A DNA stretch of 64,000 bases from IMG/VR virus record IMGVR_UViG_3300015261_000001, positions 62,001-126,000 of that record. One strand, written 5' to 3'. The position numbers and the translations under genes were made by a program. Within the stretch, counting starts at the first letter, position 1. Every line of letters begins with the position of its first letter. The notes under the pieces were generated by a model that was not told the DNA's origin, did not search any database, and was given only the letters and a program-made list of their open reading frames with translations. This document shows positions 1-64,000 of the stretch, one piece after another.

Positions 1-2187
1 AGCTTTGACCAGGACGTGTTTGATCCACTGACGGTCACGCTGGCGCTGGATATCGACACGGTCAACAACAAGATCGCGTACGAGATTCCCGACGTTTACA
101 TCCAGAACAAACTGGGCGTGGGTTCGATCCGTATCTACACGTACACCACCAAAGGTGTGCTGACGAAGAACCTGACCGACGTAGCACCGACCACCATCCA
201 GCCCAACTACCAAGACTACCGTTACGGTATGGGCAATCTTGACAAGTATGCTGCTCCGCTGCGAAATGCAAGCGGTATTGCGTGGCGTATTGTTGAAATG
301 GTTCGTGGTGGTGTTGATCCTGTTCCGTTTACCGTGATGAAGCAGCGTGTGATTGACGGCCGCCAACAGCGTACTCTGCCGATCACTGAGAACAACCTGA
401 AGGGTGCCGTGGAGAACTACGGCTACAACCCAGTGAAGGCAATCGACTATGTGACCGGTCGTAAGTACGCCCTCACCAAGGAACTGCCGATTCAGGACAA
501 CAAAGGTTTCTACGCGCCGATGGCGTGCTTTGTGGGTAGCTATCTGGCTTCGGTTAACGATCTGGTTAACAGCGGCGTTGTGTTCGATAACGGTGCTCGC
601 ATCACCATCCCGCACAACGTGATGTTCGACGTGAGTGTTCCTACCAGCAAGTTGATCAACAAGCTGACTCAGGATCGTTATAACCAAATGAGCGGCGAGC
701 AGTTGGTTGATCTGTTGTCGAAGATCACTCTGGTCTACACGCCGTTCTATTACGTGATGGACACCACTGACCAACAAGCCGTACTTCGCACGTATCACCT
801 CGATGCTCCGAAGATCAACACGCAAACCTACAAACAGGCTAACCCTGCGTTGGGTCTGGGTGTAGGCGTTGGTCAGATGATGATCGTTCAACGCGACGGT
901 GGTTACACCATCACCATGGTGACTCAGTCGGACAACGCGTACAAGAAGCTGGAGAACGATCAGCTCGGTGTCCAGTTGTCGATTCATCCGCAAGACACCA
1001 ACAGCTTGGCCAGTATCGCTGGTGTGCTGGTGGCGGTAACACAAGAAGGTGAGCGAGTTTGGGAGTTCAATCTGAATACCCAGTTCGATGTGGATGTCAA
1101 TGACATTCTCTACTTCACCAACTTCATGCAGTTTGGTTCGGTACAGCTGGAGACCGGTACTCCGTTGACCGTTGACACCACGTTCATCTTCACGGTGGCT
1201 GGTGACAAGGATGTAACGCAGTCGGATATCGATGACAAGATCGATGACTCTATCTTCCGTATTCCGATGGTAGGGATTCTGGAGACGAGTTACAGCATCA
1301 CTTACGGTAAACGTTTGGCCAACCTTTATAGCCGGATTCGTCCGCTGGTAGGTGAGGCGCAGTACAAGCGTTATGATGCTGACATTCCTGCTCGCTACAC
1401 GTCGACCAAGTTCAAGCGTGACGAGAACGGTCAGTTGATATTTGATGAAGTGACCGGGCAACCAATCACCGAGTATCAAGCTGGCGATATCATCTACAAC
1501 TCTGACGGTACTCCAAGCCTGATGTATCGTCGTGATATCGACATCGTCTACGAGAACGGCGAACCAGTTATGCTGGAACCTCGTTTCTTGAAGTACCACT
1601 GGGACTTCATCGCGTTTGACGGTAACTACAAGTACAGCAAAGACGATTACGATATTCAGTTCGCTCAGGAGACGAAAGACTTCTTTGCTAACACCATCGA
1701 CCAGGACATGTTGGGCTTCACGTCTCAGTCGTTGGACCGCACCAACCTGTACTTCCAGCCTCGTAGCAAGTTGGGGTATCAGCGAGTGGTGGTGAACAGT
1801 AACTACGAATCCGTGCTTCGCCAGGATCTGTCGTTCACTGTGACCTACTACTTGACGGAAAGCGGTTATCGCAATCAGAACCTTCGGGATGCTCTGGAGG
1901 TCAGCACTCCACGTCAACTCAACACCGGCTTGTTTGGTGAGACCACAGTCAGCGTTGCGGCTTTGGTTAAAGCGTTGCTGGATAATGCTGGGGCTGATGT
2001 AGTGACGGCCAAGCTCAGCGCCATTTCAGGTGACAACACAGTTGACGTTATCAGTAACGTTGACGACCTGACTGGCTTCAGCGTGCGTAAGCGTCTGGAA
2101 CTGAGTAGCGATGGTCTGGTGTCTGTACAGGAGGATATCGACATCATCTTCCTGCCGCACGATACGCGAATGACAACAACGGTGTAA
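1..2187 (+). CDS. Large putative virion structural (baseplate-like) protein, 5'-truncated by the window edge
   Basis: Frame is open from base 1 for >720 aa, is beta-rich, has phage-typical codon use and ends at a convergent hairpin. Function is inferred from context only. Confidence 0.6.
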   Translation, partial: SFDQDVFDPLTVTLALDIDTVNNKIAYEIPDVYIQNKLGVGSIRIYTYTTKGVLTKNLTDVAPTTIQPNYQDYRYGMGNLDKYAAPLRNASGIAWRIVEMVRGGVDPVPFTVMKQRVIDGRQQRTLPITENNLKGAVENYGYNPVKAIDYVTGRKYALTKELPIQDNKGFYAPMACFVGSYLASVNDLVNSGVVFDNGARITIPHNVMFDVSVPTSKLINKLTQDRYNQMSGEQLVDLLSKITLVYTPFYYVMDTTDQQAVLRTYHLDAPKINTQTYKQANPALGLGVGVGQMMIVQRDGGYTITMVTQSDNAYKKLENDQLGVQLSIHPQDTNSLASIAGVLVAVTQEGERVWEFNLNTQFDVDVNDILYFTNFMQFGSVQLETGTPLTVDTTFIFTVAGDKDVTQSDIDDKIDDSIFRIPMVGILETSYSITYGKRLANLYSRIRPLVGEAQYKRYDADIPARYTSTKFKRDENGQLIFDEVTGQPITEYQAGDIIYNSDGTPSLMYRRDIDIVYENGEPVMLEPRFLKYHWDFIAFDGNYKYSKDDYDIQFAQETKDFFANTIDQDMLGFTSQSLDRTNLYFQPRSKLGYQRVVVNSNYESVLRQDLSFTVTYYLTESGYRNQNLRDALEVSTPRQLNTGLFGETTVSVAALVKALLDNAGADVVTAKLSAISGDNTVDVISNVDDLTGFSVRKRLELSSDGLVSVQEDIDIIFLPHDTRMTTTV

Positions 2188-2196
2188 ACCAATACT

Positions 2197-2230
2197 TACC
2201 CTACCAGCCCTTTGCGGGGCTGGTAGGGTA
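2197..2230. terminator. Hairpin between convergent genes (CCCTTTGCGGGG family)
   Basis: TACCCTACCAGCCC-TTTGCG-GGGCTGGTAGGGTA. Confidence 0.85.
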
Positions 2231-2247
2231 GTAGAGGTATTTTTGCT

Positions 2248-2964
2248 TTACGCGGTTACTTCGTCGGTGTGCTGCTCAAGATACTGCACGAACAACGCCG
2301 TTACTTTCACCATGCCGATGAGGCGACACATGCAGTCATCAAGACCGCCGAGAGCGTAAGTAGAAGGGTCGTTGTAGCCGAACAGGTTTTCTTCCATCTT
2401 TTCTTGCGCACGGCGGATGTCCTGGCGATAATCGTTGAGGAACAAGTAGTCCCCGCTTTCGATTGAGTCAGTTTCCTGACGCAGACCATCCCAGCTGGTG
2501 ATTTCGTTCTTGACAACCTTGTCGCGACCGTCGAACCAACCCGAACCGATGAAGTCGATGAAACGCGCTGGTTCCTTGCGGAAGTCATTGAGTTTCATCA
2601 GGGCTTCTTGATCGTTCAGATCTTTGGAGTTGATGATGGCGAACACGCGCTCAACCTGAGCGATGATCTCGGGGAAGGCACGGGAGAAGTAGTCCTTGGT
2701 GTGGACCATTTCCAGCGCAACGCCGAGTTTGTCGCTGAAGGTTGCGTACAGGATCGCTTCACCGTTTTCTTTCGGGAAGTTGCCCGACAACTTGGTCTTC
2801 AGGTTCGAAGCTTCGTTGCCGTCCCAGTAACGGTCGATGATCAGATAAGCCGGTTCGAGAGCGATACCGTGCTTCAGTTCTTCGACCACAGTTGCAGCGG
2901 TGGCACGGATTTGCTCAAGCTCAGTCAAAGCTGCGCTGAGGCTTGTCATAAGTTCTTGGCTCAT
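2248..2964 (-). CDS. Hypothetical helical protein, probable head protein
   Basis: 238 aa, overlaps the upstream gene by 4 nt, contains ALE motifs. Confidence 0.6.
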   Translation of the reverse strand: MSQELMTSLSAALTELEQIRATAATVVEELKHGIALEPAYLIIDRYWDGNEASNLKTKLSGNFPKENGEAILYATFSDKLGVALEMVHTKDYFSRAFPEIIAQVERVFAIINSKDLNDQEALMKLNDFRKEPARFIDFIGSGWFDGRDKVVKNEITSWDGLRQETDSIESGDYLFLNDYRQDIRRAQEKMEENLFGYNDPSTYALGGLDDCMCRLIGMVKVTALFVQYLEQHTDEVTA

Positions 2965-4478
2965 AGTGGTTTACCAATCCCCAGTTGTTTGACGAGGTTG
3001 TTGTACTTGGTACGCAGGTCAGCAATGTCGTGATCGAACATCTCACGAGTAGTGCCCGCAAACTTTTCCATGAAGGTTTTGGCGTCCGCCTCGGTGATGA
3101 AATCCATCTCGATGGTGGTGTAGCCTTCCTGGTTGGACTGCGGGTTGTGACCTTCAGCACGGGCTTGCAGGTTCAGCTCACGCAGCTTCTCCATGTCACC
3201 CAGCAGGCCGTGCAGGTACCACATGTGGGCGCGCGCATACCAGCGGGACAGAGAATCAACCTGACGTTCAACGACCAGCAGTTGGCGAGAAACCATCTGG
3301 CAGAAGTTGGAGTAGTTGCGAACACCCACCGCTACTTCCTGATAGGTGGTCACCGGTTGAGGCAAACCGTAGTAGTCGGCCAAGGCTTTCACTTTGTCAG
3401 CGTCAGTCTTGTCGATGGCTTCGCCCAGCGACTTCAGGTTGATACCCGACATGTCGATCTGGTTATCCGAGATCTGCACGTAACGAGCGTTCAACGAAGC
3501 GATGTTGCTCATGATTTCTGAGACATCGACCGGAGACAACTTAACAGCGTGAGCTACTACAGTTGCGTCGAGTTGCTTCCGAACGTTGTTGAAGCCTTCG
3601 GTCAGCGCTTCGCTGGTGAACTCCACCTTGTACAGGGTGGACAACAGGGTAGCCACTTCATGGGTGATTGCCTGTGGGTTCAACGCTTTCATCACTTCCT
3701 GCGCAGCGGTGACCAAACGGTTCACTTCAGGCGAGTCACGACCTTCAACATGCTCGTTCTTGGAAGCACGAACACGAGTACGGTTGTACTCATCACGGAT
3801 CACCTTCTTGTAGATGTCCGATGCCTTCACCACTTTGCCAGAACCTTCATTCAGCTTGGCGATGCACTGTTGCAGGATTGGCAGCGCATCCGACAGACCC
3901 TTCATGGCTTCTTTGTCGGTTTCGAACTTGGACTTCATCAGAGTCAGTTGACCCAGACGATCGACACCGCTCGGCAGTTTGCCGATGAAGGCTTCCAGGT
4001 TGTACTCGCCAGCAGGGAAGCCCAGACCGCTCAGAGTGGTCTTGAACTCTTCCTGCAAGTTGGGCAGAGAAGCCTCGATAGCTTTGTCGATCCGCTCGCT
4101 CTTACGGAAGCCGAAGATACCTTTAACGGTATTGGCCACCCAGGAGAACGCCATGCGGATGTATTTGATGATGCCTTCGATGAAACCTTTGAAACCTTCG
4201 TACAGAGTGCTGAAGAAACCTTCCGCACCCACGACGCTGTTGCGTTGCGAAGGGAAAGGATCGTAAGCCTGGACGTTTGGAAGATTCAGCTTGGCGGCGA
4301 TGGAGCGGGACATCTTGCCCAAGGACATGGCTTCAGCACCCATGACCATATCCGTCGCTTTACCTTGTTCTGTTTCTTCGTACAGCTCATCCAGGTCAAC
4401 CAACTGTTTGTCATCGCCCGGCAGGAAAGAATCAACCGGGGTAGACAATTGCAGGTAAGACTGAACTGGATTATTCAT
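2961..4478 (-). CDS. Internal head (inner body/ejection-type) protein
   Basis: 505 aa. Acidic N-terminal region with VMGAE and VVGAE|GFF, then an amphipathic helix shared with the ORFs at 8282 and 9380. Confidence 0.75.
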   Translation of the reverse strand: MNNPVQSYLQLSTPVDSFLPGDDKQLVDLDELYEETEQGKATDMVMGAEAMSLGKMSRSIAAKLNLPNVQAYDPFPSQRNSVVGAEGFFSTLYEGFKGFIEGIIKYIRMAFSWVANTVKGIFGFRKSERIDKAIEASLPNLQEEFKTTLSGLGFPAGEYNLEAFIGKLPSGVDRLGQLTLMKSKFETDKEAMKGLSDALPILQQCIAKLNEGSGKVVKASDIYKKVIRDEYNRTRVRASKNEHVEGRDSPEVNRLVTAAQEVMKALNPQAITHEVATLLSTLYKVEFTSEALTEGFNNVRKQLDATVVAHAVKLSPVDVSEIMSNIASLNARYVQISDNQIDMSGINLKSLGEAIDKTDADKVKALADYYGLPQPVTTYQEVAVGVRNYSNFCQMVSRQLLVVERQVDSLSRWYARAHMWYLHGLLGDMEKLRELNLQARAEGHNPQSNQEGYTTIEMDFITEADAKTFMEKFAGTTREMFDHDIADLRTKYNNLVKQLGIGKPL

Positions 4479-4911
4479 GTTCGCCTCGCAGTTCTACCAT
4501 CAGGTAGGCAACGAGGTCAGCGAAGTGCTGGTTGCTGGTTACACAGATTTTCTGCGGAACTGGCTGGCCGTCGACCATGGTTTCTACATCACCCATTACG
4601 GCAAACTCTTCGTTGCCCGGGGTCACGCCGTCACGGATCAGACCTTGACGAACACGAGCCAGACGCAGCTTGGCTGCTTCGAGGATCAGGCGACCCTTGA
4701 TCGGGGAAACAGAGTTCCAGCGATCCAGTTGGTTCAGCAGATGGTCCTGTTCTTCTTCCGACATGGAGAAGCTGTCGTGGAATTTCACGTGGTTGCCAGT
4801 CAGCGCACGGATGTAGGCTTCCTGAACGAACTCCGCTTGAGCATGAGCACAGGTGACACCCAGTTCGGTGAGGTGGTCACGATAAGCAATAACGCGTGCC
4901 AAATGAGACAT
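4471..4911 (-). CDS. Hypothetical protein
   Basis: 146-aa ORF tightly packed in the operon. Confidence 0.65.
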   Translation of the reverse strand: MSHLARVIAYRDHLTELGVTCAHAQAEFVQEAYIRALTGNHVKFHDSFSMSEEEQDHLLNQLDRWNSVSPIKGRLILEAAKLRLARVRQGLIRDGVTPGNEEFAVMGDVETMVDGQPVPQKICVTSNQHFADLVAYLMVELRGEHE

Positions 4912-4913
4912 GG

Positions 4914-6287
4914 TTAGATCCCTTTCAGTTGTTCCGAGAATACGGAGATTTCGTTGTTGTTGAGCGCCTGGGTGTAGTGCTCGATTTCTTTAAGCTTGAA
5001 GTCTGCGCCGGAGAAGACCCAGCCGAAGGCACGACCTACTGCACTGCCTTCATACCACGGACGCATCTTCTTGTTGATATCAAGCAGTTTGGTGATTTCG
5101 GTCACCAGCTGGTTTTTATCATTGGCCGGCATTTTCTTGCTGTCCTTCAGTTTAGCAATCAACTGACGGATGGCGTCTTCCATACGGCGATGGTCGGCGT
5201 TATAGATGTCGGAGTAACCACGGGCGAAGTAACCCAGGACGAAACTCAGAGCAAAGGTAACACCACCCACGATTGGGATGATCGCCATTGCAGCACCGCC
5301 CAGCGTAACCGGGATCATGGTCAGGTACATGAACATGATGGACGCCGAGCAGCTGAACAGGAAGTTCTCCATGATCGGCACGATGATACCGCGATCGGTC
5401 AACACACCGATGGCTGCCACGATGCCTTTGTCGCAACCCATGCGGATAGCGTACATGTCTGCCACTACTTCAGAGGTCATCTGAGTGACACCCACAGACA
5501 ACGCGCGCTGATTGTTACGCTGCACGGTCATCTTGGTGAAGTACAGCATAAAAGCTTCGTCGCCTTCGTTGCGGGAGAACTCCAGCAATTCGTCCTGTTT
5601 AGCAGGTTTCATGCCCAGCAGGGTAGCCGCGTCCTTCAATACAACAACGCGGTCTTCATGACGTTTGGCACCACGGTAGAATTGCAGAGCAGTCTGGGCA
5701 ACCAAGTTGTCTTCCAGTACTGTCATAAGCATCATACAGCCAGACCATGCATGACCCATCTCGTGGGTGATCGCACCGGTCGCCATACCTTCAACGGGCA
5801 CACCCCACTTTGCCACTTTGTCAGGCGGGAAGTACGCGTCGAGGTTGCGGTTGATACCGAGTTCAATCGGGATAGAGCAGAAAGAACCGAACACTTTGCC
5901 GGTGGTGTAATCCACACCGCCCTTGAACACTTTTGATTTGTTCTCGGAGTACCAGCGGTACAGAGTGGTCTGAGTAGCTTTCAACAGGTGGTCAACACCT
6001 TGATTGTTTAGCACGTGACCCGGAGAGAAGTAACCGGTGTCGACGTACATGTTGCCAGTGTCGAGCCATTTGATGGTGATGTTGTTGAAACCGATGTAGG
6101 TTTCGATCAGTTTCTTCATCGCTTCTTCGGCACTGTCTTCCAGACGAGACTGACCGTCAATCACACGAATATGCTCTTTCAGGACGCTACACATGGCGTT
6201 GTAAAAATCAGCATTCTGGAAATCGATGAACTCGGTTCCCGTCACTCGAGCATTTGGGAGTTTGGACAGGAAATCCATGGAAATCAT
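4914..6287 (-). CDS. Probable virion protein with M48-like zinc metalloprotease motifs and transmembrane segments
   Basis: THEMGH (HExxH), downstream SEVVADMYA, a long hydrophobic stretch near the C-terminus, and N-terminal VTGTE|FIDFQ putative maturation site. Confidence 0.7.
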   Translation of the reverse strand: MISMDFLSKLPNARVTGTEFIDFQNADFYNAMCSVLKEHIRVIDGQSRLEDSAEEAMKKLIETYIGFNNITIKWLDTGNMYVDTGYFSPGHVLNNQGVDHLLKATQTTLYRWYSENKSKVFKGGVDYTTGKVFGSFCSIPIELGINRNLDAYFPPDKVAKWGVPVEGMATGAITHEMGHAWSGCMMLMTVLEDNLVAQTALQFYRGAKRHEDRVVVLKDAATLLGMKPAKQDELLEFSRNEGDEAFMLYFTKMTVQRNNQRALSVGVTQMTSEVVADMYAIRMGCDKGIVAAIGVLTDRGIIVPIMENFLFSCSASIMFMYLTMIPVTLGGAAMAIIPIVGGVTFALSFVLGYFARGYSDIYNADHRRMEDAIRQLIAKLKDSKKMPANDKNQLVTEITKLLDINKKMRPWYEGSAVGRAFGWVFSGADFKLKEIEHYTQALNNNEISVFSEQLKGI

Positions 6288-6371
6288 GAGTAGACGCTCC
6301 TACGGTAATTAGAGACTTATGGCGCCATTGTTATAGCGTCTAAAAGCAAGCATAAAATGCAGGATTAGGCA

Positions 6372-8216
6372 ATGACTACCGAACCAGTCAATACTTCACC
6401 AATTATCGCAAAGGTGTGTAAAAGCGCCAGTTATTCTGTCAGTCGTATTCGTAAGAGTGACTTGACTTGTGTAAAGATCACCAATATTCATGAAGACGGC
6501 AGTCGTAGCAATTCGTTTGTTCTTCGAAAGGATTATAAACAACCTTACTGGATTGTTAAGGATGGTCGTCGTCTGTTCAAACAACATAAGGACTATATCG
6601 AAGCCAGCATGTGTCGGGAATACCATGCACCTCGTGTGGAGATTCCTTTTGCAGTCAAGAAACAACTGTTTGGTGTAGCGGATCATAAAGCAACGATTCG
6701 TGATGTTTCGTTGAGTCCACATGTGTTCGGGTTGGATCAAACTCCTCCGGTTCACATTAAGCAAGAGTTTTTCAAGAAGTACGGCGAATATCAAGAGAAA
6801 GAACCGTACACCATGGCCGCCTACGACGTTGAAGGCGACATGTGGAAACCGGGTGTGCCTTTAATGATGGCCTCGGTAACTTTCAAGAAGAAAGCGTTCT
6901 TTGCAGCAAGACGCGGGTGGTATCAGGAACGTCAGGATGCGATTGACAAGACAGTCCGTTTAACCGACGAGATCATCTTAGCCAATCTCAAGGAAGCTGA
7001 AGATAAGCATCTGAAGGATCATCTTGAGCGTCGTGGTTGCACTGTTGAATACGCTTTGTTCGATACTGCTGGACAAGTAGTAGAAGCGTGCATTAATAAG
7101 TGGCATGAATGGGAACCTGATTGGGTAACCAGCTGGAACGCTACTTACGACATGGAAGCTAATGAGAAGTCGTTGCAGGATGATGGTTACGATCTGGCTA
7201 ACGTCTATTGTGATCCGGCTATTCCTCCTGAGTACCGTTCTTATCGTTTGGACCGAGGTCGTACTCACAAGACCAAGGAGGACGGAACCAGTAGCCCGTT
7301 GGAACCTCAAGAGAAGTTTCCAAGTATTCGAACCATGGCCAAATGGCAGTGGGCGGACGCAATGTCGTTCTTTGCAATCAAACGTGCTTCCTCGACAGGT
7401 AAGTTACAGGACTACACGTTGGAAGGTATTGCCAAGTACTTGAACATTCCGGGTAAGCTGTATACCGGTGCTGGCGCTCACTTGTTGCCGGGTTCTCCTC
7501 AGTGGCACCGTTACATGCAGAAGCATTGGCCTTACATCTACTCGATGTACAACATCGCAGACAACTTCGTTATTGAAGAGATCAACGAGAAAGAAAACGA
7601 CTTCTCGCTCGGTCTTCCAATGCTGTTGAAGTTCTCGGAATACTTTAACTACGTATCTCAACCGAAAACAATCAGTGACACCTTGTCATTCATTGCTCGG
7701 GACATGGGCTTCGTTTGGGGTAGTACACCGAGTAACCGAGATAAGCACTTCACTGACAGGTTGCCTACTTTGGGTAACTGGATTGCTCTACTCGATACTG
7801 AGAAGAACGCCAGTGTGGGTATGGCCTTGTTCGAAGGTCTGATGGACGTCATCAGTACAGGTCGCACAGACAGCTCTGACATCGACGTAGAGGGTGCTTA
7901 TCCTCACGCGACACTCTGTCTCAACACAAGTAACAAAACCACTCAGATCGAGGCGTACGCGATCCAAGGGGCAGACTCTGAGAAGTTCCGGGAGATCGGT
8001 GTTAACTACGCATCCAGTGCAGAGGCAAATGCAATTGGTCTGTGTCAAGCACTGTTCCGTTTCCCAGAAGCTGATCAGATTCAAGAAGTCTTCGAGAAGA
8101 TCATGATTGAGAAAGGTCAGGAAGAACTCCTGAAAGAAATCCAATCTGGTGCAAGACCTCGTAAGCCTCGTGTCAACATTGAAGAATACGACGAAGAAAT
8201 GAAAGAAGCAGCCTGA
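6372..8216 (+). CDS. Split family-B DNA polymerase, N-terminal part (3'-5' exonuclease plus motif A; phiKZ gp82-like)
   Basis: ExoI YDVEGD, ExoII SWNATYDM, ExoIII YNIAD, motif A DIDVEGAYP. Motifs B and C are absent. Confidence 0.85.
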   Translation: MTTEPVNTSPIIAKVCKSASYSVSRIRKSDLTCVKITNIHEDGSRSNSFVLRKDYKQPYWIVKDGRRLFKQHKDYIEASMCREYHAPRVEIPFAVKKQLFGVADHKATIRDVSLSPHVFGLDQTPPVHIKQEFFKKYGEYQEKEPYTMAAYDVEGDMWKPGVPLMMASVTFKKKAFFAARRGWYQERQDAIDKTVRLTDEIILANLKEAEDKHLKDHLERRGCTVEYALFDTAGQVVEACINKWHEWEPDWVTSWNATYDMEANEKSLQDDGYDLANVYCDPAIPPEYRSYRLDRGRTHKTKEDGTSSPLEPQEKFPSIRTMAKWQWADAMSFFAIKRASSTGKLQDYTLEGIAKYLNIPGKLYTGAGAHLLPGSPQWHRYMQKHWPYIYSMYNIADNFVIEEINEKENDFSLGLPMLLKFSEYFNYVSQPKTISDTLSFIARDMGFVWGSTPSNRDKHFTDRLPTLGNWIALLDTEKNASVGMALFEGLMDVISTGRTDSSDIDVEGAYPHATLCLNTSNKTTQIEAYAIQGADSEKFREIGVNYASSAEANAIGLCQALFRFPEADQIQEVFEKIMIEKGQEELLKEIQSGARPRKPRVNIEEYDEEMKEAA

Positions 8217-8227
8217 TGCAAACATAC

Positions 8228-8271
8228 CCCTACCCATTCCCTTTGCGGGGAATGGGTAGGGAGTTATGCCG
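8228..8271. terminator. Hairpin between convergent genes, followed by TTATGCCG
   Basis: CCCTACCCATTCCC-TTTGCG-GGGAATGGGTAGGG. Confidence 0.85.
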
Positions 8272-8281
8272 CTTGTGAAGC

Positions 8282-9355
8282 TTAGCCGCCGAAGACTTCG
8301 CCCATAGCTTTCTGGACGCTGGTCATGCGGGACAGCAGTTGCTTGAAGCACTGGCTGAGCTTGCTCGCCAACACCATCAGGCCACGCAGAGCGCCGAGTT
8401 CAGCATTCAGGTTGTCGCTACCCTTACCAGCTTCTTTACGGCTGGCAATCGCGCCTTCAACAGCTTTGATCGCAGCACCGATTTGGGACTGATGACCTTT
8501 CAGCGCGCTGTTGATCTTGTCGGCGTGGTCGATACCTTTCAGCATTTCGTCCAGCACAGTCTTGGCCTGGGAAACGTTGCTCAGGTCACGAACACCTTCC
8601 AGCTTGGTAAGCAGGGATTGATCGCCGTTGCTGCTCTTCAGTGCGCTGATCATGTCTTTGATCAACGGGCTAACGGTGGTACTGTCGGCAGCACCTTCGT
8701 CAGTCTCGTCGACGGTGGACTTGAGAACCTTCATCACGTTGATCAGCTGGTCGACTTTCTCGCTCAGTTTCTTCTTGGCCTTTTTGTTCAGCTTCGGAAG
8801 TTCGTGAGCAATCATCAGGATCGCTTTCTTCTTGTCGGCGAACGAACCTTTGTGGGCTTCGTCTGCTTCTTTCAGAATTTGATCCAGCGCCGACTTGTTG
8901 GCGTCCGCTTCATGACCCAGAGCCTTCAGAGTCGAGATCTGCTTGGCCAGGGTTTTGTCAGCTTCGGCTTCAGAAGAACCGCCGTTTTCGAACACAGCCA
9001 GTTCGGCCTTGCCGTCGGTGATTGCTTTCTTGGTATCAGCAGCCAGTTTCGGCGCGTCACGTTTGAAGAAGAAGTCCCAGAGGGATTTGAACATCTTCTT
9101 CACGTATTCGAACGCTTCGTTCAGGCCGGTACCGATCGAGCTGAAGAAACCTTCGTTACCAGCAACACGGGCGCTGACCTGACCGCTGGCGCTGAGAACG
9201 CCTTGCATGTAGGTTTGCGCCTGAGTCAGGCTTTCAGTACCTTCAACGTTGGCCAGGGTGTCGTTCAGTGCGTCGAAAATGATTTCAACGTGCGGAACAT
9301 CAGGAACGTCGTAACCTTCCCCAGCGCCTTCTTCGAGAATAATCTCATCCATCAT
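8282..9355 (-). CDS. Internal head protein, paralog of 9380..10423
   Basis: PHVEIIFDALNDT..VEGTESLTQAQ..AGNEGFFSSIG, with an Ala/Lys-rich helical body. Confidence 0.8.
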   Translation of the reverse strand: MMDEIILEEGAGEGYDVPDVPHVEIIFDALNDTLANVEGTESLTQAQTYMQGVLSASGQVSARVAGNEGFFSSIGTGLNEAFEYVKKMFKSLWDFFFKRDAPKLAADTKKAITDGKAELAVFENGGSSEAEADKTLAKQISTLKALGHEADANKSALDQILKEADEAHKGSFADKKKAILMIAHELPKLNKKAKKKLSEKVDQLINVMKVLKSTVDETDEGAADSTTVSPLIKDMISALKSSNGDQSLLTKLEGVRDLSNVSQAKTVLDEMLKGIDHADKINSALKGHQSQIGAAIKAVEGAIASRKEAGKGSDNLNAELGALRGLMVLASKLSQCFKQLLSRMTSVQKAMGEVFGG

Positions 9356-9379
9356 TGCAGTCCTTGTAAAGGAGGTTGA

Positions 9380-10423
9380 TTACAGGCCGAAAACGTTCGG
9401 GATGGATTTGTTGATGGACTTGGCGTCCTCCATCATGCGTTTCAGCAACTGACTGTGTTTAGCAGCGAGAGCCATTGCTTCACGCAGACCGGTGAGCGTT
9501 TTGTTGGCGTCTTTCTTCTTGTCAGCATCGCCTTCGGCGATACGGCCCACGTACTGCTCGGTGGACTCGATGGCGTGCTTGAACTCACCTTCCTTGTCGG
9601 AGATGCTTTTGACATCTTTCTCGATTTCGGTGATGAAGCCGGTGATGTCATCCAGGAAAATACGAGCCTTCGGCAGGTCTTCCAGATCGCGGATGCTTTC
9701 CAGGTACTGGAGGCCTTTGGTCAGGTCGCCGTGTTCTTCTTTCAGAACGTTGACGTAATGGGTGTACTCGACGGTGTCGAGAGCCTTGACCTTTGCTTCA
9801 GCCTGACTGGCCAGAGCAACCAGAGCTTTGAAGATCTCGATCAGGTTACCCAGTTTGTGGGTAAGCACTTTACGAGCCTTCTCGTTCTTCTTGCCCACTT
9901 TACCAGCAGCATGTTCGATGTCGCTTTTGCTGGAAGCCTTGCTGATCTCTTCCGACAGTTCGTCCAGCTCTTTGCTGTCAGAGCTGCCTGCTTTCAGAGC
10001 ACCAACGGCACGGCTCAGGCTGGCCTTGGCTTTGCCGACGTCGCCAATAGCCAGATCGGCTTTAGCTGCTGCGGCGCTTGCTTTCGCTTCTTTGGCCAAA
10101 GCCGGTGCTTCTTTCTTGAAGAAGAAACCCCAGATGGCGGCGAACATCTTCTTGATGTAATCCCAGGTCTTCTGGGCACCGCTGCCGATAGCCGAGAAGA
10201 AACCTTCCATACCGTTTACACGGTCGGCGTTGGTGATCAGGCCGTTGGCTGCCAGGATCGGTTGCATGTACAGCTGAGCCTGGGTCAGGCTTTCAACGCC
10301 GGTGACGTTTTCGATGGTGTCGTTCAGCGCTTCGAAAGCGATCTCGACATGAGGACCATCTGGCAAACCTTCCAGTTGTTCTTCGGCCGGATCCATTTCA
10401 ACAGTAACGGTAACTTCGCTCAT
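9380..10423 (-). CDS. Internal head protein, paralog of 8282..9355
   Basis: PHVEIAFEALNDT..VTGVESLTQAQ..NGMEGFFSAIG. Confidence 0.8.
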   Translation of the reverse strand: MSEVTVTVEMDPAEEQLEGLPDGPHVEIAFEALNDTIENVTGVESLTQAQLYMQPILAANGLITNADRVNGMEGFFSAIGSGAQKTWDYIKKMFAAIWGFFFKKEAPALAKEAKASAAAAKADLAIGDVGKAKASLSRAVGALKAGSSDSKELDELSEEISKASSKSDIEHAAGKVGKKNEKARKVLTHKLGNLIEIFKALVALASQAEAKVKALDTVEYTHYVNVLKEEHGDLTKGLQYLESIRDLEDLPKARIFLDDITGFITEIEKDVKSISDKEGEFKHAIESTEQYVGRIAEGDADKKKDANKTLTGLREAMALAAKHSQLLKRMMEDAKSINKSIPNVFGL

Positions 10424-10449
10424 GGTAAAACCTCTGTGTGGGCTGATGC

Positions 10450-11076
10450 TCAGACTTGCATCAGTTTGTTGAAGTATTGGGTAACGTTTTCTTTGCCCAG
10501 ACGATTGAGGTCCTTAATGGCGTAAGTCACGTCGACGAGCTTGTTCAGCTCATGGCGGCGGGGCCAGCTGTTGGCGATCATCGTCAGCAGCGTCATGTAG
10601 TTGCGGTAGGTGCGGATGTGCTCGATTGGGTACTGCTTATCGAGGTCCTTCACGAAACGGAAAGCAGTACCATCAGAGAAGATGGTTTTGTTTTCACGGA
10701 TCTGGTTGAGCAGGTAGTCGGTCACCACGACGTACTTGTCGAACTCCAGCTTCAGCGTGTTGCCGATGGTGTCGATGAAGGTGATCTGTTCCTGGATGCG
10801 AGCGTCGCTGTCTTTGAAACCCAGCTCACCGCTGAGGTATTGAAAGTGGCGGGCAATCCGCGCCTTCATTACGTCAGTGGCAACATCGCCTTTGGAGTTG
10901 GTCATACGGCCGATGCCAATAACGTCTGGCACTTCATCCAGGCTCGGTTGAGCAGGAGGAGTAGGGGAAGCCGCTTTGGTGGCCCCCTCGTTCTTCTTGC
11001 CACCAGTGGCAGGTGCTTTAACACTGCCTTCGAGGTTTTCTTCCTCGGGTGCTACGTAGTCGTCAGGGTTGCTCAT
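10450..11076 (-). CDS. Hypothetical protein (possibly virion-associated)
   Basis: 208 aa, disordered N-terminus, helical C-terminus. Confidence 0.65.
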   Translation of the reverse strand: MSNPDDYVAPEEENLEGSVKAPATGGKKNEGATKAASPTPPAQPSLDEVPDVIGIGRMTNSKGDVATDVMKARIARHFQYLSGELGFKDSDARIQEQITFIDTIGNTLKLEFDKYVVVTDYLLNQIRENKTIFSDGTAFRFVKDLDKQYPIEHIRTYRNYMTLLTMIANSWPRRHELNKLVDVTYAIKDLNRLGKENVTQYFNKLMQV

Positions 11077-11177
11077 TGAAAGGGCCCTTTCAAAGAAAAA
11101 TGAATAAAGGTTGTTACTTGGGTGTACACCATAAGATACCCCGGCCCCACGAGGGGACCGAGGTACCGTACGGAGGT

Positions 11178-11732
11178 TTACTGCGGAGGGTTTTGTCCCA
11201 TTTGGCGCAACAGTTCCGCGGTCATAGGGTCGATTTCTTGCCCATGAACGTTTGCTGTATTGTTCTGCTTATCCTTAGCAGCTTTCTCTAGCCGTTTTTT
11301 CTCTTCCATCTTGAAGCGTTCATCCTTTCCTTTAATGATGCCCGCGACAATCCGGTCAACTGCGTGTTGCGGCAACTCCAGATAATCCCTTATCGGAATG
11401 TAGTCATGCAACTTGTTCATACCGTACTGCTCACCCACGTTCTCGTAAGACCATGGGTGAACATATGCTGACTCAATACGGTTGTAACGAACGCTGTGAC
11501 CCGGACGGATTTTACCCAGCCTTTCATAACCCATATTGATGTCATGAAGCAGTCCGTTGTTGAGGTGGATAGACTCGGGCATCATTCCGCTCATGTCTTT
11601 CCCCAACAAGTTCATCCACACCTGCTTTGCTTCCGGGTTGTGGAAGAACGACCCTCCTATTACGAGAGGGCTTCTTTGACGACGTTCTGCTTCTTGACCG
11701 CTTCGTTCATCAACATCAACTGGGTATGGGTA
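11178..11732 (-). CDS. -1 frame extension (gpT-like segment) of the 13393 gene; the ORF track calls it 11178..11621
   Basis: The frame is open without stops from the slippery site at 11738 to 11178. There is no properly spaced SD before the GTG at 11621. The YIPIRDYLELP segment resembles tail-chaperone gpT C-termini. Confidence 0.65.
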   Translation of the reverse strand, partial: YPYPVDVDERSGQEAERRQRSPLVIGGSFFHNPEAKQVWMNLLGKDMSGMMPESIHLNNGLLHDINMGYERLGKIRPGHSVRYNRIESAYVHPWSYENVGEQYGMNKLHDYIPIRDYLELPQHAVDRIVAGIIKGKDERFKMEEKKRLEKAAKDKQNNTANVHGQEIDPMTAELLRQMGQNPPQ

Positions 11733-13393
11733 AAAAAAGTCATGAAGGAGTCAATAGGCGTGTAGCCCAGCTGACGTTCTCCTTGGCTTTCGGCCGTGTT
11801 CTTCTTGCATTTCGGGCACTCGTGGTTACGCAGACCGGTGAAGGTGCGCGTCATGTACGGAGCCTTGTTGTAGACGAACCGGGTCAGTTCAGCGTTGAGG
11901 TGATCGTCGATACGCAGAGCGTTCAACAGACCACGGTTGAACTCGTCTGGATTGGAGTCCTGACGGCGGATGACCACTGGCTTACCTTCCGAACCTTCTT
12001 CCGGCAGGATGGTGAACGTGTCAACCCACTGGATGAACTCGGAACCACCCAGGCTGTTGAGGGTGATCGCGATCTGGTCTTGCAGCTGGTTCTCATCAAC
12101 GATCTTGGCACGAATAGCCGCCAGACGTGGGTCGATGTCACCGACGAAGAAGTCGAAGGTGGCGAAAGCTTCTGCCAACGAAGGAGGAGCGATGGTCAGG
12201 CAGATACCACGCGATTCGTTGTAGACCTTGTTGTTGTCCAGGCCGTAGGTGGACTGGTCGATCAGCGCCAACACTTCTTCCGGGGTGTAGACCTTGCGAC
12301 CGTTGGTGATGTTGCCGAAGATGGCAGCTTCATCGTCAGTCTGGATGCCCGGACGAATCTGGGTAAACTTGGTTGGGTCCATCAGGTCGAAGCTGCCGTG
12401 GTCACACGCCGTGTTGATGCAGCGCAGGTCCATACCGATGCCGTCGTCGGTCAGCGAGGCCAGGATGGCGTTGCAGAGCGGATAGAAGTCGGTCACACGG
12501 ATGAGGTTGGACAGGTCCTTGAAATCGATGATCCCGGAAACAGTCGAGGACACGATACGTGGATACAGCCATTCCCACACAGCCTTCATGCCGGCGATGG
12601 TTGACAGCGCCATGCTGTTACCGCCCACCTGGCGAACATAACCACGCACGGTGGAGTTGATGTTGTTGATCAGGTCAGCCGATTCCAGCTTGGCGGCACG
12701 AGTGAACGTGATCGACAAGAAGGAGTTACGCAGCAGCGTGGTGTACTGATACGGCGCAGACTTGGAACGGGAAGTAGCACGGGTCATCGCTTCGGCAATC
12801 GAGAAGCCGGTGGTATCGGCGCCCGGTACACGACCGATGATGTCAGCGATTTCCAACTTGCTGGAGCGACGGCTGACGTTGGTGATATTCGGCTCCAAGA
12901 TCATCTTGGTGCGCAGCAGCATGTCGTCTTGCAGACTGTCGAAGAAGCGATACATCGAAATCGCTTTCTCTTCCATTTCAGCAGCAGACTTGCCCGGGAA
13001 GTTCTTCTCGAGGAATTGCTGCCAGTCGTTGTTGGCAGTTGCCAGCATGCTGTCAGAAGCACGACCACGTTCACGCAGATCGCGGATCGAAGTCAGCGCC
13101 AGCCAGCGGCCGATCAACTCTTGAGCCGCTTCGTTCTCTGCACGGGTGTTACCCATGTAGATAGTCGAGAAGCCCGCTTGACGATCTTCCTCGGTCAAAG
13201 GTTTCTTGACCGGACTGACCGGAGGTACCAACTCCTTCAGAGGAGTATTTTCCGCGGTGTGTTCGTCCATGTAACCGAAAGGAGCCGGGGCTTCCGATTT
13301 CGGGATGGCTGCGCTTACTGCTTCAGCCAAACCACCCAGCGCACCTGCTTCATTAGGCGGGGTAGTTGGGGATTGGTTTTCGTTCTCGCTCAT
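11660..13393 (-). CDS. Putative baseplate-hub/tail assembly chaperone (T4 gp26/gp51-like) with Cys pairs
   Basis: 577 aa, CINTAC and CPKC, ending ..PIDSFMTFF.. over a T7 run. The function is an inference. Confidence 0.6.
   Translation of the reverse strand: MSENENQSPTTPPNEAGALGGLAEAVSAAIPKSEAPAPFGYMDEHTAENTPLKELVPPVSPVKKPLTEEDRQAGFSTIYMGNTRAENEAAQELIGRWLALTSIRDLRERGRASDSMLATANNDWQQFLEKNFPGKSAAEMEEKAISMYRFFDSLQDDMLLRTKMILEPNITNVSRRSSKLEIADIIGRVPGADTTGFSIAEAMTRATSRSKSAPYQYTTLLRNSFLSITFTRAAKLESADLINNINSTVRGYVRQVGGNSMALSTIAGMKAVWEWLYPRIVSSTVSGIIDFKDLSNLIRVTDFYPLCNAILASLTDDGIGMDLRCINTACDHGSFDLMDPTKFTQIRPGIQTDDEAAIFGNITNGRKVYTPEEVLALIDQSTYGLDNNKVYNESRGICLTIAPPSLAEAFATFDFFVGDIDPRLAAIRAKIVDENQLQDQIAITLNSLGGSEFIQWVDTFTILPEEGSEGKPVVIRRQDSNPDEFNRGLLNALRIDDHLNAELTRFVYNKAPYMTRTFTGLRNHECPKCKKNTAESQGERQLGYTPIDSFMTFFTHTQLMLMNEAVKKQNVVKEALS
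11732..11738 (-). promoter_or_regulatory. Candidate programmed -1 ribosomal frameshift heptamer T TTT TTT
   Basis: In-frame ACT TTT TTT ACC. The -1 frame has a TGA five codons upstream and is then open for 184 sense codons. Confidence 0.7.
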
Positions 13394-13407
13394 GGTAACG
13401 CGTTCCT

Positions 13408-14238
13408 TTATTGAGCTTGCGATTCAGAGACTGGGTCTTGCGGCGGTTGCACAGCCACAATGGATTCATCTTCCGGGTCAACCGGAGGGAGGTTTTGCAG
13501 GTCGTCGATTGGCTCGCCTTCTTCCAGCATTTCTGCCATGCTTTCCAGATCGGCCAGCAGTTCTTTTGCAACGCCGGTGGCGTACAATGGAATCACCGTC
13601 TGCATACGAGTTTCATGCAGGGCTTCCATGTAGTTGTACATTTCCTGACCAGGCTGGATGTGTTCTTGCGCGTACGCTTCGAGAGCATCTTTCTGAGTCT
13701 CGATGAACGCGATGATCTGTTCACGGTAGTCGAACATCAGCTGATGCATGACGTCGGAGATGTGCAGAACGATCTCTGGATAATCCGCTGGCTGTTTGCC
13801 GGCTTTGTCCAGGGTGATAACCACAGTCACGTCTTCGGTGAATTCCACCAGCAGGCGTTCGAAACGCTCAACCAGAGCCGCGTGCTCTTCGCTGAGTTCG
13901 AAACGTTTCTCGTCAACCAGTTTCAGGTAGACCACCACGCCGCTATGCAACTTCACGACCATGCTGATCATATTGCTGATACCTTCCAGCAGATCAGTAC
14001 CGCTGATGAGGTCAGTGGTCTCTTCACCGGCCTTACGGCGGCGTTTCAGTTCACCGCTGTCACGGATGATGTCGTAAATGCTTTTGTGTTTGATCTGGTC
14101 AGCTTTGTCGACGCCCATTTGGGCAAAGGCGGTGTTACTGGCGTGTTCTTGGCGACGAACAGCCTTCACTTTGTCCTTTGAAGCTTTACGGCGTTTGGCG
14201 AGTTTGGCGTCACGACGTTTCTGTTGTTGGTTAGCCAT
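13408..14238 (-). CDS. Hypothetical protein with basic N-terminus and acidic C-terminus
   Basis: 276 aa, begins MANQQQKRRDAKLAKRRKASK. Confidence 0.7.
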   Translation of the reverse strand: MANQQQKRRDAKLAKRRKASKDKVKAVRRQEHASNTAFAQMGVDKADQIKHKSIYDIIRDSGELKRRRKAGEETTDLISGTDLLEGISNMISMVVKLHSGVVVYLKLVDEKRFELSEEHAALVERFERLLVEFTEDVTVVITLDKAGKQPADYPEIVLHISDVMHQLMFDYREQIIAFIETQKDALEAYAQEHIQPGQEMYNYMEALHETRMQTVIPLYATGVAKELLADLESMAEMLEEGEPIDDLQNLPPVDPEDESIVAVQPPQDPVSESQAQ

Positions 14239-14280
14239 AATGCTATGATTTCCCTTTACCTACTGACGAGAATTTACCCG

Positions 14281-15183
14281 ATGCTTATCGAGCGTGATGA
14301 TGCAGTGATCCTAGAGGATGGTGAGTGCTTAGCAGACACCTTCGTCGGTGGCTTGTGGACCACCTTCCGTAATTCAATTCCAAGCCTGCAATCTAAAGAA
14401 TTAGATAAGGCGTTTAATTTCATCATGATGGCTGACGAAGACTCTCTGATGCCTTCGCAGATCAGCCACGTATTGGTTGACGAATATCTCGATCTGCCAA
14501 CCAAAAAGCAAACCGTATACGTGATCATAGCGACCAATATAATCGAATTGCTGGTTCGATTAGGTGTTGTGCTCAACGATGATGTAGCCGGTGAAGACAA
14601 GTTGGCTGAGCTGAATATACTCGCTGGTTTCTTCTACGACCTGAAAGAGTACGAAGACATCATCGGTCTGAAAGGCCTGCTGGAATCACAAGACATTCCG
14701 CCAGTCAACCGTTACCTTCAGGCCATGACTGTGTTCTACGGTGAAGAGTTCGACGTCTCTGAATTCGAGTGCTTGATTGAAGATGTCTCCGAAGTCACGA
14801 TCAAGGCTATTAAAGACGCCTTGTTCAACCCTGATGACGTAGAGACTCCTCCAGCCTCCCTACAGCGTCGTATCATCGAGAACAAAGGTTTCTTGGCCGG
14901 CACTAAAGCTTATGACCACGTGACCTCCAACGGTCAGTTAGGCGGCGCTGTGTCGAACTTCCTGAACTTCTTCAAGGACTACCTCGAAGACTTGCTGGAA
15001 GACGCAACTGAAAAGAACATGCTCCAATATGCCAAGGAAGTTCTTGGCTTTTTTATCATCAGTGAGATCAACGACGAGTGGCTTAAGGATAAAGCCTCGC
15101 AGTATCTCTACTCCATCATCACCGATGTGGTTACCCTTACCAAAGTGGAAGCCATGATTGAAGAAGTGATTATTCCATCATGA
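14281..15183 (+). CDS. Acidic hypothetical protein coupled to the vRNAP subunit gene
   Basis: ATG at 14281 avoids overlap with the divergent gene. ATGA overlap with 15180. Confidence 0.7.
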   Translation: MLIERDDAVILEDGECLADTFVGGLWTTFRNSIPSLQSKELDKAFNFIMMADEDSLMPSQISHVLVDEYLDLPTKKQTVYVIIATNIIELLVRLGVVLNDDVAGEDKLAELNILAGFFYDLKEYEDIIGLKGLLESQDIPPVNRYLQAMTVFYGEEFDVSEFECLIEDVSEVTIKAIKDALFNPDDVETPPASLQRRIIENKGFLAGTKAYDHVTSNGQLGGAVSNFLNFFKDYLEDLLEDATEKNMLQYAKEVLGFFIISEINDEWLKDKASQYLYSIITDVVTLTKVEAMIEEVIIPS

Positions 15184-16481
15184 AAAAACTCGACTACTTG
15201 AAGTGGTTCTTCGATAACGACGGGTACAACGAAAAGGCTGCGCTGCAAGCAATCATTGCGATCCAGTTCGAAGACGAAGATTCCTCGGGCCAGTTCAAGA
15301 AGATTCCGTGTGCTCCCTTTGTTGAAAAGGGTCAGTTCCACGCCCTGATCGACGGTGGTCAAGTCAGCATTGAAGGTGATGTTGAGGAACCCATGTTCTA
15401 CATGGATGAGATCCTCGAGTTGCCGGGTGATTTCCACCCGATGCTTAAGGGTAAGCCAGTTCGTACCACCTTCGGTCTTTTCCTGTTCAACGTGATCCTG
15501 ATCTGGGAACCCTTCAAGGGTGTGGTGGATTACGTCAACAAGGAGTTCACTAAGCCGTTCTTTGAAAACCTGTTCCGTGAGATCATGGTCAGTAACCCGA
15601 AGGAAGGTGAGACAATTCCTGAGGGTAAGGCCAGCGTTAGCCAGTGCTTGATGTTCTCGCACAACTGTAACTTCCTGGAAGGGCTTGGGTCGCACTTTAT
15701 CAAGCCGGGCGGTGTAGACGCCCTTACCGTTCACCCTGACGTACTGGCGTTGCGTGACAAGCTCCTGGAAGAGCACAAGCATGAACTGGATGATCCGGTT
15801 GTCTTCACTCGTCTGATTGACCAAGTGGTTGATCTTGACACCAAGATCATCATGGCAGGTCCGAGCAAGAAGTTCTTCATTGCGAAGAAGTTCATCGACA
15901 ACAGCCGGAAGCGGATGTTCATCGCGTTTGGTATTGAGCCGAATGCGACAGGTGACGGTTGGGTTGCTCTGCCGAAGTCTCTGGATCAAGGTTGGGATCC
16001 TGCGTTCCTGGCTGACTACGTTAACACCTCGGTTGCTGGTTCGTATAGCCGTTCCATGGCTACAGGTGAAGGCGGTGCTCAGGTTAAGGAAACTCTGCGT
16101 CTGATCGCTCGTGCGGTTGTGTCCTTCACACATACCGACTGCAATACCCCAGTCACTGAAGACATCGAAATCATTGAAGCCAACAAGTTCTACTGGGTTG
16201 GTTCGTGGATTCGTGTGGGTGACAAGACCGATCAGATCACTCGTCAGAATGTCGACAAGTTTGTCGGTAAAGTTACCAAGGTACGGGTTCCTCAGTACTG
16301 TACTTTGGTAGACGGTGAATTCTGTAAGGTTTGTTGTGGTGAAGGTCTTGGCGCTTACGGTGAGCGTCTCAGTGCAGAGATCGTGTTGATTCCTACCACC
16401 ATGATGCTGCAACGGATGAAAGCTGCTCACACCGCTGGTAGCAAGACCAACCTGCTGGATCTGGAAGTTGCATTGAAGTAG
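15180..16481 (+). CDS. Virion RNA polymerase beta'-like subunit (phiKZ gp80-like)
   Basis: Bridge-helix-like SRSMATGEGGAQVK, Zn site DCNT...YC...FCKVCCG, and trigger-loop-like MLQRMKAAH. Confidence 0.85.
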   Translation: MKKLDYLKWFFDNDGYNEKAALQAIIAIQFEDEDSSGQFKKIPCAPFVEKGQFHALIDGGQVSIEGDVEEPMFYMDEILELPGDFHPMLKGKPVRTTFGLFLFNVILIWEPFKGVVDYVNKEFTKPFFENLFREIMVSNPKEGETIPEGKASVSQCLMFSHNCNFLEGLGSHFIKPGGVDALTVHPDVLALRDKLLEEHKHELDDPVVFTRLIDQVVDLDTKIIMAGPSKKFFIAKKFIDNSRKRMFIAFGIEPNATGDGWVALPKSLDQGWDPAFLADYVNTSVAGSYSRSMATGEGGAQVKETLRLIARAVVSFTHTDCNTPVTEDIEIIEANKFYWVGSWIRVGDKTDQITRQNVDKFVGKVTKVRVPQYCTLVDGEFCKVCCGEGLGAYGERLSAEIVLIPTTMMLQRMKAAHTAGSKTNLLDLEVALK

Positions 16482-16509
16482 CAAAAAAAAAAGAACGAAA
16501 GGTAAACAC

Positions 16510-16543
16510 CCTACCCACCTCCCTTTGCGGGGAGGTGGGTAGG
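16510..16543. terminator. Hairpin between convergent genes
   Basis: CCTACCCACCTCCC-TTTGCG-GGGAGGTGGGTAGG. Confidence 0.85.
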
Positions 16544-16551
16544 TATGTGTT

Positions 16552-17040
16552 CTATTTGATAAATTGTGACTCGAACTTGCCGGTAACTGCCAACACGACT
16601 GTGTTACCCAAATGGGTGCCCTTTACCGTCATGCCGTGATGGTAAATAGGATCTTGCAGTTCCGTATGCATCACTATCAAATCACCTGCCTTATTGGCCG
16701 ACGTGATAGAGCTGATCGCCAGACTCAGTCTATCAGCCACTTCGCCATGGTACTCTTGCAAACAATAGTCAGGCGCATCAACATCCACGCCGTCTTCTTT
16801 GTCGAACGCCTTCAGCACATCTAAGAGGAACTCGATCGAGGCTGCAATTTCACAGTCGGGATCGTTGAGGTAGAAGTTGGGATCTTCGCACGCTTCTAAC
16901 ATCAAGTTTGGGTCATTGATGAAATCGTTTACAACAATGACCAGTGCTTCCAATAGAACAAAGTCCAGGAAATGCACATGTGCATCGGCGTATAAGTCAG
17001 CGCGTGTATCAGGGTCCAACTTTAGGATAAGTGTTTTCAT
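16552..17040 (-). CDS. Hypothetical protein (small-protein array 1)
   Basis: 162 aa, acidic, 1-nt gap to the neighbouring gene. Confidence 0.65.
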   Translation of the reverse strand: MKTLILKLDPDTRADLYADAHVHFLDFVLLEALVIVVNDFINDPNLMLEACEDPNFYLNDPDCEIAASIEFLLDVLKAFDKEDGVDVDAPDYCLQEYHGEVADRLSLAISSITSANKAGDLIVMHTELQDPIYHHGMTVKGTHLGNTVVLAVTGKFESQFIK

Positions 17041-17041
17041 C

Positions 17042-17425
17042 CTAAACCTCGATAGTAATCAGCACCCCTGAGTCGGTTGCAGACACCAGATGCCAGACAT
17101 GCCCCTTGTAAGGAATGAGGGCTTTGAGGTCCTCTTGATACGAGGGCGTTTCTTCGTAACGTCTGAAGGTTTCCATCACCTCTTTTGCTTCTGCGGTGAT
17201 GTAGCGCTCCTTCTGTTCTTCGTCTTTGTAATGGGTTGGTATCGGAAGATACTTCTCCACCAAAGAGTGTTGGTTGTCGTTGAACACAACATCGTCCATC
17301 AGACAACGAACTCGTTCCACCACTAACAGCCGCAGGATGAAACTGCGGTGTAGCTTTTCCAGACCCGGGGTACGAACGTTTTGGCTTTTAATAACACGGG
17401 TCGGATTAAAACTTTGCTTTGCCAT
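17042..17425 (-). CDS. Hypothetical protein (array 1)
   Basis: 127 aa, SD GAGG. Confidence 0.65.
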   Translation of the reverse strand: MAKQSFNPTRVIKSQNVRTPGLEKLHRSFILRLLVVERVRCLMDDVVFNDNQHSLVEKYLPIPTHYKDEEQKERYITAEAKEVMETFRRYEETPSYQEDLKALIPYKGHVWHLVSATDSGVLITIEV

Positions 17426-17430
17426 GTGTA

Positions 17431-17850
17431 TTAACCTCGTAGCTCAATGATCCAAAGATCGGGAAACCGTCTGACTACTCGGGCCATTCGCACTTTGAAG
17501 TGCTCGTGGTCTTGTAATGCATCCGCGTTAAGTCTTACGATTTCGTCTATCCAGTCAACAATTTCGCAGCAATATGACTCCCTCTGTTTACTGAGGTTAT
17601 CCCAATCAGTTCGAGTCATCTGAACCCCATTGAACGGAGGCTCAAGAAATTCGTCGACTCTGTCCGCCACCCAACCTGAGTATATCCATTGAGGATTACC
17701 CATGTCAGATGGAATCACTGATCTACTTTTTGCGAACTCTAGCATGCTCTGCTCGAGAACCGACGCCACAATAGGACTGCGCGCAGACAGCCTAGGGCAC
17801 CGAATCAGGAGCAATCGCGATTTCGGTAAGCTGTCCATAAGGATGTCCAT
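17431..17850 (-). CDS. Hypothetical protein, paralog of 17864..18310
   Basis: LLLIRCPRL...VVRRFPDLWIIELRG. Confidence 0.7.
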   Translation of the reverse strand: MDILMDSLPKSRLLLIRCPRLSARSPIVASVLEQSMLEFAKSRSVIPSDMGNPQWIYSGWVADRVDEFLEPPFNGVQMTRTDWDNLSKQRESYCCEIVDWIDEIVRLNADALQDHEHFKVRMARVVRRFPDLWIIELRG

Positions 17851-17863
17851 TTAAACACCACAG

Positions 17864-18310
17864 TCACACCATCGCGCCTGTTATTTGCAGTACCCACATG
17901 TTGGGCAGCTTCCGTGCGACGTGAATGTTTTCGATCAGGTAGTTTGCAGAGACTTCAAGCAAGAGGTCATGGTTGTTGTCCATGATTTCGTGCATTAGTC
18001 TGTCCGCCTCAGCAGCGTAGAACTTTACTGTCTTCTTCGGGTTCTTTACTGCATTCCAGAACTCATCCTGACCACCCGTGATACGTACCTTGCCATTCTC
18101 ATCAAACAGGCGACATCTGACTTGAGTTGCAAAGCTTTCGTTCATCCAGCCATGCTCGACACCGTCTTCAGCAATATCGTCATAATTTCTGACGACGTGT
18201 AACAACTCATCCTCAACAATAGAGGAAGCGAGATTACTCACTGATTCGAGATTAGGGCTGCGAATCATCATCATGTGAATTTGAGTGAAGGGGCTCATAG
18301 AGCAGTCCAT
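17864..18310 (-). CDS. Hypothetical protein, paralog of 17431..17850
   Basis: MMMIRSPNL...VARKLPNMWVLQITG. Start is uncertain (18310 or 18298). Confidence 0.7.
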   Translation of the reverse strand: MDCSMSPFTQIHMMMIRSPNLESVSNLASSIVEDELLHVVRNYDDIAEDGVEHGWMNESFATQVRCRLFDENGKVRITGGQDEFWNAVKNPKKTVKFYAAEADRLMHEIMDNNHDLLLEVSANYLIENIHVARKLPNMWVLQITGAMV

Positions 18311-18330
18311 AAAAGGGAGTACCCCCTGGA

Positions 18331-19863
18331 CTAATCCAGGGAGCATTCCGAGTTGATACGTTTGAACGTTTTCTGTTTATCAGCAAAAGCAATTTCTCGC
18401 TTCGCCAAATACTCCACATGCTTACCCAAGTCCAAACACACCCCAAAGATAAAGGCAGGTGTAATCTCGTCATTGAACTTCCCGAAGAGAGCCCGCAGAC
18501 GACCGATCATTTGTTTGTTAGCCTGAGTAGACGAAACAGTATGCAGACAGCAGACGGTAACAAGACCCGGAATGTCTTTACCCGTCCCGCAGCTGTTTGG
18601 AGTAGTAATAACTACCTCATGCTGTAAATATTTATCCTTGGAATCTTTCTTCTTGGAGTCTTCGCCTGTGAAGGTTTCAATATCCATTTCCGGGTACTTC
18701 GCTTTGAACATGCCCAGCATGGTGTCGCACATGTTCACCCGAGAGAAGAAGAAGAGGCACTTGGTACCCTCCCGCCTTCTATCCAAGTAGTATTCCTGAA
18801 ACATCTTGTCCGCGATCTTGAAGTAGAACTTCGTGAGCGCTTCAGACTTCAGGATGCTTTCATCCACAGCCTTGTCGTTGTAGGAGCCGAACTGTTCGGT
18901 CTTGATCCGATGTCGCCGGAGGTTGATCCGATACAGGTAAGCCACCACGTCGATGTAGTTCTCAGGCTCTGCCTCTTTAAGACGGAACCGCGGTGGGTAT
19001 AACCACTTGTACACTTTGTTGGTGAAAGGGTCGTCAGCTTTCAAGGTTGCCGACAGCACAAAGAGTTTCTTGATGTTGCCATACATCATCGAGAGGAAGA
19101 TCTGGTGAATTGCTTCGTGACCTTCTTCAATGATGCGCAGACCTGGATTGATCGCTTTCATGACCTGATCCAGATCCATCTCCTCGGGATCCCGTTTCCG
19201 CAAGAAGACTTCAATACGAGACATCGGCAAAATGATAATCTTGGGAGAGATCGTACCTGCTTCCATAGCTCGCGCCAGAGAGGGTAGGTTGTTCTCCCAC
19301 AACACAAGGTCGCCGGGTGCCAGCTTAACGATCTTGTGCAGTTCTTTAACCCAGGTTGTGATGTAGCGCGGCTGCATCGTGATGATGGTGCGTTTACCCG
19401 TTTTGATCATCGAGTAAATGCTCATAAAGGTCTTACCGTTGCCGGTGGCAGCGTTGTTGATCTTTATGTAACCTTCATCCAGCATGTAGTTAACCCATTC
19501 GGGCTGACCTTCACGCATGTTGTCGAAACCGGGGTTGAATTCGAAGGTAACATCTTGCCCCTCGATTTCAGGTTCCTTTTCAATCTTGATACGTGACTCT
19601 TTGTACCCCCGGTAAACCGCGTACTCCATGAACTCTTTAAACAGCTCAGCTGGTAGCCTGTATTCTTTCTTGTCAGGACTCGACCGAGCAAACACGTGCG
19701 TAACAACTGTGCGCTGCTTATTTGTGCCGGGAATGGGCTCCTTACCCGTCTTGAACAAATGGTGAGCGCAAAACGGCATCACTACACGCGCCACGAACTC
19801 TTCAAAGAACCCGTGAATCCTGATGTAGTGATTCGCTTTGCTGATAATAGCTGTTTCACGCAT
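18331..19863 (-). CDS. SF2 helicase (phiKZ gp75-like)
   Basis: Walker A AATGNGKT, motif II IIEEGHE, motif III SAT, motif V GKDIPGL, motif VI QMIGRLR. Confidence 0.9.
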   Translation of the reverse strand: MRETAIISKANHYIRIHGFFEEFVARVVMPFCAHHLFKTGKEPIPGTNKQRTVVTHVFARSSPDKKEYRLPAELFKEFMEYAVYRGYKESRIKIEKEPEIEGQDVTFEFNPGFDNMREGQPEWVNYMLDEGYIKINNAATGNGKTFMSIYSMIKTGKRTIITMQPRYITTWVKELHKIVKLAPGDLVLWENNLPSLARAMEAGTISPKIIILPMSRIEVFLRKRDPEEMDLDQVMKAINPGLRIIEEGHEAIHQIFLSMMYGNIKKLFVLSATLKADDPFTNKVYKWLYPPRFRLKEAEPENYIDVVAYLYRINLRRHRIKTEQFGSYNDKAVDESILKSEALTKFYFKIADKMFQEYYLDRRREGTKCLFFFSRVNMCDTMLGMFKAKYPEMDIETFTGEDSKKKDSKDKYLQHEVVITTPNSCGTGKDIPGLVTVCCLHTVSSTQANKQMIGRLRALFGKFNDEITPAFIFGVCLDLGKHVEYLAKREIAFADKQKTFKRINSECSLD

Positions 19864-19910
19864 AAGCGACCTCTTAAGGGGACTAAGGGCCCCTTGAGGC
19901 CCTCACCCTG

Positions 19911-21920
19911 TTACGACACCGCCAAACTGAAGAAGCACTCGAGCGGACTGCCTTGACGGTTGACCATACGGAAGGTCTTGATCTCGTTCAGTACGTTCTG
20001 TTGCTTCTCGTAGATCATCAACATGCCAGCGCCGCGTCCATTGATAGCGTCAGCATAGTTGGAGAAGTATTTCGGAACATCGCCGTTAGCCAGCGAGCAA
20101 TCGTAATTGCTTGGATCACGGGTCACGGTGGAGAACAGCACGTTTTCCACATGCACCATGTTGATACCACGAATTTCTTGGTTGATCAAACTCCAATATT
20201 CAGCCCACACCTCACCGAAGATCTTCGGCGTGACGGTTTGTGCTTTCCACGCAGAGTTGCGCTTATTGTAAGTAATGAAGTTTTCCACACGAGCCCGGTG
20301 CATGTCCAGGTCTTCGCGGGTATACGGCAGGGTGAAGATTGGCGAAGTGGTGTTCCAACCACTCAAGTCGATCGAGATGTGTTTCTTCCCTTCGGCTTGC
20401 CAACCACGCTCCAGCACGTACTTCAAGAACTCCAACGAGAAACACGCATTACGCGACGAGACCGAAGTCCGTGCCGCGTGTTGTTGCACCGTGGTACCGC
20501 CCATCATGATGTCTTCGATCTGATAGCGGAATGTCACTTCCTGGAAGTACGGCAGCTTATCCAGACTCAGGTTATCCAGCATATCGAGCGAACGAATGTC
20601 AGACAGCACATTCACAATGTCCGCTTTAAGGATGAGATCCGAGCCCGGTGTACATACCTCAGCCTGAAGGAAGATTTCATCACCGTTGGAGCTGATGATG
20701 TTCTTGTCCTTGACGTGTGGTACGAACTGCCGTGTAACTGCGTTCCGAATGAAGTGCTTCGTCGACAACATACCCTGACCCATCGGGTTACAGATAGCCG
20801 TCGCCGAGTACATACCCACGTTTGCACTCTTACGCATCATCACGTTGTAGGGGACAGCCGACTTCAGCATACCGTAACAAACGCCGCACGGCACGCCTGA
20901 AAGATGGCTATTGCAGTAAGCGATGCTACGAACGTGAATTACTTCCCCCGCCTTAATATTCCACATAGTTTGGCTATCGATCAATTCCAGGCGCCCATCT
21001 TCGAACCGACGGAACTTACCTTGAAGGGATGACGCCATCGCGGCGTTAGCAACTTTGATCGGCACACACAGCTGAGTACCACAATCCCATTCGTGGTTAA
21101 TCGAGCTAATTACAGAGGTCAAAATGTGTGCTTTACGGTGGAACCACTCGGAGTCTTTCAGCGCCTTACCGTTGTTGGTCAGAGCTTTACCCGCAGCGTT
21201 ACGCTCACCCAAAGAGTCAGCCAGGTTGGTGATCCCGTGTGCATACGGAACCATTACCGCGTTCGGCATGATGGCGTTACTCAAGTCAAACACACCACCA
21301 CGAATTTCCGTGGTTTGATATGCTTGGTTGATACTCACGCCACCAGTACGCGCCAGCAGTGCAACTGTGTTCTGACCCAATGAGGGGGCTTCACGGATGT
21401 ACGAAGAGAACAACTCTTCACCTTCGTCGATGGTGATCTTCTTGGCCAGGATGTCATCCCGAATAGCCATGATACCATCATCTTCCATGAACTCTGCCAC
21501 AGACTCAGCAGTCGCAGAAATTGCCGACTGCTCGCTCATTACCACGATCAGGTTGTTGAGCTTGTTTTGCCAGATGTGAATCAACATCTTGATCCCGTCA
21601 ATTTCAACGGGGTCGTGTTTCGTTGGCATGATCCGTCTTAAGAACGTGTTGATGGGGATAGCGTTAGTGTTGTCGTCATAAACGATTTCCTTCGCGCCCT
21701 CCACCACGTTCGACGGGATCAACTCATCTACCGAGTAGGGAACGTCGTTATAACGACGGTGGATAATTAAACCCACCCACGTCAACATCAACACGAACGT
21801 ATCACTCAGTGCTGTAGCGCCGGAGTCATCAGTGACCTCCACCAGCATCCGAGTGCCTCGCCAACTCAACATCTTTTCTTCTGGACAATTGGCGAACTCG
21901 CGGAGATTGAGTTTAATCAT
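19911..21920 (-). CDS. Non-virion RNAP beta'-like C-terminal subunit (phiKZ gp74-like)
   Basis: KALKDSEWFHRK bridge helix, WDCGT..RSIAYC..PCGVCYG Zn site, NPMGQGMLSTKH trigger loop. Confidence 0.9.
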   Translation of the reverse strand: MIKLNLREFANCPEEKMLSWRGTRMLVEVTDDSGATALSDTFVLMLTWVGLIIHRRYNDVPYSVDELIPSNVVEGAKEIVYDDNTNAIPINTFLRRIMPTKHDPVEIDGIKMLIHIWQNKLNNLIVVMSEQSAISATAESVAEFMEDDGIMAIRDDILAKKITIDEGEELFSSYIREAPSLGQNTVALLARTGGVSINQAYQTTEIRGGVFDLSNAIMPNAVMVPYAHGITNLADSLGERNAAGKALTNNGKALKDSEWFHRKAHILTSVISSINHEWDCGTQLCVPIKVANAAMASSLQGKFRRFEDGRLELIDSQTMWNIKAGEVIHVRSIAYCNSHLSGVPCGVCYGMLKSAVPYNVMMRKSANVGMYSATAICNPMGQGMLSTKHFIRNAVTRQFVPHVKDKNIISSNGDEIFLQAEVCTPGSDLILKADIVNVLSDIRSLDMLDNLSLDKLPYFQEVTFRYQIEDIMMGGTTVQQHAARTSVSSRNACFSLEFLKYVLERGWQAEGKKHISIDLSGWNTTSPIFTLPYTREDLDMHRARVENFITYNKRNSAWKAQTVTPKIFGEVWAEYWSLINQEIRGINMVHVENVLFSTVTRDPSNYDCSLANGDVPKYFSNYADAINGRGAGMLMIYEKQQNVLNEIKTFRMVNRQGSPLECFFSLAVS

Positions 21921-24205
21921 TGCGCCGCTCCTTCATTCATGGCTTCTACCAGCGCTTTGGGGATCGCTAATGGTTCAGCTGGCAAACTATCTACCATCTG
22001 ATCCATCGTGTTGTAGGCTCGGTCCAGAGACGTCTCACGACGGTCTGTAGCGCGTTCCCGACGCAGAGTATAGCCGGAGTCCGACATCATGCTGAGCGAC
22101 ATCTTCAACGCACGGTTGCTGAGGTACTCTTCAGGCTTGATGAGTTGGTTAACGTTGAACGGGTCATCTGCACGGATAAGCCGTCTGGTAGCTTTTGCAC
22201 GGTTCTCTGGCGAATACGCCAAGGCAAGATGTTTCTCAGCTTCTTGCCCACCGGCTTGGCTAACTTCCAGACGCAGTTCAGTTTCACCCGAGTTCTTGTT
22301 GCCCTTGTCCGTCATTGGTGTAGCGTACTTGCCACTGTCGTTCATCTTGGCAGGCATACCGAACAAGTTAGACTTGGGCATGCTTTGCGCACTCATGTCT
22401 GCACCGAACTTGTCGAGCAGCATGATATCCTGATAACTGATCAAGATGGGGTTGGTGGTTTCTACGCGTTCGCCCAACGAGTTAACGAACATGGCTTTCT
22501 GCGGTTTGTAGCTGTACTTCTTCCGCAAGGCGTTAATGATGTTCACGCCGAACAGCTTGGTGTTACTGATCACATGCACAGAGATCTTGTTCTTGCAAAC
22601 GTAATCAACGTGTTCCTGCTTCTCTTCGTCAGTGACCAGAGCCATCTTGACAGTTTCCGCAAATTCTGGGAAACCGGTCTCGTAGAACTCCATCAGTTTG
22701 AAGTAGGCGGTTTTGTAGTCGCCCAAACGACGCAGGTGTTTCACTTCACGGTGCACGTTCATGTTGACGAAGTTAATACTCAACTCCATCAGCATCGAGA
22801 AGATCTGACGACGGAAAGCTGGCGTGTTGTTCACAATGAACTCAGCCCGAGTACCGTCTGGATAGCACGGTGCTTCGTGGTCTTCGATGATCAGAACGTT
22901 AACGCCCTTGTCACCGTTGAGACCGGCATACTTCCACTTCACACGACCCGCTACCGATTGCTTCAGTTCGATGTGAATGTTCCAGTCTTTCAGCTTCTCG
23001 CGTTTCTCTGCACGGCTCAACGGGTTGATCTTGCCGATGCCGTTGCGGGTGTAGTTACCATAAGCGTTCCGAATGAAGGTATCCAACTCCTTACTGATCG
23101 GAATTTCGTTGTTACGGGCCGCGTGGGTTTTCATCTCGTACCAACGAGTGACGTTATTCCACATTTCGTTTTGTTTCTTCTCGTGGCGATCGAGCATGGT
23201 GTTGTGACGCTGCTCGATGTAATCAGTACCACGATTGTTGGAACGGTTCTTCATCCGTTCAGACTTCACAGTCACCGACATTACGACGGCGTCACGTGGA
23301 GCATAGAACAGTTTGTCGTAGGTCAGGTCAGGTTCACGCAGCGACTTCTTGGTCAACGATACGAGAGCGTTTTCCTTGATGCGGCGGCGGAAGCCCATGA
23401 CGATACCGTCGTTACGAATTTCTTCACCAGCTTGCGGGAACGGCGATGGGTTCTCGTCGGTTCCGTACAGCATCAGTGGGATCCACTCGTCTTCGTTATA
23501 CCCGAAGCTACGATCATGTTTAAACATGCAACGCGACCGCTCCGCAAAGGAGCGGGTCATAATCACACCGTCCTCCTCAGTGCGATAGTCCGATAGCGCC
23601 GCTACCAGAGTTGGCATTGCAAAACACCACTCGCCGTTCTTGCTGATTCGAGGACTGCGGGCAAATACAGTACCCTTAGGGAATGTTGCCCCTTTCTTCA
23701 GCTTGCGCATGACGTCTTGGTCATACACGTACTCAAAACCGACGTAAGTGTTTTGCGTGTTGTACTTTGGCAGCTCGAGAATGTCGTAAGCATTCTTTTC
23801 GTCATTCTTATACAGAATGCGAATTGTGTTCCAGTCGTCTGTGAGCTTTTCCGGGTCCAGACTGTTGACGTAGAAGATTTCCTCTACTTCCATGTTGGCT
23901 GGAGCTTCGATGCGCCGTGCAGTCTTGGCGTACTGGAACTCAAACCCCGTAACCATCATCCGTTCGCCCGCCCCCTTCGTTGGCACGGACTTTGGAATCA
24001 TGTTACCAGCCATGTACAAACGACCCGCACTACTGTTCCAAGGGAACAGAATGAGGTTGTTACTGATCCCCACTAGTGCAGGGTGAATCTGGTTCTCACC
24101 GCACTCGTATTTGTACTTTACGGTCTCGGCGATTTCCGTTAACTCGAAGTCAAATGGTGTCTTGCCTTCGGTTTCAATCTCATTATCGCTCATGTTATCG
24201 CTCAT
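21917..24205 (-). CDS. Non-virion RNAP beta-like C-terminal subunit (phiKZ gp71-73-like), uninterrupted
   Basis: NSSAGRLYMAGNM, TEEDGVIM, KYAGLNGDKGV and KNSGETE match RpoB motifs. Confidence 0.9.
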   Translation of the reverse strand: MSDNMSDNEIETEGKTPFDFELTEIAETVKYKYECGENQIHPALVGISNNLILFPWNSSAGRLYMAGNMIPKSVPTKGAGERMMVTGFEFQYAKTARRIEAPANMEVEEIFYVNSLDPEKLTDDWNTIRILYKNDEKNAYDILELPKYNTQNTYVGFEYVYDQDVMRKLKKGATFPKGTVFARSPRISKNGEWCFAMPTLVAALSDYRTEEDGVIMTRSFAERSRCMFKHDRSFGYNEDEWIPLMLYGTDENPSPFPQAGEEIRNDGIVMGFRRRIKENALVSLTKKSLREPDLTYDKLFYAPRDAVVMSVTVKSERMKNRSNNRGTDYIEQRHNTMLDRHEKKQNEMWNNVTRWYEMKTHAARNNEIPISKELDTFIRNAYGNYTRNGIGKINPLSRAEKREKLKDWNIHIELKQSVAGRVKWKYAGLNGDKGVNVLIIEDHEAPCYPDGTRAEFIVNNTPAFRRQIFSMLMELSINFVNMNVHREVKHLRRLGDYKTAYFKLMEFYETGFPEFAETVKMALVTDEEKQEHVDYVCKNKISVHVISNTKLFGVNIINALRKKYSYKPQKAMFVNSLGERVETTNPILISYQDIMLLDKFGADMSAQSMPKSNLFGMPAKMNDSGKYATPMTDKGNKNSGETELRLEVSQAGGQEAEKHLALAYSPENRAKATRRLIRADDPFNVNQLIKPEEYLSNRALKMSLSMMSDSGYTLRRERATDRRETSLDRAYNTMDQMVDSLPAEPLAIPKALVEAMNEGAAQ

Positions 24206-24245
24206 GATGACTCCATTTAAAACAGTTCCTTACAGACTCAGGAAG

Positions 24246-24262
24246 ATAATATAGGTTCAAAA
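24246..24262 (-). promoter_or_regulatory. Early (vRNAP-type) promoter motif
   Basis: TTTTGAACCTATATTAT upstream of the beta subunit gene. Resembles the phiKZ early consensus TATATTAC. Confidence 0.75.
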
Positions 24263-24292
24263 TTCGATAACCACTTGACCAAAGGTTCTTTT

Positions 24293-24622
24293 ATGCCTCT
24301 TTCTAACAACGACTTCAGTAACGGTAAAGAGGTTTATTACACTGAAGCTTTCAAAACTATGGTTCGTTCTGAGCGAGAATCACTACTCAAGGAAACCACT
24401 GAATTCCAGATGGTCCCGATGAACGAACTTTACGCATACCGTTATGACATCTATCGGTTGCTGCGCAGCCTAGGTGTTCCGTCTTACTTGTGGTGGGTCA
24501 CCGCTTACCTCAACGGTGTTGAAGATCCTTTCACTGACATCAGCAAAATGACCTCCCTACGAAAGATAAACGAGGAAAGTTTATCGGATCGCATTGTCCG
24601 TAGTAATACTGTTCAGGCGTAA
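24293..24622 (+). CDS. Small protein, possibly T4 gp53/LysM-like baseplate wedge protein
   Basis: YRLLRSLGVPSYLWWVTAYLNGVEDP pattern. Confidence 0.5.
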   Translation: MPLSNNDFSNGKEVYYTEAFKTMVRSERESLLKETTEFQMVPMNELYAYRYDIYRLLRSLGVPSYLWWVTAYLNGVEDPFTDISKMTSLRKINEESLSDRIVRSNTVQA

Positions 24623-24646
24623 AAATAGTGCAAATAAAATGACGAA

Positions 24647-24691
24647 TACTAAGCGGAGGGGCAACCCTCCGCTTAGTAAAGTCTTATGCCG
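24647..24691. terminator. Hairpin between convergent genes, followed by TTATGCCG
   Basis: TACTAAGCGGAGGG-GCAA-CCCTCCGCTTAGTA. Confidence 0.85.
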
Positions 24692-24693
24692 CG

Positions 24694-26160
24694 TTAGCCC
24701 CAGGCTTGGTTATCGTTCAAACCGCCACCGCCGCTCTGATCAACGTAAACGTTGGTCGGATTAGACGGCATGCTCGGCTGCATCATGCCGAGTTGCTGTG
24801 GATGGACGATCTGGCCGTTAGGGAGCATGACCATACCGTTCGGCAGAACTTGAGCACCTTGCATGTTCATGTTCATGTTGCCACCCATCATGTTCAGGCC
24901 GCCCATGTTCATGCCACCCATCATCGGAGTTTCCTGACGATAGAGCATGTTGCCTTTCTTGCTGCAACCGTAGACAACCGGGTTGTTGTTCAGCGTGTTG
25001 ATCGCGTGGTGCAGGATACGACCTTGAACGTAATCAATTTCGTACTTGACCCAGCGGTCGCCGGCTTGCATCGGTGGAGCAGTTACGTCGTATTCACCAA
25101 CCATGTTGCTGGCTTGCTGCATCCCGCCCTGCTGGTTGTGTTGCGGATGTTGCTGGATGTTCTGCTGGCTCTGACTGCTGGAGACAGACAGGAAGCCACC
25201 CAGATCGTTACGGCCCAACGCTTGGTGAGTCGTTTCGTCGTGGGTGTTGTGACTGTTGTAGTCCATCATCGGAACCTGACGATAGATGTCCGGCAGCTCT
25301 TCCATCATCTCCGTCCAGGACAGGTTGATCGGGTATTGATTGACTTTGTCGAAGTCAGCCCGGAACGTGTTCTGGATTTTGTTCATCTGTTCAGCGATCT
25401 GCGCGTAGCAACCCAGGTATGAGATCAAGCGAGCGGCCACCGGAGTAGTCGATTCGTATTCTTCGTCGTCCGGGGACAACACTGCCGGCAGGATCACTTG
25501 GAACAGGTGAGCAGCGATCTTCAACGCACCACGGGATACCGAGTGGTTGTTGATCTCGACGGTTTGGTTATCCGCCTGACCTTCCGAACGAGCCAGCCGA
25601 CGCACGATCTCGGCGTAGAACGGGAACGATGGTTTGGTTTTGTAGTAGACACGCTCACCGCTGACCTTGGACAGACCGCCGCCTTTGGTGGTCTTGAAGT
25701 GGATGAAGCGGTTGTCGAGACCGTTTTCATCCAGCTCGATATGCATCCGAGCGAACAGCTTGTTGACTTCTTGCCGTACGGTCTGCTTGGTATTTTTGAG
25801 CGGCTCCAGGAGATCCAGAGTGCGTTGGTTCCAGGTCGACTTGGCTTTGCCGCTGGCCACTTGGAACAACACCACAGGGATGTGTCGGAAGGTGTCCAGG
25901 AGTTTCATGCCGGTCATCTTGCGGATCAGCTTGAACACTTCGGTTTCTTTCGAGGTGATGTTCTCGCACGCTGGGTGGAAGAACACTTTCTCGATGCAGT
26001 TACCGTCGAGGACTTCCGACAGCGGCAGGTGCAGGGACATGTTGTCGATGCGCAGAGGGTATTCCTGGCCATCCACGGAGAAGACGATTTTACCTTCGTC
26101 CTTGATAATCGCTCCCCATGACAAGAGCATCGCTTCGTACAGCTTATTCAACTGGTTCAT
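24694..26160 (-). CDS. Conserved nucleus-block protein (phiKZ gp70 position) with Q/M/G/N-rich tail
   Basis: 488 aa, syntenic between the PicA-like gene and nvRNAP beta. Confidence 0.65.
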   Translation of the reverse strand: MNQLNKLYEAMLLSWGAIIKDEGKIVFSVDGQEYPLRIDNMSLHLPLSEVLDGNCIEKVFFHPACENITSKETEVFKLIRKMTGMKLLDTFRHIPVVLFQVASGKAKSTWNQRTLDLLEPLKNTKQTVRQEVNKLFARMHIELDENGLDNRFIHFKTTKGGGLSKVSGERVYYKTKPSFPFYAEIVRRLARSEGQADNQTVEINNHSVSRGALKIAAHLFQVILPAVLSPDDEEYESTTPVAARLISYLGCYAQIAEQMNKIQNTFRADFDKVNQYPINLSWTEMMEELPDIYRQVPMMDYNSHNTHDETTHQALGRNDLGGFLSVSSSQSQQNIQQHPQHNQQGGMQQASNMVGEYDVTAPPMQAGDRWVKYEIDYVQGRILHHAINTLNNNPVVYGCSKKGNMLYRQETPMMGGMNMGGLNMMGGNMNMNMQGAQVLPNGMVMLPNGQIVHPQQLGMMQPSMPSNPTNVYVDQSGGGGLNDNQAWG

Positions 26161-26172
26161 AACTGTTCCTTC

Positions 26173-27609
26173 TTAAAAGTGTTCTTTGATGTTGGCCAGG
26201 AAGTTCTTGGCTTCCAGCAGACCGGTTTCAGTCCCGGAGATCGAACTGCTGGTGCGGTTGATGTAGTACGAGGCGTTCACGAAACGCTGGGCGTTCGCTT
26301 GATCGCCGTTGAAGAAGATCGTCACCGAGATCTCACCGAACAAGTGACATTCAACTTCCACCGACATGATGTTGCGCAGGTGAGCGTACGGACCGGAGTA
26401 CTTCGAGAAGAAGTGCTGAGCGAGCAGCTGTTTGAAACCTTCTACTCGGTTCATTACATACAGATCGCCGTCCAGTACAGACATAGCGGGACCTTGCACA
26501 AACGCCACACCGTTGTCACTACCCAGAACGCCCTCGAAGTCGCTTGGGTTGTTGGTCGCCGAGAACGCCAAGCTCATCAGACCGCTTTGCAGCAGCAGGT
26601 GAACAGTGCACATCGCCAGTTCAGTAGCGATGGTTTCGTACAGGTTAGCCGAACCATATTCGTTACTGGTCAGCAGTGCGTTGTCTTCAGCGAACTTGGT
26701 AACGTTCAGCAGGCCGAGGTGCATGACGTCCAGCAGGTTCTCGAACACCGAGTTGATTTCACCGATGCTGAAACCTTGGAACCCTGCCAGTTGGTGGGTG
26801 CCGGTCTGGAACATCATGGTGTGGAAGAACGGGTTTTCAGTTGGCGAAATTTCACCAATGCTTTCGCCGATCAGGCCGTCAGCCAGAGACAGTTCCAAAC
26901 CTTGGCCCATCGCCGTCTGGTTGCCCGCTGTAGTAGCCAGACGAAGCAGTTCACGACTGTGGTGAGTTGGGTTCAGGTTCTGAGTCTTCGATGCCAGTAC
27001 GTTGTTACGCAGGTCGCTACCAGCTGTGCCGCTGTACATGGCGCTGGTGCCATCTTGCTCGGTCACAGCAAAGCCCAATGCTTCGTTACCGATGTCGATC
27101 GGACGAACGGCTTTCAGATCTTTCTGCTGGTTCGGGTCACCCATCAAGAATTGCTGGGAACCGTCGATCACCGTTTTGACCATCGGGAAACCGGAACTGT
27201 CATGGGTGTTGGTGGTCAGGGTAGTCCAGCAACGAACCGGAACGAACAGGGTGTTTTCAGCGATGCCTTCTTCGCTGTAGTCGCCACCCACCAGATAACC
27301 CACAACTGCCAGTTCGGATTGCTGCATGGCGTTACTTTCAACCATGAAGTTCAACAACGCGATACCGCGGCGCAGGTTGAAACCTTCTTCCATCGACACG
27401 TAGCCTTGAGGACGTGCGGTCAGCTGACCTGCCGATTGGGCGATCTCGTTCAGAGTGCTCGGCATGATTCCGCCGGCCATTTGCTCGTAACGGAGTTTGT
27501 CGATTTCCATGGAACCGATGTTCATGGTGTTGTGGCGGTGTACGTGCGCGTGGTTGCGGTTACCGATACCGAAGATAGCTCGGGTAAGGGTAGTAGTCAT
27601 ATTGGACAT
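26173..27609 (-). CDS. picA: Phage-nucleus protein import factor PicA/Imp1 (phiKZ gp69-like)
   Basis: 478 aa, immediately downstream of the gp68-like gene. Assigned by synteny and size. Confidence 0.6.
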   Translation of the reverse strand: MSNMTTTLTRAIFGIGNRNHAHVHRHNTMNIGSMEIDKLRYEQMAGGIMPSTLNEIAQSAGQLTARPQGYVSMEEGFNLRRGIALLNFMVESNAMQQSELAVVGYLVGGDYSEEGIAENTLFVPVRCWTTLTTNTHDSSGFPMVKTVIDGSQQFLMGDPNQQKDLKAVRPIDIGNEALGFAVTEQDGTSAMYSGTAGSDLRNNVLASKTQNLNPTHHSRELLRLATTAGNQTAMGQGLELSLADGLIGESIGEISPTENPFFHTMMFQTGTHQLAGFQGFSIGEINSVFENLLDVMHLGLLNVTKFAEDNALLTSNEYGSANLYETIATELAMCTVHLLLQSGLMSLAFSATNNPSDFEGVLGSDNGVAFVQGPAMSVLDGDLYVMNRVEGFKQLLAQHFFSKYSGPYAHLRNIMSVEVECHLFGEISVTIFFNGDQANAQRFVNASYYINRTSSSISGTETGLLEAKNFLANIKEHF

Positions 27610-27640
27610 GGTGAACTCTCCGTCTTTTACTTAATAATGA

Positions 27641-29197
27641 TCAAGCGTTGATTTGCCGAATCAACCGCATGAATTCGTTCTTGATTTCAATTTCGATCTC
27701 GAGGCTGAACAACGCGCCACGTTCTACGCGGCTGTAAACTTCCTCGTCATCCAACACTGCGTATTCCAGGTTGGACTTCCACTGACCGTTACCGAAGAAC
27801 TCGAGGAAATCCGTCGCAGCCTCGATTGCTTCGTTAAATGAACGTCCTTCGTCATTACGACTTTGGATGTCACAGATACTGGCCAGGAACTCTTTGTCTT
27901 CAGTGTTGAGCTTCAGCCCGTCCGGCAGAGAACGCATGCCGTCTGGATCGTTGATTGCACCCAGTACCGAAGGCAAGTAGTGATAACCCCATTCGCTCAA
28001 ACGGACTTGAGCCAAAGCAATTGCCGCCATCAACTGGTTGTAGTCGCAGGCCCAGTAGATCATCGACGGAACTTCTTCGTAGAAGGTCAGTTGTAGCAGT
28101 TTGATAACGTGGTCGCCCAGTTCAAATTCCCAGGTCGGCGGAATGTTGTCGAAGACACGTTCTACCAGTTTTGGGTTCTTGATCTTCAGACCAAGGCATG
28201 GAATCTTGAAGCGATCGACATGACGCTCTTTGTCGTTCTCGTCAAACAACCCCACGCTGAAATACTCGGCCGCCATGATTTCGTTGGTGGCTTTGATTTC
28301 TTCGTTAATCTGATAACGCTCATACAACGAACGTTTATCTTCTTCACCTTCGGAACGGTCATCCTTCTTGCGGAAGGTACTGCCGCTGGATTCATGCTGG
28401 CGTACTGCCGCGTTGATCGCAGTGGCGAGGTTCTTCTCTTCTTCCGTTTCTGGAATGACTGCGCAGCACAACCGACTGAAGATCGTGTTGAACAGTACAC
28501 GGTCGATGAAGTATTCCTGACTACCCACGGCGTCCACTTGCTGTGGGATACCGCGCTTGTTGAAAGCGAAGTCCACATACGTCTGAAGCTTGCTCCAACC
28601 GTACATGTTGATGATGTGTGGATTGTCCTTGATCAGACTACCGCACACCAACTCGCTGTAACCCGAACCCATTGTCGAATCGAAACGACTCGTCAACGAG
28701 AAGATGATCGGATAGATCACGCGCACAACGAAAGTGAACTTTACCAGTTCCTTATAGTCGTACTCAGTAATCGTGGTCTGTGATGGATAGTCGCCTTTAC
28801 TGGCAGCGATGCTCAGTTCAGGTGGAACCACCATGTGGCCAGAGTACTGGATAAAAGAACAGAACTTAGGAACGTCAATGAAGTCCAGAATCGCATCGGT
28901 AATCGGTTTGATCTGGGTCAGTTCTAAGTTGTAGTCCTTGAACGCTGGGCTCTCTGCAACAGTGTGAGCCTTCTCGAACAATTTGAACAGTTCTTGTTTA
29001 CGCTCGGTGTCGAAAGTGCTCTCGACGTACTCGTTGAAGCAGCTGAAAAGATTAGGCTCAGGAGCGTCCTTCTCTTTAACAACGGCCTCCAACTTGATAC
29101 CGGCGTCACCATTGAAGCGCAGAATGTGTTCGTTCAGGCTAATAATGATTGCTTTTATAGTCTTTTTAGACTTCCGCTTCACTTCAATGTTAAACAT
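27641..29197 (-). CDS. Non-virion RNAP promoter-specificity subunit (phiKZ gp68-like)
   Basis: ~518 aa, helical, SD GGAG before ATG 29197. Assigned by synteny. Confidence 0.7.
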   Translation of the reverse strand: MFNIEVKRKSKKTIKAIIISLNEHILRFNGDAGIKLEAVVKEKDAPEPNLFSCFNEYVESTFDTERKQELFKLFEKAHTVAESPAFKDYNLELTQIKPITDAILDFIDVPKFCSFIQYSGHMVVPPELSIAASKGDYPSQTTITEYDYKELVKFTFVVRVIYPIIFSLTSRFDSTMGSGYSELVCGSLIKDNPHIINMYGWSKLQTYVDFAFNKRGIPQQVDAVGSQEYFIDRVLFNTIFSRLCCAVIPETEEEKNLATAINAAVRQHESSGSTFRKKDDRSEGEEDKRSLYERYQINEEIKATNEIMAAEYFSVGLFDENDKERHVDRFKIPCLGLKIKNPKLVERVFDNIPPTWEFELGDHVIKLLQLTFYEEVPSMIYWACDYNQLMAAIALAQVRLSEWGYHYLPSVLGAINDPDGMRSLPDGLKLNTEDKEFLASICDIQSRNDEGRSFNEAIEAATDFLEFFGNGQWKSNLEYAVLDDEEVYSRVERGALFSLEIEIEIKNEFMRLIRQINA

Positions 29198-29227
29198 TGA
29201 GATACTCCGATTGATCAATTCAACCTA

Positions 29228-29244
29228 GTAATATAGGTTTGTAA
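29228..29244 (-). promoter_or_regulatory. Early promoter motif
   Basis: TTACAAACCTATATTAC contains an exact TATATTAC. Confidence 0.8.
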
Positions 29245-29308
29245 ATCTTTGAGGAGGCGTAAATGAGGGGAGGAAGGGTTGCCCCCTCCTCCGGTCATTT
29301 AAAAGGGT

Positions 29309-30022
29309 TTAGAACTCAACGTCGTCGAACGTGTCGTCGAAGCTGCTGTTACCACCACCACCACCGCCATTGCTCTGGCCGCCGTTGTAGTTGTTACCGC
29401 CGCCACCGTTACCTTGACCTTCACGCGGAGGACGAGGTTCCCAGGCTGCGCGTTCCATGTCATTCAGAACGTTCTGGTGGAAGTTGACCCAGGCACGAGC
29501 CGCCCAACGCGACATGGTACCTTTGTCTTCGACTTTCTCGCCAGCTTCGTTCTTCATATACAGCACGGTGTCGTTCGGACCGCGGAACACCAGAGGTGCC
29601 TTGAAGTCGCCCTTGCTGTAAACGAGAGTGATCACGCCGTTCGCATCACGGATGATGGTGAACATGGCTTGAACGATCGGGTGGTCGGAGATCTTGCTCT
29701 GACCGCCGGACTTGATGAACTGCTTCTTCTGGATCACCATTTGCTTGGTGCCGAAGTTTACATCGTTGGTCGCTTGTAGAACGGCTTCGAAAAGAGAGCC
29801 GCGATCAGAGTAACCCAGTTCCACTTCCTTGTGGTTGGTTTTCTGGTCACGGTTGAAAACGCCGTCGTTGATTTTGAAAACAATCGCCCCGTTATTCTTC
29901 TGTTGGAAGACACCTTGCGCGGGGTACTTACCGCCCGACATTGGCTGAAGAGTTGACGGGTGCGGTTGACGCCAGTCGTCCAGCAGAGTCTTTTTACGCT
30001 GGTTGTTGGTGCCTTGATTCAT
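29309..30022 (-). CDS. chmC: ChmC-like (phiKZ gp67 position) nucleic-acid-binding protein
   Basis: 237 aa, beta-rich core, G/N-rich tail ending in SSB-like acidic FDDTFDDVEF. Assigned by synteny. Confidence 0.65.
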   Translation of the reverse strand: MNQGTNNQRKKTLLDDWRQPHPSTLQPMSGGKYPAQGVFQQKNNGAIVFKINDGVFNRDQKTNHKEVELGYSDRGSLFEAVLQATNDVNFGTKQMVIQKKQFIKSGGQSKISDHPIVQAMFTIIRDANGVITLVYSKGDFKAPLVFRGPNDTVLYMKNEAGEKVEDKGTMSRWAARAWVNFHQNVLNDMERAAWEPRPPREGQGNGGGGNNYNGGQSNGGGGGGNSSFDDTFDDVEF

Positions 30023-30079
30023 GGAGATCTTCCTTAAAATTCGAAATTGTTAACCAATATAGATAGGTACTCAGTGGAA

Positions 30080-30874
30080 TTAAAGCATCTTCAATAAGCC
30101 TGCTTTATCCACCCCCTGAGGCAAACTGCCAATGTTCGACCGCACACGACTCATGGTAGTAGCCGACGTCCAACCGTTGTCCAGCGCGAGCTTTTTGACC
30201 AACGCTTTGATCCCTTGTGACGACGAAAAGAAGTCAGTCGACTTATCACCAAAGACCTGAATGGTGAGTTTGTTAAACGGCATGTAAAACAGTTCCTCAC
30301 CTCCTGTCAATTTGGTGTACCACTGGGTGAAGGGTTTAAGCTTCCCTGTGTAGGATTCTAGCAATGTAAGACGCGCTACCGCATCCACCATAACAAGGTC
30401 GACAACATGATGTGTCAATACAATACCCTTGCCTTTGAATGCCGGCATGCCAATATCCGTCTTCTGGATCAGCTTTTCGTACTTGTCGTAGAGTTTCTGT
30501 GCGGCACCCTTTGAGACTTTATCGTAACGTTTTTGGTTATCCGTCTTTGGCTCTTTCAGAGACGCAAGCGGGAACCGAAGCTTGAGCGAGAAGTAGGTTG
30601 GGTAGTACACGATCATCTGGATGGGTTTGGTCTGACGAGCCTTCTCCATCCAAGCGCCCATGATTTTGAGGTCGGCTACCACGTCTTCCACTAACTGGTC
30701 AGCGGTCAGCTTTTCTTTCTCTTCCTTGGTTTCGTAAGCGTCGTGTGCGTTACGGATCAAGGTATAGATGTTGAACAACGCCACATCAGACATACGGATC
30801 TGGCTAGCGGCGTCGCTTTGTTCGATGGCCATGGATGTCCCAAGTGACATCCCTAAAGCACCAGTACTTCTCAT
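30080..30874 (-). CDS. Conserved protein (phiKZ gp66 position), possibly degenerate PIN/FEN-like fold
   Basis: 264 aa, ATGA-coupled to the SbcD-like gene. Confidence 0.55.
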   Translation of the reverse strand: MRSTGALGMSLGTSMAIEQSDAASQIRMSDVALFNIYTLIRNAHDAYETKEEKEKLTADQLVEDVVADLKIMGAWMEKARQTKPIQMIVYYPTYFSLKLRFPLASLKEPKTDNQKRYDKVSKGAAQKLYDKYEKLIQKTDIGMPAFKGKGIVLTHHVVDLVMVDAVARLTLLESYTGKLKPFTQWYTKLTGGEELFYMPFNKLTIQVFGDKSTDFFSSSQGIKALVKKLALDNGWTSATTMSRVRSNIGSLPQGVDKAGLLKML

Positions 30875-31986
30875 TTGAATTCCTCCAGCAGGGCAAGCGC
30901 TTCTTCTTCTGAGATACCTAAACCTTTAAACGTGTCAGCCATCTCAGGCCAGAGGGTTGCGATTAAGTTATCCTTGGTGATTGACACGCCTTCGTAGGTA
31001 TGTTCATCAAAGAGTTCTTCGCCCACCAATTCTCCATCCGCTTTAAGGTTCTTCGTCTTAAAGCCGAGGTGTGGGTATTCCTTTTCGAACACCGAGATAA
31101 TCGGGTTAACAACTTCGCCGGGTCCATTCGCTACGCGCACTTGTGCAAAGTGGGGCAGTCTCTTTTCCCGGATAAACTTGTGCAGATCCAGCACCAGTTG
31201 TTCTGGTGTGATATCTGGCTTAACCTTCAAGGTCACATAAGGGAGAGCTTTCTTATTCTCCCAGAAAGAAGCCTTAAAGGTTTTCTTCTTCTGATCCAGA
31301 TCCACCACGTAGGCGCCTTTGGGATGTTCTTCACCATGAGCGATACGGTCAAACGAACCTGAACTGTGAACCAGTCCTTCTACCGAAGGGATGTGAATGT
31401 GACCCGAAAGGATCAGGTAGTTGCAGATCGACTCCCAACGCGCCCGATCATGCTTTTTGTGCATTACGTGGCCAGGCAGTTGGTGATCCCAAGTACCGTG
31501 AAAAGCAATAACGTCTACCTTCGTCAACTTGTGTTCATTCAACACAGTCAACGCTTTCTCCCAGACTTCATCAGGCGTCATTGCACCCATGTTGTCTGGA
31601 ACACACAACACTGTCAAACCGTCCAGCTGCGGATAATGCTGGATCGACAGTGTGTCTACATAACGGAAGTCCATGTCAACTGGAGCGACCGTTTCCAAGT
31701 GCTTAGGTTGCCCCCAGTCATGGGATGATGTCCCTTCAAGATACAGGACGGCAACCTTGTGTTTATGGCACTCGTTGAGGAACCCACTGTTCCATTCCTT
31801 GACTCTAAAGAGATCAGGGTGGTTGGAATCGACCAAGCGGTCCATGAGGTCCCCACCTTTAATGACCAATCCCACTTTTGAGAGATCATGGTCCTTATAG
31901 TAGAACGTAGACAAATTCCCCAGAATGTGAAACGTGGGGGTTGTCTGGTGTAACGTGTGGTGGTCGGAACTCCACAGAATCCGCAT
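30871..31986 (-). CDS. sbcD: SbcD/Mre11-like metallophosphoesterase nuclease
   Basis: SDHH, GGDLMD, EGTSSHD, FHG, GHIH and SGS motifs. Confidence 0.9.
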   Translation of the reverse strand: MRILWSSDHHTLHQTTPTFHILGNLSTFYYKDHDLSKVGLVIKGGDLMDRLVDSNHPDLFRVKEWNSGFLNECHKHKVAVLYLEGTSSHDWGQPKHLETVAPVDMDFRYVDTLSIQHYPQLDGLTVLCVPDNMGAMTPDEVWEKALTVLNEHKLTKVDVIAFHGTWDHQLPGHVMHKKHDRARWESICNYLILSGHIHIPSVEGLVHSSGSFDRIAHGEEHPKGAYVVDLDQKKKTFKASFWENKKALPYVTLKVKPDITPEQLVLDLHKFIREKRLPHFAQVRVANGPGEVVNPIISVFEKEYPHLGFKTKNLKADGELVGEELFDEHTYEGVSITKDNLIATLWPEMADTFKGLGISEEEALALLEEFK

Positions 31987-32020
31987 CGGTAACTTTCCCC
32001 TTTACCCTAATCCTAAAAAA

Positions 32021-32830
32021 TCAGCACTCCAATGGATCGTCCGACACTGCTGGCTTCTGTGCGCCTTGAGCAGTTGTGGTTGCCGGAGCTGCCTCCACTT
32101 TACCTTCGATGATGAACTCGCCGAGGCTCAGTTGGTGGATGAAACGGTACTCTTCTTGCGTGACTGGTTCGCCCTTGTGGTCGCGGTACAGGATAGGACG
32201 AGCTTTGGTCAGTTCTTCTTCCGACGTATCTTTGCCCTTACGGATGATATCGCGGATGTAGTAGATCTTCTGTTCTACTTCCGGGATGATGCCGTACTTG
32301 GCGAAGAACGCTGGGTTGATCAGGTCAGTCATGGTCAGCGGCTTGGCTTTCAGGCCGACTTCCGGGTCTTTCAGGACTTGAGCCACTTCCATGTTGGCGT
32401 TGAGGTTGTTCGCCTTCATGGAGTCCTTGCTGTTGACGTAGATCACTACGGCAGCTTTACGCAACAGTTCCCGGTCTTCGTCGGTCAGGCTGTGCGAGAT
32501 CAGCGGCGGAACCAACAGCGAAGGCTCTACCTTGCCGGTATCTTCGTTACGCTTTACCACCAGTACAGCACGAGTGCCGTTGAAGGTGAACTCGAACCAC
32601 TGCTTCATCGGGAAGTAGTTCTTGCCGAGAGCGTTGCCCAGAGCAAACGGGAGCAGCCACTTCTTGACGAACTCAGGTTCTTCAATGATGTGGCTTACGT
32701 TGATCGGCAGGTCTGCTGCTTCTTCCCCGAGCATCAGCTTGCCGTCAACTTCATGAACCTTCAGTTGGTCGAGCCAGCCGAGGTCTTCCTTGATCATCAT
32801 GTCTCGTACTTCAGCGGTCATATGACTCAT
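32021..32830 (-). CDS. Hypothetical protein
   Basis: 269 aa, strong codon bias, ATGA overlap with the upstream gene. Confidence 0.7.
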   Translation of the reverse strand: MSHMTAEVRDMMIKEDLGWLDQLKVHEVDGKLMLGEEAADLPINVSHIIEEPEFVKKWLLPFALGNALGKNYFPMKQWFEFTFNGTRAVLVVKRNEDTGKVEPSLLVPPLISHSLTDEDRELLRKAAVVIYVNSKDSMKANNLNANMEVAQVLKDPEVGLKAKPLTMTDLINPAFFAKYGIIPEVEQKIYYIRDIIRKGKDTSEEELTKARPILYRDHKGEPVTQEEYRFIHQLSLGEFIIEGKVEAAPATTTAQGAQKPAVSDDPLEC

Positions 32831-33234
32831 TTCTTCAATCGCTCCGTGTCTAGCACTTTATAAAGTTCACCTGTTACCAGGATTGTTTGCGCAAGGTCAT
32901 ACTTGACTCCGTCCACTACAACGCGTGAAGCCAAAATGAGCCTGTAATTGTTTGTCTCTCCAGTAACATTTTGTCGAGAGACGTCAACGATAACGTCATC
33001 GAACTGTTCCTCCATGTACGCTTTGAACTTATCGCGCATCTGAGAAACCATTTGTTCCGGGTTGCTGGAGTAGTCTTTGAACAACATGTAGAAATTAGGA
33101 ACGTCCCCCAGAATCTTTCCCTGATTCTGTCGCCCAGTAAACCAATAGGTCACGTGTAGCGAAATAGCAGCTTCGACCGATTGGGTTTCCCAACCAGAAC
33201 TTGTATCCATGGTCCCTATACAGAAACGACCCAT
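32827..33234 (-). CDS. Hypothetical protein
   Basis: 135 aa, SD GAGGA. Confidence 0.7.
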   Translation of the reverse strand: MGRFCIGTMDTSSGWETQSVEAAISLHVTYWFTGRQNQGKILGDVPNFYMLFKDYSSNPEQMVSQMRDKFKAYMEEQFDDVIVDVSRQNVTGETNNYRLILASRVVVDGVKYDLAQTILVTGELYKVLDTERLKK

Positions 33235-33335
33235 GCGACTATCCTCTTTGAAAGAAAAAACCCTCTATATAAAGTCAAAAAAAAAATAACCAAGTAGGGT
33301 GTTACCCCCACCTGGCTATATGATACGGACGTCGG

Positions 33336-33986
33336 TTAATCTTCAGGCGGTTCTACAACCGGCTCGACATACGACTTCACTCGTTCACCGCGTTCGCTGG
33401 TAAGGTCGAATGTAGTGCTCAGACGATGATGGTCGATTGCTCGCCAAGTCTTCTGAATGTCTACCCGTTCACGGAATGGCAACTTGCCACCCAGTGTGTC
33501 GTTGTACTGCGTGTGGCGAAGCTGCGCTTTCTCTTCTACCACTGTCAGGTTCAGCAAACCGTTCATAGCGCGGCGATAGAACAAGTTGTCCTCGGCGACG
33601 CCTGTACAGAAATGGCTGAACTCGCCACCGTAGCCGCTGATCTCTTCAGCAAGGTAATCTCGCATCAGGTCAGGGTGAGCCATGATGTAATCCCGCATGT
33701 AGCCCTCGGCGCCTTGCAGAGCTTGAATGCTCCCCAAGTAACCAACAGCATAACGCGACACGAACTCACCATCTTCGTTACCCAGGAGACGCTTACTCAT
33801 TTCCCATGCACGTGAGTTGAGGAAGTTGTCAAAGTTCTCCAAGGTCTTTGTAGCTTGCTGACCCAACCAACCACCGGCATTTTGCAGCATAGCGGTTGTG
33901 TTGTTTACGTACTCGGCGTATTTGTTAATTGCCTCATCCGTGAAACTACCTGAGATCGCATAACTGAACGCATTTGCACTGTTCAT
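33336..33986 (-). CDS. Hypothetical protein downstream of nvRNAP beta' N-terminal subunit
   Basis: 216 aa, SD AGGAGG. Confidence 0.75.
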   Translation of the reverse strand: MNSANAFSYAISGSFTDEAINKYAEYVNNTTAMLQNAGGWLGQQATKTLENFDNFLNSRAWEMSKRLLGNEDGEFVSRYAVGYLGSIQALQGAEGYMRDYIMAHPDLMRDYLAEEISGYGGEFSHFCTGVAEDNLFYRRAMNGLLNLTVVEEKAQLRHTQYNDTLGGKLPFRERVDIQKTWRAIDHHRLSTTFDLTSERGERVKSYVEPVVEPPED

Positions 33987-34004
33987 ATGCTTGGTCCTCC
34001 TTAA

Positions 34005-35627
34005 TTAGCTCACCAGTGGTGTTTGCATGAGCAATGTGTTCAGGTTCATCAAGTTAGTCGCTGTTTGACCGGCGTACTTGCTGACCTTGAATGGGGTGTT
34101 CTTGTCCAGCGTCTGGTGATGACCGAAGCTGCCATACGACTTGGCCTTGGACTCGTTGTCGAGCAAGAACAGTACGTACATTTGGTCACCGTCGAAGTCG
34201 GCGTTGTATTCACCCACACTCAAAATCGAGATCTTGATACTTTCGTCTTCGAGATCACGATTCACTTTCAAGAAGTTGCCACGTCGACTCAAGTACTCAA
34301 TCGACGGGTTACGACCAGCTTGAACAATACACTTACGGTTTACTTCAACATCTCTGAAGAATGCGTCGATCTCAGGTACGATCTCGTACGCTGCTCTCGC
34401 AATCATCTTCCGTGCACCGATCGGGGTAAACCCTAAGCGGTACAGATAGCTGGTGATTGGAATCTCCAGGATGGTAACCGTCATCTTCCACGGCATGATG
34501 ATCTCGTCACCATGGATGATACCGGTTTGTGAAGTAATTACCGAACGACCCGTGAATGGAACTGGGCCGGCGCAGACGTGCTTACGGTTGATACCGGGTT
34601 TGTTGAACAACGCTTTCGGGTTGTTGACCATGCGGAACTGGTCTGCCAACGCCACCAGGTTTTTGCCGGTGATGTCGATGTTCTTTTGCAGATCACGTTT
34701 AGTCATTTTGTAACAACTATTCGATTTCTGCGTATCGGCGATGGCGTGGTACAACTTTGCCGTTTCTGGATGGTGCTGGTAGGACAGAACTTCTTTGCCA
34801 GTCTTTTCCAACACTGTACAGTAACGACTTGGAACTTTCATGTAATCGCAGAAAGCCAAATGCTTGTAGCTGTAATAGAAGTCCAGGATCTGCTGGCCCT
34901 CATTACGGTATTTCGTCCAGCGAGCACCATTGCCAATCAGCAGGTACTCCATGATCCGGTCACAGTTGTCGTAGAACGAGTTCAGGTTGATCTCGTCGAT
35001 ATTGAGTTCTGTGAGCATCTGAGTCATGGCCATATTGGAACCATTGCGGTTCTTTTTCTGGGTGGCTCGGTATGCAGGGTCAATGAAGTAACGGGCTACA
35101 CCAATCTTGGGACTGGGGTTGCCGATGGTGATGTTGTTGAAGAATGTGGAGAAGAAGCCGAGGTTGACAAACTTCTTCACGCCTTCGGGACAGCGCAACC
35201 AAATACGAGTGTCTTCGCCTTGGTCGAGGAACACTTCCGCTTTTGTACCACAACGCGGACATTCACGATCACTACCTTGAAGGTAGTTGCCTTTCATATG
35301 ACCACATTGACACTTGGCTACCGTATCGAAGGAATTGCCTTCAAACTCCATACGGGTCAAACGACTGAGTGCTTCGCGATCTTCTTCGAGGTTAAAGTCG
35401 AAGTCATTCAGGTACGCATGTTTCAGACGACTGACGTCGTGCAGGTAGTTGTAATCTTCGAAGTCGGGGTACAAGGGTTGCGAGAATGCTGGGTCGTCTT
35501 CGAGCGAATATGGGAGGTTTGAAGCATACCCCATAAACCACTTCATCGGATCCAGAGCTTCCTCGCTGTACTTTGTCAGCGCGTTCACGGCCAACAAGTT
35601 ACTCGGAGTTAATTCTGGGAATAGCAT
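34005..35627 (-). CDS. Non-virion RNAP beta'-like N-terminal catalytic subunit (phiKZ gp55-like), uninterrupted
   Basis: Catalytic YNADFDGDQM, GRSVI, GRNPSI, and N-terminal CQC..CPRC Zn ribbon. Likely start ATG 35627 with SD GGAG. Confidence 0.95.
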   Translation of the reverse strand: MLFPELTPSNLLAVNALTKYSEEALDPMKWFMGYASNLPYSLEDDPAFSQPLYPDFEDYNYLHDVSRLKHAYLNDFDFNLEEDREALSRLTRMEFEGNSFDTVAKCQCGHMKGNYLQGSDRECPRCGTKAEVFLDQGEDTRIWLRCPEGVKKFVNLGFFSTFFNNITIGNPSPKIGVARYFIDPAYRATQKKNRNGSNMAMTQMLTELNIDEINLNSFYDNCDRIMEYLLIGNGARWTKYRNEGQQILDFYYSYKHLAFCDYMKVPSRYCTVLEKTGKEVLSYQHHPETAKLYHAIADTQKSNSCYKMTKRDLQKNIDITGKNLVALADQFRMVNNPKALFNKPGINRKHVCAGPVPFTGRSVITSQTGIIHGDEIIMPWKMTVTILEIPITSYLYRLGFTPIGARKMIARAAYEIVPEIDAFFRDVEVNRKCIVQAGRNPSIEYLSRRGNFLKVNRDLEDESIKISILSVGEYNADFDGDQMYVLFLLDNESKAKSYGSFGHHQTLDKNTPFKVSKYAGQTATNLMNLNTLLMQTPLVS

Positions 35628-35654
35628 TAAAAGAAACTCCAAAAAATACAAAAG

Positions 35655-35691
35655 GGGCATAAAGGTTAGGGAGCCCGAAGACTCCCTAACC
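35655..35691 (-). terminator. Hairpin after chimallin, followed by TTTATGCC
   Basis: GGTTAGGGAGTC-TTCG-GGCTCCCTAACC-TTTATGCC on the minus strand. Confidence 0.8.
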
Positions 35692-35716
35692 CCTATTCCG
35701 TTACAACTTCTACAGC

Positions 35717-37720
35717 TTAGCCGAAAGCGACGCCGCTGCCGAACACACCCATTGCGTTCAGGTTGTTCATGTTGTTGCTGCCCACAGAAGCGTGGGTGGC
35801 CAGGCCGGCACCTGGAGCGTAAACCAGTTGGTTCGGACGGAAGCTGGCGATGGTGTTGGCCACGTTCAGAGTACCGATCGAATCCAGGGTTTCGCCGATC
35901 AGAGCCATCAGGTTTGGATCCCAGACGCACGACTGAGCGAAGCTGTTGATATGGACGTTACCGTCGAAGATCGACTGGTTCAGTTCCATACGCAGTTTCT
36001 GGCAGCGCGCCTTGAAGTCTTCCTGAGTTTGGCCGTACTGGATGGACAGGTAGTTCATGATGGACTGTTGGCCACCTTTACCCTTGACGTGACCGAGCAG
36101 CATCTCGTCGACTTCCAGCGTGTTCAGCTCTTTGTTGCCGAGCTTGGCCAGGCCGTTGACCACGATCATCTGCGTGCGGTGCAGCGCAGGCTTGTCGATG
36201 GTCCAACCGGTGTTGTTGTTGATGTTGCGTTGCAGCAGTTCCGAGAACTTGTTGCCGGACATTGCGTCCAGGACCGCGACCATGGTGCGAATTTCTTCGG
36301 TGCGGTTCTTCGACGACAGGTTCAGCAGGAAGTTGTTCACCGACGCATCAGGACCGTTGGTCACGATGTTGGTACGGAAGGTTGCGTGCTGGCTGACGTT
36401 CTGACGGATCCACTGGTTCACCAGATCGGTGTCAGTGATGGTCTTGTCGTTCAGCTGCGGACGCTGACCCATGAACACGCCTTGCAGCAGGCTGTCGATG
36501 CGCGGCTCCAGAGCGCTCAGGTTGCCACGGCTACCAACGCTCAGCTTACGCAGAGCTTCGGTGAACACGTAGTCGGTGTTGGTCGACATCAGCAGGTACA
36601 GACCGAAGAAGTACGGGAACAGACCCTGGTTGTAGTTCATCATCTCGCCAGCGATAGCCGATTCGATGGTGATCACAGGGTGCAGTGGACGGTAACCGTT
36701 CGGGTACAGACCGCCGTTCATGCCCAGGAACGCCTGGATTGCATCGGTTTGTTGCAGGTTGCCACGCGACGCAGCCAGGTTGGCCATGTGCGCTTGGTAG
36801 GTGATACCGGACAGCTGCACGGTAGCGGTAACGCGGCAGATCTCTTTCGAGTTCGCCTGCACCGACGCCGGGTTGTTGATGTTGTTGATGGTGGAAGCCA
36901 CTACTTCCATGTTGGCCGGAGACAGGGTGCCTGCCTTGGTCACACGGTCCTGGATGGCGCTGACGCGAGCTTCGGCGTAACCGTCTTTACCGAAAGGTTG
37001 CTTCGGATCTTTGAACGGCGACGGCAGAGCCATGTCGGCGGCAGGCAGGTCGTGAGTGATCTTCACCAGAACTGCGGTTTCCCACTGACCGGCCAGGTAG
37101 TTGGCCAGACGCGCAACGCGGTCTTTCGGATCGCCCGCTTCCGGGTGGTTCAGCATTTCCAGGTCGACGACGGTCATGTTGACGATCGCGACTTGTTTCA
37201 GGCCTTGTTGCTCGGCCAGCGCCATGAAGTGCTTGCGCAGGTTTTCGATGACGAACTTGTCAGCGTAGCTGGTTGGTACCAGCGGGATGCTGATCTGAGT
37301 GGCGCCCATGCCGCCGACGTTGTTGATGCGGATCGGCTCGGAGCTGATGGTCAGCTCTTTGTTGGAGAACAGCACGCCCATTACCCAGAAGGTGTTGTTG
37401 ACCAGCTTGTACAGAACCAGACCAGGCAGGATGCCGGAGATGGTGGTGGTCATCAGGTCGATGTCCGGCAGGATCGCGAGTTGCGCCTGAGGAGTAGTCG
37501 AGCCCGACAGTTGTTTGTAGTTCTTCTTCATGGCTTCTGCAACTTCGCCGACCTCGATGAGGTTGCGGTTGTCAGCAGTCATGGAAGTGGTTGCGAACAG
37601 AGATGCCAGGCCGGCGATGTCTTGATGACCTGCGAGGGAGCCGTTCTCGGCAGCTTCGTTCGAGTTGTCCCAGTTAGTGCCAGTAGTTTTGCCGGCGGCT
37701 GCGCCACGTTTTACAGTCAT
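35717..37720 (-). CDS. chmA: Chimallin, phage nuclear shell protein (phiKZ gp54-like)
   Basis: 667 aa, immediately upstream of the gp55-like gene, extreme high-expression codon bias, early promoter, flexible N- and C-terminal tails. Confidence 0.85.
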   Translation of the reverse strand: MTVKRGAAAGKTTGTNWDNSNEAAENGSLAGHQDIAGLASLFATTSMTADNRNLIEVGEVAEAMKKNYKQLSGSTTPQAQLAILPDIDLMTTTISGILPGLVLYKLVNNTFWVMGVLFSNKELTISSEPIRINNVGGMGATQISIPLVPTSYADKFVIENLRKHFMALAEQQGLKQVAIVNMTVVDLEMLNHPEAGDPKDRVARLANYLAGQWETAVLVKITHDLPAADMALPSPFKDPKQPFGKDGYAEARVSAIQDRVTKAGTLSPANMEVVASTINNINNPASVQANSKEICRVTATVQLSGITYQAHMANLAASRGNLQQTDAIQAFLGMNGGLYPNGYRPLHPVITIESAIAGEMMNYNQGLFPYFFGLYLLMSTNTDYVFTEALRKLSVGSRGNLSALEPRIDSLLQGVFMGQRPQLNDKTITDTDLVNQWIRQNVSQHATFRTNIVTNGPDASVNNFLLNLSSKNRTEEIRTMVAVLDAMSGNKFSELLQRNINNNTGWTIDKPALHRTQMIVVNGLAKLGNKELNTLEVDEMLLGHVKGKGGQQSIMNYLSIQYGQTQEDFKARCQKLRMELNQSIFDGNVHINSFAQSCVWDPNLMALIGETLDSIGTLNVANTIASFRPNQLVYAPGAGLATHASVGSNNMNNLNAMGVFGSGVAFG

Positions 37721-37813
37721 GATTGAACTCCATCGTTCTTAAGAAATTTGTTTTGCTAGCAGAATCGCTTGGTGTTTGCCTACACACAATTATCCTTCTG
37801 GCGATTCATTACG

Positions 37814-37830
37814 GTGATATAGGGTTGAAA
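37814..37830 (-). promoter_or_regulatory. Early promoter motif
   Basis: TTTCAACCCTATATCAC upstream of chimallin. Confidence 0.75.
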
Positions 37831-37989
37831 TATTTTAGCCCCAGTCGCGATGAGAGTAAAATACCCCGTGATGCTATAGCAGCTTCAATAAACCCTTACC
37901 ATTTTTGAAATCGCACTCCGGTTTCTCCAGGATTTCTCCCGGAGTCATTAGTGTGCTATATAATGACGACAAAATGAGAAAACACTGTT

Positions 37990-39093
37990 ATGAGAACATT
38001 GTCCTTTCCTAAGCCGTCTAATACGGTGTATCCCCGGTTACAGTTTACCGATCTGAACAACATGCGTCGTCAGACTGAGTTCAACCGCAAGGCATTCGTC
38101 AACTGGGTGCGTGATCAACCTTTTAACGTTGAGAACGAACACCTGCTGGTAGGATTGCTTCAGCAGTTAAGCATCAATGCTGAATGGGATTTGGACTACG
38201 TGGTTGGTTACACTCGCTTCCGAGCGTATTCATTGTGCACCATGTTTAAAATTACTTCCCTCCATCACGTTGGTGAAGCGACGACTCAAGGTTTCTACCG
38301 GAACAACACCCGCGAGCACTGGTGCCTCATTGAGAACACCAAGGAATACCGCATGGGTGAAGTGAGCCTGAATTCCCTGCGACCTGTTGTACCACTCTGC
38401 TCGACAGTTGTCCAGCATGGCTATTCCCACTACCTGACCCGCAGCGATCGCAGCAGCAACGCCATCGGACACCTTGCAGTGATCGGTGTTGACTTGGTTG
38501 AGCTGGCGGTGGGTTGGTGGATGTATCAACGTTTAAACCGTGAGCGCGACACCGGTCCAGGTGCTTACGTTGCCCAGTATCCGTTCGTACAGGCTCAGCT
38601 GATTCACAACCAGTTGACCGTAATCAATATGCTGTATGAGCATGTGATCGACGGTATTCCTCTCGATGTACTGATTACTGCTGACAAGGTGGTGTTCACT
38701 ACGGTGAGCGAGCAGAAGTATTACAAAAAGCTGCTGGAGTTCTTGGTGGGGTATTACTCCAGCCATCGACTACAGAACTTCGAACACTTCCTCAGCGCGA
38801 TCGACAGCATCTATAAAGAAGAGTACTTCAACTACGTTCAAGCTGGTAAGAACGGGTTGTTTGCTCAAACCATGTGGATCTGGGAACCAGCGATCCTGAA
38901 ACTGTATTCGATCTACTTGACCTTCTGTAATCAACAGAAGCATAAGGTCAGTGATATCAGTACTGTGATTGTTCGAACTGAATCGGAGCGCCTACAGAAC
39001 TTCCGCAAGGTGCCGGAGAGTTACTTCAAGGGTTGGTTCATCGAGTTGTCCGACCAAGTGTCTCAGTTGAACAAAGAAAATTTTGCACTATAA
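37990..39093 (+). CDS. Conserved hypothetical protein divergent from chimallin (phiKZ gp52 position)
   Basis: 367 aa. Assigned by synteny. Confidence 0.65.
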   Translation: MRTLSFPKPSNTVYPRLQFTDLNNMRRQTEFNRKAFVNWVRDQPFNVENEHLLVGLLQQLSINAEWDLDYVVGYTRFRAYSLCTMFKITSLHHVGEATTQGFYRNNTREHWCLIENTKEYRMGEVSLNSLRPVVPLCSTVVQHGYSHYLTRSDRSSNAIGHLAVIGVDLVELAVGWWMYQRLNRERDTGPGAYVAQYPFVQAQLIHNQLTVINMLYEHVIDGIPLDVLITADKVVFTTVSEQKYYKKLLEFLVGYYSSHRLQNFEHFLSAIDSIYKEEYFNYVQAGKNGLFAQTMWIWEPAILKLYSIYLTFCNQQKHKVSDISTVIVRTESERLQNFRKVPESYFKGWFIELSDQVSQLNKENFAL

Positions 39094-39096
39094 AGG

Positions 39097-39126
39097 CTAG
39101 AGTACGGGCTCACGCCCGTACTCTAG
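39097..39126. terminator. Hairpin between convergent genes
   Basis: CTAGAGTACGGGC-TCAC-GCCCGTACTCTAG. Confidence 0.85.
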
Positions 39127-39137
39127 TATGACCGCTA

Positions 39138-39782
39138 TCAGTTGAAAATCACCTGACCAAGCAAACCACCTACCCATGCGAGGTCTTCACATTTTTCGGT
39201 ATAGAACAGGTGAGTGGTTTTTACGCCGGGAGGAAAAGCAATGAACGCTTCTTTTTCCACCGTCAAGGAGTCGACGTCCAGAAGACTGAACTTACTGAAC
39301 GTATCGGCTTTACTGACATAATCGGGATCCGCAGCAATCTTGATTCCCGATTCTTCATGGATCATGAAGACGTAGCCACTGTTTTTCTCGATGACTATTG
39401 TCTTGTCTTCAGGCGCCTCATCCTTCTTGATCCCGTAAATGTGGTTGAAGAAATCGTGTGTCACGACGATATCCGGTACTTCAAGACACGGGCAGCTGTT
39501 AATGAAGTTCAGCAGGTTTTGCATTTGTCCCGGACAAGTCGGGTGGAACACAAACTCGCTGAAGTTAAACCGTGTAACGATCTTGAAGTCTTCCAGCACC
39601 GTCAAATGGTTCGGGTGATGGAGTTCGTCGCAATCTTTGCGGTCTGGGAACGCCACACAGTCTGGCAAGTAACCCTCTGGATGGTTGCCAACTACCGCAA
39701 ACTCCAACCGAGTAGGTACGTGCAGAAAAAGATGCACACCTTTGCTCGGTTCATGCATGAGCGTTTTCTTTAGGTTACGCAT
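39138..39782 (-). CDS. Hypothetical protein
   Basis: ~214 aa, SD GAGG before ATG 39782. Confidence 0.65.
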   Translation of the reverse strand: MRNLKKTLMHEPSKGVHLFLHVPTRLEFAVVGNHPEGYLPDCVAFPDRKDCDELHHPNHLTVLEDFKIVTRFNFSEFVFHPTCPGQMQNLLNFINSCPCLEVPDIVVTHDFFNHIYGIKKDEAPEDKTIVIEKNSGYVFMIHEESGIKIAADPDYVSKADTFSKFSLLDVDSLTVEKEAFIAFPPGVKTTHLFYTEKCEDLAWVGGLLGQVIFN

Positions 39783-40080
39783 GGTTACCCTCACTCGTGT
39801 CGTTGATACCTTGAGAGAAGTCAGGATTAGGCATCACGTAACCGTCCGTAGGGATGTAGCCGCCGAACTTGCGATCAACGGCTACAGACTCTTCGTTCAG
39901 TCTGTTAATGGTCTCCATGTTCTTCTTGAACTCCGGGGTGTTGGGCGCGTCGCGACCAAATGCGTTGTATAACGCATTATTCTCCGATGCCAACCGGGCG
40001 ATCACTTTGCCGTTAGCAACAACCCGGTGGTAAGCCTGAATGACTTCAAGCCATTTTTCTTTGGGTACTGTTAATGCCAT
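39775..40080 (-). CDS. Hypothetical protein
   Basis: 101 aa, SD GAGGT. Confidence 0.65.
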   Translation of the reverse strand: MALTVPKEKWLEVIQAYHRVVANGKVIARLASENNALYNAFGRDAPNTPEFKKNMETINRLNEESVAVDRKFGGYIPTDGYVMPNPDFSQGINDTSEGNHA

Positions 40081-40087
40081 GCCTACC

Positions 40088-42187
40088 TCAATGTTCGTCA
40101 GATACCAAACGAGTCGACTTGGCGTTTAGAATGAAGACGCCCAGCGATTCAAGAATGGCGTAAATGGATTTCAAGTTCTGCGTGATCAGCTGACGAGCAT
40201 CAACAAACGGCAGGAACTCTTTAGGCACACCGCCAATACCTTCCATCATGTCTGTCGGAATGTAGATAGAAGTCAATCCATCTTTATCCTTGAGGAAGCT
40301 CATGGCTGCTGCTTTGAAGTTTTCATCCTCCAACCCATCGTAGAACTTTTGCAGTTTCTTCTTGCCGTTCAGATCAAGGTTGACTTTGTAGGCCTTATAC
40401 GGCAGTGGTGGTGCCTCGCCGTACTTGGTACTCAGTACTTCCTCCCACAGTTTGTGGTAGAAGAAGATTGATGAATCAGGCGTCTTGTAAACCGCCTCAT
40501 CCTTCACACTGTTCTTGGTTAACCAAGCCCAGCCTCCCTTGGTGATGTCTTCGTACAGGGCGCGCTCGATTTCCGCTGCTTCGTGCAGGATCTGTGGCGC
40601 GTCCAGTTTACCCCGGTTGTACAAGGTATCCAACACCTTCCGCATCAGCTTACCGGTAAAGTCTCGTACCAGTTGAGCAATCTTCACACCCCGCAAGTGA
40701 ACCCCTTTCAACTCAAGCTCAGGCTTCTTGTTCAGAATACCTTCGACCATCAGTTGCAGCGCGTAGTAGTGTTTCGACATCGAAGTCGTTACGTACGAAC
40801 CGAACAGATACTCGTTCTTCATGTTGAGGCGGAACAGATACTTGTCAGCCACGTTCATGTTGCGGCTGAGCTTGGCGTGCTGGTCAACCGCAATCGACCG
40901 AATGAAGTACGTCAACACGCCGTTGAAACGCAGTGCCGTTTGTGGGTCAGCCGCGTAATCCGCAATCACAGTGTCAACGCTGTAGATCACGGAGTCAGTG
41001 TCGGAGGTCATTACGCTTTCACGCACGATCTCTTTAACGTTGAAGATACCGGTTGGTGGAATCTTCGACTTGAAGAACACCTTGAGGAACTTCTCCCACT
41101 TCTGCTCAACCGTGATGTGGTAAGCGTTGAGGTAGTTGATAGCCGTCTTGGTTGCGCCTTCACCCAGCTTGGTAATACACAGGATCTTGTAGTCGCTGTT
41201 GGCTGGTTTGTCGTAATCGTCTTCCTTGGCGTTAGCTGGCAACGCTGGAATGTCACACCAATCGTTAAAGAACTTACGCATCAGTTCCGGGTTGGTAACA
41301 TACAACCCACGCAAGTCCAAGGTGCACAACAGAACGGTCAACTCAAGACCGGTCAAGCCCGACAAGAACAACCGGATCGCGCCAAGTTTGGTCGGGTTGT
41401 TGAAGTAGTAGTGCGCGCAGTGGGTGACCATTTCCATCACTTGGTCAACCGTTGCGTAGTTCATACCGTATTCGGTAATCACTTCTTGCATCAACGCCTG
41501 ATCGGTGTACTGTAGCTGCGCAATAAAACCTTCGATGGCCTTGTTGTACGACAGCAGCAAACGGTTACCGGTAATCAGTCGTTCGTTAATCAGGTTAGCG
41601 GTAGAGGTCAATGCACGGCAGGTACTGGTCAAGCTGGTATGCCCAGACTTGTTAAACAGCGGAGTACCCGAAGACGACATACCACCAGACTGGGCGTTGT
41701 TGAAGATCTTCAACGCGTTCTGGATTTCGTGAAACGCTACTTTGGCTTCATGGTCACCGGCGTCATGTGCCTGTGCCTTCTTGCCTTTATACAAGCGACG
41801 GAACTCAATGAACGCCTCAGTACCAGCTGCGTTTACTGATTGTTCTTCATCGGTATGGGTATAACCGACCAACGAAGGTGAAAGGTGCCAATTGTTCTGT
41901 ACTACCGTGTTGAAGAACTCACGGGTAGCCATGACCATCGGAACGCGGTCACCATGCTTGTCTTTCTTGAAAACACGGAACTTCGCTTCCTTGAATCCGT
42001 TCTCGTTTGGAACAAACACCTGAGCCATCAAATCCAGCAGGTGTTCATAGTCGTAGTTGTAAACCACCGAGAGCATGTAAGCCGCTTGGTAGTGGTACGC
42101 TTTCAAGAAGTTACGGTTAGTTTTGTAGACCGGCTCTTGAAAAGGAGACTGGTGATCAGCGGGGTCTATCTTGGCTGGAACGCCCAT
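40088..42187 (-). CDS. Split family-B DNA polymerase, C-terminal catalytic part (phiKZ gp50-like)
   Basis: Motif B QNALKIFNNAQSG, motif C SDTDSV, KHYY, LKGV. No Exo motifs or motif A. Confidence 0.9.
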   Translation of the reverse strand: MGVPAKIDPADHQSPFQEPVYKTNRNFLKAYHYQAAYMLSVVYNYDYEHLLDLMAQVFVPNENGFKEAKFRVFKKDKHGDRVPMVMATREFFNTVVQNNWHLSPSLVGYTHTDEEQSVNAAGTEAFIEFRRLYKGKKAQAHDAGDHEAKVAFHEIQNALKIFNNAQSGGMSSSGTPLFNKSGHTSLTSTCRALTSTANLINERLITGNRLLLSYNKAIEGFIAQLQYTDQALMQEVITEYGMNYATVDQVMEMVTHCAHYYFNNPTKLGAIRLFLSGLTGLELTVLLCTLDLRGLYVTNPELMRKFFNDWCDIPALPANAKEDDYDKPANSDYKILCITKLGEGATKTAINYLNAYHITVEQKWEKFLKVFFKSKIPPTGIFNVKEIVRESVMTSDTDSVIYSVDTVIADYAADPQTALRFNGVLTYFIRSIAVDQHAKLSRNMNVADKYLFRLNMKNEYLFGSYVTTSMSKHYYALQLMVEGILNKKPELELKGVHLRGVKIAQLVRDFTGKLMRKVLDTLYNRGKLDAPQILHEAAEIERALYEDITKGGWAWLTKNSVKDEAVYKTPDSSIFFYHKLWEEVLSTKYGEAPPLPYKAYKVNLDLNGKKKLQKFYDGLEDENFKAAAMSFLKDKDGLTSIYIPTDMMEGIGGVPKEFLPFVDARQLITQNLKSIYAILESLGVFILNAKSTRLVSDEH

Positions 42188-42302
42188 AGTTCAGTTACTC
42201 TCATTCCAGGTCTTATTAAAGAAAAAAATAAGGTTGCAAAAAGAAAAGTTCAGACCACACCCTCTAATAAATAGAAGATGTGGTATCTGAAAACCGGGGT
42301 GC

Positions 42303-42716
42303 TTAGCGGGTGGTCTCGTGGGAGGTGTAACTGGCTCCCAGGTCGCGCAACGCTTTTGCGAGTGGGCCGTTCATCTTTTCCTGGTAGTTCGTGATGATGA
42401 ACGTTTTGGTACGACCCTCGATTACCTTGAAGGTCGCATCGTTCACCCACGGAATACCGATCACTTCCATCGTGTCGTTCGGACGCTGGATCGCGAAGTA
42501 TTTGTAAGCCGCCGGGTTATTGACGTTGCCTACCTTGTCCTTGAAATAATCGTACAAGTTGGCGTGCTTAACAGCAATTTCAGGATCCATCAAGCGAGCG
42601 GCTTGATAGGTCATATCTGGGACAATGACCACACAGTCAGTGCGTTCATCGCCGTTGATACCGTTGACCACCAGTTGGAAGTCAACGATGTCATTTGTCA
42701 TCGGAGTGATGGCCAT
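42303..42716 (-). CDS. Conserved small beta-rich protein (phiKZ gp49 position)
   Basis: 137 aa, SD GAGG. Confidence 0.7.
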   Translation of the reverse strand: MAITPMTNDIVDFQLVVNGINGDERTDCVVIVPDMTYQAARLMDPEIAVKHANLYDYFKDKVGNVNNPAAYKYFAIQRPNDTMEVIGIPWVNDATFKVIEGRTKTFIITNYQEKMNGPLAKALRDLGASYTSHETTR

Positions 42717-42724
42717 GGCAACCT

Positions 42725-43045
42725 CTAAATGAATTTTACTTCAATCTTGACCAGTGGGAGCATGTAGTTACGACCACTAACTCTTACGACAATGCCCGGT
42801 ACATCCGTTACCGAAACAGCATCGATGACTCCCAAATCGTACTGAGCAAACAAGATCTCTGTCAGCACGGTGTCCTCATTAAATGGCTCGCAGGTCATGA
42901 GGTTAGCCACGTGTTCTTTCAAGACGCCGTGGAAATAGCTAAACGCAGATATTTCTTCGGGTTCGTCAGAAGCTTGGGGCAGCTGGGCCTGTAAATGACT
43001 GGCCACAGCCTGATAATCCACGCTGAGTAACCAATTCAGGCTCAT
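42725..43045 (-). CDS. Hypothetical protein (small-protein array 2)
   Basis: SD AGGAG upstream of ATG 43045. Confidence 0.6.
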   Translation of the reverse strand: MSLNWLLSVDYQAVASHLQAQLPQASDEPEEISAFSYFHGVLKEHVANLMTCEPFNEDTVLTEILFAQYDLGVIDAVSVTDVPGIVVRVSGRNYMLPLVKIEVKFI

Positions 43046-43049
43046 CGCA

Positions 43050-43343
43050 TTAAGGCTCCTGGTAGGAGAAGACAAAGGTTGCTACCGCGCTGTTAACCCG
43101 GCAGTCGTCGAGCTTGACGCTAATACGGTCACGCATCAGTTGCTCCACGATAATTTTGGTGTTATAGAAATCCGTCATCAGCTTCTTTTGCTCGTCTTCG
43201 ATCGGATGAGTGAACTGATCAACGTAAGGGAAAGGCATAGCATTGGGTAAACCCAACATGTCGAACAGTGCACGGTAAGCGCCCATCATCTGCTCAACGT
43301 CTGTCATTGGCGGGATGGCGACGCTATGGGTAGTTAGCTTCAT
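43050..43343 (-). CDS. Hypothetical protein (array 2)
   Basis: 97 aa, tightly packed. Confidence 0.6.
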   Translation of the reverse strand: MKLTTHSVAIPPMTDVEQMMGAYRALFDMLGLPNAMPFPYVDQFTHPIEDEQKKLMTDFYNTKIIVEQLMRDRISVKLDDCRVNSAVATFVFSYQEP

Positions 43344-43659
43344 GACTAATTTCCAAAAGGATTGTGTACGGATAAACGACCCAGCGAATCAGTTGCCCCC
43401 TGCCCGCTAAGGTTCGTATGCTGCCAGCAATAGCCAGCATGTCCAAGCTTACCGCATTCCAAAGCATTTGAGCTGACAGTTCATCCAAGTCCAGCTCAGT
43501 AAACACGTACTCTTTGGTGATGTCTTCGTAAAGCTCATTCGCACGCCAGAGCATTACCAGCGTGGTCATCACCGAGGTGATCTCATCGTCAGTAAACCCG
43601 AAGAGTTTGAATTGAGCACGAAGAGTAAGGTAAGGTAGTGTGACAGTTTTGTTCTTCAC
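43324..43659 (-). CDS. Hypothetical protein (array 2)
   Basis: 111 aa, GTGA overlap with the upstream gene. Confidence 0.6.
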   Translation of the reverse strand: MKNKTVTLPYLTLRAQFKLFGFTDDEITSVMTTLVMLWRANELYEDITKEYVFTELDLDELSAQMLWNAVSLDMLAIAGSIRTLAGRGQLIRWVVYPYTILLEISHEANYP

Positions 43660-44072
43660 TCTAAATCCCTCTCGTCGATTCCAATCAACAGATCGCCGTT
43701 CGATAAGACCCGAAACAAAAACGGGTGTTTTAATGAAGTGTTAGGGATAAGCTTAGCCACTTCATTGTTGATCATGCACGCTACATCTTGAGTTAGTTCG
43801 CTCAGATCATCTGGCAAAAGATAGTACCTGGCCAGACGAGTACCAAAAGTTGTATCCCCCAAATCAAAGGCACCGTTACAGGCGGTAAAGTAGTCTAATC
43901 CTGTTTGCACTAGGCTCCAGGTTATTTTGTTGTATCTATCGTTTCCCGAAACGTTCCCAGTCACTAGTCCGCCAACCTGCTTTCGCATCGTCTCGTACAC
44001 AGGTAGCAAGGCGATCTGAAAGAAGCGGTGTTCTCCGGGTGGTCTCGCGAGTATGGAGTTTACTGAGTTCAT
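43656..44072 (-). CDS. Hypothetical protein (array 2)
   Basis: 138 aa. Confidence 0.6.
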   Translation of the reverse strand: MNSVNSILARPPGEHRFFQIALLPVYETMRKQVGGLVTGNVSGNDRYNKITWSLVQTGLDYFTACNGAFDLGDTTFGTRLARYYLLPDDLSELTQDVACMINNEVAKLIPNTSLKHPFLFRVLSNGDLLIGIDERDLE

Positions 44073-44505
44073 TGATTGCGTCCATATCCGGGTGGTCGCT
44101 TACCATGTCTGTAACATGTTCTGGATCCGGCTCGATGGTGTTCTGTGCCAAAATTCGCGCAATCGTCTCATCAAGATCCATTTTGATATTGATGTGATGA
44201 AACGCTTTCCCTATTTGTTTGTACTCCAGTTGAGCAATAGTGCGTTTATCCCAACCGGCACCTTTTGCACGCTGACGCATTTCTGCGACCATGTTGAGAA
44301 CCATGTCAGCGGCGCCCATCACTTCATAATCGTTTTCCAGCACTTCTTCCAACTGGACGATTACGTCATTTTCCAGATGTGGGTCGTTAAAGATCTCCAC
44401 TGCCCCACGGATCAATTCGCACACCAAATGCTCCCGAACACTTACCTCCTTCATATTCGGGATCATCAAGTTACGTGCTAGGTCCTTTACATCAAAACTG
44501 ATCAT
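43936..44505 (-). CDS. Hypothetical protein (array 2)
   Basis: 189 aa. Its C-terminal part overlaps the next gene by 137 nt. Confidence 0.6.
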   Translation of the reverse strand: MISFDVKDLARNLMIPNMKEVSVREHLVCELIRGAVEIFNDPHLENDVIVQLEEVLENDYEVMGAADMVLNMVAEMRQRAKGAGWDKRTIAQLEYKQIGKAFHHINIKMDLDETIARILAQNTIEPDPEHVTDMVSDHPDMDAINELSKLHTRETTRRTPLLSDRLATCVRDDAKAGWRTSDWERFGKR

Positions 44506-44519
44506 GTTGGCCTCGGTTA

Positions 44520-44885
44520 TTAAAAGGAAAAGGTGAATAACAAATGGTTGTTATTTCGACCCATGGCTTTGACTTCAACCTGCGCGCTGGTCGGAATACC
44601 AAGTGTTACACCCGTCAGAGTTTCTTCCAAACAAGGAATAACTCCAAAGCGTGTTCTCACAATTCCCATCTCAGAAATGTTGTTGTAACCCAAGCTGCTC
44701 AAGCACGCAATAACGTCGGAACGATCTACGCGCTGTTTAAGCAACTCTTTCTCCGCACCAATGGCACGGTATAGGGTGTATTGTTTAAGATCGATAGAGA
44801 AGCTCGTCGACACCTTGTAGCTCCTATTTTGCGGTATTGGGTAGACATAAGAATGTAGGACGGGTAAAAATTCAGTGAAAAACAT
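44520..44885 (-). CDS. Hypothetical protein (array 2)
   Basis: 121 aa, start uncertain. Confidence 0.55.
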   Translation of the reverse strand: MFFTEFLPVLHSYVYPIPQNRSYKVSTSFSIDLKQYTLYRAIGAEKELLKQRVDRSDVIACLSSLGYNNISEMGIVRTRFGVIPCLEETLTGVTLGIPTSAQVEVKAMGRNNNHLLFTFSF

Positions 44886-44892
44886 AATAAAC

Positions 44893-44924
44893 CCTAAGGT
44901 AGGAGCGCTAGCTCCTACCTTAGG
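44893..44924 (-). terminator. Hairpin after phuZ
   Basis: CCTAAGGTAGGAGC-GCTA-GCTCCTACCTTAGG, with a T-rich tail on the minus strand. Confidence 0.8.
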
Positions 44925-44943
44925 TATCTATCAGGGAATTGCT

Positions 44944-45930
44944 TTACAACACCATGCCCAGGCTGTTCGAGCCAGTGCTGACGTCTTTCTGCTTGGTGTA
45001 GTCGACAGCCACTTTGGACTTGGCTTCATCGACGCCTTCGATTTCTTCTTGCAACGCGGCCAGAGCGTCGCCGTGGTCCAGAACGATGTGCAGCTGGGTC
45101 ATCTCTTTCGGCAGGTTGACATCTTTACCGAACACGCCGGTGGTGCGATACATCGAACCGACGAACATCGGGATGATTTCGTTGCTGGTACGGAACAGGC
45201 TGGCTACTGCGACCGGAGGCTTGCCTTCGAAGTCAGAAGAAGTCTTCTGGTCGAAGAACTGGATACGGCTCAGCGCTGGCGGAACCTTGCCGCGAGCGGA
45301 GTAGTTGAAGATACGCTTGATATCTTCGTAGTCCATTTCGGTGTTGCTGGCGTCGAACAGGATGCTCAGCAGGTTCAGGCCGCCGACGATTTCTTCGTTG
45401 ACTTCGCCGCGGGTTTTGTCGACGGTGTTCTCGTACGGGATGTAGCACATTGGAGCGCCGAGCTGGCTTTCCGCAGTTTGGTTGGCGAACGAGGTCAGGC
45501 CGCCGACGGAGTTTTCTTTCTCGATGACCGAGGTATGATCGGAAACCAAGCACAGTACTGCAACGTGGCCAGCTTGGATCAGCAGACGAGCAACCAGTAC
45601 AGCGAGCATGCTGCCGGTACCGCCAGCGGTGTTCGAGATGATGACGTTGTAGCGACCGGCTTTGTGTTTCTTGATCACGGCTTCAACGAAAGGGATGGCC
45701 TTTTCGAAGTTGACCGATTTGTCCTTACCGCTACCCAGCGCACCTTCGATGCGTTCAACAACGAACTGGTCGGCGCTGCCGTTTTTGTCGCTGGAATCCA
45801 GACCGATGAAGCGGGCGTTTTTGTTGCCCAGGGTTTTGGCGCCTTTCTTCAATTCGAGAGACAGGTTGATCCCGGTACCGCCACAAGCCCAGTAAGTGAT
45901 GTCGGAAAAGTTTTCGGTGGTCTTAGACAT
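44944..45930 (-). CDS. phuZ: PhuZ tubulin
   Basis: ACGGTGIN, LDSS, GSGKD, tubulin signature AGGTGS, T7-loop-like MDYEDI, 328 aa. Confidence 0.95.
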   Translation of the reverse strand: MSKTTENFSDITYWACGGTGINLSLELKKGAKTLGNKNARFIGLDSSDKNGSADQFVVERIEGALGSGKDKSVNFEKAIPFVEAVIKKHKAGRYNVIISNTAGGTGSMLAVLVARLLIQAGHVAVLCLVSDHTSVIEKENSVGGLTSFANQTAESQLGAPMCYIPYENTVDKTRGEVNEEIVGGLNLLSILFDASNTEMDYEDIKRIFNYSARGKVPPALSRIQFFDQKTSSDFEGKPPVAVASLFRTSNEIIPMFVGSMYRTTGVFGKDVNLPKEMTQLHIVLDHGDALAALQEEIEGVDEAKSKVAVDYTKQKDVSTGSNSLGMVL

Positions 45931-45998
45931 GAACGAGACTCTCTATATGAGTACATGAAATTGGAGCAAAGCTAAATACTGTTCGCTTTACTAATCAA

Positions 45999-46015
45999 AT
46001 AATTTAGGTCTGAAA
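45999..46015 (-). promoter_or_regulatory. Early promoter motif
   Basis: TTTCAGACCTAAATTAT upstream of phuZ. Confidence 0.7.
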
Positions 46016-46041
46016 TATTCCAGTCCAGTTTTGTCTCCGGC

Positions 46042-46182
46042 ATAAAAATAAACCCCAGCAGACCCGAACGAAGGGGGTGAGCCTGCCAGGGCATCTCAAG
46101 TGAGATAAATTGCCTGTAAGGAGAACATCACCGCCAAACCACCTGAGAACCATGGCCAGGTCAACAAAGCGGTACTGACGGT
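46042..46182 (-). ncRNA. Candidate small RNA 2
   Basis: No ORF in the track. Several stem-loops. The terminal stem pairs fully only with G-U on the minus strand and is followed by a U tract. Confidence 0.45.
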
Positions 46183-46203
46183 ATAAGATATCCTCTTCGG
46201 GTG

Positions 46204-46415
46204 AAAAATAAAAACGCGAAATAGAACCTTACCCCAGCAACCCGAAGGAAGCTGGGGTAAGGGTGGGGGAATTTGTAGGCAACTTCCTCGTAGGAAAGAC
46301 AGAGATAACCTAAACCGAAGAAGGTGTGAGCGGTGCTCCCCCTAACCTACTCACGAAACACAACCACAAAACGGGCGTAAACCGAAACTGCTGCGACACA
46401 ATCCACGAGGTTCAC
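46204..46415 (-). ncRNA. Candidate small RNA 1 (or long structured 3' UTR)
   Basis: Begins at a TATG late-start motif (46415-46418). Ends in a cUUCGg-capped hairpin (46227-46262) plus U tract. Confidence 0.45.
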
Positions 46416-46427
46416 ATACAATGAACA

Positions 46428-47090
46428 CTAGAGGAACTCCGCATACTCTTCGTTCTGCAACAACTCACGCAGATCGTTAAGTTGAGTACGGATTTCTTCA
46501 TCGCTGCTAACGGCCGTGTTGAGGATGTCGCGCATGTCGGAGATAAGGTTGGACAAAGTAGCGGTGACAGGTTCGTCCTCGCGCCAATGCACTACCTTAC
46601 CTTTCCATGCCTCCCAGACCTGTACACGACCACCGGTATGCGAGTCGTATTTGATCGCAGCCTTTACCGCATCTTCCGCTGGTTTGCCAATTGACATAAC
46701 AGCGTCGGCCAATACCGCACCGCTACCGATGGCATATGGACCGGTAACAATGAAGATGTTGGTGTTGGTTGCATGCTCACCGCTCTTGTAATCCCAGCAG
46801 AGCACTTCTCCGTTCTTACCGACCGCCAGCAATTGAAAGCTGGCATCGAGGTCATCCATAACCGTATCGACAGTAACACCCTTGGCCAATTCCTGCTTGA
46901 TGCGCTGTGCCAAGAGCGTATCGCCGCACAAACCAAAGGCTGCAATTTCCACGTTGTTGATGTACCACGTTACATCAGGGTGAGCGATAAAGAGTCGTCG
47001 CGATGCTTCTTGGCGACTTTTCTCATCTTCTTCATCCGATGAATGTGAATCACTTGCCAGGTTCTTGCCGTCCCACGCTACAGTTGACAT
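46428..47090 (-). CDS. HslV/proteasome-beta (Ntn-hydrolase)-like protein with non-canonical catalytic residues
   Basis: (M)STVAWDG..LASDS, GLCG, AIGSGA, DSHTGG. Ser at position 1 and Arg at the Lys33-equivalent position. Confidence 0.85.
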   Translation of the reverse strand: MSTVAWDGKNLASDSHSSDEEDEKSRQEASRRLFIAHPDVTWYINNVEIAAFGLCGDTLLAQRIKQELAKGVTVDTVMDDLDASFQLLAVGKNGEVLCWDYKSGEHATNTNIFIVTGPYAIGSGAVLADAVMSIGKPAEDAVKAAIKYDSHTGGRVQVWEAWKGKVVHWREDEPVTATLSNLISDMRDILNTAVSSDEEIRTQLNDLRELLQNEEYAEFL

Positions 47091-47108
47091 GAGAAGTACC
47101 CCCGAGGG

Positions 47109-47792
47109 TTAGTGGGTGAGTTGTGGGGCTTTCTCCGACTCTTCCTCAGCTGGTGGGGAAGGGAGCGGATGCATGTCCCGGGTGATGTCTTTGATCAAGC
47201 TGGTCAATTGCTCGATGGACATATCGCCCACCTTGCTACCAACTTCCTTGATGTTGACTTCTGGAGGCGCTGGGCGGGTGCTCAGCACTTCTGGAATAGG
47301 TGGCAGATTGAAGATCTGCAAATCACCACCACAGCTGATGTCCAGCTTGATGGCAGCCTTAACGCCTGCTTGAGCGCGACCTTTCTTGCCGATCTCCATT
47401 TGGGAGTAAGCATAAGGCGCGCCGCTACCTACAGCCACCGGCGGATCCATTGGGATACACACTACGTCCTGCTTGCCAGTACGAGCAGGGTGACCGCTGA
47501 TGACGTAGCAGGAGCCGTTCTCCAGAACACACAGAGCATCGAAGCTCAGATCGATTTCAGGTTGCAGTACCGAACGGTAGGTAATGCCCTTTTGCAGCAT
47601 CTCCCGAACGTAAGGAATCGCAGTAGCGCCACCAGCAAACCCGTAAGCCAGTACCTTTACCCCGTTGATTTCCCAGTACTCGTCTTCTTTGGGTGTAAAC
47701 AGTTTCTGGCCACCAGCAGGCAACTTCATATCAGCCATGGTCATTTGGCTGTCGGTTACCAATTCTTGGCCATCATAAGCAACTACAGTCAT
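47109..47792 (-). CDS. HslV/proteasome-beta (Ntn-hydrolase)-like protease
   Basis: (M)TVVAYDG..LVTDSQ..QKLF (Thr1, with Asp-Lys spacing of 16 as in HslV), GFAG, AVGSGA, DISCGG. Confidence 0.88.
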   Translation of the reverse strand: MTVVAYDGQELVTDSQMTMADMKLPAGGQKLFTPKEDEYWEINGVKVLAYGFAGGATAIPYVREMLQKGITYRSVLQPEIDLSFDALCVLENGSCYVISGHPARTGKQDVVCIPMDPPVAVGSGAPYAYSQMEIGKKGRAQAGVKAAIKLDISCGGDLQIFNLPPIPEVLSTRPAPPEVNIKEVGSKVGDMSIEQLTSLIKDITRDMHPLPSPPAEEESEKAPQLTH

Positions 47793-47871
47793 CGTTATTC
47801 TCCTTCGTTCTATTCAAAAGGTACGCGTACAGCAAAAATCGGTATACCATATCGCTATTAGTATCAAACTA

Positions 47872-47888
47872 ATGATGTAGGTTTCAAA
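47872..47888 (-). promoter_or_regulatory. Early promoter motif
   Basis: TTTGAAACCTACATCAT upstream of the HslV-like pair. Confidence 0.65.
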
Positions 47889-47938
47889 TTCCCTGAGTGC
47901 ATAATAAACCCTACCCATTCCTTTTCAGGGAATGAGTG

Positions 47939-48143
47939 TTTTAAGGTTTGTATTTATAATAACTATATTTCTTTAAGTTATTTTTTATTTTGTGCATAGG
48001 CCCTACGGGCCTAGGTAAAGCAAGAACAAGAGCAAAGCAAGTTAACTACGTTAACCAGTCTAATCCTCCCCCAGAGTAATCCTTATTCCGTTCCGTCTCC
48101 CGAAGGGATACTCCACTACATAAGTCTTACTCTTACCCCCTCC
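47939..48143 (-). other. AT-rich tract plus three DNA-type hairpins; candidate origin or packaging element
   Basis: AT tract 47939-47991. Hairpins at 47997-48013, 48041-48055 and 48073-48133. Confidence 0.45.
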
Positions 48144-48248
48144 TTGAAAAAATCAACAATTGCAGAGGTAAGACATACAATACAAATCAGTTGAAGAAAA
48201 ACCATGCGATGTTATGATCCCTTTAACTAACCATCGGAGCGTGTCTAG

Positions 48249-49094
48249 ATGAACTGTGTGGATTACGCAATCGAGCGAGTGCAGAATAGTGATATCGACG
48301 AATACCTACTGAAGCTTGCTTTTGAAAACCCTAACGCCAACTACCAAGGGAACTGGTACGGTCAAGGGAACCTTACCACCGTAGCTCAAGGTATCCGCGA
48401 ACGAGTGATTCACAAGACTTGCCTGCCAGCCAGTAACTGCAACGGCGGCAAGACTGAGTTGATCGACTTGGGCGGTTCCATGATGCGCGGGTTGGGTAAC
48501 GGTTGTATTGAAGTCAACGTTCCTGAGATCACTACTCGGGGTGCGAAGATCATCAGCGTCACGGAGGTTTATCTCGGCAGCATGCAATCGGCTACCGGGC
48601 AACTCGGTATGGGCGTGAACGAGAACTCCACTTGTGGTGTTGGTTCTCTGAACTCGATGTTGGGCGGCATGATTGACGCGCTGGCTCCAAGTGCTTCGAT
48701 GCAAACCACTTACACCGACGTGCACATGACCGGTAACAACTGTTTCGTGATCTTTGGTATCAACATGGGGACTTACTCCATGACGGCCAAAGTAATCCTG
48801 GAATACGACGAAGGCATGAGTTCGATTCACCCTCGTCACTGGGAGAACTTTGCAGAGTTGGTGGAATGGGCTGTTAAGGCTCACATCTACCGTGTCTGCA
48901 AACGCCCTACTCAAGAAGCAGTGTATCGCTCGGGTGTTCCGCTGGAAGGTATCCGCGATGACATCATGGAGTACCGTGATGCGTGGCAGGGCTACAAAGA
49001 CTACCTGAAGGACACTTGGAGAGCCTGCATGGCTTGGAGCGACAAACAGGCGGTACATGAAGGTATCCGCATGTCGGTGCCGAGGAGAATGTAA
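48249..49094 (+). CDS. Conserved hypothetical, probable virion protein
   Basis: 281 aa, SD GGAG, TATG upstream, TAATG coupling to the next gene. Confidence 0.65.
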   Translation: MNCVDYAIERVQNSDIDEYLLKLAFENPNANYQGNWYGQGNLTTVAQGIRERVIHKTCLPASNCNGGKTELIDLGGSMMRGLGNGCIEVNVPEITTRGAKIISVTEVYLGSMQSATGQLGMGVNENSTCGVGSLNSMLGGMIDALAPSASMQTTYTDVHMTGNNCFVIFGINMGTYSMTAKVILEYDEGMSSIHPRHWENFAELVEWAVKAHIYRVCKRPTQEAVYRSGVPLEGIRDDIMEYRDAWQGYKDYLKDTWRACMAWSDKQAVHEGIRMSVPRRM

Positions 49095-50482
49095 TGGGTG
49101 CTTTCCACAACTCCCTCTGGGATGACGGGACGGAAGTCTTCAGTCTCTTTGAGGGACTTGAGTCACACGTCGTATCCTGGAACCCCCTCTACAGCCATTT
49201 ACGCGATGAGGGGCAGGTCGATGGTTTGGAGGCTTTGCTTCCTGGCGTTAACTTCGAATCGAACAACGCTATTCTGGTTGTGTTCGACAAGATGGCGACT
49301 TATCTGGACGTGACCCCGAAATGGGCAGCAGCGCTCCACAAGTACGTGTACAACTTCATCACCCGCAAGGTTGGCATGACCGACCACATGGCTTTCTTCG
49401 GGGCACCGTATCTGGGTCTGGAGAAGATCACCTTTACCACGGCTGACCGTAACCAGTGGTTCAGTGAGATCTTCGACTGCGATGAAGATGAGCTGCGGGA
49501 GAACCTGCACGCGTGCACGGCGATCAAGAAGGAGTGGGCAGTAGTAGGTGATGCGTTCAACATGACCATCCCTTACCTGCTCTACCGGATCAACAAGAGC
49601 AAGCTGGACGAGAAGACCAAGCACCGCGCGATGGTGGACGTTGTGTCCATGTATCACTACAAGTGTTTGACCAGTATCGTCCACAACGACTATCCGTTCA
49701 CTGCTCGGAAAGAAGTCGTGCTGGAAACCTACAACCGCCTGAGTCTGAAATACGACATCAAGCGTTACGGTAGCTGGCGAGCCCTGATCGAAGCACGAGC
49801 CGAATACATCATCAACCCGAAGACAGGTATTCACTTCGAAGCCTTCACGAAAATGGATGACGACAAGAAAATCGTCTACATGGTTGGTGACATTCAGAAC
49901 CGTCTGCGTCGGGCAATCAACGACATCAACAAAGTGTTCCACGATGTGAAGAACAAAACCAACATCGTGAAGGTAGAGGGCGCGCACGTTAACCTCCAAG
50001 ACGAGTTGACCATCAAGTCGGTTTCCAAGGAAGTTAACCAGCACGTCATGTACCTGGACCGAATCCTCACGGAAGAGACATCGTTCTTCAAAGAAGAGCT
50101 GATGGAATATGCGGTTGGCGTCCTAGACGGTGTTCGGATGGACATGCTCACGTATGTTCTGCAAGAATTCCCCAAACGCTACAACAATCCTAAAAAACCC
50201 GAGTACAAGCAATTCGCTGAAACCGTGGTGCTGCACATGTTTGAATACCTGCACACCAATGGTATCAAGAAGAGCAATGTGTACAACGTGCTCATCAAGA
50301 TGCGCGGGGCGTACGGGGCCAGCCGCAGTAACAACGACATGGTTAAGGTGATCCGTGATCTGGGTGACCAGATTGTAATTGAGATCACTGGTCGTAAAAC
50401 ACCACAGTGGGTACTCACCACGCGCACTGCCTTGAGTCTCTTCATGGTACTGCGTGTAATTTCCAAAGACTATTTCGAATAA
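49094..50482 (+). CDS. Conserved helical protein, probable head protein
   Basis: 462 aa with N-terminal DGTE, EGLE and DGLE putative maturation sites. Confidence 0.65.
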   Translation: MGAFHNSLWDDGTEVFSLFEGLESHVVSWNPLYSHLRDEGQVDGLEALLPGVNFESNNAILVVFDKMATYLDVTPKWAAALHKYVYNFITRKVGMTDHMAFFGAPYLGLEKITFTTADRNQWFSEIFDCDEDELRENLHACTAIKKEWAVVGDAFNMTIPYLLYRINKSKLDEKTKHRAMVDVVSMYHYKCLTSIVHNDYPFTARKEVVLETYNRLSLKYDIKRYGSWRALIEARAEYIINPKTGIHFEAFTKMDDDKKIVYMVGDIQNRLRRAINDINKVFHDVKNKTNIVKVEGAHVNLQDELTIKSVSKEVNQHVMYLDRILTEETSFFKEELMEYAVGVLDGVRMDMLTYVLQEFPKRYNNPKKPEYKQFAETVVLHMFEYLHTNGIKKSNVYNVLIKMRGAYGASRSNNDMVKVIRDLGDQIVIEITGRKTPQWVLTTRTALSLFMVLRVISKDYFE

Positions 50483-50505
50483 CCAACAGTAACAAGGACA
50501 TCTCC

Positions 50506-50817
50506 ATGAGCCAGGGCATTCAAGTTATCAATTTCAACGCGTCGACCATGCACATGCTGGGCAAGACGGAAATGGCGTTTAAGGGTGGGAGCGCCGAAGT
50601 ACTGGTAGTGGCTAAAATGGCCGGTCCTGTAGGCGCGGCAGAAGGTGGTAACAAATCGGTAGAAGAAGTAGGTACTTCTGATGCTCGTTTTTACCTGAGC
50701 CCGATGATCGCGCAGACTGCGTTTGAAGATCTGACCAAGGGCAACAAAATGATGCCGGTATTCGAAGGCCGCACTGCGACCGAGATGCAAGAGCATCTGA
50801 TCAAAAACGCGAAGTAA
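50506..50817 (+). CDS. Hypothetical protein
   Basis: SD AAGGA before ATG 50506. Confidence 0.65.
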   Translation: MSQGIQVINFNASTMHMLGKTEMAFKGGSAEVLVVAKMAGPVGAAEGGNKSVEEVGTSDARFYLSPMIAQTAFEDLTKGNKMMPVFEGRTATEMQEHLIKNAK

Positions 50818-50828
50818 GGAAAGTGAAC

Positions 50829-51122
50829 ATGTCCTTCAGAAAACCAGCGGTTGGTCTGATCAGCATGACTCACTCGATGCTGAACGTGTTCATGGACAGT
50901 GGTAAGGGTCAACTGCCAGCCTTTGTGGTGGTTGAGCGTAACAAGAGCGAAGACGAAGACAAGCAGGACATTGATCTGCATGATCCTCGCTTTCGTTGGT
51001 TTCTTGATGCCAACGTTGCCGGAGAGTGTTTCACCGAGCTGACTGCTGGGCGTCCTCTTCATGCTGGCATCAAAGGTCACACGTATGACGAACTGAAGAA
51101 CTTCGCGTTGGCGGTTGCGTAA
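50829..51122 (+). CDS. Hypothetical protein
   Basis: SD AAGGA, ends at a hairpin. Confidence 0.65.
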   Translation: MSFRKPAVGLISMTHSMLNVFMDSGKGQLPAFVVVERNKSEDEDKQDIDLHDPRFRWFLDANVAGECFTELTAGRPLHAGIKGHTYDELKNFALAVA

Positions 51123-51139
51123 CAAACCAAAACCGGTCA

Positions 51140-51186
51140 TAACCCTCCCAGCCCTTTGCGGGGCTGGGAGGGTTAGCCTTATGCCG
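51140..51186. terminator. Hairpin between convergent genes, followed by TTATGCCG
   Basis: TAACCCTCCCAGCCC-TTTGCG-GGGCTGGGAGGGTTA. Confidence 0.85.
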
Positions 51187-54100
51187 CTCTACGAAGTTGC
51201 AGGTGTCGTTTATTCCGTTCCAGTTTAGCGTCGTCGATGATACTGTCGATCGTCATCAGGCGAGACTGTTCTGGTGGCAGGAGTTTAACGAGTTTACGGA
51301 TTTCAGCTTCCAGTCGCAGCGCCAACAGGTTGTCGTTGGTAGTCAACAACTCATCGGTCAACTGAGCAACTTTGGCCTTCACCTTGCCCATGAACTGAAC
51401 CACATGCGGTTCCATCGCTGGAGCAGCGCTAGGGTTGTTCTCGTTCAAGATGTTGCGGGTCTCTGTCAGAGCAATACCCGGCGGAATACCGTAAAGGGAT
51501 TTGTTCATCCCCAGCTTAATAAACCAGTAACTGAGAAGCCACGCGATAACCAAGTCATCGTGCATTTTCTTGTCGTGGTCTATTCGATCGCCTCGAGTTT
51601 TCAAGTTGATCAGCTCGTCTGCCAGTTTCGGATAGTTCAAACCGTAACCGGTGTTGCCCACCGCTTCCATGATCAGACCATACAGGGTGTCCCGAGAAGT
51701 CTTGGTCGTCACAAACCCGAAGTGTTGCTTGTACTTCAGGTAGAAGTTCTTGGTGCGGTTACTGAAGGTAGTGCGGCGGATCTCTTCGTACTCGTTTTCA
51801 TGGTTAACGGTGTCTTGATAGATCGCGTTGTAAATCCGTTGGAACGGATCCATGCCTTTAGCAGGCAACATAATCAGCAGACTGTCGATCATGTGGTGAG
51901 CGTAGTTACGCTCAATGACCAGCAAGCTGTTCTTGATTACGTCCAGCAGGTCCACCAGGATGTTGGTGACGTTATCCAAGAAGGTCAGTGCGTAGCGACC
52001 TACTCCTACCACCTTACCGGTCCTCATACTTCGAATGATGATGGTGCAGGCGTCCTTGTTGATTGCCGACGAAGTATCACAACCGATCAAGAAGAAGTCG
52101 TTGTGTTCCTTCTTGCTCATCTCCACCAGCTCTTGCTGCGTCACAAAGAAGTCCATGTACAACTGGCTGTCTTTGTACTCCTTGCTCCAAACCACCTCCC
52201 GCTTCATGTTGTTGATAGCTTCACGAGTTACGTCGTCAAACAGGCGGTTCTCACCGTCCTCTACCCACATGAGCAGCAAGTCGATCTTCGCCTTGGCCAA
52301 GCTCAAGCTAAGTTCGTCGATAACTTCCTTCACCCAGGTTTTGTCTTTACCCAGTTGCAGGTAGTTATAAACCATACTGACCGACGGAGACGTGGTCTCT
52401 TTCGGAGACGCCCGGATTAGGCGTTGTTTCAGATGGCTCTCACCGAACGAGTCGAAGAAGCTTTCACGCCACTCGGTTGCAGTCATCAGACGCTTGAACA
52501 TGAAATCACCGCTAGGGTGCAGTGTCGTGTTCGGCGTAGTGATGTGGTTAATACCGTACGGCAACCCAGCAACTCGGCAGTTGCTCATTTCTGTCAGTGC
52601 CGAAGGCGCGCAACCGTCGATGATGGTCTCAATGAAGCTGATGTAAGCAGACTCATCATAGTTGGTGGTGCCTACCCGGAGACCCCGTCCCAAGTCACCA
52701 GCTTGCGCCTGACTTTGTTGCGGAACGTTAACGTACATAGTGTTGATTTTGTCTTCACCGAAAGCTTTGTACGTCAGGGAAGTACCAGCGTCCTTGTCCT
52801 TGTAGCTTGAGTTGATCAAGTACTTGGGGATACTGTTCCGAATGGTCTTGATGGCGTTGATGAACTGAGCGCGGTTGTCAGACTTCAGTGTAATCAGGTG
52901 AGAGGTGTAACCCCGACCCATGATGTACGTCAACCAGAAGTTGATTACCTGCACCGCCACAGTGTTGTGGGTCACCAAGAACTCATCGGTGATGTACAGG
53001 TGTTCTACCGCGTCCACTTCAATACACGTGCACTCGTCGTCACCGGCATACTTGATGTCGGTAATGAACAGGGCGTTGGTGGTGTAAACTGGTTTCGGTT
53101 TTTCCGCAAGGTAGAAGTAGTCAATAGCTTCCGGCAGGGTAATAGTCACGCCCGTTTTGGTCTTCTTGGCGGTACCGCCAAAGCTCCGAGCGAGGTAACT
53201 CAATTGACCTGTCATAGCACGCCCTACAGCCACGTGCGCCGAATCCTTCCCTACCGTAGCCCCAACGTCGAGAAACGCGTGGAGCAGCTTCTTACGGTCT
53301 TCTAGAGCACCTTCAAGGTACTCCGGCGCGGCACCGTACTCCGCGTTCACCGAAAACGGCTTTCCATCCGCTCGCCAGAGGATAGTGGCGTCCTGATTAC
53401 CAGCAACTTCCACACCCATTGGCAGATTGACGTACAGATATTGAAGCTGTGCTGCATTGAGACCCTGAAGGTGGATCTCCTTACCCACTTCCTCACCTTG
53501 CAGTAACAGACCCAGAACATAAGGGTCGATTGGCAGCTGTTGCTTAGGACCATCCTCGGCATCAATCAACGGCAGTTGGAGCTTGGCACCTTTCTTTAGA
53601 CGCTCAATCAAGCCTGAAGTGGTGTAGTCATCCCAATAAGCTTTGCCTTCATGCTTGTCGGAATGGTCTCGGGCTGTCCACAAGTGTTCAGTGCCCACAT
53701 CGGTATAACGACCATCACTGGTGTACACGCGATATAGCCGCTTGGTCCCTTGTGGGTGAATGCCGATAACTGTTGCTTCATTGCCGTAACGGTCAACGAT
53801 GGCTTCGCCTACTTGCAAGTCACCGATCTTCTTCCAGGTATCTTTAGTCGTGATGTTGCGACCAAGGTCCTTTGTTTTAATCCGCACCTTTGAACTGTTA
53901 CGCTGCAACTTGCCCTGCTGACGAGGCATGATCATGTACGTGGTAACGTGGTTCAGGTAAGACCACATGAAACTGATGTTACCGCGGTTAGCACGAAATC
54001 CGTGAGTCGGACCCAGACGACAGACTTCTCGCAAGAAGTACCAGAAGTTGGTTCGGGTCTCCTGAGCGATCATGGTGATCTGCTCGTTGGTCAGCTCTTC

Positions 54101-54451
54101 GGAATAAGGATCCAGTCCTTGCAACAACGGGTTGTTCAGTTGAAGCAAGAAGTAGTAGTTCTTGATACCTTGGCGACGGAAGATTTCAGCAGTCCGCAAG
54201 AACGAGGTGTTTTTCGTTCCAAGGTCAGGGGCGGCGCTGTACAGGTGGAAGTCTTTCAAGAAGCGAACAGTCTTGATGCCCCACAAGCTGTCTTCGTTGT
54301 AATGAGCCAGCAAAAGCTCATCTTCGGATCGACTCTCTGGATCGATACGCTTCTTCCGATCGTCGATCAACGTCTTAGGGAGGTTGTTGCTTCCTAAGTA
54401 GTCGACCAACTTTTTTGCAAAGAGAAGATTCTCATTGTCAGTTGTGTCCAT
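51179..54451 (-). CDS. terL: Terminase large subunit with intein
   Basis: Walker A PRQQGK|TV interrupted by an intein, GRG, Walker B NYDESAY, TTP, nuclease IGCDTS..VIERN..HDDLVIAW. Confidence 0.95.
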   Translation of the reverse strand: MDTTDNENLLFAKKLVDYLGSNNLPKTLIDDRKKRIDPESRSEDELLLAHYNEDSLWGIKTVRFLKDFHLYSAAPDLGTKNTSFLRTAEIFRRQGIKNYYFLLQLNNPLLQGLDPYSEELTNEQITMIAQETRTNFWYFLREVCRLGPTHGFRANRGNISFMWSYLNHVTTYMIMPRQQGKLQRNSSKVRIKTKDLGRNITTKDTWKKIGDLQVGEAIVDRYGNEATVIGIHPQGTKRLYRVYTSDGRYTDVGTEHLWTARDHSDKHEGKAYWDDYTTSGLIERLKKGAKLQLPLIDAEDGPKQQLPIDPYVLGLLLQGEEVGKEIHLQGLNAAQLQYLYVNLPMGVEVAGNQDATILWRADGKPFSVNAEYGAAPEYLEGALEDRKKLLHAFLDVGATVGKDSAHVAVGRAMTGQLSYLARSFGGTAKKTKTGVTITLPEAIDYFYLAEKPKPVYTTNALFITDIKYAGDDECTCIEVDAVEHLYITDEFLVTHNTVAVQVINFWLTYIMGRGYTSHLITLKSDNRAQFINAIKTIRNSIPKYLINSSYKDKDAGTSLTYKAFGEDKINTMYVNVPQQSQAQAGDLGRGLRVGTTNYDESAYISFIETIIDGCAPSALTEMSNCRVAGLPYGINHITTPNTTLHPSGDFMFKRLMTATEWRESFFDSFGESHLKQRLIRASPKETTSPSVSMVYNYLQLGKDKTWVKEVIDELSLSLAKAKIDLLLMWVEDGENRLFDDVTREAINNMKREVVWSKEYKDSQLYMDFFVTQQELVEMSKKEHNDFFLIGCDTSSAINKDACTIIIRSMRTGKVVGVGRYALTFLDNVTNILVDLLDVIKNSLLVIERNYAHHMIDSLLIMLPAKGMDPFQRIYNAIYQDTVNHENEYEEIRRTTFSNRTKNFYLKYKQHFGFVTTKTSRDTLYGLIMEAVGNTGYGLNYPKLADELINLKTRGDRIDHDKKMHDDLVIAWLLSYWFIKLGMNKSLYGIPPGIALTETRNILNENNPSAAPAMEPHVVQFMGKVKAKVAQLTDELLTTNDNLLALRLEAEIRKLVKLLPPEQSRLMTIDSIIDDAKLERNKRHLQLRRAA
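52964..53908 (-). mobile_element. Class-3-type intein (315 aa) in the terL Walker A, with degenerate LAGLIDADG domain
   Basis: WKKIGDLQVGE, block B EHLW, block F CTCIEVD, block G VTHN|T. Removing it restores PRQQGKTVAV. Confidence 0.9.
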
Positions 54452-54488
54452 GAATTATAAACCCAAAGTGAACGAACTCATAGAAACA

Positions 54489-54516
54489 GTAACCCTAGCC
54501 AAACGGCTAGGGTTAC
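54489..54516. terminator. Hairpin upstream of terL
   Basis: GTAACCCTAGCC-AAAC-GGCTAGGGTTAC. Confidence 0.7.
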
Positions 54517-54541
54517 CGGTCGGTCATAGTATCGAAATGGG

Positions 54542-56272
54542 TTACGGCAGCAAATCAACCGTAACAGCCGATTGACCGAGTTGCAGTTCAACGCCCGCTG
54601 CATCGCGGCTGACCCATTGGATGAACCAGGTCTGACCTTGTTGCAGTTGGATACCGAGGACGTTGTTCTTGTTCCAGTCGGTCGCAATGGTAAAGCGCCA
54701 TTTGCGTTTGTCGACTGGGTGCATCAGGTAGAAGTGAGTCGGCTCTGGAGCTTTCTCTTCATCGAAACGGTTGTAGCTCGGCTCAACACCACGGTACATC
54801 GCCTTCAACCAGTTCTCGACCAGATAGATATCCTGCGAGATGTTGACGGTAGTGGTGATGCCTGCGTTCTTGGTCTTCGCGAACATGCCGCCGTAGAACG
54901 GTTTGTTCGGCGAGAAGCCAACGTCCCAACGCTTACCGGTGCCGTTGATGTCCTTGTACAAGATGATCGTGGTGTGCTGGTTGAAGATAACGCTTTCATA
55001 CAGCGGCGACACGTCTTTCAAGTTCAAGTTGAAGATCAGCGACTGAGACACGCCGTACGACACAGGACGCCATGGTTCCGACTTGTCGTTGAACGTGACC
55101 TTGGCGGTAACGTCGAGCGCAGTCTTGCGGTCCAAGTCGTACAGGTAGTGCGACAAGCTCCAACCACTGATTGCCGGATCCCACACTGGGAAGGTGTAGA
55201 TCTTCGGCGAGTAAGCACCTTTGACCGCGGCCGACTGTACCCGATAGATACGGTTGGTGTGATCCGGTGTACCCGGCTTCGGCATGTAAGCTTGTTCATT
55301 TGGCTGGTGTTTGTAGATGAGGTTGAGTTCACCTTCTTGCCCAGGCCAGGTCGGACGATATTCGTTCACACCGTACAGGCTGAAACGTTCACCGTTGACT
55401 GGGAGCGGCTCTGGACTGACACTACCGTCGGAGTAATGCACGATCGCACGCAGTTCTACTGCTGGAATCAAAACGTTCATCGGGATGATGAGCAGTTCTG
55501 GGTCCATGGTGTTGGTGAACCATGGCGACAGCAGTTCGACCTCGGTCACGTACTTGGTACCGATCTGGTGGTCTTTCATGTACGAGCAATGCTGAACCAT
55601 CAGCGGTTGAGCAGGTGGAATGTAATCACCGCCCTCGTCGTAGAACACCAGCCAGCAACGAGTACCGTCTTTCAGCGCTTCTTCGTTCATGGTGACACTG
55701 AATGGACCAGTGGTCATGATCGAGACGTTGGTGCGGTCGACGATTTCAGCCAACTTGCATGGCACCTTGTTGGTGGTCATGTTGTTGGACTTGTCGTACT
55801 GAGCACTGATGATCGCCGTTTCAACAGCAGCGCTGCCGAGGAACACTTTGGCGTAAGCAGCACCCGGACGCATGATGGTCGCGTCAACACGAGCCACGTT
55901 TGGGCGCACGCTGTAATCGATCGACAGCAGTGCTTCACCGGCCATTGGACCACCACGCAGGCCGTAGATCCAATCCTGCTCAGTAGTCGCGTCTTCGTTA
56001 CCGTTGATCAACGCCCAAGGAACAAGCGTTGCTTTTTGGGTAGCCTGACTATCGACGTGAGCCACCCGCAGGATCACACCGTTGTTGACGTCGAAGACCA
56101 GCCAGTTCTCTTTCGGCACGACGTACTTGGTTTGATCCTCTGGTGGATGCTTGTCAGGATCGAACATGTCCTCGATATAGAGGAACATCCCCCGCTGGGG
56201 ATTGTTGGTCGTAGAAGCGGCGGTTGCAGCAATCGCGCGCTCCGCAGACGTACTGGGTTTATCATCGAACAT
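54542..56272 (-). CDS. Virion structural protein (phiKZ gp26 position)
   Basis: 576 aa, beta-rich, syntenic between terL and the sheath gene. Confidence 0.7.
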   Translation of the reverse strand: MFDDKPSTSAERAIAATAASTTNNPQRGMFLYIEDMFDPDKHPPEDQTKYVVPKENWLVFDVNNGVILRVAHVDSQATQKATLVPWALINGNEDATTEQDWIYGLRGGPMAGEALLSIDYSVRPNVARVDATIMRPGAAYAKVFLGSAAVETAIISAQYDKSNNMTTNKVPCKLAEIVDRTNVSIMTTGPFSVTMNEEALKDGTRCWLVFYDEGGDYIPPAQPLMVQHCSYMKDHQIGTKYVTEVELLSPWFTNTMDPELLIIPMNVLIPAVELRAIVHYSDGSVSPEPLPVNGERFSLYGVNEYRPTWPGQEGELNLIYKHQPNEQAYMPKPGTPDHTNRIYRVQSAAVKGAYSPKIYTFPVWDPAISGWSLSHYLYDLDRKTALDVTAKVTFNDKSEPWRPVSYGVSQSLIFNLNLKDVSPLYESVIFNQHTTIILYKDINGTGKRWDVGFSPNKPFYGGMFAKTKNAGITTTVNISQDIYLVENWLKAMYRGVEPSYNRFDEEKAPEPTHFYLMHPVDKRKWRFTIATDWNKNNVLGIQLQQGQTWFIQWVSRDAAGVELQLGQSAVTVDLLP

Positions 56273-58877
56273 TGTTGTTTACCTCGAAATGACCTTCAAT
56301 CACACAAACTGAATTGAGGTAACTGGCGTTGACTTGGCGGATAAAGGCCATCTCATTTGCAGTCACGGTTACCAACCCGAAGTTGGCGTAAGGCATGATC
56401 GCAAAGTACCGACGATCAAACTCCAACGGAACCGGGTCGTACTTCAGCCACCACATGTAAGGGGCAACCTGTTCCCGGACGAACTGTTCCGTGTAACCTT
56501 CTTCCATGTCTTCCAATGCGGGCAAGACCAGCAGCCGATTTAGGATGGCGTTAACAATCACGCTCAAGAACGGGCTGAACAACCGATACTTATCCTGCAT
56601 GTTTGGGATAACAGGATTAGTGTTCGGTTTAGGGAGATACAAGGTCAAGTAGTCACTGACCCGCTGGTCCACAGCACGACTTTCTTTGAACCCTGGGAAG
56701 TTGTCATACGGCTCGACGTACTTAATCGGACAGTAGACGTGTTTCACCATGTACGGGCGACCGTTCAGGTGGTTCCACAGGTTATCAGGAGAATGGGTCT
56801 CCGCGTTGGGTACTTCATCAGTGACATACAGAGCGCCATTGATGACTGTGCGAGTAACCCGATCTTCCCGCAGGTTGTAGCGAGGGAAACGACCGATCAC
56901 ACCACCGTCGACAAAGCCCAACTCGGTATCCCGCTTTGGCTTGGTCTGATCTTCCCAGAACTGGTGACCCCGGTAGGTAATGACCTGCGGACCATCAACA
57001 ATGAACTCCTTGTTGAAGATGTAGCAGTAGCCGTCCTTGTAGATCCAATCGACGTTGTCGATCAGCGGGTGACCGTTGAGGAAGACCTCGGTGTTGGCAA
57101 ACGAGATCGGGAAGATCAAGCCGCCATCTTCGTAGATCTGGGTTTGGGCGAACGCCAAGCTGTGGTCGATGTGATCCAACTCAAACGTGTACGCCAAGTG
57201 TGCCGTGTTGAACAACAGCACACCACGCTGGTTGACATGGTCCAGCCCGCGCCATACCAAAGTACCGTTAACGATACCGTAGATGGTTTCATCCCCCGTC
57301 ACATCGGTCAGAGGTCCTTGGATCTCTTGAGCGTCGATGTTGTAGAAGCTGGTGTAGACCCGGAAGTCGTTCACCGCGCTGATCGGAATGTCGGTGTTGA
57401 TAATGATCGAATCCAACTTGCGAGCATACTGACCAACAATGAACTCCACCAACTTGCACTCGGGGTTAACCGGGTTGTAGTAACGAGTGTTGATCCGGTT
57501 GTAGTAACCCAGCAACAAACCGTCGGCGTCGTATTCCCACGCACTGAAGGTTTCACGGTAAGTGAACGGAATCTCGATCCCGCGACCACCAGCCTCATAT
57601 TCCACATGCAACGGCGATTCGCTGAGCACACGAGTAGCGGCGTTGTAGCCCACTGCCAGCTTGGCGCCCACCCGGTCCAGATTCTTCATCTGCTTACGGG
57701 TAAAACTCATGACCACACCTTTCTCAAGGTTTGGCGCAGTCCACTCAGGAACAGTGGCGCGATCACCGGTCATTGCCCGGACGATACCGACGTCATCCAT
57801 CCGGTACAGATAACGAATGCGTTGATGTTCATGCGGCCACTGGTGTTCCCAGTCGGTACGGCGAACCAACACTAATACCCGGATATCCGATACATTGGAC
57901 AAGGCTGGGTGGTATTCGCTGGCTGCATGAACAGCGTCGTCAGAAATACTGACGTCAACATGAGTCAACTGACGGATAGCGGTGATGTCATTTCGATGGA
58001 AGTACAAACCATATGGGGTTTTGCCCAGCAGGTAGAAGTCATTGTCATCGAAGTAACGGAACGTAAAGTCACCGGGGCGTTTTGGCGGATGGATGATCAG
58101 CTTGCGCTTCTGGTCCAAGTCCGAGTAAAAGTCTTTGAGGCTGGCGTACGCGTAAATCTCGGAACGAATCACGGTTGGGTCATGGAAGACCTCGACCACG
58201 TCACCCACTGCCAGTTTGGGAATGGTGTTGGGTGCACCGTGGTAATACGCGCCGTTATGGATCACCCCAGTAAAGCCGGCTTTGTTCTTGTAGAACTGAT
58301 AGCGGGCAGTAAAGGTAGCCAATTCCGCAGGACTTTCGTAGACCATGGTCTCGTAAGCGTACGGGTTGGTTTGGGGTAGATCGACTTGTTCGTTACGCGC
58401 CACCGCGATCGAAGCCGTGTAGCAACGGAAGTACATCTCCTCACCACGGGCGATCGGGTAAACCTTGGTCTTTTCCAGAGCGATCAGGGTCAGGCCGTCA
58501 TAGGTGGTCATGAGCCACGCTTTGCTGCGACTGTACTGGTAGCCCTTGGTGTTGTAAACATCCAGCTGCACGCCGCGACGTTTGCACAGGTCGCCCATGT
58601 TGATCCAACGATCGAGTGGGTTGCGGCGCAGTACGCTGGTGCGGAAGTTCCAGTACCCGGCATCGAGACCTGCTACGCTGAACACATAGTAGAACGTGTC
58701 ACGCTTCGGCAACGTCCTCCATTTATTCATGTAGGTGAAGTTGTCGATGTCGCCGTAGTAGTCGCTGATCCGAACGGTTTTAACCTGGTACTGGTGGTTC
58801 TCCTCTGGATTACCCCACAAGTTGTCGGTAGCGTACTCCAACAAGGGGTTATCGGTGTCAAACCCTTTCAAGATCAT
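56262..58877 (-). CDS. Virion structural protein (phiKZ gp27 position)
   Basis: 871 aa. Assigned by synteny. Confidence 0.7.
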   Translation of the reverse strand: MILKGFDTDNPLLEYATDNLWGNPEENHQYQVKTVRISDYYGDIDNFTYMNKWRTLPKRDTFYYVFSVAGLDAGYWNFRTSVLRRNPLDRWINMGDLCKRRGVQLDVYNTKGYQYSRSKAWLMTTYDGLTLIALEKTKVYPIARGEEMYFRCYTASIAVARNEQVDLPQTNPYAYETMVYESPAELATFTARYQFYKNKAGFTGVIHNGAYYHGAPNTIPKLAVGDVVEVFHDPTVIRSEIYAYASLKDFYSDLDQKRKLIIHPPKRPGDFTFRYFDDNDFYLLGKTPYGLYFHRNDITAIRQLTHVDVSISDDAVHAASEYHPALSNVSDIRVLVLVRRTDWEHQWPHEHQRIRYLYRMDDVGIVRAMTGDRATVPEWTAPNLEKGVVMSFTRKQMKNLDRVGAKLAVGYNAATRVLSESPLHVEYEAGGRGIEIPFTYRETFSAWEYDADGLLLGYYNRINTRYYNPVNPECKLVEFIVGQYARKLDSIIINTDIPISAVNDFRVYTSFYNIDAQEIQGPLTDVTGDETIYGIVNGTLVWRGLDHVNQRGVLLFNTAHLAYTFELDHIDHSLAFAQTQIYEDGGLIFPISFANTEVFLNGHPLIDNVDWIYKDGYCYIFNKEFIVDGPQVITYRGHQFWEDQTKPKRDTELGFVDGGVIGRFPRYNLREDRVTRTVINGALYVTDEVPNAETHSPDNLWNHLNGRPYMVKHVYCPIKYVEPYDNFPGFKESRAVDQRVSDYLTLYLPKPNTNPVIPNMQDKYRLFSPFLSVIVNAILNRLLVLPALEDMEEGYTEQFVREQVAPYMWWLKYDPVPLEFDRRYFAIMPYANFGLVTVTANEMAFIRQVNASYLNSVCVIEGHFEVNNNVR

Positions 58878-58882
58878 AAGAG

Positions 58883-59761
58883 TTATCCCTTAAGGTCGTA
58901 AGTGAAATCAATGCTGTTCTGGAAAGTTTCCAGAGTACCCTTGTTGTATTTCGGATCGGTTGCCTGGCCGAATGGGGTCTTACCGTACTGTTTGAAAGTC
59001 GATGCCCCGTAAACGAATGCCGTCATCAGGCAAGGTGCTTCAGCCGAAGCGCCGATCACTTTGTTACCCAGCCCGGTGAACATCAACGAACTCACCAGAG
59101 CAATCATGTCTTTCAGACCCAGACCACGGAGCTTATAAAGAACCGGGTTAGCGCGAATCGCGACGGTCAGTTGTTCCAGGGTTGCCAGATGCGGTACATC
59201 TTCGATCACACCCTGAGTGAACTCTTTCTCCATGCCGAACACGGAACGTACGACGTTCTCGCCGACGAACTGAAGGTCGGTGTTCGGTTGTTCAACCAGA
59301 CACACAACGTAGAACGCGAGCAGGACTTTCAGGGTGGTAGCTTCAGTGATATCCAAACCAGCCCGACGAGTGATCAGGTTAGTCAAGGATTCAGCAAAAG
59401 CCTTGGTGGTCATGAAACGCGCTGCCTTCAAAGCAGTGAAACGTTGCTCGGCTACGTCCTGTTGGAGGAACGCCGCCAATTTCATGATGGTGATGTCATT
59501 TGGATTTGTTGCACGGTTCTGTTTATCCCGGAAGGGACGCTCATCATAAACCGTGATGGTTTTGCGAGTGTGCGTCTGAAGTGTCACCGGGAACGCCAGA
59601 GCAGAGAACGGCATCTCCGTAGCGTTAGTCACTACAAACACGTTCTCCTTTTTAGTAGGGGTGAGGTTGTTGCTCAGGTGTAAGGTTTTAATGACTTCGT
59701 CAACCTTATGCTCAGAGCGCAAGAACTTTCCGACCGTTGTGTCATAGGCATTAATCAGCAT
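58883..59761 (-). CDS. Virion structural protein (phiKZ gp28 position)
   Basis: MLINAYDTT start with SD AAGGA, divergent from the sheath gene. Confidence 0.7.
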   Translation of the reverse strand: MLINAYDTTVGKFLRSEHKVDEVIKTLHLSNNLTPTKKENVFVVTNATEMPFSALAFPVTLQTHTRKTITVYDERPFRDKQNRATNPNDITIMKLAAFLQQDVAEQRFTALKAARFMTTKAFAESLTNLITRRAGLDITEATTLKVLLAFYVVCLVEQPNTDLQFVGENVVRSVFGMEKEFTQGVIEDVPHLATLEQLTVAIRANPVLYKLRGLGLKDMIALVSSLMFTGLGNKVIGASAEAPCLMTAFVYGASTFKQYGKTPFGQATDPKYNKGTLETFQNSIDFTYDLKG

Positions 59762-59876
59762 GGTGCGGTTTTCCTTAAAATAACATGTTATGTGCCAGTT
59801 GTATATGACACTGTACGGCCCTGAAAATGGGTACATACGATTGCTTCAACCCAATTTTCCCACGAGGTTTCTCCCC

Positions 59877-62039
59877 ATGACGGTTTTTTCTAATATCGTA
59901 CCGGGTGGTGTGGACAACGGCGGCATCGCGGATCGCTCGATCCCGGAGTACACGATCAACGCTCCGTCGGCGCCGCTCCACCTTCCAGTCGTGCATGTCA
60001 TCACCCCAAAAGGTGCACTGGCAAGCCAAAAAGGCACAGTCTGGATCGCACCCTCCAACTTCACCCAAGTGTTCGGCAACATCTTCGATGAGAAGACCCC
60101 GTACTACAACGCGACGGCCGCGCTGATCCAAGCTCTGGCCAAAGGCAACCAGGGTACCATCGGTGTTCGTCGTCTGTCGGTCAACGAAGAAGTTGCCCGC
60201 GTTGCGATGTCGGCTTACGTTCAGAAGAAGGTCCAACAGGACTACGAGCGTGACTCGGCCGGTCGCTGGAAGTACGACGCGGACGGCAACCGCATCGTTA
60301 TCGTCGGCAAGACGTATGAAGGTGTTGAAGTCACCATCAAGCCCGACGACACCGCTGCGACCCTCGCACCAGGTGAGCTTCAGGTACGTACTATCGCTGC
60401 GAGCGGCGAAGTTCCTGAAACTGTGGTCTATCCTTTGTTCGAAGCCCTCGCTGGCGTCGGTGAAGAATACAACCGCAGCGGCCTGAACCTGGGTGTTCGC
60501 AACGAGATCATGAACTGGCGTTCGGTTTCCGAGTTCGTCCGTTCTACCGGTGTGTTCCCGTTCGACCTGCGTCAATTCGTTGACCCACTGAACGGCGAGC
60601 GTGCATACGCCAAAACCACTACTGGTCGCGACTCGGCGAAGTTCACTCTGTTCCCAACGGATCTGAACAACGTCCAGTACAGCCTGAAGTTCGGTTTCGG
60701 TGCTTACACCGGCACCAACGCCAACCGTCCGTCGAACCCGCAACCTGCGCCGTTCAATGACCTGATCACCTACGACGAAAACATCGACGCGCTTTGCCAG
60801 TTGATGTACGTGGTTGAAAAGGACCACAACGAATCGTTGGTGGAAGTCGGCACTGCTGACCAGTTCTACAAGCAGATGAACCCGTTCACCTGCACCAACC
60901 ACAACGGCGCGCCGTACTACGCCATCAGCACCAACGCCACTATCAAGTGGGATCTGTCGGGCGCGGTGAAGGCTGCCGGCGGTGTATCTCCATTCCTGGA
61001 AAAGGATGGCAAGGTACCGGATTACGTGACCACTCCAGACGTACCGGATCCGTTCGGTCTCCTGGCTGGTCTCGTCCGTCCTCTGACTATCCAGCAAGGT
61101 TGGGAAATCAACAACAAGCTGATGGTCACTGACCTGACTCGTTACGTGAACGGCGTTGAGATGAAAGACGTCACCCGTAACCGTCAGTCGCTGTTCTGGG
61201 ACGTTGGCTACACCCAGGAAGTGAAAGACCTGGCGATGCAGATGCTCGGCCGTCGTAAGGACATCATCGTGATGCCTGACGCCACCGTTTGGACTCCAGG
61301 GCGTTCCAACCCTCTGGAAGAAGTCTACTCGCGTGCCGGCATGCTCACTTCGACCCTGCGCATGACGCCTGAGTCGGAGAAGTGGGGCACCCCAGCAGCT
61401 CGCGCGGCAGTCAACCTCATCGAGGTGAAACTGATCGACGAGAAGACTGGCTGGTACTTCTCGGGCAACATCGACTTGGCTTACGCGTTCGCGTTGTTCG
61501 CCGGTCGTAACAACGGCCTGATCTCGACTCCGCTGTCGCCGGACCACGGTGATAACCGTATCCTGCGTCTGGGTCACAGCCCAACTATCGTCTTCGAAGA
61601 AGATGAAGTGGCTGCTGAGAACTTCGCCAACGGCCACATCAGCCTGCGTCCGTACGACTGGAACACTCAGGTCTACCGCGCCGGTCTGCCAACCGTTTAC
61701 ACCAACCCGGACTCGGTTCTGAAGGACCTGATGACTCCGTTCCTGTGCGTGTGCATGGAGAAGATCTCCGCTGACCAGTGGAAGCTGGTGACTGGCGATA
61801 CCACCATCACGCAGGAGAACTACGCTGCGATCATGAAGGACAACATCGAAGCTGAATGCCGTAAGGCTGTAGGCGGGATGGTCAGTCAGATCACTGCGGA
61901 AACCTCCTTCCAGGAAGGTATCCCAGGTTCGCGTGCCAAACTGAGCGTTGCACTCCATGGCTGGTTCAACAAGGCCAAGTACATGATGGAGTTCGACCTC
62001 TTCGTCCATAACCAACAGGATCTGGCTACTGCGGCTTGA
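59877..62039 (+). CDS. Tail sheath protein (phiKZ gp29-like)
   Basis: 720 aa. Contains sheath-like FWDVGY..VK, PESEKWGT and LPTVY..DSVL. High codon bias, SD GAGG. Confidence 0.88.
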   Translation: MTVFSNIVPGGVDNGGIADRSIPEYTINAPSAPLHLPVVHVITPKGALASQKGTVWIAPSNFTQVFGNIFDEKTPYYNATAALIQALAKGNQGTIGVRRLSVNEEVARVAMSAYVQKKVQQDYERDSAGRWKYDADGNRIVIVGKTYEGVEVTIKPDDTAATLAPGELQVRTIAASGEVPETVVYPLFEALAGVGEEYNRSGLNLGVRNEIMNWRSVSEFVRSTGVFPFDLRQFVDPLNGERAYAKTTTGRDSAKFTLFPTDLNNVQYSLKFGFGAYTGTNANRPSNPQPAPFNDLITYDENIDALCQLMYVVEKDHNESLVEVGTADQFYKQMNPFTCTNHNGAPYYAISTNATIKWDLSGAVKAAGGVSPFLEKDGKVPDYVTTPDVPDPFGLLAGLVRPLTIQQGWEINNKLMVTDLTRYVNGVEMKDVTRNRQSLFWDVGYTQEVKDLAMQMLGRRKDIIVMPDATVWTPGRSNPLEEVYSRAGMLTSTLRMTPESEKWGTPAARAAVNLIEVKLIDEKTGWYFSGNIDLAYAFALFAGRNNGLISTPLSPDHGDNRILRLGHSPTIVFEEDEVAAENFANGHISLRPYDWNTQVYRAGLPTVYTNPDSVLKDLMTPFLCVCMEKISADQWKLVTGDTTITQENYAAIMKDNIEAECRKAVGGMVSQITAETSFQEGIPGSRAKLSVALHGWFNKAKYMMEFDLFVHNQQDLATAA

Positions 62040-62049
62040 GGACTGAAAG

Positions 62050-62952
62050 ATGACAACGAACAACACGAACTACCCTCACCGTACGGCTACCACGTTGCTT
62101 CCAGCAACTGATGCCTTCGTTGAGGCGCTGGACCTCCAGGAACGGCCGGTCATTAACGCCGAACAAGGTGGTCAGTACGGTTGGGCAGGTAACGTTTTCG
62201 AATACCTGACCGCGCAGCCGCATGTAAGCCAGCTTGGCTGGTGCATCATGTTGTCCTCGCCAGCCGCGTTCTCGCGGTTGCCGGGGGGCACCCAACTGCA
62301 CTCCCTGTGCAAATCCTGGTTCGAGAACCGTTCGCAGAGCTTCGAAGGTCTGCGTAACTCGATCGAATTCAGCTTCGGCACCATGGAGTGGACTGGTCAC
62401 GTGCTGTCCATCCCGACTGGCGCGACTCGTTCGCAAGGTCAAGTCAGCCACACCGGCTACGATGTTGAAGGTGAAGTCTTCACCAAGATGTTCGACATCT
62501 GGGGCCGCTGGCTCATCATGGACCCGGAACTGCTCAACGCCAAGATGGTTATCTTGGACGATCCAGGTCCGATGCTGCTGGACGACCAATCGGCCGCTTG
62601 CATCTACTTCGAACCGACGCGCAACATGCGGGACGTTGCTCACGCCGCGATCGTCGTGGGGATCATGCCACGTACCAACGTGCCGATCGAGATCAAGCGT
62701 AACAAGGCCGACGAAAACCAGATCCGTCAGATTCAGATGGAGTTCACTGGTCTCGTCGAGTTCGACACCCTGGCGGTCAAGCAGATTGCTCGCCAGATGT
62801 TGAAGCTGCTGCCGCTGTACAACCCTGACGCAGTTTCTGCGCCTGCTGGCTTCCAGAAGCGTTCTGCTGCTGTGGCTGGCGCGAAGTCGGGTACCGTGGA
62901 ACGCATGACCGCTCAAAAGGCGACCGTGACGAACGCGAACTACATGGGCTAA
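62050..62952 (+). CDS. Tail tube protein (phiKZ gp30-like)
   Basis: 300 aa, directly after the sheath gene, GGQYGW and YFEP motifs. Confidence 0.8.
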   Translation: MTTNNTNYPHRTATTLLPATDAFVEALDLQERPVINAEQGGQYGWAGNVFEYLTAQPHVSQLGWCIMLSSPAAFSRLPGGTQLHSLCKSWFENRSQSFEGLRNSIEFSFGTMEWTGHVLSIPTGATRSQGQVSHTGYDVEGEVFTKMFDIWGRWLIMDPELLNAKMVILDDPGPMLLDDQSAACIYFEPTRNMRDVAHAAIVVGIMPRTNVPIEIKRNKADENQIRQIQMEFTGLVEFDTLAVKQIARQMLKLLPLYNPDAVSAPAGFQKRSAAVAGAKSGTVERMTAQKATVTNANYMG

Positions 62953-62975
62953 TCACCCAAAGCAAAAGTAAGCCA

Positions 62976-63016
62976 CCTACCCCACCCCTTACGGGGTGGG
63001 GTAGGGGTTTATGCCG
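62976..63016. terminator. Hairpin between convergent genes, followed by TTATGCCG
   Basis: CCTACCCCACCCC-TTAC-GGGGTGGGGTAGG. Confidence 0.85.
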
Positions 63017-63018
63017 GT

Positions 63019-63423
63019 TTACGGTAATTTACAGAGTTTGCCATCGACACAGGATAAAGCATCATTCCCGTGGATCATGACTTCCCGGTAAATCTCCAAG
63101 TCCTTGGAGTGGGGGGTCTTGCCTGAGTAAGGTGGGTCGTTGCGTAGCAAGAATGCATCCACCTCCTCATCGCTATACGCCATGGGGAATACAATCTCCC
63201 ATCCGTCGACATGACGGGCAAACCAAGGAACCACGCAACTTGGCCTGCGGACAATCCGTACCTTCCCTGCGTACATACCCAATGTAAAGCTAAAAACACG
63301 ACCCTCGGGGACCTTAGTCAACGAATAGGAAATGCCCTTAGCTTCCCAATGACGCCGTAGCAGCATCAGTACGATCAACACGTAAAGAACCCAGACAAGC
63401 AAATTGGCTGCGATATCTTTCAT
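63019..63423 (-). CDS. Small membrane-anchored hypothetical protein
   Basis: N-terminal TM helix LLVWVLYVLIVLMLL, SD AAGGAG. Confidence 0.7.
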   Translation of the reverse strand: MKDIAANLLVWVLYVLIVLMLLRRHWEAKGISYSLTKVPEGRVFSFTLGMYAGKVRIVRRPSCVVPWFARHVDGWEIVFPMAYSDEEVDAFLLRNDPPYSGKTPHSKDLEIYREVMIHGNDALSCVDGKLCKLP

Positions 63424-63437
63424 GGTGATTGTCTCCT

Positions 63438-64000
63438 TTATGACGAATGACTTCCTAGCACTGATTTAATCTTCCGTTTAAAGAGAGAAATCTCAGAAGC
63501 GAAAACACCCTTGGCTGAATCCGAGATGGTCTCCCATAGATTACCAGTGGGTCCGTAGTAATCCATAAAGAGATTCTGGACTTCCTCCAAACTAGTACCC
63601 CGGTAATGACGCTCAAGAAACTCGTCATAGACTTTCTGGTAATTCTGATTAACCACATCAGTCAAGCGTTTGGTGTTGTGTACCACCAGTTGGAGGCGGG
63701 TGCGGAAAGAAGGACGCAAGCTTTGAGGATTCAGCGGTTTACACGACTGAGTAATAAAGCGTTGCTCTTCTTTACTGAACACCTGGTGTGCATGAAGCCT
63801 CAGGAACATCCATGCAACGCCCGGAGAGGCGTCGTAAGGATAAAGGCTGGTCAATGGATGGCCAGTCTCAAACAACGCTACAATCGCGTACACGAGGCTC
63901 TTGTCGTGCTCCGAGAATTGAGTTGCTTCATTGTTGATGAGCGCTTCGGCTACTTTCAGCGAGTCCCTCAAGTATTTGTGGTCATAGTCATCCTCATCGT
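63438..64000 (-). CDS. Degenerate HD-domain-like protein, 5'-truncated by the window edge
   Basis: Frame is open to the window end (..DEDDYDHKYLRDSL..). AIVALFETGH sits where AALLHDxG would be expected. Confidence 0.5.
   Translation of the reverse strand, partial: DEDDYDHKYLRDSLKVAEALINNEATQFSEHDKSLVYAIVALFETGHPLTSLYPYDASPGVAWMFLRLHAHQVFSKEEQRFITQSCKPLNPQSLRPSFRTRLQLVVHNTKRLTDVVNQNYQKVYDEFLERHYRGTSLEEVQNLFMDYYGPTGNLWETISDSAKGVFASEISLFKRKIKSVLGSHSS

What the first reader, a model, noticed from the sequence alone, without database searches (positions are those of the whole stretch)
47939..48143. Strand-specific ssDNA-structure cluster beside an AT-rich tract: candidate replication origin or packaging signal
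Seen between divergent operons: a ~50-bp very AT-rich tract and two perfect hairpins that both have cGTAg triloops on the minus strand (TAGGCCC-GTA-GGGCCTA; GTTAAC-GTA-GTTAAC), separated by A/G-rich CAAG repeats. A 61-nt hairpin reads on the minus strand AGAGTAA[GA]CTTAT[GTA]GT[GGA]GT[A]TCCC-TTC-GGGA[G]AC[GGA]AC[GGA]ATAAG[GA]TTACTCT, so its interruptions are tandem GA/GA, GTA/GGA, GGA/GGA and A/G. Known: cGNAg triloops, tandem sheared GA pairs and (GNA)2 zippers are especially stable in DNA. Inference: selection for folded single-stranded DNA, such as a priming or helicase-loading site. To my knowledge, origins of nucleus-forming phages are not defined.
Basis: partly seen in the sequence, partly recalled or inferred. 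Interest (0 to 1): 0.75.

Follow-up and report, generated by a model that had tools for sequence, protein, structure and literature searches.

The report
Structured non-coding RNA gene in jumbo phage
The hairpin cluster and AT-rich tract are real and conserved in EL-like nucleus-forming phages, but they most likely form the body of a previously undescribed ~230-285-nt structured RNA made from the minus strand rather than a bare DNA origin, although an RNA-primed origin is not excluded.

Summary
The window belongs to a 238-kb EL-like phage that encodes PhuZ. The AT tract is the most AT-rich stretch of the genome. H1 and H2 are two of only three c(GNA)g triloop hairpins in 238 kb.

Across 10-11 related phages, H1 and the 61-nt hairpin H3 covary strongly. 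They keep GNA loops and purine GNA/GNA internal loops on the minus strand only.

The region looks like a transcription unit on that strand. A phiKZ-type late promoter motif (TATG, +1 G at 48174) lies 36-46 nt from H3 in 7 of 8 lineages. A bidirectional terminator-like hairpin (47913-47937) closes the unit, just upstream of the early promoter of the HslV/PhuZ operon.

In phage EL, one wastewater metatranscriptome contig covers exactly the homologous block (264 nt). It starts on the G of that TATG and ends inside the AT tract, with no coverage of the flanking genes.

My best reading is a new structured ncRNA of unknown function. However, the loop motifs are the DNA-stable kind, so an RNA-primed, R-loop-type origin remains a live minority reading. 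GC skew gives no support for an origin.

The parts
47870..47889 (-). Weak copy of the early (virion-RNAP type) promoter motif, driving the HslV-like/PhuZ operon leftwards. It is a neighbour of the RNA unit, not part of it.
   Evidence: On the minus strand it reads ATTTGAAACCTACATCATTA. This matches the motif annotated as a 'putative phage promoter' in EL, ATTTGAAACCTAAATTATT. It also matches a genome-wide motif found 21 times, always in this orientation. The window copy scores below my PWM cut-off; the relatives carry strong copies.
47913..47937 (.). Bidirectional terminator-like hairpin with an A-run before it and a T-run after it on both strands. It is a degenerate member of the phage's CCCTACCC.../...GGGTAGGG terminator family and the likely end of the RNA unit.
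   Evidence: The consensus scan calls it on both strands. It resembles the roughly 30 long terminator hairpins of the genome. A hairpin followed by GGGTAAGGGTTTAT is conserved at this position in relatives.
47939..47996 (-). AT-rich tract, transcribed as the A/U-rich 3' part of the RNA.
   Evidence: It is the most AT-rich window of the genome. The homologous tract is also the top 70-bp window in EL and in G002. The EL RNA contig ends in the middle of the EL tract.
47997..48013 (-). H1: 7-bp hairpin with a c(GUA)g triloop on the minus strand.
   Evidence: Covaries in 11 relatives: 8 of 9 pairs have compensatory changes, and 0 of 500 shuffles reach the score. The closing C-G pair is invariant. 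The loop is GNA on the minus strand in 10 of 11.
48014..48040 (-). Linker that is C/U-rich on the minus strand and A/G-rich with CAAG repeats on the plus strand.
   Evidence: Read directly from the sequence. A purine-rich linker sits at the same place in relatives, but its sequence is not conserved.
48041..48055 (-). H2: 6-bp hairpin with a c(GUA)g triloop on the minus strand.
   Evidence: Read directly from the sequence. It is one of only three such hairpins in the genome. A small hairpin is present here in relatives, but its loop type varies: UUUA, GAA, UCC.
48065..48072 (-). G-rich box: GGGGGAGG on the minus strand, CCTCCCCC on the plus strand. It flanks H3.
   Evidence: Conserved in all 10 H3-bearing relatives.
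48073..48133 (-). H3: 61-nt rod hairpin. An outer 7-bp stem is followed by short Watson-Crick steps separated by symmetric purine GNA/GNA or GA/GA internal loops.
   Evidence: - 90.4% of cells are paired, against 69% in shuffles and 31-40% in slid controls.
- 15 of 18 pairs show compensatory changes; 0 of 500 shuffles reach the score.
- Internal loops are 89% purine on the minus strand.
- There are 6 G-U pairs on the minus strand against 2 that would be G-U on the plus strand.
- The minus-strand fold is 6.8-14.6 kcal/mol more stable in all 10 sequences.
- It is single-copy in three genomes.
48134..48143 (-). Second G-rich box: GGAGGGGGTA on the minus strand, TACCCCCTCC on the plus strand.
   Evidence: Conserved in all 10 relatives. 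Its proposed pairing with the C/U-rich 5' leader (H4) is not significantly supported.
48144..48177 (-). 5' leader of the RNA plus the late-type promoter core TATG (48177 to 48174). The predicted +1 G is at 48174.
   Evidence: - CATA on the plus strand lies 36-46 nt to the right of H3 in 7 of 8 lineages.
- In phiKZ, late promoters are TATG with the final G as the start site (PMC4666361).
- The EL RNA contig begins exactly on that G.
48213..48216 (+). Divergent late-type promoter core TATG (context GATGTTATGA) for the virion-protein gene at 48249. It shows that the hairpin block lies outside that gene's short leader.
   Evidence: The motif ATG[C/T]TAT[G/A] recurs in the genome. It is conserved about 35-50 nt upstream of the homologous gene in relatives, including RisingSun and FishSpeaker.

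Best explanation
The cluster is the body of a non-coding RNA gene read from the minus strand.

Proposed unit:
- Transcription by the phage's non-virion RNA polymerase starts at the G of a late-type TATG promoter (+1 = 48174).
- It runs leftwards through a G-rich box, the purine-zipper rod H3, a second G-rich box, H2, a C/U-rich linker and the GNA-capped hairpin H1.
- It continues into the A/U-rich tract.
- It ends either inside that tract (as in EL) or at the bidirectional terminator at 47913-47937. This gives an RNA of about 230-285 nt, just upstream of the early promoter of the HslV/PhuZ operon.

Shown: the structure is conserved by covariation, the strand is the minus strand, the promoter motif is conserved, and an RNA contig with these ends exists for EL.

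Inferred: how it works. I think it most likely acts as a stable folded RNA. H3 and the GNA-capped hairpins would be recognised by a phage or host protein, and the A/U-rich 3' tail would serve as a single-stranded handle. It would act either in trans or as a short leader RNA released ahead of the HslV/PhuZ operon.
For: - Context: a PhuZ-encoding, EL-like jumbo phage. The arrangement HslV(-) | intergenic region | virion gene(+) is conserved in EL and in more than 20 metagenomic relatives.
- H3 covariation and strand asymmetry.
- H1 covariation, with a GNA loop on the minus strand in 10 of 11 relatives.
- TATG on the minus strand at a fixed 36-46 nt from H3 in 7 of 8 lineages. In phiKZ, TATG with G as +1 is the nvRNAP late promoter (PMC4666361).
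- EL locus: a wastewater metatranscriptomic run gives one 272-nt contig covering only L003:3629-3892. Depth is zero over 5 kb of flanking genes.
- The right end of that contig is exactly the +1 G. Its left end is a discrete end carrying an 8-nt fold-back.
- Six further wastewater RNA-labelled runs (three studies in all) hold a similar 0.18-0.27 share of the 851-nt query.
- A terminator-like hairpin closes the unit.
- No conserved ORF: nothing longer than 34 aa.
- The plus-strand gene has its own TATG promoter 33 nt upstream of its ATG.
Against: - The RNA evidence comes from EL, not from this phage. It rests on one contig without strand information, in a run chosen because it holds the query.
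- The loop motifs, c(GNA)g triloops and GNA/GNA zippers, are known as exceptionally stable in DNA and much less so in RNA (PMC13037366).
- The same genome caps its terminator hairpins with GNRA tetraloops instead: 10 of 17.
- The only G-U-rich helix (H4) is not statistically supported.
- The tract being the most AT-rich site in three genomes is not explained by an RNA role.
- No Rfam family matches.
- No function or partner has been identified.
Confidence: 0.6

Rival explanations
1. RNA-primed (R-loop) replication origin. The late-promoter transcript stays hybridised to the C-rich template boxes. The displaced minus-sense DNA strand folds into the DNA-stable GNA mini-hairpins and the H3 zipper, which holds the loop open. 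The RNA 3' end in the AT-rich unwinding tract then primes or loads the replisome. The analogies are the T7 primary origin, T4 oriF/oriG, ColE1 RNA II and mitochondrial CSBII (from my own knowledge).
For: - A promoter followed downstream by the most AT-rich tract of the genome, in three genomes.
- The EL RNA ends in the middle of that tract.
- G5 clusters lie on the non-template strand on both sides of H3.
- The loop motifs are the DNA-stable kind and sit on the RNA-sense strand.
- The element is single-copy per genome.
- No origin is defined for these phages in the papers searched.
Against: - Cumulative GC skew has no turning point at the site in G000, EL or G002.
- H3 is absent from the group A genome and loci, the group C loci, RisingSun, FishSpeaker, Miami and OBP.
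- Some relatives (L025, L032) lack an AT tract here.
- In group A the tract is 93-99% identical, against 63% at third codon positions of the neighbouring gene. That indicates sequence-specific selection, not mere AT-richness.
- A/U-rich RNA-DNA hybrids are weak.
- No replication data exist.
Confidence: 0.2
2. Cis-acting leader or insulator. The structured transcript is a regulatory leader for the HslV/PhuZ operon. It would act through attenuation or antitermination at the 47913-47937 hairpin, or by interfering with the early promoter late in infection. The small RNA would be only the terminated by-product.
For: - The unit points in the same direction as the early promoter and lies immediately upstream of it.
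- In group C relatives (L007, L010, L033) the early promoter lies upstream of the homologous G-box and hairpin region, which makes that region the operon's 5' leader.
- 5'UTR-derived sRNAs made by premature termination are reported in 201phi2-1 (PMC11512511).
Against: - In EL the RNA ends discretely about 280 nt before the HslV start codon and before the terminator hairpin.
- The operon has its own early promoter.
- The elaborate conserved H3 rod is not needed for simple attenuation.
Confidence: 0.12
3. Pure DNA element. The minus strand, when single-stranded, folds into a single-strand initiation, helicase-loading or packaging signal. Any transcription across it is incidental.
For: - GNA mini-hairpins mark G4-type and ssiA priming sites and the hairpin promoters of phage N4 (PMC13037366).
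- Strand-specific conservation of GNA motifs.
- The terminase gene lies 3 kb away.
Against: - A conserved promoter and a terminator frame the block.
- The RNA contig has promoter-exact ends.
- There is no skew signal.
- The taxonomic range is narrow.
- The assembly ends in a 123-bp repeat, which I take to be an assembly overlap of a permuted genome, so it shows no fixed terminus at this site.
Confidence: 0.06

Closest known systems
Small RNAs of phiKZ-like jumbo phages (phiKZ, 201phi2-1; PMC11512511)
   Same: A phage-encoded, short, structured transcript made by the phage's own RNA polymerase. It is delimited by a start site and a nearby terminator, is conserved by position among related jumbo phages, and has no known function.
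   Different: There is no sequence or positional homology: the described conserved sRNA lies upstream of the tail gene gp182/gp277. This RNA is longer (about 230-285 nt), carries a periodic GNA/GNA purine-zipper rod, and abuts the most AT-rich tract of the genome. It has no Rfam match.
Transcription-activated phage and plasmid origins (T7 primary origin, T4 oriF/oriG, ColE1 RNA II); compared from my own knowledge
   Same: A phage-polymerase promoter is followed downstream by an AT-rich tract. The structured transcript has its 3' end in that tract, and G-rich RNA segments could hold a hybrid.
   Different: About 180 nt of conserved structure separate the promoter from the tract. No replication evidence, skew signal or RNA-DNA junction is known. 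The element is not conserved across the family.
Single-strand initiation signals with GNA mini-hairpins (G4/St-1/alpha3 complementary-strand origin, RSF1010 ssiA) and N4 hairpin promoters (PMC13037366)
   Same: A cluster of strand-specific hairpins capped by c(GNA)g triloops, in a non-coding region.
   Different: Those elements act on obligatory single-stranded DNA or need a single-subunit N4-type polymerase. Here the genome is double-stranded, the polymerases are multisubunit, and the block is framed by a promoter and a terminator with evidence of RNA.
phi29 prohead RNA (pRNA); compared from my own knowledge
   Same: A structured phage ncRNA of similar size (174 nt). The location near head and terminase genes and the late-type promoter would suit an assembly role.
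   Different: There is no sequence or structural similarity, no evidence of binding to a portal or terminase, and pRNA is known only in phi29-like podoviruses.

Membership tests
phiKZ-type late (nvRNAP) transcription unit | 5'-TATG-3' with the final G as the transcription start | tested here: met
   TATG lies on the minus strand at 48177-48174. It is conserved 36-46 nt from H3 in 7 of 8 lineages. The EL RNA contig starts on that G. The rule comes from PMC4666361.
phiKZ-type late (nvRNAP) transcription unit | Transcript detected in infected cells, in the window's own phage and with strand information | not testable with these tools
   Only DNA runs hold the window sequence. Reads were laid on EL, and its contigs carry no strand.
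Structured ncRNA family | Secondary structure conserved by compensatory substitutions | tested here: met
   H3: 15 of 18 pairs compensatory, 0 of 500 shuffles. H1: 8 of 9 pairs, 0 of 500. H4: not supported.
Any described RNA family (Rfam 15) | Match at the gathering score | tested here: not met
   Best hits reach 16.5-17.7 bits against gathering scores of 37-47. There is nothing in the homologous regions of 6 relatives.
Replication origin (transcription-activated type) | Promoter with a downstream AT-rich unwinding tract | tested here: met
   The TATG promoter lies 180 nt upstream of the most AT-rich tract in three genomes.
Replication origin (transcription-activated type) | Strand-composition (GC skew) switch at the site | tested here: not met
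   The extremes of cumulative skew lie elsewhere in G000, EL and G002. Skew in these genomes may simply follow transcription, so this is weak evidence.
Replication origin (transcription-activated type) | Initiation of DNA synthesis at the site (copy-number peak, RNA-DNA junctions, autonomous replication) | not testable with these tools
   No raw reads from infected cells were available.
Packaging (pac/cos) signal | Genome termini or a terminase cleavage series at the site | not testable with these tools
   The assembly ends in a 123-bp direct repeat, which I take to be an assembly overlap of a permuted genome. Only contigs were available, not reads.
Intrinsic terminators | GC-rich hairpin followed by a T-run | tested here: not met
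   H1, H2 and H3 have no T-run on either strand. Only the 47913-47937 hairpin qualifies, on both strands.
CsrA/RsmA-sequestering sRNAs (RsmY/RsmZ type) | Many GGA motifs presented in hairpin loops or single-stranded spacers | tested here: not met
   GGA is enriched on the minus strand: 10 against 4 in the EL RNA. However, the conserved unit is G-N-A (GGA, GAA or GUA) inside internal loops of a rod, which is a structural constraint. There is no Rfam Rsm/Csr match.
G4-type / ssiA single-strand initiation signal | Strand-specific hairpin cluster with GNA mini-hairpins | tested here: met
   The motif description comes from PMC13037366.
G4-type / ssiA single-strand initiation signal | Acts on single-stranded template DNA recognised by a primase | not testable with these tools
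   No biochemical or replication-intermediate data are available.

The most novel reading that the evidence does not exclude
This locus is the first definable replication origin of a nucleus-forming jumbo phage. In this reading the nvRNAP late transcript forms a persistent R-loop, nucleated by its G5 boxes on the C-rich template. The displaced DNA strand locks into GNA mini-hairpins and the H3 purine zipper. DNA synthesis starts from the RNA 3' end inside the most AT-rich tract of the genome.
Probability: 0.18. Interest if true: 0.9.

Novelty: new variant of a known kind. Interest (0 to 1): 0.6.

Why it matters
Non-coding RNAs of nucleus-forming phages are barely charted, and their replication origins are undefined in the literature I could search. 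This locus offers a conserved, single-copy, experimentally tractable element in phage EL, which can be grown on P. aeruginosa. It has exact predicted ends and an unusual architecture: a rod of 2-bp steps alternating with GNA/GNA purine loops, plus GNA-capped hairpins.

If it is a trans-acting RNA, it is a new RNA family with an unknown protein partner. If it primes replication, it opens the origin question for Chimalliviridae. Either outcome can be tested directly with standard RNA mapping and deletion experiments.

Tried and rejected
- **Rfam.** Scans of the window region and of six homologous loci found no family.
- **tRNA/tmRNA.** None in the window.
- **Near-identity DNA search of phage records.** No match. 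The distant mode hit only the flanking gene.
- **Small ORFs.** The intergenic region holds only unconserved ORFs of 34 aa or fewer.
- **Sigma-70 promoters.** Four weak matches against 1.8 expected. These are not informative for a phage that uses its own polymerases.
- **H1 and H2 as terminators.** Rejected, because neither strand has a T-run after them.
- **H4.** The proposed helix between the 5' C/U leader and the G-rich box is not better than shuffled or slid controls. I therefore dropped the 'G-U-rich helix proves RNA' argument.
- **RsmA/CsrA sponge.** Rejected, because the conserved unit is GNA, not GGA.
- **AT tract as a copy of the early promoter.** The match to the consensus is poor (my own reading).
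- **Pattern scan of IMG/VR for the two C-rich boxes.** It returned 119+ mostly chance hits. The covariance model kept only 2, both near-identical to L012.
- **Base-pairing targets.** One 18-nt perfect complement exists to the 3' end of a gene at genome 21335-21352. The closest relative, L023, has a different linker, so this is probably chance.
- **GC skew.** No origin signal.
- **Literature.** No EL transcriptome and no defined Chimalliviridae origin were found.

Full report
**Where the window comes from.** The window is bases 62001-126000 of a 238,193-bp IMG/VR phage record with a 123-bp terminal overlap and 50.8% G+C. The finding is flanked by these genes:
- PhuZ tubulin (44944-45930, minus strand);
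- two HslV-like peptidase genes (46428-47090 and 47109-47792, minus strand);
- a conserved virion-protein gene (48249-49094, plus strand), followed by a second one;
- the large terminase (51179-54451, minus strand).

The nearest named relative is Pseudomonas phage EL, which has the same gene order and a 650-bp intergenic region at this spot.

**The observation.** The AT tract is the most AT-rich stretch of the whole genome. Among all perfect hairpins in the 238 kb, only three are c(GNA)g triloop hairpins with stems of 6 bp or more. Two of those are H1 (47997-48013) and H2 (48041-48055), 28 nt apart and on the same strand. Folding energy alone is only mildly unusual, with z-scores of -1.6 to -2.5 on either strand, as RNA or as DNA. 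The case therefore rests on comparison with relatives.

**Relatives.** I fetched the homologous intergenic region from EL, 12 IMG/VR loci and 29 metagenome loci.

One sub-clade shares the full layout. It contains the window, L023, L022, EL, L024, L012/L013/L038/L048, L037/L039, L036, L035 and L027. The layout, left to right on the plus strand, is:
- early-promoter motif;
- terminator-like hairpin;
- AT tract;
- GC hairpin H1;
- purine-rich linker;
- small hairpin H2;
- the box CCTCCCC(C);
- the long imperfect hairpin H3;
- the box ACCCCCTCC;
- a short spacer;
- the promoter of the plus-strand gene.

H3 aligns across 10 sequences and covaries strongly:
- 90.4% of cells are paired, against 69% in shuffles and 31-40% in slid controls;
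- 15 of 18 pairs show compensatory changes;
- 0 of 500 shuffles reach the observed score;
- the 2-bp mini-stems at columns 31-32/57-58 and 36-37/52-53 are paired in every sequence that has letters on both sides.

H1 covaries in 11 sequences: 8 of 9 pairs, with 0 of 500 shuffles. A covariance model of H3 finds exactly one copy in the window's genome, in EL and in G002. It finds none in the group A genome and loci, the group C loci, RisingSun, FishSpeaker, Miami or OBP.

**Which strand.**
- H3 is 6.8-14.6 kcal/mol more stable on the minus strand in all 10 sequences.
- Non-Watson-Crick cells within its stems are G-U on the minus strand 6 times, against 2 that would be G-U on the plus strand.
- Its internal loops are 89% purine on the minus strand and follow a G-N-A opposite G-N-A pattern.
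- The H1 loop is G-N-A on the minus strand in 10 of 11 relatives, with an invariant C-G closing pair.

**RNA or DNA.** The surroundings read as a transcription unit on that same strand.

*Early promoters.* A motif occurs at least 21 times in the genome, always in the same orientation. It reads GTAATATAGGTCTGAAAT...AAGTT on the plus strand. Its reverse complement equals the 'putative phage promoter' annotated upstream of PhuZ in EL. It also fits the three-block AT-rich early promoters of phiKZ-like phages (PMC11512511). So early transcription runs leftwards. The weak copy at 47870-47889 serves the HslV/PhuZ operon.

*A late-type promoter.* To the right of H3, CATA on the plus strand (TATG on the minus strand) sits 36-46 nt from H3 in 7 of 8 lineages. 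In phiKZ the late promoter of the non-virion polymerase is TATG, with the last G as +1 (PMC4666361). In the window that G is at 48174. The plus-strand gene has its own TATG, with +1 at 48216, 33 nt before its ATG. The hairpin block is therefore not its leader.

*A terminator.* The hairpin at 47913-47937 scores as terminator-like on both strands. It belongs to the genome's family of long CCCTACCC/GGGTAGGG hairpins.

*Direct evidence for an RNA, from EL.* No RNA run holds the window's own sequence, so I spent the single read-laying run on the EL locus.
- Three runs gave low, fairly even, DNA-like depth across the 5 kb.
- One wastewater metatranscriptomic run (X18) gave a single contig, L003:3629-3892. 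It had zero depth on 5 kb of flanking genes.
- Those 264 nt are exactly the structured block.
- The right end of the contig is the G of the conserved TATG.
- The left end is a discrete end with an 8-nt fold-back, in the middle of the EL AT tract.
- Six further wastewater RNA-labelled runs, three studies in all, hold a similar share of the query.

*Caveats.* The run was selected because it holds this sequence. Contigs carry no strand. The evidence is for EL, not for the window's phage.

**What remains unexplained.** c(GNA)g triloops and GNA/GNA zippers are best known as extraordinarily stable DNA motifs and are much weaker in RNA. They mark G4-type and ssiA priming sites and N4 hairpin promoters (PMC13037366). 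In this same genome the long terminator hairpins, which certainly act as RNA, carry GNRA tetraloops in 10 of 17 cases. The cluster is therefore a different class of hairpin.

The AT tract next to the element is the top 70-bp AT window in three of three genomes. In the group A relatives the tract plus H1 is 93-99% identical, while third codon positions of the neighbouring gene are 63% identical. That indicates sequence-specific selection.

These facts keep alive a model in which the transcript forms an R-loop and the displaced DNA strand, which has the same sequence as the RNA, folds. That would make this a transcription-primed origin like those of T7, T4 or ColE1 (comparison from my own knowledge). 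Against this model:
- there is no GC-skew signal;
- H3 has a narrow taxonomic range;
- some relatives have no AT tract at this position.

**Verdict.**
- The inference of selection for a folded single strand is right.
- The best-supported reading is a new structured ncRNA of about 230-285 nt, made late from the minus strand, with unknown function (confidence 0.6).
- Rivals: an RNA-primed origin (0.2), a cis-acting leader or insulator for the HslV/PhuZ operon (0.12), and a purely DNA-level element (0.06).

Noticed in passing
whole genome; window copies at about 24248, 29230, 37816 and 46001: All 21 or more copies of the early-promoter motif lie in one orientation, so early transcription runs only leftwards. 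About 70% of crude gene calls are on the minus strand.
   Followed up: partly
window 2197-2230, 8228-8261, 16510-16543, 51140-51175, 62976-63005 and about 25 more in the genome: A family of long, perfect 12-17-bp hairpins. Their arms read CCCTACCC.../...GGGTAGGG and their loops are often TTTGCG (CGCAAA on the other strand) or GNRA. They have an A-rich left flank and a conserved TATGCCGC-like right flank, and mostly sit between convergent genes. They are probably sequence-specific phage terminators, like the motif-bearing terminators of phiKZ and 201phi2-1.
   Followed up: partly
window 45931-46427: A second long non-coding stretch of about 500 bp between the HslV-like gene and PhuZ. It holds an early-promoter motif (about 46001) and several GC-rich hairpins with UUCG-type loops.
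   Followed up: no
L019 (Klebsiella phage Miami) 1740-1960; L043: Upstream of the homologous virion gene lies a roughly 170-bp almost pure A/T tract. It is bracketed by inverted alternating GC/GT blocks (ACGCGTGCG...CGCACGCGT) and followed by AGATTTT iteron-like repeats. It shares the AATATATAAATATAT core with the group A relatives, even though the flanking protein is only 48% identical to the window's.
   Followed up: partly
L020 (Pseudomonas phage OBP) 1456-2494: About 1 kb of unannotated, GC-rich, hairpin-rich sequence lies upstream of the homologous virion gene, next to a tRNA cluster. It has no Rfam match.
   Followed up: no
genome 21335-21352 (outside the window) versus window 48019-48036: An 18-nt perfect complementarity exists between the C/U-rich linker of the predicted RNA and the last codons (…KQEQEQ*) of a minus-strand gene. 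About 0.002 such matches are expected by chance, but the match is not conserved in the closest relative.
   Followed up: partly
L037 1236-1250 versus L039 1236-1250: In two near-identical genomes the H1 triloop is inverted: GCA against TGC on the plus strand. This is the kind of loop flip produced by template switching within an inverted repeat.
   Followed up: no
window 51179-54451: The terminase ORF is 1090 aa long, but the profile matches cover only about the first 330 residues. The remainder is unexplained.
   Followed up: no
L018 (Pseudomonas phage vB_PQ1) 1570-2400: This EL-like record shows duplicated segments of the intergenic block and fragmented ORFs. That pattern suggests assembly errors rather than biology.
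   Followed up: no

What the first reader, a model, noticed from the sequence alone, without database searches (positions are those of the whole stretch)
52964..53908. Class-3 intein starting with Leu, splitting the terminase Walker A, with a decayed homing endonuclease
Seen: the insertion lies between GK and T, and its first residue is Leu (TTG) rather than Cys, Ser or Ala. The Trp-Cys-Thr class-3 signature is present (EHLW, CTCIEV, VTHN) with Thr at +1. The LAGLIDADG helices lack their catalytic acidic pattern (LGLLLQGE, LHAFLDVG). Known: class-3 inteins use the block-F Cys and usually begin with Ala, and I recall phage EL having a terminase intein. Inference: an immobile intein retained in an essential gene, whose splicing could gate DNA packaging.
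Basis: partly seen in the sequence, partly recalled or inferred. Interest (0 to 1): 0.6.

Follow-up and report, generated by a model that had tools for sequence, protein, structure and literature searches.

The report
Class-3 intein in jumbo-phage terminase
The DNA-packaging motor gene of this soil jumbo phage is interrupted, inside its ATP-binding loop, by a self-splicing protein element (a class-3-type intein) whose mobility enzyme is dead; this is a well-known kind of element, and its odd first residue (Leu) is normal for its family.

Summary
Window 52964-53908 (minus strand) encodes a 315-residue insert between Gly-Lys and Thr of the Walker A loop (PRQQGK|T) of a 1090-residue terminase large subunit. 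The phage is EL-like and comes from a rhizosphere metagenome. The insert starts with Leu (TTG). It carries every class-3 sequence mark: His75, Trp77, block-F Cys295, Thr313-His314-Asn315 and Thr+1. These residues are invariant in all 107 intein-bearing homologue clusters, and 13 intein-less homologues read seamlessly GKT. An AlphaFold model (pLDDT 96) matches PI-SceI over 297 residues (Z 23.5) and the solved class-3 DnaB intein (Z 18.7, rmsd 1.6 Å). The middle domain has the LAGLIDADG fold but lacks both catalytic acids. The same is true in the whole 71-member EL-like clade, where the intein co-diverges with the exteins and no empty allele was found. Leu1 is not special: position 1 takes 12 different residues, and Leu is joint commonest. 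Phage EL's own copy starts with Gln. The dead endonuclease is still constrained (dN/dS about 0.1-0.3). Splicing that gates packaging is untested speculation. Verdict: a new member of a known kind, of modest interest.

The parts
51179..54451 (-). Terminase large subunit precursor gene (1090 codons plus stop), intein included
   Evidence: ORF. 68.6% aa identity to Pseudomonas phage EL gp11, annotated 'terminase large subunit'. PHROG phrog_2 terminase large subunit, E 1.4e-37.
53909..54451 (-). N-extein (residues 1-181), ending in the first part of Walker A, PRQQGK
   Evidence: Alignment with 13 intein-less homologues that read ...PRQxGK|TV... without a gap. The phrog_2 match ends at residue 183.
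52964..53908 (-). Intein, 315 residues (Leu1 to Asn315)
   Evidence: AlphaFold2 model pLDDT 96.2. PI-SceI Z 23.5 with 297 residues aligned; class-3 Msm DnaB intein 6bs8 Z 18.7, rmsd 1.6 Å.
53906..53908 (-). Intein residue 1, Leu (TTG), not a nucleophile
   Evidence: Family distribution at this position: L22 M22 A15 F12 E9 Y8 P5 G5 Q4 D3 C1 S1.
53606..53908 (-). N-terminal lobe of the Hint splicing domain (intein residues 1-101; blocks A and B)
   Evidence: Beta-strand rich in the model. phmmer match to gp41-1 intein residues 6-71. Fold matches to mini-inteins.
53678..53686 (-). Block B His75-Leu76-Trp77 (B10 His and the class-3 Trp at B12)
   Evidence: His and Trp invariant in 107/107. Coordinates.
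53078..53605 (-). Catalytically dead LAGLIDADG homing-endonuclease domain (intein residues 102-277)
   Evidence: Alignment with family members that keep canonical motifs. The fold match to PI-SceI, TliVMA and PI-PfuI covers it, and I-DmoI and WhiA also hit. dN/dS 0.11-0.34.
53495..53524 (-). First LAGLIDADG motif remnant, PYVLGLLLQG (canonical relatives: PYVLGVLLGDG); catalytic Asp missing through a one-residue deletion
   Evidence: Helix 129-136 in the model.
53258..53290 (-). Second LAGLIDADG motif remnant, KLLHAFLDVGA (canonical relatives: LLQGLLDTDG); catalytic Asp replaced by Gly216
   Evidence: Helix 202-216 in the model.
52964..53077 (-). C-terminal lobe of the Hint domain (intein residues 278-315; blocks F and G)
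53024..53026 (-). Block F position 4 Cys295, the inferred first nucleophile of class-3 splicing
   Evidence: Invariant in 107/107. The neighbouring Cys293 is present in only 46/107. Coordinates.
52964..52972 (-). Block G Thr313 (class-3 Thr), penultimate His314, terminal Asn315
   Evidence: All three invariant in 107/107. Coordinates.
52961..52963 (-). Thr+1, first C-extein residue and the Thr of Walker A GKT
   Evidence: Invariant in 107/107 intein-bearing and present in all 13 intein-less homologues.
51179..52963 (-). C-extein (precursor residues 497-1090 plus stop): the rest of the ATPase and the nuclease part of the terminase

Best explanation
This is a class-3-type intein that a whole clade of EL-like jumbo phages inherits vertically. 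It sits at the classic P-loop site, between the Lys and the Thr of the terminase large subunit's Walker A motif.

The precursor cannot form an ATP-binding loop, so the terminase becomes active only after the intein removes itself.

Inferred mechanism, by homology with the Bethlehem DnaB and mycobacterial DnaB-1 inteins:
1. Cys295 (block F position 4), helped by His75 and Trp77, attacks the Lys181-Leu1 peptide bond and takes the N-extein as a thioester.
2. The N-extein passes to the hydroxyl of Thr+1.
3. Asn315 cyclises and frees the intein.
4. An O-to-N shift makes the Lys-Thr bond, restoring GKT.

Residue 1 does no chemistry, which is why it drifts freely (Leu here).

The embedded LAGLIDADG endonuclease has lost both catalytic Asp residues, so the element can no longer home. 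It persists because only a precise deletion in an essential loop would remove it. The dead domain is kept as a folded, mildly constrained scaffold.

Shown: the anatomy, the conservation, the fold and the pattern of inheritance. Inferred: the chemistry and that splicing occurs.
For: - Boundaries: 13 intein-less homologues read GK|TV seamlessly.
- Splice residues: His B10, Trp B12, Cys F4, Thr G5, His, Asn and Thr+1 are each 107/107, while residue 1 takes 12 identities.
- Residue 1 at the DNA level: its codons differ mostly by single-base steps, and Leu is TTG or CTG in independent assemblies.
- Fold: model pLDDT 96.2, pTM 0.93. PI-SceI Z 23.5 with 297/315 aligned; class-3 Msm DnaB-1 intein 6bs8 Z 18.7, rmsd 1.6 Å, 24% identity. 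Foldseek E 7e-12. phmmer to the gp41-1 intein E 1e-5.
- Endonuclease status: only 15/107 relatives keep GDG and DTDG. All 71 EL-like members, including the query, lack both acids.
- Inheritance: the EL-like clade (SH-aLRT 100) is uniformly intein-bearing. Other clades are mosaics of empty, canonical, degenerate and mini alleles, including an identical-extein pair with and without the intein.
- Co-divergence: intein and extein distances correlate inside the clade (Spearman 0.69-0.73) but not outside it (0.21-0.24).
- Constraint on the dead domain: dN/dS 0.11-0.34, against 0.06-0.08 for the extein. Eighteen of its positions are at least 90% conserved.
- Literature: class-3 definition and mechanism in PMC2807308 and PMC5222942; GK|T described as the 'classic' P-loop site in terminases in PMC5050341.
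Against: - No experiment shows splicing of this or any EL-like terminase intein.
- No Pfam or NCBIfam intein model recognises it, so class membership rests on motifs, homology and a predicted fold.
- dS is partly saturated (0.6-2), so the dN/dS values are rough.
- The search lists 90%-identity clusters from metagenomes. An empty EL-like allele could therefore exist unsampled.
- Silent sites diverge faster in the intein than in the exteins, which simple strict co-inheritance does not predict.
Confidence: 0.88

Rival explanations
1. The dead LAGLIDADG domain, or the catalytic Cys, has been taken over as a regulator. Splicing would then be conditional (on redox state, metal, DNA or prohead binding) and would time terminase activation.
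For: - The dead domain keeps a near-constant length (mostly 310-318 aa inteins) and dN/dS well under 1 across deep divergence.
- A P-loop class-3 DnaB intein is reversibly blocked by oxidation of its block-F Cys (PMC6195587).
- The query has a second Cys two residues before Cys295.
- WhiA, a catalytically inactive LAGLIDADG-fold DNA binder, appears among the fold matches.
Against: - Cys293 is present in only 46/107 relatives, so no conserved redox pair exists.
- Several EL-like lineages have deleted parts of the domain (255-285 aa inteins), so the full domain is not required.
- The domain evolves 2-5 times faster than the extein in dN/dS.
- Fold stability needed for efficient splicing explains the constraint without any new function.
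- There are no experimental data.
Confidence: 0.08
2. The intein splices by another route: class-2-like direct attack of Thr+1 on the N-terminal junction, without a Cys295 thioester.
For: Like class 2, it lacks a residue-1 nucleophile. The mechanism was not tested here.
Against: - Class 2 inteins lack the Trp-Cys-Thr triplet (PMC2807308); here all three are invariant in 107/107.
- The closest solved Hint domains by rmsd include the class-3 DnaB-1 inteins.
- In the prototype, the block-F Cys is absolutely required (PMC2807308).
Confidence: 0.03
3. The endonuclease is still active through non-canonical residues (for example Glu139 or Glu140 after the first motif), and the intein still homes.
For: The query has Glu-Glu just after the first motif. 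Glu can replace Asp in some LAGLIDADG enzymes (my own recollection, not checked here).
Against: - These Glu residues are not conserved even in the nearest relatives (ARNEG, ARNQG, GRNVE).
- The second motif has Gly, Lys or Arg at the catalytic position throughout the clade.
- Compared with canonical relatives, about 35-45 residues are missing from the endonuclease domain; that these are DNA-contact regions is my assignment.
- Co-divergence with the exteins, and no empty alleles to invade.
Confidence: 0.02
4. It is a non-splicing domain insertion that stays in the mature terminase.
For: None beyond the lack of direct splicing data.
Against: - It splits the Lys and Thr of the P-loop.
- Every residue needed for splicing is invariant while the rest of the insert evolves fast.
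- Close homologues work without it.
Confidence: 0.01

Closest known systems
Pseudomonas phage EL gp11 terminase intein (orthologue). From memory, InBase lists it as the phiEL ORF11 intein; I could not check that here.
   Same: Same gene, same GK|T site, same class-3 residues, and the same dead LAGLIDADG domain. It is 313 aa against 315 aa here. Whole-protein identity is 68.6%.
   Different: EL's intein begins with Gln (CAG), this one with Leu (TTG). The EL RefSeq record does not annotate an intein. This copy comes from an uncultured rhizosphere virus of 238 kb.
Mycobacteriophage Bethlehem DnaB intein, the class-3 prototype (Tori et al. 2010, PMC2807308)
   Same: No residue-1 nucleophile, the Trp-Cys-Thr triplet, Thr+1, a helicase/ATPase-type host protein, and a size of 341 aa consistent with a full-size intein.
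   Different: It begins with Pro and sits in DnaB after Gln, not in a terminase GK|T site. Its splicing and its need for the block-F Cys are shown by experiment; here they are only inferred.
Mycobacterium smegmatis / M. chimaera DnaB-1 class-3 mini-inteins (PDB 6bs8, 6rix; PMC6195587, PMC7664689)
   Same: Inserted GVGK|A...|S/T at the same P-loop position. The Hint fold superposes at 1.6-1.9 Å over about 124 residues with 23-24% identity.
   Different: These are mini-inteins with only a disordered linker where this one keeps a folded dead endonuclease. They begin with Ala. Redox control through Cys48-Cys118 is shown for them; no equivalent conserved Cys pair exists here.
Mycobacteriophage TerL1-a terminase inteins (Kelley et al. 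2016, PMC5050341)
   Same: Intein between the invariant Lys and the Thr of the terminase Walker A, called there the 'classic' P-loop insertion. Class-3 inteins are also reported in TerL proteins.
   Different: The terminase family is unrelated (actinophage TerL1 against the jumbo-phage terminase). Many of those inteins keep active endonucleases and show recent spread.
PI-SceI and the archaeal VMA / PI-PfuI inteins (PDB 1vde, 7qsu, 1dq3)
   Same: Two-domain Hint plus LAGLIDADG architecture. Best overall structural match: Z 23.5, 297 residues aligned.
   Different: They are class-1 inteins (Cys1 nucleophile) with active endonucleases and extra DNA-recognition regions. Sequence identity is only 12-15%.

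Membership tests
Intein (Hint-fold protein-splicing element) | In-frame insert that is absent from close homologues, with exteins that join seamlessly | tested here: met
   13 intein-less homologues (772-787 aa) read GK|TV. One pair has identical exteins with and without the insert.
Intein (Hint-fold protein-splicing element) | Hint fold formed by the N- and C-terminal lobes | tested here: met
   Model pLDDT 96.2. Z 14-19 to many solved mini-inteins and to the hedgehog autoprocessing domain.
Intein (Hint-fold protein-splicing element) | C-terminal His-Asn followed by a Cys, Ser or Thr at +1 | tested here: met
   His314-Asn315 | Thr+1, each invariant in 107/107.
Intein (Hint-fold protein-splicing element) | The element actually splices | not testable with these tools
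   Inferred from the essential P-loop position and the invariance of the splice residues. No protein data are available.
Class 3 intein | No Cys, Ser or Thr nucleophile at intein position 1 | tested here: met
   Leu (TTG). 105 of 107 relatives also lack a nucleophile there.
Class 3 intein | Trp at block B position 12, two residues after the block B His | tested here: met
   His75-Leu76-Trp77; His and Trp are 107/107.
Class 3 intein | Cys at block F position 4 | tested here: met
   Cys295 in T-C-I-E-V-D, 107/107. It aligns with the engineered Cys of gp41-1_WCT (6riz) in the ...CIEV... segment.
Class 3 intein | Thr at block G position 5 | tested here: met
   Thr313, 107/107.
Class 3 intein | Ser or Thr (rarely Cys) at +1 | tested here: met
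   Thr+1, 107/107.
Class 3 intein | Splicing depends on the block-F Cys and passes through two branched intermediates | not testable with these tools
   Needs Cys295 mutants and mass spectrometry of intermediates, as in PMC2807308 and PMC5222942.
LAGLIDADG homing endonuclease (active) | Double LAGLIDADG alpha/beta fold | tested here: met
   The PI-SceI, TliVMA and PI-PfuI alignments span the middle domain, and I-DmoI hits it. Helices 129-136 and 202-216 lie at the motif positions.
LAGLIDADG homing endonuclease (active) | An acidic catalytic residue at the end of each LAGLIDADG helix | tested here: not met
   Motif 1 has a deletion at the Asp position (LLQ-GE against LLGDG). Motif 2 has Gly216 (LDVGA against LDTDG). 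There is no conserved acid in any of the 71 clade members.
LAGLIDADG homing endonuclease (active) | Evidence of mobility (sporadic distribution; intein tree at odds with the host tree) | tested here: not met
   The intein is fixed in the whole EL-like clade and co-diverges with the exteins. Other clades that keep canonical motifs do show mobility.
Phage terminase large subunit | Homology to known terminase large subunits, with a Walker A ATPase motif | tested here: met
   phrog_2, E 1.4e-37. Homologues are annotated as terminase large subunit in phages EL, RisingSun, FishSpeaker and Yubaba. PRQQGK|T is restored on removing the insert.
Phage terminase large subunit | ATPase and packaging activity | not testable with these tools

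The most novel reading that the evidence does not exclude
The catalytically dead LAGLIDADG domain has been kept for a new job. It has stayed at a near-constant length and under purifying selection through the whole radiation of EL-like jumbo phages. The new job could be sensing DNA, the prohead or the redox state, so that terminase maturation by splicing is timed within the infection cycle. The freely drifting residue 1 would then tune splicing speed lineage by lineage.
Probability: 0.08. Interest if true: 0.65.

Novelty: new member of a known kind. Interest (0 to 1): 0.3.

Why it matters
For annotation: standard domain libraries miss both the terminase and its intein. As a result, relatives are filed as helicase, gyrase, 'DarB-like antirestriction' or hypothetical protein.

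For intein biology: the family gives a clean natural series at one site. It contains active-endonuclease, dead-endonuclease, trimmed, mini and empty alleles. It also amounts to a natural mutational scan of position 1 of a class-3 intein, with 12 residues tolerated. This fits the view that residue 1 does no chemistry.

Phage EL is culturable, so whether P-loop splicing limits or times DNA packaging could be tested directly. None of this changes current understanding of inteins.

Tried and rejected
- Pfam-A and NCBIfam scans of the precursor and of the intein gave no relevant hit at E<=1.
- The search for related loci in viral contigs with the intein alone found only two loci, and I did not use them further.
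- Supplementary tables of Tori et al. 2010 are not held, and Tori & Perler 2011 is not held. I therefore could not verify whether the EL intein is listed among published class-3 inteins, nor the published spread of residue-1 identities.
- Searches for 'intein' with 'phiEL' or 'phage EL' found no paper that describes this intein.
- YN00 dN/dS failed on several small, saturated partitions, so I report NG86 values and a 4-fold-site count instead.
- The reads check could not confirm the TTG codon independently. The two runs that cover it may be the source sample, and the third study's contigs stop short of it.
- I rejected Leu1 as a sequencing error, because relatives from other assemblies have TTG or CTG there.
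- I rejected a shifted boundary, because only L1...N315 removal restores GKT.
- Tools not used: the large representative-protein search (the word search answered the question), complex prediction, and any alternative genetic code.
- I sent no joined (spliced) extein sequence to any search tool. Exteins were only concatenated as alignment columns inside scripts, for the tree and the distance analyses.
Full report
**What is there**

The window is part of a complete 238,193-bp virus record with direct terminal repeats (window = contig positions 62001-126000). Three rhizosphere metagenome runs hold the stretch.

On the minus strand, 51179-54451 is a 1090-codon ORF. By tblastn it is 68.6% identical over its full length to gp11 of Pseudomonas phage EL, annotated 'terminase large subunit'. 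It is 55-57% identical to the same gene of Erwinia phages RisingSun and Joad and Shewanella phage FishSpeaker. PHROGs family phrog_2 (terminase large subunit) matches at E 1.4e-37, and that match stops at residue 183. Pfam-A and NCBIfam recognise nothing in the protein.

Residues 182-496 of the precursor (window 53908 down to 52964, 315 aa) lie between ...PRQQGK and TVAVQV.... The first codon is TTG (Leu) at 53906-53908. The last three codons are Thr-His-Asn, and the next is Thr.

A word search of public proteins returned 120 listed homologues. After alignment, 107 carry an insert at exactly this point. Thirteen (772-787 aa) have none and read GK|TV without a gap. The boundaries are therefore unambiguous, and excision restores a canonical Walker A, GKT.

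**Class-3 signature**

| Position | Residue | Count among 107 intein-bearing sequences |
|---|---|---|
| Block B position 10 | His75 | 107 |
| Block B position 12 | Trp77 | 107 |
| Block F position 4 | Cys295 | 107 |
| Block G position 5 | Thr313 | 107 |
| Penultimate | His314 | 107 |
| Terminal | Asn315 | 107 |
| +1 | Thr | 107 |

The first, Cys293, is present in only 46 of 107.

These are the features by which Tori et al. defined class 3: a non-nucleophilic residue 1 co-varying with a Trp-Cys-Thr triplet and Ser/Thr at +1. That paper noted the class mostly sits in ATPase P-loops, terminase large subunits included (PMC2807308). Kelley et al. call the Lys|Thr position of the terminase Walker A the 'classic' P-loop insertion (PMC5050341). 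The mycobacterial class-3 DnaB-1 inteins sit at the equivalent GVGK|A...|S/T position.

**Leu1 is ordinary for this family**

Position 1 is L22, M22, A15, F12, E9, Y8, P5, G5, Q4, D3, C1, S1. On the extein tree it changes in blocks by lineage. At the DNA level most neighbouring states differ by one base:
- TTG or CTG for Leu
- ATG for Met
- CAG for Gln
- TTC or TTT for Phe
- TAC for Tyr

Phage EL's own intein starts with Gln. The class-3 prototype starts with Pro and tolerates Ala, Ser and Cys there, with reduced efficiency. The DnaB-1 inteins start with Ala. So 'Leu rather than Ala' is not an anomaly. It is what a position with no chemical role should look like.

A third study's contigs do not reach it. 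Independent assemblies of relatives with TTG or CTG at this position are the better support.

**Fold**

I made an alignment of the intein against 102 intein-bearing homologues and used it for an AlphaFold2 model. The model has mean pLDDT 96.2 and pTM 0.93.

| Match | Result |
|---|---|
| PI-SceI, Foldseek | E 7e-12 |
| PI-SceI, VIA-align | Z 23.5, rmsd 3.7 Å, 297 of 315 residues aligned |
| TliVMA, PhoVMA, PI-PfuI | next-best two-domain matches |
| Class-3 Msm DnaB-1 intein, 6bs8 | Z 18.7, rmsd 1.6 Å, 123 residues, 24% identity |
| MchDnaB-1, 6rix | Z 18.0 |
| I-DmoI and WhiA | separate matches to the middle domain |

By sequence alone, the best solved relative is the gp41-1 intein (E 1e-5).

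**The endonuclease is dead but not dissolved**

Fifteen of the 107 relatives (inteins of 346-363 aa) keep canonical motifs, PYVLGVLLGDG and LLQGLLDTDG. The query has PYVLGLLLQ-GE and LLHAFLDVGA. This means a one-residue deletion at the first catalytic Asp and Gly216 at the second. None of the 71 members of its clade has a conserved acid at either place. Compared with the canonical members, the clade also lacks about 35-45 residues elsewhere in the endonuclease domain.

Several observations show the domain is still constrained:
- It is confidently folded in the model.
- It keeps 18 positions at 90% conservation or more within the clade.
- It keeps a nearly constant length, with most inteins at 310-318 aa.

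| Partition | NG86 dN/dS in five close pairs |
|---|---|
| Dead endonuclease domain | 0.11-0.34 (0.24-0.61 if scaled to the extein dS) |
| Exteins | 0.06-0.08 |
| Hint lobes | 0.02-0.08 |

dS is 0.6-2, so these figures are rough. They point to relaxed but real purifying selection. Three or four lineages in the clade have trimmed the domain further (255-285 aa), so its full length is not indispensable.

**Immobile here, mobile elsewhere**

On a maximum-likelihood tree of the exteins alone, the query sits in a clade of 71 sequences (SH-aLRT 100). Every member of that clade carries a dead-endonuclease intein.

In the sister clades, empty, canonical, degenerate and mini (156 aa) alleles are interleaved. 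These clades include relatives of the Aeromonas, Vibrio, Klebsiella and Serratia jumbo phages listed. One canonical-endonuclease allele (P0081) has exteins identical to the intein-less terminase of Serratia phage Yubaba (P0114).

Within the EL-like clade, pairwise intein and extein distances track each other (Spearman 0.69 for Hint, 0.73 for the dead domain). Essentially no pair has an intein more alike than its exteins. Outside the clade the correlations are 0.24 and 0.21. There, inteins in terminases only 26-29% identical in their exteins are 50-60% identical in their Hint domains.

This is the expected life cycle of a homing element, and in the query's clade it has reached the fixed, immobile stage.

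**How it most likely works**

- Shown: the anatomy, the conservation, the fold and the mode of inheritance.
- Inferred from the characterised class-3 inteins (PMC2807308, PMC5222942):
  1. Cys295, positioned by His75 and Trp77, attacks the Lys181-Leu1 bond and carries the N-extein as a thioester.
  2. The N-extein moves to the Thr+1 hydroxyl.
  3. Asn315 cyclises.
  4. An O-to-N shift restores GKT.
- Also inferred: the intein splits the P-loop, so the precursor should be inactive as an ATPase and splicing is obligatory for packaging.
- Untested: whether splicing is regulated. The only support is analogy with the redox-sensitive DnaB-1 intein (PMC6195587), and the Cys partner that intein uses has no conserved counterpart here.

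**Novelty**

Class-3 inteins at GK|T of phage terminases are established knowledge, and phage EL carries the orthologue. From memory, InBase lists it as the phiEL ORF11 intein; I could not check this, and no paper in the held library describes it. This is a new member of a known kind.

The modest added value lies in the family-wide picture: the natural scan of residue 1, the graded series of endonuclease decay at a single site, and a clade-wide fixed dead-endonuclease intein. It also lies in showing that standard annotation misses the element.

**Limits and housekeeping**

Exteins were concatenated only as alignment columns inside scripts.

Noticed in passing
Outside the window: own genome G000:C1 about 168020-168826 (+), loci L005/L006: A second class-3-type intein in the same virus. 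It sits in an ORF of about 985 aa that I read as SNF2/helicase-like (not family-scanned). It is again inserted in a P-loop (PGSGK|AMPL...VVTHN|TFT), with EHLW, LCISID and THN, and it begins with Ala. Its N-terminal lobe is 32% identical to the terminase intein (39% over the last 38 residues).
   Followed up: partly
Protein P0119 (metagenome terminase homologue; alignment): Two inteins three residues apart in one Walker A loop. The layout is PRQ | a mini-intein (begins Ala; DHLW, QCIEVD, VSHN) | TGK | a 350-aa intein (begins Asp, ends THN) | T.
   Followed up: no
Proteins P0081 and P0114: A terminase with a canonical-motif LAGLIDADG intein has exteins identical to those of the intein-less terminase of Serratia phage Yubaba. 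This implies a very recent invasion or a precise loss.
   Followed up: no
window 51179-54451 and five relatives' loci (L007-L015): Silent (4-fold) sites differ more inside the intein than in the exteins of the same gene in all five close pairs. The figures are extein 0.35-0.52 and intein 0.47-0.63, with p from 0.0001 to 0.14. In the query, GC3 is 0.67 in the exteins and 0.57 in the intein. Codon-usage constraint or extein-only recombination could explain this; it is not resolved.
   Followed up: partly
window 51179-54451; GenBank/RefSeq records of relatives: Pfam-A and NCBIfam give no hit to this terminase or its intein. Orthologues in public phage records are variously named ATP-dependent DNA helicase, DarB-like antirestriction, DNA gyrase subunit A or hypothetical protein.
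   Followed up: partly
window 54542-56272 (-) and 56262-58877 (-): Two large ORFs (576 and 871 aa) lie just upstream of the terminase on the same strand. Phage EL has ORFs of similar size in the same place: gp9, annotated 'virion structural protein', and gp8, 'hypothetical protein'. The window's two ORFs were not compared with them or analysed further.
   Followed up: no
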